Source: a virus (taxonomy: Duplodnaviria; Heunggongvirae; Uroviricota; Caudoviricetes). From it: a stretch of DNA of 3,595 nucleotides. Shown here in pieces: positions 1-3,595 of this stretch. Positions within the stretch are counted from its first letter, which is position 1. Each line of letters starts with the position of its first letter. Both the position numbers and the translations under genes were made by a program. Location of the stretch: positions 1 through 3,595 of the IMG/VR virus record IMGVR_UViG_2623620501_000012; one strand, given 5' to 3'. A model generated the notes under the pieces. It was not told where the DNA came from. It searched no databases and worked only from the letters and a program-made list of their open reading frames with translations.

Positions 1-390
1 ATGCCATTTGCTCGTTATTTCTGCATTTTCATAAATGTTGGTTTGGGAGAAGCGGCTAAAAGGAATGTAGGGACAGGGGCGAATCAGATACCTGATATGG
101 GTAGCTTCACGCTTTCTGTTTCAGGTACTGGATATCAAAAATTACCATCAGGTTTTATTCTTCAGTGGGGCTCAATCGGCGCACCAGGCATTGCACAGGA
201 TGTAGTAACCCATTTCCCGATTGCATTTCCAAACAGATGTCTGCGTGTTTTGGTCTCACAAGACTACACACCAGATAGCGGGAATGTTGGTTATATTGCC
301 TGTGCAGGTTTTAGTCCCGACCCGGTTAAATTTATATCCAGAGCCAGTACTCCTGGCCTCGGCGCTTCATTTTTAGCGTTAGGCTGTTAA
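1..390 (+). CDS. Alternative tail-fibre C-terminal (receptor-binding) cassette, silent in this orientation; functional part probably begins at the crossover site near nt 40, not at the ATG at nt 1
   Basis: ORF track 1..390 (129 aa). Codons at nt 37-54 (VGLGEA) are identical in sequence and frame to the LGLGEG codons of the minus-strand tail-fibre gene at the other crossover site. The C-terminal region ([16 protein letters not shown]) looks like a phage fibre tip domain from recollection only. No RBS or promoter is visible before nt 1. It is followed 21 nt later by a tail-fibre assembly gene. Confidence 0.6.
26..51. other. Serine-invertase crossover site (hix/gix/pix-like), left boundary of invertible segment
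   Basis: Seen in sequence: nt 38-52 ttggtttgggagaag is the exact reverse complement of nt 1935-1949. The inner half-site and central TT dinucleotide are perfectly conserved; the outer half (ttttcataaatg) is degenerate, as is typical of hixL/hixR and gixL/gixR pairs. Confidence 0.7.
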
Positions 391-411
391 TTTAGCTATA
401 TGGAGTGAAAA

Positions 412-852
412 ATGAATTACATATATTCCGCGACTACAAACTCTTTCTATCCGCTGGAGATGAAAGAGGATTACACTCAAGCTGACTCATGGCCAGATGA
501 TGCTGTTGAAGTTGATGAGCAAGTGTATATTGAGTTTTCCGGATTACCGCCGAAAGGAAAAATCCGTATCGCTGGAGAAAATGGTTTTCCTGCATGGTCT
601 GAAATTCCACCACCAACACATGAGGAACAGATTGCTGCAGCCGAACTGGAAAAGCAGCAACTGATTAATCAGGCCAACGATTATATGAACAGTAAACAAT
701 GGCCTGGTAAAGCGGCTATTGGCCGGCTGAAAGGTGAGGAACTGGCGCAATATAATTTGTGGCTGGATTATCTGGACGCACTGGAACTGGTCGATACTTC
801 CGGTGCGCCAGATATTGAATGGCCTACGCCTCCGGCAGTTCAGGCCAGATGA
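412..852 (+). CDS. Tail-fibre assembly protein (Tfa/U-type chaperone), 146 aa, partner of the silent fibre cassette
   Basis: ORF track 412..852. GGAG sits 7 nt upstream of the ATG (ggagtgaaaaATG). The C-terminal motif APDIEWPTPP matches the conserved C-terminal signature of phage tail-fibre assembly proteins. Position immediately downstream of a fibre C-terminus. Confidence 0.8.
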   Translation: MNYIYSATTNSFYPLEMKEDYTQADSWPDDAVEVDEQVYIEFSGLPPKGKIRIAGENGFPAWSEIPPPTHEEQIAAAELEKQQLINQANDYMNSKQWPGKAAIGRLKGEELAQYNLWLDYLDALELVDTSGAPDIEWPTPPAVQAR

Positions 853-1417
853 CGTCCGGCGCTGTGCTGGTATCTGTTGCCGTCACCGCGTCAATGTAAT
901 CCAGCACAGCGTTAAGTCGGGTGTTTTCTGGCTGCGTCAGCTTCCGCCCAGCCTGTAATTTCATTTGAATCAGACTGATGGAAGCCATTGCAGCATCAAT
1001 CAGCGACTGGCGCTGTGCTTCTGCCGCTTCTACTGCGGCGCTATGCTGTGCCTCGGTATCCGTCACCCATTTCTCACCATCCCATTTATCGTATGGCGTT
1101 AACGGTGAAAGCGTGACATAACCGTCTTTGATGGCACCGATATAATCCACTGTAACAGCTGCGCCATTTTCAGTTGAGTAAACGGTCTCATTACGATGGT
1201 CTTCTTCATGGCTCCATCCCTTACCCGTAAATACTGCCACTTTTCCCGGAATGTTTTCGCCCGGGTCAATACCAGTGGAACAGGCGGGTATACTTACGCC
1301 AGTATTAATATATTCATCAGACCAGCCGGTATATTCATACGTTACTGCATTATAATAAAAACAACGCATATCGCCCGGCACTGTAGCCAGCCCATTTTCA
1401 TCAAAAACAGGTTTCAT
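824..1417 (-). CDS. Tail-fibre assembly protein (Tfa/U-type chaperone), 197 aa, partner of the currently expressed fibre
   Basis: ORF track 824..1417 minus. Start ATG overlaps the stop of the upstream fibre gene (TAATG at 1415-1419). SD-like GAGGG lies upstream (reverse complement of 1424-1431). C-terminal motif APDVIWPELPEA is typical of Tfa proteins. Converges on and overlaps the other tfa gene by 29 nt. Confidence 0.8.
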   Translation of the reverse strand: MKPVFDENGLATVPGDMRCFYYNAVTYEYTGWSDEYINTGVSIPACSTGIDPGENIPGKVAVFTGKGWSHEEDHRNETVYSTENGAAVTVDYIGAIKDGYVTLSPLTPYDKWDGEKWVTDTEAQHSAAVEAAEAQRQSLIDAAMASISLIQMKLQAGRKLTQPENTRLNAVLDYIDAVTATDTSTAPDVIWPELPEA

Positions 1418-2241
1418 TATTTAGCCCTCACCAGAAAGTTAAATGCAATATTTCGTGGACGGGTTTCTGTACCTACATGTCCACTAATTTCACCATAACG
1501 TTTAACACTACGAGAGCTAAGAGCTCGTAGTGAGGAAGGCACCTTAAGACCGGGTTCGTCCGTTTTAACTATTCCCCCGTCACCATATGTAGCCAGTATT
1601 CCTGGGTTTACTCCTTCCCGTGCACTTCCTGCAGCAAGCCCGTCCCCCGTCCACAATTCCATATTGTGTGCATGATCCATAATTGTGTGTGATTGCCCTG
1701 AAAGTAGGGTACGTCCGACATCAATCCCGCGCCCATCATCCCAGATACGAATGAAATCACCCCGTGCGTCAGGTAATGCTAGCGCCGGAAACGCTTTCGC
1801 CAGCACAGGGTAATCAGTGGCAGAGAATTTCGCGCCGTTGAACTTCAAAAACACCATACTGGACCAACTGTCGATTACAGTATTTGGCATTGCGGCGGAC
1901 GGCCAGAAGAACGGAACGCCAATAGCTGGAGCACCTTCTCCCAAACCAAGGTTTTCGAGAGCCTTTTGCACCGTGCCGTCCAATTTGATATCGCCAAACG
2001 GATTCTTGCGGCTTAACAGCAACGCGCGAAGCGCGGTAAGTAGCTGATCCGTTTTTTTGGGGTCAGGTTGAATATGTGCACCACCAAGAACATTAAGGAG
2101 TTCCTGCTGTAAATCACGGGTTGCCCCCTGCTGATTGTTTAAATAACCAGCAGTCACGAGGGTTCCTTCTATCCCCTGAGTGGGGTCACCATCATGAAAC
2201 AATTGATCCGGTGTATTTATCGGGGGCATCAGATTTTGCAT
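1417..2241 (-). CDS. Tail-fibre protein, 274 aa: constant N-terminal part (aa 1 to about 97) fused at the crossover site to a variable collar-type C-terminal domain
   Basis: ORF track 1417..2241 minus. Strong SD AAGGAGG (reverse complement of about 2249-2256) precedes the ATG at 2241-2239. TAATG overlap with the upstream gene. The C-terminal half contains a phage-tail-collar-like pattern (FNGAKFS...YPVLAKAF...LPDARGDF...[14 protein letters not shown]). The crossover site encodes [10 protein letters not shown] at aa 94-103. Confidence 0.8.
1936..1961. other. Serine-invertase crossover site (hix/gix/pix-like), right boundary, embedded in the tail-fibre coding sequence
   Basis: Seen in sequence: TTCTCCCAAACCAAGGTTTTCGAGAG, a 26-bp site with a palindromic AAACC-AA-GGTTT core. 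From memory it resembles hixL (TTCTTGAAAACCAAGGTTTTTGATAA) and gix sites. The inner half is the inverted repeat of 38-52. Confidence 0.75.
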
Positions 2242-2813
2242 TACTGCTCCTCCTTATATGTGAAATGGCAATAAGTAAAAGCGGGTTTAAGGTCTTTAAA
2301 TGTTTCTTCCAGTACAGGGGCACCAAAGGAAAGTAACGGCTCCCCGGCAGCAGATACTCCGGTTCTGAATCTGTAGGCTGGCGTTCTGCTTCCTGTGACA
2401 TTAACCTGCCAAATCCATCGGGCATCTGTTATATAGAGACGATCACCACATCGGTTTATCCCCGCTCTGAATGGATGAAGTTCAGTAATTGTTATGGTGT
2501 ACCCGAGGCTGGCTGCAAGTTGTTTAAAATAAGGGATAGATAACCCACCAGTTGCAGCCATCTTTATAAGAATATTTTCTCGGCGTTCCTGCTGTGTGGC
2601 ACCGTCGCGGGGTATTACTCCATACACTCGTTCCCAGTCAGACAGCGTCATGGATGCGTAAAATGGTGTGACAGATGCAAGCACTCGTGCAGCTGACGCT
2701 TTTACTTCATCCATAATGGCTGCTTCTGCGTTCAGTTCTGCTGAAATATATTTCCCGTTCGGGTCATAGCTGACCGGTGGTAACATGGCACGAAATAAAT
2801 CAACCGTATTCAT
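2241..2813 (-). CDS. Phage tail/baseplate protein, 190 aa (probably the Mu gp48 / P2 gpI / e14 YmfQ-like family), immediately upstream of the tail fibre
   Basis: ORF track 2241..2813 minus. SD-like GGGAGAG lies upstream (reverse complement of 2821-2827). Stop overlaps the fibre start (TAATG). Family assignment rests on synteny and recollection of e14/Mu gene order, not on a verified alignment. Confidence 0.6.
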
Positions 2814-2816
2814 GTA

Positions 2817-2902
2817 TTAACTCTCCCGGGGAAATGGCTGGATATCAATACTCCCCGGACGCAGCCACTCCCATGTGGATTCATTGACAACTGCTTTTAC
2901 AT
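2817..2902 (-). pseudogene. 3' remnant (about 28 codons) of the upstream tail/baseplate gene, truncated by the IS66-family insertion
   Basis: The minus-strand frame is open from the IS boundary down to a TAA stop (reverse complement of 2817-2819), translating ...VKAVVNESTWEWLRPGSIDIQPFPRES*. There is no in-frame start codon between the IS end and the stop, and the stop lies 3 nt before the next gene's ATG, a typical operon junction. Confidence 0.45.
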
Positions 2903-2925
2903 GTAAGCGTAAACTGACCGCCGTA
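2903..2925. repeat. Probable left terminal inverted repeat of the IS66-family element (exact length uncertain)
   Basis: GTAAGCGTAAACTGACCGCCGTA beginning at 2903. The right IR is outside the window, so its extent cannot be confirmed. Confidence 0.45.
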
Positions 2926-2987
2926 TGTAGCCATCAGACGAGAATTGGTAACTTAGACGCCCATCTGATATAGACGGACATCTAAGT

Positions 2988-3413
2988 ATGGAATTACAGG
3001 ACTGGCGAAAAGAACCTCGTAAAAACTATTCGAATGAATTCAAACTTCGTATGGTGGAACTGGCATCACAACCTGGAGCTTGTGTTGCACAGATTGCACG
3101 TGAAAATGGCGTCAATGATAATGTTATTTTCAAATGGCTCAGGCTCTGGCAGAACGAAGGGCGTGTTTCGCGGCGTCTTCCGGTAACGACCTCTTCTGAC
3201 ACTGGCGTTGAATTATTACCTGTAGAAATAACGCCGGATGAGCAGAAAGAACCTGTGGCGGCCATTGCGCCGTCTTTATCCACTTCCACTCAGACCAGAG
3301 TCAGTGCCAGTTCCTGCAAGGTGGAATTCCGTCACGGTAACATGACGCTGGAAAATCCATCGCCAGAGCTGCTCACAGTGTTGATCCGTGAACTGACCGG
3401 GAGGGGAAGATGA
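2988..3413 (+). CDS. tnpA: IS66-family TnpA (Orf1, helix-turn-helix accessory protein), 141 aa
   Basis: ORF track 2988..3413. The N-terminal region (YSNEFKLRMVELASQPGACVAQIARENGVNDNVIFKWLRLW) has the HTH-like pattern of IS66 Orf1. Its stop TGA overlaps the start of the next ORF (ATGA at 3410-3413). Confidence 0.85.
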   Translation: MELQDWRKEPRKNYSNEFKLRMVELASQPGACVAQIARENGVNDNVIFKWLRLWQNEGRVSRRLPVTTSSDTGVELLPVEITPDEQKEPVAAIAPSLSTSTQTRVSASSCKVEFRHGNMTLENPSPELLTVLIRELTGRGR

Positions 3414-3595
3414 TCTCACTCCCATCAGGTACCCGTATCTGGCTCGTTGCCGGCGTTACCGATATGCGTAAATCCTTCAACGGACTGGGAGAACAGGTAC
3501 AACATGTGCTGAATGATAATCCCTTCTCCGGTCACCTGTTTATCTTCCGTGGCCGACGGGGTGACACCGTCAAAATTCTTTGGGCTGATGCTGAT
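3410..3595 (+). CDS. tnpB: IS66-family TnpB (Orf2), N-terminal 62 codons; 3' end beyond the window
   Basis: Manual translation from the ATG at 3410: MISLPSGTRIWLVAGVTDMRKSFNGLGEQVQHVLNDNPFSGHLFIFRGRRGDTVKILWADAD, open to the window end. Absent from the ORF track because no stop falls within the window. Confidence 0.8.
   Translation, partial: MISLPSGTRIWLVAGVTDMRKSFNGLGEQVQHVLNDNPFSGHLFIFRGRRGDTVKILWADAD

Follow-up and report, generated by a model that had tools for sequence, protein, structure and literature searches.

Gene content and genomic context

The window analysed here is a stretch of 3595 bp. It covers the right end of a transposable, Mu-like prophage, which is integrated in uidB of Escherichia coli RiKo 2351/09. 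The same uidB junction was sought in 5426 complete E. coli genomes, and none was found. The following features were assigned (positions are those of the window; site and segment features are unstranded):

1–25, unstranded: spacer from the left site to the start of an invertase-gene stub (source contig aligned with pinE, gin and hin)
26–51, unstranded: left (invertase-proximal) 26-bp crossover site, TTTTCATAAATG-TT-GGTTTGGGAGAA, central dinucleotide 38–39
37–390, plus strand: silent alternative fibre C-terminus (gp53-like tip; Pfam Gp53-like_C, E = 2e-15)
38–1949, unstranded: invertible segment (1910 bp between the two site centres)
412–852, plus strand: silent tail-fibre assembly chaperone, 146 aa (Pfam Caudo_TAP, E = 8e-38; PHROG 188)
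824–1417, minus strand: tail-fibre assembly chaperone, 197 aa, expressed in the present orientation (Pfam Caudo_TAP, E = 1e-27)
1417–1950, minus strand: variable C-terminal part of the present 274-aa fibre, codons 98–274 (PHROG tail collar fibre families, E = 2e-49)
1936–1961, unstranded: right (constant-region) 26-bp crossover site, TTCTCCCAAACC-AA-GGTTTTCGAGAG, central dinucleotide 1948–1949
1951–2241, minus strand: constant N-terminal fibre part, codons 1–97, outside the segment (codon arithmetic and translation)
2241–2813, minus strand: YmfQ/Mu gp48-type baseplate wedge gene, upstream in the fibre operon (Pfam Phage_Mu_Gp48, E = 2e-30)
2817–2902, minus strand: 3'-terminal 27–28 codons of baseplate gene J/gp47, truncated by an IS (the translation matches the C-terminus of gp47 from strain E2348/69)
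2903–3595, plus strand: left end of an IS66-family element (Pfam HTH_Tnp_1 and TnpB_IS66; orfA at 2988–3413, orfB from 3410)

The two Caudo_TAP genes are convergent. The 146-aa chaperone is the cognate of the gp53-like tip and is 60% identical to K-12 TfaP over 102 aa. The tip itself also matches PHROG families of tail fibres and virion structural proteins, and in many genomes this same cassette is joined to a fibre N-terminus. The 197-aa chaperone is 92% identical to its E2348/69 homologue and 62% identical to K-12 TfaE, and the variable part of the 274-aa fibre shows 43% identity to the K-12 stfE cassette. The earlier note had called this C-terminus collar-type. The PHROG tail-collar fibre families match well, but the Pfam Collar domain stays below threshold (19.6 bits, cut-off 24).

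YmfQ is 100% identical to the protein from the Mu-like prophage of E2348/69 and only 26% identical to YmfQ of the K-12 prophage e14. An identity with e14 itself was rejected on this value and on the flanks, where uidB/uidC borders one side and a Mu-like tail module the other. Similarity to other prophages stops at 2902, and the source contig terminates within the IS66-family element. This element is not part of the switch, but it interrupts the tail operon in the baseplate J gene (at 2903). With the J gene broken, the prophage may no longer produce particles, so that a role in host range may be historical.

Crossover sites

A perfect 15-bp inverted repeat had been claimed for this stretch and is present: positions 38–52 (TTGGTTTGGGAGAAG) are the exact reverse complement of 1935–1949. 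It is the longest exact inverted repeat within the window and widens to 25 nt at 84% identity (33–57 and 1930–1954). An exact inverted repeat of 15 bp occurred in 3 of 300 mononucleotide shuffles, which gives p ~0.01 from repeat length alone. A half-site consensus was built from retrieved Mu gix and K-12 e14 pix sequences. The resulting pattern (TTNTCNNAAACCNNGGTTTNNGANAA, up to three mismatches) matches the window at two places only, 26–51 (two mismatches) and 1936–1961 (one mismatch). By chance, 0.01 would be expected, and none of 200 shuffles yields two.

Alignment to known invertase sites, which had been proposed as a check, places both among the e14 pix sites. The right site is identical (26/26) to the constant-side pix of K-12 e14 and to the sites bounding an inversion in isolates CX04 and CX05 (see below). 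The left site matches the pin-side pix of K-12 e14, PCP06173 e14, E2348/69 and CX04/05 at 25 of 26 positions, the sole difference being a C-to-T change at window position 36. This AAATG variant is also present in 20KM0223N. An AAACC-NN-GGTTT core had been attributed to both sites; it is found in the right one (AAACC-AA-GGTTT), but the left one reads AAATG-TT-GGTTT. Religation after a 180-degree rotation requires that the central 2 bp are identical in both sites. This is the case here, TT at 38–39 and AA at 1948–1949 being reverse complements.

The C-to-T change of the left site lies two bases off the central dinucleotide.

A multiple-inversion system (the Rci shufflon of R64 or Min of p15B) was considered and rejected. 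Such systems have more than two crossover sites, which give several segments, and shufflons use a tyrosine recombinase and 19-bp sfx repeats. The window has only two consensus sites, its further long inverted repeats lack site character, and the adjacent stub belongs to a serine recombinase.

Reading frames and products

The right site lies, as predicted, inside the 274-aa fibre gene, with LGLGE at residues 98–102. For the left site, the in-frame VGLGEA was found in frame 1, but "codons 37–54", as given in the earlier note, are nucleotide positions. When the segment is inverted in silico at 38–39 and 1948–1949, an uninterrupted ORF of 214 aa results, in agreement with the claim that crossover causes no frameshift. 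The predicted chaperone swap is also reproduced, since the simulated crossover exchanges the 197-aa for the 146-aa chaperone. The 274-aa and the simulated 214-aa fibre share residues 1–102, made up of 98 constant codons and the repeat-encoded GLGE. This agrees with host-range switches of the Mu G, P1 C and e14 P type, in which one fixed fibre N-terminus can be joined in frame to two different C-termini, each with an assembly chaperone behind it.

Inversion in related genomes

Six similarity matches in other E. coli genomes (99.2–99.6% identical) span exactly 38–1954. One of these genomes, FDAARGOS_1262, has the segment turned round with respect to the constant part. In the sister isolates CX04 and CX05, a 1875-bp segment bounded by the central dinucleotides of these sites is present in exactly opposite orientation; to either side, the two isolates agree fully over 1500 and 2673 bp. 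This segment adjoins an intact pinE. In 20KM0223N, the constant part is 99.9% identical (1935–2902) and the stub is identical, and the collar cassette is in the orientation opposite to that of the source. Both junction types are widespread among genomes. The junction query matched in 1431 of 5426 complete genomes; junction counts at 80% coverage were not used as orientation frequencies, matches with an intact pinE covering 79.8% and thus straddling the threshold.

The closest comparison is the Mu-like prophage of EPEC strain E2348/69, which belongs to the same family as that of the source and has a constant region that is about 97% identical. The two are inserted at different sites (eutC in E2348/69, uidB in the source), and gp47 of E2348/69 does not carry the IS66-family insertion. 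The right site is the same; the left site agrees at 25 of 26 positions, reading AAACG where the source has AAATG. Cassette contents differ, with 72% identity for the fibre, 92% for the large chaperone, and 36–38% for the small chaperone and the gp53-like tip. The segment has the same orientation as in the source in the E2348/69 reference assembly. This locus (NC_011601.1, 2749478–2751398) was reported to flip, with 60 +/- 8% in forward orientation in four colonies (Goldberg et al. 2014, Genome Med, Table S1, PMC4272514). The invertase stub and the element end are as in the source (99% over 294 bp), and the stub has the same 93 bp. No intact serine recombinase is encoded across the roughly 36 kb of this prophage; intact recombinase genes are present elsewhere in the E2348/69 genome, at two P2-like loci (E2348C_RS09785 and E2348C_RS15490).

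Invertase remnant and proposed mechanism

The earlier note had expected an intact serine recombinase gene within about 1 kb to the left of the window, and its absence was named there as one half of what would speak against an active switch. Inversion systems of this family have such a gene, of about 185–190 aa, next to the segment. It is absent from the source contig, and no recombinase gene was found within 4.6 kb to the left of the window. What is left is a stub of invertase codons 1–31 (MFIGYVRASTNDQDTDLQRNALNCAGYELIF*) beyond the left edge of the window (about −29 to −121); the next 118 bp are element end, with uidB beyond. PCP06173, K-12 and CX04/05 have an intact pinE at the corresponding position. 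Because only 31 codons remain, an invertase from elsewhere would have to act in trans for the segment to flip.

Sites, genes, boundaries and the inversion in relatives all agree with an invertible tail-fibre segment of the Hin/Gin/Cin/Pin type, the class that had been proposed. Thus, region 26–1961 very probably is an invertible tail-fibre segment with two states, of Pin/Gin type, and forms part of the right end of the RiKo 2351/09 Mu-like prophage; the invertase gene of that prophage is truncated, and the switch would depend on an enzyme in trans. A serine DNA invertase would bind both 26-bp sites and introduce 2-nt staggered cuts at the central TT/AA (38–39 and 1948–1949); rotation and religation would then turn the 1.91-kb segment around. 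The 98 promoter-proximal fibre codons would not move. As the segment now lies, they are fused to the collar-type C-terminus, followed by the 197-aa chaperone; after inversion, they would be in frame with the gp53-like tip (214-aa product), followed by the 146-aa chaperone. An invertase from another resident prophage, acting in trans, would be the only route to this inversion. PinQ is reported to act in trans on e14. Inversion may still occur in RiKo 2351/09, and it would be expected to alter receptor specificity or host range.

Alternative explanations

The most serious alternative is a frozen relic, in which an ancestrally invertible segment is now locked due to the truncated invertase, the lack of a compatible active invertase and/or a dead left site. 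We consider this possible, but not the likelier case. It is favoured by the 31-codon stub as the only recombinase sequence within 4.6 kb to the left, by the disruption of the prophage by an IS, and by the left site, which differs at position 36 from all sites that were shown to recombine. For SfMu, a 1-bp change beside the site centre was suggested to impair G inversion. Against a relic, E2348/69 flips at high frequency with an identical stub, and 20KM0223N shares both the AAATG site and the stub but has the cassette in the other orientation. In addition, many E. coli genomes carry Pin-family 5' sequences, as judged from the 1431 of 5426 genomes that match the junction query, which makes a helper invertase plausible.

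Less likely, the switch may now serve the host, one orientation possibly yielding a fibre fragment that blocks the adsorption of other phages. This would be analogous to the e14 P segment, for which PinQ-driven inversion creates StfE2 and thereby blocks T2 adsorption (Kirigo et al. 2025). The IS-interrupted prophage may be defective, which fits such a role. However, the cassettes are only 27–43% identical to the C-terminal cassettes of K-12 StfP and stfE, and the complete Mu-like prophage of E2348/69 has this switch as well, consistent with a normal phage function.

It is very improbable that the orientation differences are due to RecA-dependent recombination between short repeats, or to cassette replacement, with no site-specific invertase involved. 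Cassette contents do vary between lineages, so homologous exchange of cassettes does occur, and e14 and Mu-like prophages have one cassette pair in common. Repeats of 15–25 bp are, however, too short for efficient RecA recombination, and the 60:40 and 50:50 equilibria seen within single colonies need rates far above those of homologous recombination. Moreover, pinE and pinE pinQ mutants of K-12 are locked in one orientation.

A repeat that is due to chance or is only structural (e.g., conserved GLGE coding in paralogous fibre genes) would fit the occurrence of such repeats in about 1% of shuffles and the same peptide motif being encoded by both arms, but it is effectively ruled out by the consensus-site statistics for the whole 26-bp sites and by the exact CX04/CX05 inversion bounded by the central dinucleotides; it also disagrees with the 26/26 and 25/26 identity to e14 pix and with similarity blocks elsewhere that stop at 38 and 1954.

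Comparison with characterized inversion systems

This class of switch is already well described; unusual is the reduction of its own invertase gene to a 31-codon stub. The P segment with the Pin system of e14 in E. coli K-12 is said to have been described by Plasterk and van de Putte in 1985 and by Mehta et al. in 2004. The gene order is shared with e14: a constant fibre N-terminus, a variable C-terminus, tfa, an inverted tfa, a silent C-terminus, and the invertase gene, which is transcribed away from the segment as in the source. The e14 of PCP06173 even carries the source's own cassette pair at 99.4%, whereas the source cassettes are 27–62% identical to those of K-12. The host elements differ, e14 being lambdoid and located at icd (with pinE-mcrA and ymfQ as flanks) and the source element being a Mu-like transposable prophage. 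Also, pinE is intact in e14.

Like the source segment, the G segment of Mu occupies the right end of a Mu-type genome and follows the gp47/gp48 baseplate genes on their downstream side; the Sc-Sv-U/U'-Sv' logic is common to both. Its 26-bp sites share the half-site TTNTCNNAAACC with the source. It is larger, however (about 3 kb with a 504-aa fibre), and Mu S has only a short N-terminal similarity to the source fibre (40% over 63 aa). The gin-com-mom region of Mu is missing in the source, where the element ends 118 bp past the stub.

The H segment of Salmonella, inverted by Hin, resembles the source in its recombinase family and in how the 26-bp sites are built. Hin, however, flips a promoter for flagellin genes, while the source segment codes for tail fibres, and hin is located inside its invertible segment, while the invertase stub of the source is outside.

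A precedent for a truncated invertase gene is found in prophage Phi4 of EC958, where the gene also adjoins an invertible tail-fibre segment. That segment was nevertheless seen to invert, with a trans-acting enzyme given as the explanation (Forde et al. 2014, PMC4134206). Phi4 is a different prophage with different sites (TTATCGAATACCTC and GGTTTACAGGAA), and only the C-terminal HTH domain is missing from its invertase, against all but 31 codons in the source.

The segment adds one further case to the view of Pin-family invertases and their sites as a cross-reacting network among the prophages of one cell. It also matters for annotation: the silent cassette gets called a stand-alone "gp53-like domain-containing protein", and the invertible region is left unmarked in RefSeq-style records.

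A putative enhancer in the stub

In the Hin system, the 65-bp enhancer is ~100 bp away from hix, and its Fis sites flank the sequences ATTTA and TAATG (McLean et al. 2013). It lies inside the 5' coding region of the invertase gene, and the source stretch aligns with it codon for codon (the hin sequence used was from S. enterica subsp. diarizonae). In Mu, too, the 5' end of gin contains the enhancer, and the stub has the homologous stretch. Positions −50 to −114, the counterpart of the 65-bp hin enhancer, are kept in the stub. Similarity to pin extends to ~−121, and the stub end falls within about 10 bp of the enhancer-homologous stretch. Within the predicted enhancer interval, there are two G-N13-C 15-mers, 49 bp apart, whose codon positions agree with those in hin. 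These are the two putative Fis sites, placed by homology to hin and from the published footprints. The candidate Fis enhancer in the stub may be functional.

It is tempting to speculate, as a tentative scenario that we rate as rather doubtful, that this lineage of Mu-like prophages lost its invertase but kept the enhancer stub by selection, the switch being run by the invertases of co-resident prophages. If the retention of the stub is indeed selected, this would show that a phage may leave the enzyme to others yet has to keep the cis-acting accessory site itself. The coincidence of the invertase-gene remnant with the enhancer-homologous region is the only point that goes beyond the textbook. 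Stub-bearing Mu-like prophages are inserted at different places (uidB in the source, eutC in E2348/69, next to yeiP in 20KM0223N). FDAARGOS_1262 has a second, independent truncation of the invertase, which ends about 12 bp further on.

Crossover sites and reading frames

The window carries an invertible tail-fibre segment of the Hin/Gin/Pin kind, as an earlier note had claimed. Its sites and reading frames, and inversions in relatives, support this assignment in kind and in mechanics. This is a textbook Gin/Pin-type system and already known: it uses the e14 sites, its cassettes are at least 99% identical to cassettes of many sequenced genomes, and flipping of the orthologous locus has been shown experimentally. 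That a segment with a truncated invertase can depend on an enzyme in trans has been described before, too. In E. coli RiKo 2351/09, the switch may still be active. The features are as follows.

Features of the window and of the adjoining source DNA (negative positions lie left of window position 1)
-1 to about -239 (source contig L004, 3601-3838), outside the window: invertase stub and 118-bp element end
26-51: left, invertase-proximal crossover site, TTTTCATAAATG-TT-GGTTTGGGAGAA
37-390, plus strand, convergent with the minus-strand genes: Gp53-like_C cassette
412-852, plus strand, convergent with the minus-strand genes: Caudo_TAP chaperone, 146 aa
824-1417, minus strand: Caudo_TAP chaperone, 197 aa
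1417-2241, minus strand: tail fibre, 274 aa
1936-1961: right, constant-side crossover site, TTCTCCCAAACC-AA-GGTTTTCGAGAG
2241-2813, minus strand: YmfQ / Mu gp48
2817-2902, minus strand: baseplate J/gp47, last 27-28 codons
2903-3595: IS66-family element, first bases GTAAGCG; orfA 2988-3413, orfB from 3410 (ATGA overlap)

The perfect 15-bp inverted repeat was confirmed, with 38-52 (TTGGTTTGGGAGAAG) being the exact reverse complement of 1935-1949. At 84% identity, the repeat is 25 nt long. Its length by itself is only moderately unlikely (15 bp was reached in 3/300 mononucleotide shuffles), but its arms belong to two 26-bp sites. A consensus built from Mu gixL/gixR and the K-12 e14 sites matches the window with at most two mismatches at exactly two places, 26-51 and 1936-1961 (0.01 expected by chance). 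The AAACC-NN-GGTTT core attributed to both sites is present in the right site only; the left site has a C-to-T change at window 36 (AAATG). Both sites align to invertase sites. In the e14 P segment, the site on the constant side is identical to the right site (26/26), and the pin-side site differs from the left site only by this C-to-T change (25/26). The e14 P segment has a 16-nt repeat, TTGGTTTGGGAGAAGG (Kirigo et al. 2025), the first 15 nt of which are the same as window 38-52.

LGLGE corresponds to fibre residues 98-102, and nucleotides 37-54 translate in frame 1 as VGLGEA. In both reading frames, the central TT occupies codon positions 2-3. Inversion of 38-1949 in silico results in an uninterrupted 214-aa fibre (98 constant residues plus the gp53-like tip) with the 146-aa chaperone downstream on the same strand, so that the proposed crossover at the central TT would cause no frameshift.

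A 129-aa ORF starts at ATG 1 (window 1-390), its first 12 codons being spacer and crossover site. RefSeq relatives have 130 aa and are annotated as "gp53-like domain-containing protein". Most likely, annotation has here mistaken a promoterless silent cassette for a gene. The 3' ends of the convergent chaperone genes overlap by 29 bp (window 824-852), as do those of tfaP/tfaE from K-12. The chaperone C-termini are homologous (DYLDA / DYIDA), which generates an 18-nt inverted repeat of 83% identity (762-779 / 888-905). This repeat is no recombination site.

Orientations in related genomes

A survey of 5,426 complete E. coli genomes gave best matches of two classes. Matches of the first span 1-2040 in the orientation of the window, e.g. 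the e14 locus of PCP06173 (99.4% identical, pinE 27 bp to the left). Those of the second (hits H4-H9) cover exactly 38-1954 with 99.2-99.6% identity. In FDAARGOS_1262, the one class-two genome that was fetched, the segment has the inverse orientation with respect to the constant part of the fibre gene, and a 213-aa gp53-like fibre is expressed. With synthetic junction queries, the invertase side was found joined to the gp53 cassette and to the collar cassette, and both types of right junction were also found.

The sister isolates CX04 and CX05 (4,949,012 and 4,949,001 bp) have no mismatch in the segment flanks across 1500 and 2673 bp. Between the central dinucleotides of the two sites, TTTTCATAAACG-TT-GGTTTGGGAGAA and TTCTCCCAAACC-AA-GGTTTTCGAGAG, the 1875-bp segment of one isolate is the exact reverse complement of that of the other. 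For the "Mu" locus of E2348/69 (NC_011601.1, 2749478-2751398; repeat AAACCTTGGTTTGGGAGAA), mixed orientation was reported, with 60 +/- 8% forward in four single-colony cultures (Goldberg et al. 2014). These coordinates fall between the two sites of the locus. On the chromosome of CX15 (NZ_CP081742.1), the collar cassette is joined to the constant part; in an additional 18,368-bp record (NZ_CP081745.1), it adjoins pinE. This additional record is probably spurious, having been assembled from the second orientation present in a mixed culture; comparable contigs were described for EC958 (Forde et al. 2014).

20KM0223N carries the same lineage as the window. It has a 99.9% identical constant part, an identical stub and the same AAATG variant of the left site, with the collar cassette and its 197-aa chaperone in the opposite orientation. 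This is a weak indication of continued recombination at the variant site, since the two strains differ in cassette content, too.

With 99.4-99.6% identity, the cassette pair recurs in unrelated prophage backbones, namely those of e14 (at icd), of a Mu-like prophage (at prfC) and of the source. Similarity breaks exactly at the crossover sites (window 38-1954, compared with PCP06173 and FDAARGOS_1262), so that prophages seem to exchange whole invertible segments as modules.

Invertase stub and probable action in trans

The intact serine recombinase gene expected in the neighbourhood is absent: left of the window, none was found on the source contig, which has a 31-codon ORF instead (MFIGYVRASTNDQDTDLQRNALNCAGYELIF, then stop; at the DNA level, it matches the pinE 5' end with 92% identity). 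Likewise, no intact serine recombinase was found in the prophage of E2348/69 (about 36 kb), which has the same 93-bp stub as the source. As this prophage flips without an intact serine recombinase of its own, the straightforward reading is that the enzyme is supplied in trans. The E2348/69 genome has intact "recombinase family protein" genes adjoining two P2-like invertible loci. There are precedents: the P segment of e14 is inverted by PinQ from Qin (Kirigo et al. 2025), and action in trans was inferred for Phi4 of EC958, the invertase of which is truncated (Forde et al. 2014). Phi4 and the window are alike in having a segment with a truncated invertase.

Enhancer-homologous region

Hin-type invertases require a Fis-bound enhancer in cis. 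The Hin enhancer has 65 bp, with a Fis site at each end and ATTTA + TAATG between them, and is about 100 bp from hixL (McLean et al. 2013). At the hin locus of S. enterica subsp. diarizonae, 98.5 bp separate the hixL centre from the start of the 65 bp centred on ATTTACAGCGTAATG. The source interval, which is homologous codon for codon, is GCATCAACAAATGACC...GATTTACAACGCAATG...GTGCAGGATATGAGCT (window -50 to -114). Similarity to pinE reaches about -121, past -114, so that, by this alignment, all of the region homologous to the enhancer is kept in the stub, which extends about 7-10 bp beyond it. The putative Fis sites were placed in the stub by homology and by the published footprints, and the source sequences are predicted to bind Fis. 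In FDAARGOS_1262 (L002, 6979-7092), the invertase is independently truncated: the downstream sequence is different and the break is about 12 bp further than in the source stub. Both breaks lie just beyond the region homologous to the enhancer. What remains of interest is that in both truncations, which are independent, the retained part of the invertase gene and the enhancer-homologous region coincide. This hints at selection but falls far short of demonstrating it.

Probable mechanism and function

By the mechanism established for Hin and Gin, each 26-bp site would be bound by a dimer of a Pin-family serine invertase, and two dimers would form an invertasome with the Fis-bound enhancer. All four strands would be cut at TT/AA with a 2-nt stagger, half of the tetramer would rotate by 180 degrees, and the ends would be religated. 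This would exchange the C-terminal receptor-binding part of the fibre together with the chaperone. In RiKo 2351/09, the enzyme would have to come from elsewhere in the genome. A present-day function in host range is uncertain, because particles may no longer be formed since the IS66-family element inserted into gp47. That the switch serves the host, a role reported for StfE2 of e14 (Kirigo et al. 2025), is possible but unsupported here.

Source prophage and insertion

The 274-aa fibre protein is recorded on one contig, LAUC01000044.1 (GCA_001637785.1), from E. coli RiKo 2351/09, a phylogroup B1, ST88 strain from the faeces of a healthy cow (Leimbach et al. 2016). The window is at the end of this contig, which stops within the IS66-family element starting at 2903 and interrupting gp47. 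Leftward, the source has the 31-codon stub, 118 bp ending in ...AAAAAAACGCGAAGTTACA, a truncated uidB, and then uidC, ydgA and manA. Stub and 118 bp share 99% identity with the right-hand prophage end of EPEC E2348/69, and are identical to the 20KM0223N prophage end across the compared stretch. Past the terminal CA, the host DNA differs (uidB in the source, eutC in E2348/69, the yeiP side in 20KM0223N). One prophage end thus abuts three different host sequences, which indicates transposition. In E2348/69, the element sits in eutC and is a complete Mu-like prophage, with genes for Mu transposase, AAA ATPase, Mor, head, sheath, tape measure and baseplate. Judged by the end shared with this prophage, the window is the right end of a Mu-like transposable prophage. 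As the window's element, e14 was rejected: the window YmfQ has 100% identity with its E2348/69 counterpart but only 26% with that of K-12 e14.

With its final CA, the 118-bp element end looks like the right end of a Mu-type element. The gene truncated by the insertion, uidB, codes for a glucuronide transporter. In the source contig, ydgA (DUF945) is split into two overlapping 261-aa ORFs (L004, 5392-6901), either by a frameshift or by an assembly error.

Follow-up and report, generated by a model that had tools for sequence, protein, structure and literature searches.

Organization of the window

The window analyzed here (the whole stretch of 3,595 nt) is an exact reverse-complement match to L004 3..3597, at the end of contig LAUC01000044.1 (GCA_001637785.1). 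The source strain, E. coli RiKo 2351/09, belongs to phylogroup B1 and ST88 and was obtained from healthy cow faeces (PMC4966475). The 274-aa fibre protein of the window was encoded on one public contig, LAUC01000044.1.

The features of the window and of its left flank are shown in Table 1. The 14-mer TTCTCCCAAACCAA was present in exactly two copies, at 38-51 on the minus strand and at 1936-1949 on the plus strand, in inverted orientation, with a chance expectation of 0.06. Two inverted sites of about 26 bp with a matching central AA were found, both with perfect 14-nt half-sites. Compared with the sites of e14, the right site was identical and the left site differed at one of 26 positions. The constant N-terminus of the fibre lies outside the right site; two alternative fibre C-termini (one Gp53-like_C, the other collar-type), each with its own Caudo_TAP gene, converge inside the segment.

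Table 1. Coordinates of the features found in the window and in its left flank (negative positions are to the left of window base 1)
Feature	Position	Strand	Remarks
Truncated pin gene (stub)	ATG -29 (L004 3627); stop -124; prophage terminus -239	-	Flank of contig LAUC01000044.1
Flank outside the left site, within the 5' leader of the pin stub	1..25	-	Same sequence in the stub loci and at the intact pinE locus of e14
Left 26-bp crossover site (pix/gix-type)	26-51	-	TTCTCCCAAACC AA CATTTATGAAAA on the minus strand; central dinucleotide 38-39
Invertible segment	38..1949	.	Bounded by the central dinucleotides of both sites
Silent alternative tail-fibre C-terminal cassette (Gp53-like_C)	39..390	+	PF21882, E 2e-15
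Tail-fibre assembly (chaperone) gene, partner of the silent cassette	412..852	+	Caudo_TAP, E 8e-38
Tail-fibre assembly gene, partner of the expressed cassette	824..1417	-	Caudo_TAP, E 1e-27
Tail-fibre gene, expressed configuration	1417..2241	-	Constant N-terminal part 2241..1950, variable C-terminal part 1949..1417; crosses the right site
Right 26-bp crossover site, inside the fibre gene	1936-1961	+	TTCTCCCAAACC AA GGTTTTCGAGAG; central dinucleotide 1948-1949
Mu gp48/YmfQ-family baseplate gene	2241..2813	-	PF10076, E 2e-30
Baseplate J/gp47 gene, last 86 bp	2817..2902	-	Remainder removed by the IS
IS66-family element	2903..3595	+	Starts GTAAGCGTAAACTGACC; orfA 2988-3413, orfB from 3410; HTH_Tnp_1, TnpB_IS66

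The complete list of Pfam matches in the window comprised Gp53-like_C, two Caudo_TAP, a weak Collar, Mu Gp48, and orfA and orfB of IS66. An earlier reading of the sequence alone (the sequence-only reading) had noted that the recombinase is absent from this DNA and that only 25 nt lie outside the left site. Both points were correct: a resolvase/invertase domain was found in none of the window ORFs of at least 40 aa, and the left site begins at position 26. As judged from sequence, the window was shown to hold a tail-fibre inversion module of the Gin/Pin type, situated where a Mu-like transposable prophage in uidB has its right end.

The 129-aa ORF that starts at window base 1 (1-390) does not represent a gene of its own. 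Over roughly the first 13 codons, it runs across the pin leader and the crossover site; what actually codes is a promoterless fibre C-terminal cassette from about position 39. In L006, this same cassette is joined to a fibre N-terminus. The convergent assembly genes share 29 bp at their 3' ends (824-852), an overlap that was present in all the related loci examined.

Matches H4-H9 covered exactly positions 38-1954 of the window, with about 99.6% identity. This segment occurs at that identity in unrelated prophage backbones, such as e14 and another Mu-like phage in L006, and its homology begins and ends at the crossover sites, which suggests that cassettes may be exchanged whole between prophages.

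A truncated invertase gene in the left flank

Since the window exactly matches contig LAUC01000044.1, its missing left flank could be read directly. The invertase gene had been expected immediately outside the left half-site, and a pin-type start does lie there: the reading frame runs on the minus strand from an ATG that is 30 bp to the left of window base 1 and 67.5 bp from the centre of the left site. This pin stub has only 31 codons (93 nt), MFIGYVRASTNDQDTDLQRNALNCAGYELIF and then a stop. As the intact pinE reference, we used the e14 element of the genome that best matched window 1-2040. The alignment of the stub locus with this gene extends from the crossover site to nt 93 of the ORF with 92% identity, after which homology is lost. 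A promoter scan found no consensus sigma-70 promoter in the leader of the stub.

The sequence-only reading proposed translating the minus strand of an extended left flank in search of a Resolvase catalytic domain and a C-terminal HTH. The first was found as a weak Resolvase N-terminal match (Pfam) and the second was not, as the 31 codons gave no HTH match; e14 pinE, in comparison, showed the full Resolvase and HTH_7 domains. About 116 bp past the stub there is a Mu-like phage terminus, ...CGCGAAGTTACA, ending in ...GTTACA. Homology to the 3' end of uidB starts at the very next base (L004 3838), and uidC, ydgA, manA, fumA, fumC, and tus follow. With only 31 codons followed by the prophage terminus and uidB, the locus encodes no invertase in cis, and an adjacent intact serine invertase, with a Resolvase N-terminal and a C-terminal HTH domain, is lacking. 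The driver gene is missing from the locus itself, not merely beyond the window edge. The same reading had set against a recombinase-driven switch an unrelated upstream flank and a genome free of serine recombinases. The flank, a phage terminus and then uidB and uidC, is essentially of that kind; for the genome, our reading covers one contig, LAUC01000044.1, of an assembly that has 251 others.

The prophage lies inside the glucuronide transporter gene uidB (L004 3838-4043), of which the last 68 codons or so are left beside uidC. Thus, uidB is disrupted in this bovine commensal strain. Further along the flank, ydgA (DUF945; L004 5392-6901) was called as two overlapping 261-aa ORFs, which represent either a frameshift pseudogene or a draft-sequence error.

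A Mu-like lineage ends immediately past the stub

The stub loci of the source strain, E2348/69, and GF75 were identical up to GTTACA and then diverged into unrelated chromosomal DNA. A BLAST search with a junction-spanning query against 5,426 complete E. coli genomes revealed the stub-plus-terminus junction in about 20 of 20,395 records, where it lies beside various genes, among them eutC, yeiP, pta, melA, and mhpT. A further ~1,400 records matched only the part of the query that is common to intact genes (the site, the leader, and the start of the gene).

A complete prophage of the lineage, of about 35 kb, was found in strain 20KM0223N. Its early genes encode a repressor, a Ner-like protein, a Mu transposase, a MuB-like ATPase, Mor, and lysis proteins; the late genes comprise those of a Mu-type head, the sheath, the tape measure, the N/P/gp45-48 baseplate, and the fibre, and are followed by the segment and the stub. 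This complete prophage contained neither a further recombinase nor com or mom, and GCCCAGAA motifs are repeated at its two ends in inverted orientation. The MuA-type transposase, the MuB-like ATPase, the Mu-type late genes, the TG...CA termini, and the many insertion sites were all scored on relatives with an identical right end, the source contig showing the right ~3.1 kb of the prophage before the IS. By these predicted features, the element is a Mu-like transposable phage lineage whose right end lies immediately past the truncated gin/pin gene.

The same 93-bp stub and Mu-like terminus were found in L096 (OkiPb01676; 1-2900) behind a different baseplate module, which encodes a DUF2612 protein and not YmfQ. 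The right-end module appears to be mosaic across phage backbones.

The stub retains the predicted recombinational enhancer

In the Hin system, the enhancer is a 65-bp element with two 15-bp Fis cores whose centres are separated by 47 bp; between them are the AT-rich grooves ATTTA and TAATG, and the element is about 100 bp from hixL (PMC3798978). We mapped the enhancer of the stub by this geometry (PMC3798978) together with an analysis of synonymous constraint in Pin-family genes. Two G-N13-C cores were found in the stub. The proximal one, GCATCAACAAATGAC, is at nt 22-36 of the ORF with its centre 95.5 bp from the site centre, and the distal one, GTGCAGGATATGAGC, is at nt 71-85 with its centre 144.5 bp away. 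The cores are 49 bp apart, with ATTTA...CAATG between them.

Synonymous codon variation was measured in 73 distinct genes from 80 Pin-family loci of species-representative genomes, a set that includes a Hin-like gene from subsp. diarizonae and lacks hin of S. Typhimurium itself. Strong suppression occurred only at codons 9-12 (TCA ACA AAT GAC; normalised entropy 0.08-0.26) and 25-27 (GCA GGA TGT; 0.22-0.54), which correspond to nt ~22-36 and ~71-85. Variation was nearly free between these islands (mostly 0.7-0.99) and past codon 31 (~0.8-0.9). These two islands of constraint coincide with the predicted Fis cores, and the surviving 93 nt include them both. Relative to the family consensus, the stub has two changed positions in the proximal core (GTG to GCA) and one in the distal core (TGT to TAT). 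The stub thus keeps both of the crossover-proximal Fis-core islands, and from this we infer that it may function as an enhancer. The location proposed in the sequence-only reading, within the 5' coding region of the invertase gene, agrees with the position of these enhancer-like cores.

Other, independent invertase stubs end at nt 105 (L006), at about nt 122 (L097), and at nt 267 (L005 and H146); none of these three endpoints falls before the distal Fis core (nt 71-85). The endpoints are suggestive, being compatible with selection for retention of the enhancer, and are statistically not decisive. These independent truncations are found beside tail-fibre segments (L006 4979-5092, L097 2501-2623, and L005 3983-4297). 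Two of them abut possible cargo or defence genes, which encode an 870-aa AAA ATPase and a DUF262 protein. In the proximal Fis core of L006, the C at +7 is replaced by G.

Inversion among prophages that carry the stub

Our comparisons revealed inversion at the level of the lineage in three clean pairs and in one assembly with both junctions. The prophages of GF75 and 20KM0223N are near-identical and occupy different chromosomal sites; a 1,874-bp segment is 100% identical between them but inverted, whereas the flanks are collinear at 99.96-100%. Between E2348/69 and tcmA_3, 1,921 bp with another cassette are inverted at 99.7% identity. The third pair, the IMG-derived contigs L098 and L100, has the same insertion site and is collinear over 3,253 bp at 99.97%, about 3 kb of chromosome included, with the segment inverted at 99.95% identity. 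The common insertion site together with the inverted segment indicates that this inversion occurred after integration. The clean inversions had the same boundaries as the segment of the window.

The first 60 nt of contig L098 recur exactly, as the reverse complement, at positions 1930-1989 of the same contig; they consist of the half-site and 47 nt of the flank on the stub side. This flank thus adjoins the segment at either end, as read from one short-read contig end. This is best explained by the presence of reads of both orientations in the sequenced culture, as far as the assembly can tell. The source contig, in comparison, has a single orientation and is unbroken through both crossover sites, so one orientation was dominant in the sequenced culture of RiKo 2351/09.

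Two candidates were set aside. E2348/69 was rejected as an example of an orientation switch of its own, as its four assemblies all have one arrangement. FDAARGOS_1059, a long-read-confirmed E. coli Mu-like inversion locus, has an intact recombinase and com/mom, and is uninformative on stubs (PMC9881135).

Which recombinase could invert the segment

Gin, Cin, Pin, and Hin complement each other in trans, and an enhancer in the 5' end of the invertase gene is classical. The sequence-only reading held that the presence of an intact invertase decides between an active switch and a fossil; this proved too simple, because prophages with the identical stub have inverted cleanly, and its suggestion that action in trans needs to be considered was upheld. 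For a lineage that lacks its own recombinase and has nevertheless flipped, a trans-acting Pin-family enzyme is the most economical explanation. We consider it likely that the locus is an orphan Gin/Pin-type switch in a Mu-like prophage, with its invertase reduced to a stub, and that the lineage has been flipped by a borrowed enzyme of the Pin family. In the proposed mechanism, the Pin-family invertase of a co-resident element, for example PinE of e14, would catalyze inversion in trans at the two sites that were kept, with the enhancer in the stub occupied by Fis. A pinE match with at least 80% coverage was detected by blastn in 2,201 of the 5,426 complete E. coli genomes.

A stronger proposal is that the Mu-like lineage discarded its invertase and com/mom, that it keeps the sites and the 93-nt stub under selection, the sole role of the stub being that of a Fis-dependent enhancer, and that it has outsourced host-range switching to the Pin-family invertases of co-resident prophages such as e14. 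We offer it tentatively, as a conjecture that falls somewhat short of an even chance. If the stub is kept for its enhancer, it would clearly exemplify a protein-coding remnant that is maintained because its DNA acts in cis, and also the dependence of one mobile element on the recombinase of another.

The alternative that survives best is a frozen fossil, in which the invertase was deleted, the segment is locked one way in this genome, and the sites and stub are decaying leftovers. We hold this to be a serious but less probable reading. It agrees with the mere stub, the further breakage of the prophage by an IS66-family element, the continuity of the source contig over both sites, the uniform orientation of the four E2348/69 assemblies, and the fact that 59% of complete E. 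coli genomes are missing a near-full-length pinE homologue. On the other hand, both half-sites are perfect and both Fis-core islands are kept, and the three inversion pairs share the identical stub junction, one of them at a common insertion site; the two junction types in the L098 assembly also speak against it. The fossil reading can hold for RiKo 2351/09 and be compatible with a lineage that is flippable as a whole. On the main reading of a borrowed enzyme, too, the switch of this strain, with the IS66-family insertion in gp47 and one dominant orientation, is probably a decaying remnant, whose flipping would depend on whether the strain carries a compatible invertase. The contig ends within the IS66-family element; L004 696-1663 matches L010 1294-2261 at 99.9%.

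The opposite orientations in relatives could in principle have arisen by rare homologous recombination of the RecA type over the 15-20-bp inverted repeat, or by homologous replacement of the entire cassette with that of a co-resident element of the e14 type flipped by its own Pin. Cassette exchange does happen, as the segment common to unrelated backbones and bounded at the sites indicates, and the pin leader and fibre N-terminus on either side are conserved enough for homologous recombination. However, an inverted repeat of ~15-25 bp is a poor substrate for RecA, and three independent clean events, one of them between near-identical lysogens at the same site, together with mixed junctions, fit frequent site-specific inversion better. 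Moreover, cassette import needs a co-resident Pin-bearing element, whose Pin could act in trans anyway. We therefore regard this origin of the inversions as improbable.

The last alternative, an intact invertase just past the window edge that, like those of Mu, P1, and e14, works the switch in cis, might have been expected from the closest match to window 1-2040 (99.4%), an e14 whose intact 555-bp pinE starts at a distance of 30 bp from base 1, and from the ~1,400 E. coli records that match the site, leader, and gene start, with pinE or a recombinase gene annotated under the match in all of those listed, but it is refuted by the source contig, which has a stop after codon 31, loses pinE homology at nt 93, and enters uidB 116 bp further on, and we give it practically no credence.

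Returning to inversion in trans by a borrowed Pin-family enzyme, the lineage would offer a natural dissection of a textbook system, with the sites and the enhancer kept, the recombinase lost, and the lineage still moving and flipping.

Comparison with known inversion systems

The locus resembles the G segment of Mu with Gin in the order of gp47, gp48, S (constant and variable parts), U, and the inverted U' and S', and in the position of the invertase. In Mu, 67 bp separate the ATG of gin from the boundary of the G segment, which equals the spacing here; the 26-bp inverted crossover sites and a host prophage with MuA/MuB-like genes and TG...CA termini are also shared. Mu, however, has an intact gin of 582 bp followed by com, mom, and the right end, whereas here 93 nt remain and the terminus comes after about 116 bp. 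The sites here are of the pix type (TTCTCCCAAACCAA...), in contrast to gix of Mu (TTATCCAAAACCTC...). SfMu was rejected as a member of the same lineage, since it has gin (PMC4406740).

Similarity to the P segment of e14 with PinE, as in E. coli K-12-type strains, lies in the crossover sites, with the single mismatch in the left one, and in the leader and first 93 nt (~92% identical), and the e14 element of strain PCP06173 has the same segment at 99.4%. Despite this similarity, the locus was rejected as e14 itself: the flank consists of uidB-uidC-ydgA-manA and a Mu-like terminus, with neither pinE nor mcrA. Unlike this Mu-like prophage in uidB, e14 is a defective lambdoid element integrated in icd, with an intact pinE and then mcrA.

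As in the Hin/hix system of Salmonella, two Fis cores, predicted in the present locus, lie ~47-49 bp apart within the 5' part of a coding region, at a distance of about 100 bp from the closest crossover site and with an AT-rich ATTTA...(T/C)AATG centre. The differences are that hin is inside its own invertible segment and controls a promoter, whereas alternative protein C-termini are switched here, and that here the gene bearing the putative enhancer has lost its coding function. By mechanism, the locus is of the Gin/Pin type; among the features that define this family, it lacks one, an intact invertase beside the segment.

The general observation of invertible regions with no recombinase close by has been made before (PMC9881135). 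The present locus is like them in that no functional recombinase gene lies beside the recombination sites, and action in trans is thereby implied. Those regions rely on dedicated global invertases and for the most part flip promoters; the present one, in contrast, looks like a classical phage Gin/Pin module after a secondary loss, with a stub that coincides with the predicted enhancer. We found no published case of a transposable-phage lineage without gin, com, and mom that keeps its sites and a stub coextensive with the enhancer and still flips.

In the RefSeq annotation of related loci, tail-fibre genes were labelled "integrase" and pin stubs "hypothetical protein" (L002 5442-6203; L011 1975-2613; L012 2002-2223 and 3663-4124), and such labels mislead recombinase screens. 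Because annotation pipelines mislabel the stubs and sometimes the fibre genes, a local recombinase call is insufficient to judge whether a prophage switch is active.

Follow-up and report, generated by a model that had tools for sequence, protein, structure and literature searches.

A probable remnant of a Pin-type invertible tail-fibre switch with two tip families and their Tfa chaperones in an Escherichia coli prophage

Do the two oppositely oriented tail-fibre tips encoded in this short stretch of phage DNA belong to unrelated families, each with its own chaperone, and what kind of element carries them? The window analyzed here is the whole stretch of 3,595 nucleotides (positions 1 to 3,595 of IMG/VR record IMGVR_UViG_2623620501_000012, Caudoviricetes). 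It very probably represents a two-state invertible tail-fibre switch of the Pin type (the type of the e14 'P segment') from an E. coli prophage with a Mu-like tail, reduced to a remnant. An initial annotation had proposed two unrelated receptor-binding tips, one expressed and one silent, with distinct receptor specificities and matched chaperones. The ORF list and a reading of the sequence placed its quoted motifs, its HxH motif at 1666-1674 (minus-strand codons cat-gca-cac) and its chaperone lengths of 197 and 146 aa where it had them, the collar-type motifs being encoded in the 274-aa fibre and those of the other tip in the 129-aa ORF. The features of the window are as follows.

1..390, plus strand: pin-proximal 129-aa ORF, with a leader of 13-17 aa and then the gp53-like tip cassette (40-390); counterpart of K-12 StfE2 (ORF list, Pfam, passages of PMC12529663)
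38..52, no strand assigned: left crossover (pix-type) site TTGGTTTGGGAGAAG, with 15/16 bases of the K-12 e14 repeat TTGGTTTGGGAGAAGG (passages of PMC12529663)
412..852, plus strand: Tfa of 146 aa, TfaP-type, cognate to the gp53-like tip (Caudo_TAP 129.9 bits; best PHROG phrog_188)
824..1417, minus strand: Tfa of 197 aa, TfaE-type, cognate to the collar-type tip (Caudo_TAP 97.3 bits; best PHROG phrog_105)
1417-2241, minus strand: fibre ORF of 274 aa (ORF list)
1417..1947, minus strand: variable tip of the collar type (T4 gp37-like), StfE-type cassette, reading in frame with the constant part (profile, PDB and fold matches)
1666..1674, minus strand: H-A-H codons (sequence reading)
1935..1949, no strand assigned: right crossover (pix-type) site, within the fibre gene; CCTTCTCCCAAACCAA at 1934-1949 is identical (16/16) to the K-12 e14 repeat (passages of PMC12529663)
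1950..2241, minus strand: constant N-terminal part of the fibre, about aa 1-97, baseplate-attaching (54% identity to K-12 StfP from its N-terminus as far as GLGEGA)
2241..2813, minus strand: YmfQ / Mu gp48-like baseplate wedge protein, 190 aa (Pfam Phage_Mu_Gp48 106 bits; phrog_203, baseplate wedge subunit)
2817..2902, minus strand: last 86 nt of the baseplate J/gp47 gene, severed by the insertion sequence (IS) (homology to the E2348/69 prophage stops at 2902)
2903..3595, plus strand: left end of an ISEc23-like IS66-family element, starting GTAAGCG (NCBIfam IS66 TnpA and TnpB; boundary alignment)
within 2903..3595, plus strand: IS66-family genes tnpA (2988-3413) and, with its 5' end only, tnpB (from 3410)

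An inverted repeat (33-57 and 1930-1954) coincides with positions 40 and 1947, where the variable and constant parts meet. Within the window its exact core, TTCTCCCAAACCAA, is present just twice, on the minus strand at 38-51 and on the plus strand at 1936-1949, with 0.06 expected by chance. The two inverted pix/gix-type sites, of which one lies within the fibre ORF, enclose two convergent cassettes, each made up of an alternative fibre C-terminus and the Tfa gene that follows it. Megablast matches in other genomes (H4-H9) start exactly at position 38 and end at 1954. A search of the window for a third crossover site, as in a multi-state shufflon like Min of p15B, found two sites only. The K-12 e14 repeats have been inverted experimentally, as described in passages of PMC12529663, and e14 inversion has also been seen in MG1655 cultures (PMC4272514).

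Both orientations occur across genomes. In NZ_AP027854 the segment is flipped, with 99.6% identity over query positions 38-1954, and the gp53 tip is joined to the constant part. A near-identical e14 locus (L001) carries the segment unflipped beside an intact pinE, and the L002 locus is flipped relative to both the window and L001. On viral contigs the collar tip is fused in 31 loci and the gp53 tip in 21. Each tip is abundant in a short as well as in a long form. In the source strain itself, inversion may likewise have occurred.

The tip that is in frame with the constant part is a collar-type domain of the T4 gp37 kind. It scored 19.6 bits against Pfam Collar (PF07484), below the gathering cut-off of 24 (E=9e-4, profile positions 14-57). 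This sub-threshold score coincides with a divergent N-terminal part of the collar that bears a 9-residue insertion relative to the T4 collar; the allele escapes Pfam annotation because its collar is mosaic and insertion-bearing. Similarity to solved collar-containing fibres was found at both profile and fold level. The single sequence matched T4 gp37 (2XGF) with E=2.7e-5 in phmmer, and the family profile built on the tip (A1) matched 2XGF at 3.2e-18, 9CUY at 2.4e-18 and gp12 (1OCY) at 2.2e-5. In the AlphaFold2 (AF2) model, pLDDT is above 94 in the collar region and below 50 in the middle of the tip, so that structural support is limited to the collar; a Foldseek search with this model ranked 2XGF first (E=4.8e-7), followed by gp12.

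In HMMER alignments the HxH motif of the window fell on two gp37 motifs: on AHSHS within the main stretch and, in a second, weak one, on EHSHYIEAWNGTG (H929/H931). Of 128 diverse relatives in an alignment, at least 67 have HxH at the same column. In T4 gp37, H929 and H931 bind iron (PMC6957217). The motif of the collar tip may form a trimeric metal site, and the tip as a whole would be built from a collar domain and a short distal domain, with a single HxH motif and, at its C-terminus, the returning strand NIAFNFLVR. A strand of the form NIAFN(F/Y)(L/I)VR is common to the window tip and T4 gp37, and in both HxH is followed by xΦExWxGxG (H929-G940 in gp37). The window tip is shorter (176 versus 242 residues) and has one HxH against seven iron sites in T4 gp37, so that the needle is largely absent from it.

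The second tip, in the plus-strand cassette, matched Pfam Gp53-like_C (PF21882) with 57.4 bits against a cut-off of 24.9, over aa 47-129 and all 84 profile positions (1-84). Its profile matched R-pyocin fibres and 4MTM, the PDB entries being 9ZD7, 6CXB, 6CL5 and 4MTM, with E-values from 2e-8 to 2e-7. The AF2 model of this tip (pLDDT 36, from a shallow alignment of sequences at least 85% identical) was left unused, and a homologue search with a diverse gp53 profile returned close relatives only and added no diversity. The QWG and FP(I/V)AFP motifs are common to this tip, the foot of R-type pyocin fibres and the C-terminal domain of Acinetobacter phage AP22 gp53 (6CXB, 6CL5, 6CT8, 4MTM; PF21882). 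Unlike R-pyocin fibres and AP22 gp53, the window tip is one short domain placed directly on the crossover site. R-pyocin fibres also employ a Tfa-type chaperone.

Could the two tips nevertheless be diverged members of a single domain family, their collar-like and HxH motifs having arisen by chance? The sub-threshold Collar score of the in-frame tip and the GLGE(A/G)A residues that open both tips would fit this reading, but it is very improbable. Those shared residues are the crossover site itself, and relatives at about 75% identity pass the Pfam Collar threshold. The match lists of the two tip profiles in the PDB are disjoint, hhalign between the profiles gave 11% probability with the GLGE crossover alone aligned, and BLASTP found no similarity between the tips. 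Chance resemblance to the collar and HxH was rejected on the family-profile matches to 2XGF and on the Foldseek ranking. These comparisons support assignment of the two tips to different families, Collar/gp37-like and Gp53-like_C, as the initial annotation had suspected. It had read the pair as two distinct receptor specificities; on the basis of fold class, such a difference in receptors is plausible.

The two Tfa genes converge, the 3' end of the 197-aa gene overlapping the 146-aa gene by 29 nt, and both products exceed the cut-off of Pfam Caudo_TAP (PF02413). The 146-aa Tfa is 60% identical to K-12 TfaP over 102 aligned residues, and the 197-aa Tfa is 62% identical to K-12 TfaE. Each gene lies directly downstream of its cognate tip and combines a conserved C-domain with a variable N-domain. 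The two chaperones differ in their N-domains and best PHROGs. The initial annotation had them share only an APD-(I/V)-x-WP motif, whereas a whole C-terminal domain of 72 residues is common to both (38% identity, E=3e-11; shared C-domain PHROG). Single-sequence PDB searches with either Tfa gave nothing significant, and there is therefore no direct link to the TfaMu structure.

Linkage of tips and chaperones was surveyed in 85 interrelated loci chosen via the C-domain of the 146-aa Tfa type. The Tfa146-type N-domain came after a gp53-like tip in 77/77 cases and the Tfa197-type N-domain after a collar tip in 72/73; the loci being related and selected by that C-domain, these counts are not independent events. 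Identity between tips correlated with identity between the N-domains of their Tfas (rho 0.57 and 0.70); the C-domains mostly stayed about 90% identical. This strict linkage and the co-variation in sequence support the proposal of a matched chaperone for each tip. The modular Tfa model of North et al. 2019, as summarised in passages of PMC9608196, is in line with this. By analogy with Mu, P1 and e14, the variable N-domain would bind its own tip and the conserved C-terminal helical domain would drive trimerisation. Such tight linkage between tip class and Tfa N-domain helps in choosing chaperones for engineered fibres.

Taken as a switch, the locus consists of a 1.9-kb segment (38-1949) between inverted pix sites, one of them at the fibre-gene codons for GLGE, with two convergent cassettes that each supply a C-terminal fibre tip and its own Tfa chaperone. 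The captured orientation joins the constant N-terminal 97-104 residues to the T4 gp37-like tip, followed by the 197-aa Tfa; the gp53-like tip, of the R-pyocin-foot type, and the 146-aa Tfa point in the opposite direction, behind the short pin-proximal leader. If it works as in Mu, P1 and e14, a serine invertase would flip the segment and so exchange the tip-plus-chaperone pair on the constant part, and the exchange would alter receptor recognition by the fibre.

The arrangement is ordinary and already documented as the textbook host-range switch of e14, Mu and P1. In the Mu G segment (S/U and S'/U', with Gin) and the P1 C segment (with Cin), a constant fibre N-terminus is combined with two C-termini, each with a Tfa, and a hix/gix/pix-type site lies in the fibre gene. 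The switch logic of the window is the same. Its constant part bears a weak resemblance to residues 47-109 of Mu S (5YVQ, E=0.07), neither tip profile matched the structures of Mu S and S' (5YVQ, 8JU3) at E<=1, and the fibre is 274 aa long against 504 aa in Mu. With T4 gp37 (2XGF) and gp12 the window shares the collar domain, and its chaperone is a Tfa (Caudo_TAP) as against gp38/gp57A in T4.

The closest parallel is the P segment of K-12 e14 (ycfK/StfP-TfaP-TfaE-StfE-PinE), which has the same gene order, convergent Tfa genes with a 29-nt overlap and the same short pin-side leader beginning MPFA(C/R)YF. The comparison with e14 StfP and StfE that the initial annotation had in view returned the same dichotomy, K-12 StfP scoring 58.7 bits on Gp53-like_C and K-12 StfE 57.4 bits on Collar. 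In e14, as in the window, the Gp53-like_C tip goes with a Tfa of about 140 aa and the Collar tip with one of about 200 aa. The tip alleles differ (27% identity for gp53-like, 43% for collar), as do the segment lengths (1912 bp in the window, 1797 bp in K-12 e14). In its constant part and its YmfQ the window has the Mu-like-tail type of E2348/69, with 54% and 26% identity to e14, and it was captured in the 'inverted' (StfP2/StfE2) state of e14. The discovery value is small, since K-12 and hundreds of annotated genomes already have this pairing of collar tip with long Tfa and gp53-like tip with short Tfa.

Unlike K-12 e14, the source has a truncated invertase and a baseplate operon cut by an IS66-family element. 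The operon is cut at 2903, where this element begins; copies 99% identical to it are annotated as IS66-like and lie beside an ISEc23-family transposase. On the source contig, beyond the window, the pin invertase comprises 31 codons only, joined to the 3' end of uidB, and the segment has no intact invertase gene next to it; the locus therefore counts as the remnant of an invertible system. With the cis invertase lost after codon 31 and the baseplate operon cut by the IS, the switch would be fixed in one state unless an invertase came from another prophage, and the remnant alone cannot build a tail. None of the five tail proteins of the window has an NCBIfam model, and Rfam gave no match. Promoter and terminator consensus scans gave nothing beyond shuffled expectation, with no site upstream of either fibre ORF. 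What had been called the expressed tip is one that is in frame with the constant part, in a locus where the upstream baseplate J gene is cut by the IS66-family element at 2903 and no promoter was found, and its expression state can be presumed at most.

The label 'silent' for the gp53-like cassette was an assumption. The cassette belongs to an ORF with its own ATG and a leader that shares 17 of its first 24 residues with K-12 stfE, and PGAP has annotated a 130-aa form of it in hundreds of genomes. In passages of Kirigo et al. 2025 (PMC12529663), the K-12 counterpart StfE2, consisting of this leader and the gp53-like domain (residues 47-125) in the inverted e14 state, is reported to be active against phage T2 and to block its adsorption. 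The 129-aa ORF, a pin-proximal leader joined to a gp53-like domain and standing free, has the same composition.

These features allow a different account of the remnant, in which the host has kept it as an anti-phage module, with the 129-aa ORF as a free receptor-masking protein of the kind reported for StfE2 and the collar fusion as the StfP2 counterpart. We consider this unlikely. The layout does equal the inverted e14 state in which StfE2 blocks T2 adsorption (passages of PMC12529663), the ORF has its own start and stfE-like leader and its widespread PGAP annotation, and the element, truncated at either side, still has all five ORFs intact. However, intact ORFs are equally compatible with recent decay, and no promoter-like site precedes the 129-aa ORF on the source contig. 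With the K-12 StfP/StfE2 domain the gp53-like domain shares only 27% identity, so that receptor masking need not carry over. The functional evidence for StfE2 in the passages of PMC12529663 consists of plasmid expression and docking, and those passages report no native stfE2 transcription. A two-state fibre switch reduced to a remnant is the reading we prefer. An extended form of the anti-phage account appears slightly more doubtful still: host use would have kept the five ORFs intact, the 129-aa ORF would be a free receptor-masker of the StfE2 kind, and the diversity of gp53-like alleles in remnants would form a repertoire of phage-blocking specificities, switched by trans-acting invertases of other prophages. 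The ORF that is usually called 'silent' is nonetheless the counterpart of StfE2, for which passages of PMC12529663 claim an anti-phage role, and remnants of this kind are candidates for testing that claim.

The window carries a tail-fibre switch with the same architecture as the P segment of the E. coli K-12 prophage e14, an invertible tail-fibre switch. Its features are as follows.

2241-2813, minus strand: YmfQ / Mu-gp48-like baseplate protein, first in minus-strand order
1417-2241, minus strand: tail fibre of 274 aa, after the baseplate protein
824-1417, minus strand: Tfa chaperone of 197 aa (Tfa197), after the fibre; Caudo_TAP (Pfam)
1-390, plus strand: ORF of 129 aa, convergent on the minus-strand genes
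412-852, plus strand: Tfa chaperone of 146 aa (Tfa146), convergent on the minus-strand genes; Caudo_TAP (Pfam)
33-57 / 1930-1954, inverted pair: inverted repeat found by repeat detection in the window
2903-3595: left end of an IS66-family element, beginning GTAAGCG, with tnpA and the 5' end of tnpB

We refer to the variable fibre tip (1417-1947, minus strand) as the collar tip, to the cassette at 40-390 (plus strand) as the gp53-like tip, and to the fibre N-terminus (1950-2241, minus strand) as the constant part. The exact 14-nt core of the 33-57 / 1930-1954 repeat has only two copies in the window, against a chance expectation of 0.06. At their 3' ends the two Tfa genes share 29 nt (824-852), as they do in K-12 e14 (positions 4518-4546 of locus L004), and an 18-nt inverted repeat (762-779 / 888-905) corresponds to homologous LDY(L/I)DA codons of both Tfa genes.

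The K-12 e14 gene order is ymfQ-StfP-TfaP-(TfaE-stfE inverted)-pinE. PMC12529663 describes experimental inversion of its repeats, TTGGTTTGGGAGAAGG and CCTTCTCCCAAACCAA, to which the window crossover sites are identical at 15/16 and 16/16 bases, respectively. Judged by sequence, the window proteins are alleles of the K-12 e14 proteins, with identities of 43% (collar tip and stfE), 27% (gp53-like tip and StfP), 62% (Tfa197 and TfaE), and 60% (Tfa146 and TfaP). The constant part and YmfQ differ from those of K-12 e14 and are of the type found in the E2348/69 Mu-like-tail prophage. In K-12 e14, Pfam assigned StfP to Gp53-like_C (58.7 bits) and stfE to Collar (57.4 bits), and the two-tip dichotomy is therefore already the prototype's own. 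The e14 P segment was shown in 1985 by Plasterk and van de Putte (as cited in PMC4272514), and annotations of the system exist in thousands of genomes; isolated P2-like and Mu-like phages also carry it. Neither the type of tail-fibre switch in the window nor its details are new.

The initial annotation proposed two unrelated tips, and comparison of the two bore this out. BLASTP detected no similarity between the collar tip and the gp53-like tip, the PDB match lists of their profiles were disjoint, and hhalign gave 11% probability, aligning only the LGLGE crossover residues. Profile searches placed the tips in Collar/gp37-type and Gp53-like_C families. The gp53-like tip matched Gp53-like_C across the whole model (57.4 bits), and its profile matched 9ZD7 (2e-11), the R1 pyocin fibre (6CXB, 2e-8), 6CL5, 4MTM (2e-7), and R2 pyocin. 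The tip-tip comparisons and the profile matches contradict a single family with trivial divergence, as well as an insignificant collar motif.

As a single sequence, the collar tip scored 19.6 bits against Pfam Collar (E=9e-4), below the threshold of 24, and a Pfam search of the E2348/69 allele gave no match whatever. Relatives at ~75% identity have precomputed Collar hits. The low score is explained by the first half of the collar, which matches the E2348/69 allele and, like it, is divergent, with a 9-residue insertion in the alignment. The distal half, including the HxH motif, is common to other alleles with a canonical collar, so the collar tip is an intragenic mosaic; the mosaic is most evident at 1750-1930 (minus strand). 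phmmer matched the T4 gp37 tip 2XGF (E=2.7e-5) over the collar, one HxH, and the C-terminal NIAFNxxVR, and a profile of 18 relatives matched 2XGF (3.2e-18), the short tail fibre 9CUY (2.4e-18), and T4 gp12 (2e-5 to 1e-4). An AF2 model built with 83 diverse sequences had pLDDT >94 over the collar (residues 8-68 and 165-176) and was poor between these stretches, as would be anticipated when one chain of an intertwined trimer is modelled alone. In a Foldseek search of the PDB with this model, 2XGF was the top match (E=4.8e-7) and gp12 came next. The family comprises 4656 representative clusters at E<=1e-3.

The tip motifs quoted in the initial annotation were all found in the window proteins, with the HAH codons at 1666-1674 as reported. 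HxH occurs in at least 67 of 128 diverse collar-tip relatives with residues at this column (P0241-P0389). A further group has an AIRNITG-type sequence without histidines there, pointing to two alternative distal architectures on the same collar; the E2348/69 allele also lacks HxH. In the main HMMER stretch the window motif aligned to gp37 AHSHS, and in a weak second stretch, not significant alone, to gp37 EHSHYIEAWNGTG. The second stretch includes gp37 H929 and H931, which are iron-binding and essential, as I933, N937, G938, and G940 are likewise essential (PMC6957217). With one HxH per chain, a trimer would bring together six histidines, sufficient in number for a putative octahedral metal site.

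The two chaperones had been described as sharing only a C-terminal motif. They instead share a whole C-terminal domain (72 residues, 38% identity, E=3e-11), represented by PHROG 3792; their best PHROGs differ (188 for Tfa146 and 105 for Tfa197). The survey covered 85 loci, made up of the window, four loci from E. coli, and 80 viral contigs that were retrieved by way of the conserved C-domain. A fibre ORF lay upstream of 155 Tfa genes. Among these, members of the Tfa146-type N-domain cluster lay behind gp53-like tips in 77/77 cases and members of the Tfa197-type cluster behind collar tips in 72/73, counts that describe linkage and not independent events, since the loci are related to one another. 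Within each class, the closer a tip was to that of the window, the closer its Tfa N-domain tended to be as well (Spearman 0.57 and 0.70). C-domains in the sampled rows stayed at ~87-99%, even with tips as low as 26-55% and N-domains as low as 34-52%, apart from a single gp53-class outlier whose C-domain was at 34%. Linkage and identity tracking together support a matched Tfa for each tip. The co-variation agrees with the modular Tfa model of North et al. 2019 (summarised in PMC9608196), which assigns tip binding to the variable N-domain and trimerisation to the conserved C-domain.

Both orientations of the segment are found naturally. Among complete E. coli genomes there are exact matches to 38-1954 on either strand relative to the flanks. 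NZ_AP027854 has the segment flipped (99.6% identical), so that the constant part is joined to the gp53-like tip (213 aa) and the collar tip is a short pin-side ORF; the e14 of strain PCP06173 has the window orientation, with pinE ~30 bp past position 1. In homologue searches each tip was abundant both as a long and as a short form. Across 64 viral-contig loci with a convergent pair, the fused tip was collar in 31 and gp53 in 21. In the viral contigs (L005-L084), the constant parts to which the pair is attached come in at least seven lengths (about 98, 122, 179, 281, 356, 383, and 658 residues ahead of the GLGE crossover), and the pair therefore circulates as a unit among Mu-like and P2-like prophages. 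Fibre residues 44-100 (1942-2112, minus strand) weakly resembled (E=0.07) residues 47-109 of 5YVQ, which lie in the N-terminal region of the Mu tail fibre S; this is consistent with Mu-type baseplate attachment of the constant part.

A search upstream of the two fibre ORFs gave no sigma-70-like site, a result that weighs little in either direction. In architecture the 129-aa ORF is identical to K-12 StfE2, with a stfE leader followed by a gp53-like domain. This domain shares only 27% identity with its K-12 counterpart. According to Kirigo et al. (PMC12529663), StfE2 blocks T2 adsorption, with functional tests by plasmid expression and docking; a term search of that article turned up nothing on native stfE2 transcription. 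The label 'silent' for the 129-aa ORF is therefore an assumption, and an StfE2-like activity is, by analogy, a candidate alternative. The label 'expressed' for the collar tip and a receptor difference between the two tips are likewise putative.

The prophage element is a five-ORF remnant, unable to make a tail. The baseplate J gene is cut at 2902/2903 by the IS66-family element, which is ISEc23-like (99%-identical copies adjoin an ISEc23-family transposase), leaving the last 86 nt (2817-2902). The IS on this flank removed the remainder of the tail operon, and the source contig (LAUC01000044.1 of GCA_001637785.1, of whose end the window is the reverse complement) ends inside it. Beyond position 1, resemblance to the e14 pin region extends for 122 bp only, a short spacer and 31 pin codons. 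The truncated pin is joined to the 3' end of uidB, followed by uidC, ydgA, manA, fumA, fumC, and tus (L085 3598-4080, source contig). The cis invertase is therefore gone, and inversion of the segment is possible only with an invertase from another prophage. Such supply is described for K-12 in PMC12529663, with PinQ/PinR acting on e14.

Follow-up and report, generated by a model that had tools for sequence, protein, structure and literature searches.

Insertion of IS elements is a textbook route of prophage decay. In phage Mu, the baseplate protein gp47 (gene W, P2 gpJ/T4 gp6 class) is wedge protein 2, which is present in two copies per wedge and contacts the neighbouring wedges in a handshake, while gp48 is wedge protein 3 and bears the fibre-docking loop (PMC11915804). 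Gene P has one of the four C-dependent, i.e., activator-dependent, promoters that serve the late genes of Mu (PMC2582627, PMC4461284). Elements of the IS66 family, on the other hand, duplicate 8 bp of their target site upon insertion (PMC6778807). Here, we describe a locus in which the two systems meet, located in a window (the whole stretch of DNA that was analyzed, 3595 nt) from the draft genome of Escherichia coli RiKo 2351/09 (assembly GCA_001637785.1), a faecal strain of a healthy cow that belongs to phylogroup B1 and ST88 (PMC4966475). In reverse complement, the window equals the last 3595 nt but two of contig LAUC01000044 (LAUC01000044.1), and the end of this contig lies inside an IS. 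We are highly confident that the locus reflects a single ISEc23 insertion in gp47 of a Mu-like prophage residing in uidB, with the consequences of a defective prophage. In this reading, one copy of ISEc23 transposed into codon 332–334 of gp47 (baseplate J, wedge protein 2) and duplicated 8 bp of its target (TTTTACAT), as IS66-family elements typically do; the IS genes are opposite in direction to the phage late genes.

The gene order of this phage is the one found in Mu (gp44-gp45-gp46-gp47-gp48-fibre-chaperone-invertible segment). Positions 2817–2902 of the window (minus strand) were recognized by translation and DNA identity as the orphaned 3′ end of a baseplate wedge gene, a homologue of Mu gp47/baseplate J, and contain 2 nt of codon 332, codons 333–359 and the stop codon TAA (2817–2819). 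The minus-strand frame translates from 2902 down to this stop as VKAVVNESTWEWLRPGSIDIQPFPRES, and as LHVKAVVNESTWEWLRPGSIDIQPFPRES when 2817–2906 is considered, in both cases followed by the stop. The initial annotation, which had been made from the window alone, described this frame as having about 28 codons, in agreement with the 27 complete codons and 2 nt that lie left of 2903, and placed its TAA just before the RBS and the ATG of the next gene. The ATG (complement of 2811–2813) does lie 3 nt past the TAA, whereas the RBS (GGGAGAG) is found ahead of it, inside the 3′ end of the truncated gp47 gene. Window positions 2241–2910 had matches in 22 complete E. coli genomes over positions 1–662 of the query, i.e., exactly up to 2902, with 98–100% identity over 2241–2902 and the annotation ‘baseplate J/gp47 family protein’, and the 86 nt at 2817–2902 showed 100% identity to unbroken copies of the gene from other E. 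coli. One intact copy, in strain CFS3292, has 359 codons (positions 4577–5656 of the fetched segment, minus strand) and continues past the insertion point with TTTTACAT followed directly by TATCTGACGG. The encoded protein matched Pfam Baseplate_J (PF04865, E = 5e−67, residues 69–313) as well as the structure of the ‘Baseplate protein gp47’ of phage Mu (PDB 9ki1, 9ki1_H; E = 9e−44), with which it is homologous over residues 10–335, and shares about 33% identity with gp47 of Mu/D108. The gene is located between gp46-like and gp48-like genes in a contractile-tail baseplate module, in the same order as in the intact relative. The suggestion that the short frame is a baseplate C-terminus is thus borne out by the DNA identity in the 22 genomes, the Pfam domain and the 9ki1 match. 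Unlike Mu gp47, the gene is split here by an IS and its protein ends in 8 IS-derived residues.

The right part of the window (2903–3595, plus strand) consists of the left 693 nt of ISEc23, an IS66-family element, as indicated by its identity to a complete copy, Pfam domains and RefSeq names. For comparison, five reference copies were taken from other genomes, four of them complete, in which the element measures 2532 bp, begins with GTAAGCGTAAACTGACC, ends with TTGACGCTTAC and is surrounded by an 8-bp direct repeat of its own (GTTACACA, TGTTTTCA, TTTTTATA and GGTTTAAT). RefSeq annotates the reference copies as ‘IS66-like element ISEc23 family transposase’. The window showed 0 mismatches to nt 1–693 of a complete copy. 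The IS66-type terminus that the initial annotation had noticed at GTAAGCG (2903) proved to be the exact first base of ISEc23, as in the four complete copies. The left inverted repeat (GTAAGCGTAAACTGACCGCCGTATG, about 27 nt from 2903) matches the right inverted repeat (IRR, GTAAGCGTCAACGGAGCACCGTATT, present on contig LAUC01000045) at 21 of 27 positions, both opening with GTAAGCGT; such imperfect terminal inverted repeats starting with GTAAGCG are as in the IS66 family. As previously described, the IS genes point away from the phage genes on the plus strand: tnpA (2988–3413, Pfam HTH_Tnp_1) is followed by tnpB (from 3410, 62 codons of it within the window, PF05717 TnpB_IS66, IS66 Orf2), the two overlapping by ATGA. 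In the reference copies, tnpC contains LZ, zf-IS66, DDE and C-terminal domains, and the 3′ part of the gene with the DDE_Tnp_IS66 domain was found on LAUC01000045, so that the order of the three IS66 genes, i.e., tnpA (HTH), tnpB (overlapping tnpA) and tnpC (DDE transposase), is present. The element therefore shares with known ISEc23 copies the gene order, the GTAAGCGT termini and the 8-bp duplication; with 100% identity over the 693 nt in the window and 99.7% over 1173 nt on the partner contig, nothing within the element distinguishes it from ISEc23, and just the insertion site is particular to RiKo 2351/09.

A megablast search of window positions 2600–3595 against 5426 complete E. coli genomes returned thousands of matches to elements annotated as ISEc23 family transposase, and the junction between IS and phage was absent from these 5426 genomes. 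Matches to other copies started 12–19 nt left of 2903, and a longer left end of the IS was considered for this reason; it was ruled out, as GTAAGCG forms the very start of every copy, each of which has an 8-bp repeat of its own, and the additional matched bases are T-rich flanks that resemble one another. The flanks left of several ISEc23 copies are similar to window positions 2880–2902 (GACA..CTG..TTTTA-like, with T-rich duplications). This likeness is no evidence of target preference, because the copies were ranked by coverage, which selects for similar flanks.

The other end of the insertion was located through its predicted protein product. A simple insertion predicts a chimera of J residues 1–334 and VSVNGAPY, the latter encoded by the right end of the IS, and this sequence was searched for as an exact match in the protein collection. 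The chimera built on the CFS3292 sequence and seven versions built on other members of the cluster had no exact match in this collection, while the version with the common residue S298N matched exactly a protein of 342 aa (OAC31504.1/WP_063610839.1), which is encoded at the start of LAUC01000045.1 in the same assembly as the window. Downstream of the chimeric gene and on the other strand, this contig has the 3′ portion of an IS66 DDE transposase gene; the Mu-like genes upstream of the chimeric gene are gpT, gp36, gp37, sheath, tape measure, DNA circularisation protein, gp44, gp45 and gp46. The right junction reads GACGCTTAC, TTTTACAT and TATCTGACGG in direct succession, or GGTGCTCCGTTGACGCTTAC, TTTTACAT and TATCTGACGGCATAAT in the orientation of the window. 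The second IS end, which had been expected to the right of the window, was hence found at the start of LAUC01000045, where it would close a 2532-bp element. It directly abuts TTTTACAT, which is among the two 8-mers predicted for the duplication; the left copy of this target-site duplication lies at 2895–2902 of the window. In the uninterrupted CFS3292 gene TTTTACAT occurs once (positions 4655–4662 of the fetched segment). When the IS and one repeat were removed in silico, an ORF of 359 codons was restored, whose sole difference from the CFS3292 protein is residue 298, and the gene accordingly continues in frame beyond the IS, as had been anticipated. Given that both the predicted duplication TTTTACAT and the in-frame gene were found on a second contig, the junction is not a chance match. 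An assembly artefact, with a repeat having produced a chimeric contig end, might be suspected, since the draft contig breaks off in a repeat and the window occupies its extreme end. However, the left and right junctions come from separate contigs and match each other at single-base level, with one and the same 8-bp sequence and a gene that stays in frame. In addition, three contigs of NCBI and Logan assemblies encode the chimeric protein, and we regard an artefact as extremely improbable.

Together, the two contigs cover 1868 of the 2532 nt of the IS: LAUC01000044 stops at IS nt 695 and LAUC01000045 at nt 1360, the right arm on the latter (1173 bases) having 3 mismatches to the reference, and the middle 664 nt (nt 696–1359) are unassembled. 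As the breaks are inside the IS and not at its ends, it seems that only this middle part, comprising the end of tnpB and the start of tnpC, is repeated elsewhere in the genome, perhaps in a related IS66-family element. Something repeated or unresolved in the middle could also mean that the two arms belong to a larger structure, such as a composite transposon (IS-cargo-IS), a nested insertion or two recombined copies. We consider this decidedly unlikely: the identical outer 8-bp repeats and the perfect in-frame gene point to one transposition, while recombined copies would give unlike flanks, and two collapsed full copies would normally break the contigs at the IS ends instead of inside. Moreover, both arms are near-identical to the 2532-bp reference (0 and 3 mismatches) and the two contigs are consecutively numbered. 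These observations argue for a single ISEc23 copy between the two parts of gp47.

The consequences for gp47 were examined next to 41 aligned homologues and a structural model. The gp47 frame runs 24 nt into the right end of the IS and encodes the 342-aa protein (residues 1–334 plus VSVNGAPY), from which the 25 conserved residues of the C-terminus are missing. This truncated version keeps all Pfam-recognised domains and loses residues 335–359, equal to 25 of 359 residues or 7% of the protein. The C-terminal tail is present in all 41 homologues (50–98% identity), in which W344 is invariant, E343 and G348 are near-invariant and the motif EW[LI]R.G.I.V is recognizable, and an AlphaFold2 model (mean pLDDT 87) places in it a long terminal beta-strand (residues 342–354, pLDDT about 85–90). 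Because the lost tail is conserved and contains a confidently predicted terminal strand, the truncation likely abolishes the function of gp47. The initial annotation went further in stating that a probable baseplate gene is destroyed, of which the baseplate identity holds, whereas its destruction can only be inferred from the loss of these 25 residues.

Downstream of gp47, three genes follow on the minus strand: an intact Mu gp48-like gene coding for baseplate wedge protein 3 (2241–2813, YmfQ family, 190 aa; Pfam Phage_Mu_Gp48, E = 2e−30), a tail fibre gene (1417–2241, 274 aa, Mu gp49/S-like, an ORF with a weak match to a Collar domain), whose start overlaps the gp48 stop, and the gene of a tail fibre assembly chaperone (824–1417, 197 aa, Mu gp50/U-like; Pfam Caudo_TAP, E = 1e−27). 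The stop and start codons in this block overlap or lie 3 nt apart, and such gaps of 0–3 nt are too short to accommodate separate promoters. In Mu, the gene P promoter lies upstream of the baseplate genes, and by analogy we assume the same layout of late promoters for this phage. Since the truncated gp47 frame stops 24 nt into the IS, most of the 2.5-kb antisense element is untranslated. From the packing of the genes and the analogy with the Mu P promoter, the insertion should be strongly polar on gp48, fibre and chaperone: the block from 2813 down to 824 is cut from the baseplate genes by 2.5 kb of antisense IS, and the read-through from the late promoter would be largely lost through transcriptional polarity.

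The initial annotation had also proposed that the IS could supply an outward promoter. A scan for sigma-70 consensus sites on the minus strand of the IS detected one sigma-70-like site (3542–3513), which is directed towards the fibre genes and located 610 nt from the IS end. With 1 site found vs 2.1 expected, the consensus scan revealed no outward promoter above chance in the IS, and the proposal was not upheld. This site and the retention of all Pfam domains in gp47 are what would favour a mild phenotype, in which the truncated gp47 works, the downstream genes are transcribed from a promoter in or at the IS, and particles are still made. Against it, the lone site is within chance expectation and distant from the IS end, the lost segment holds the invariant Trp and the confidently predicted terminal strand, and Mu late genes need activator-dependent promoters (PMC2582627), which makes a mild phenotype unlikely in our view. 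A further reading, to which we give a very low probability, is that the gp48-fibre-chaperone block has been kept and is expressed via IS-derived transcription to serve the host or another resident phage (e.g., as a donor of fibre modules); the one observation in its favour is that the reading frames are intact. Under the preferred reading of an ISEc23 insertion with loss of gp47 function and polarity, the prophage should fail to build functional baseplates and fibres, and thereby infectious particles, and a defective tail production is very likely, in line with the initial annotation, which had called the prophage likely defective.

By its sequence, the host element is probably a Mu-like transposable prophage in uidB (glucuronide transporter gene), of which the window represents the right end. 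This classification draws on the late genes and right end of the RiKo 2351/09 prophage and, for MuA and MuB, on the close relative in CFS3292. The latter, a complete Mu-like prophage of 35.6 kb, has genes for repressor, Ner, MuA, MuB, Mor, lysis, head and tail, and the early-region proteins of this relative are each found on hundreds to > 1000 contigs. An identical phage right end abuts uidB in RiKo 2351/09 and mhpT in CFS3292, and insertion in such unrelated chromosomal genes is expected of transposable phages. The check for a 5-bp Mu-type duplication at the CFS3292 prophage was ambiguous (TATTC vs ATTCC). Mu-like prophages of Enterobacteriaceae (CFS3292, E2348/69) share with the RiKo copy their right end, the 31-codon invertase stub and baseplate genes of 99–100% identity, whereas the RiKo copy differs from them by carrying the IS and by the content of its invertible fibre segment. 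On the window side, only the 3′ end of uidB is present (positions 3838–4044 of the fetched segment), followed by uidC, ydgA, manA, fumA, fumC and tus, with the ydgA beyond uidC split into two ORFs.

The left half of the window contains an invertible fibre segment of the Gin/Pin/Hin type, with inverted crossover sites of about 25–26 bp at 33–57 and 1930–1954 (TTCTCCCAAACCAAGGTTTTCGAGAG inside the fibre gene, inverted TTCTCCCAAACCAACATTTATGAAAA). Between these sites lie two chaperone genes that converge, along with a pair of alternative fibre C-termini. The fibre protein has a constant N-terminal part down to the crossover site near 1930–1954 and a variable part inside the invertible segment, while positions 1–852 (plus strand; Pfam Gp53-like_C and Caudo_TAP) represent an alternative, currently unexpressed fibre module, composed of an alternative fibre C-terminal part (1–390, Gp53-like_C) and its chaperone (412–852, Caudo_TAP). 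The two convergent chaperone genes (412–852 on the plus and 824–1417 on the minus strand) overlap by 29 nt at their 3′ ends (824–852). In comparison with the CFS3292 prophage, the identity of 99.3% over 1934–2902 drops abruptly at the crossover site, and inside the segment just patches of about 91% were found. The fibre protein is 63% identical overall to that of CFS3292, with nearly identical N-terminal ~ 100 residues, and in the whole collection the 274-aa fibre is recorded on one contig (LAUC01000044.1). The difference between the two fibres looks like a module exchange at the recombination site.

Left of the window lie a stub with the remaining 31 codons of a Pin/Gin-type invertase gene, a stretch of 118 nt ending in CGCGAAGTTACA, and then the 3′ part of uidB and uidC. 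The stub and the phage end occupy positions 3627–3837 of the segment fetched from LAUC01000044, just left of window position 1. A strain-specific deletion was considered as the origin of the truncated invertase and ruled out, as the stub and the following 118 nt form the phage right end in both strains, base-for-base the same in CFS3292. The truncated invertase is hence a feature of the phage lineage and not of the RiKo strain. With the invertase cut to 31 codons and the same stub in the otherwise complete CFS3292 prophage, the fibre segment is frozen in this lineage. Equivalents of gin, com and mom are absent in this phage lineage.

Neither the IS nor the gene family, phage type or mechanism is new, and the locus is a case of ordinary prophage decay by IS insertion that matters little beyond annotation. 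WP_063610839.1, recorded as a ‘baseplate J/gp47 family protein’ of 342 aa, is a chimera that arose by truncation through the IS and not a natural variant, and the draft contigs 44 and 45 very probably adjoin each other through a single ISEc23. For the Mu-like prophage of this bovine commensal E. coli, the production of infectious particles is very probably beyond its capacity.
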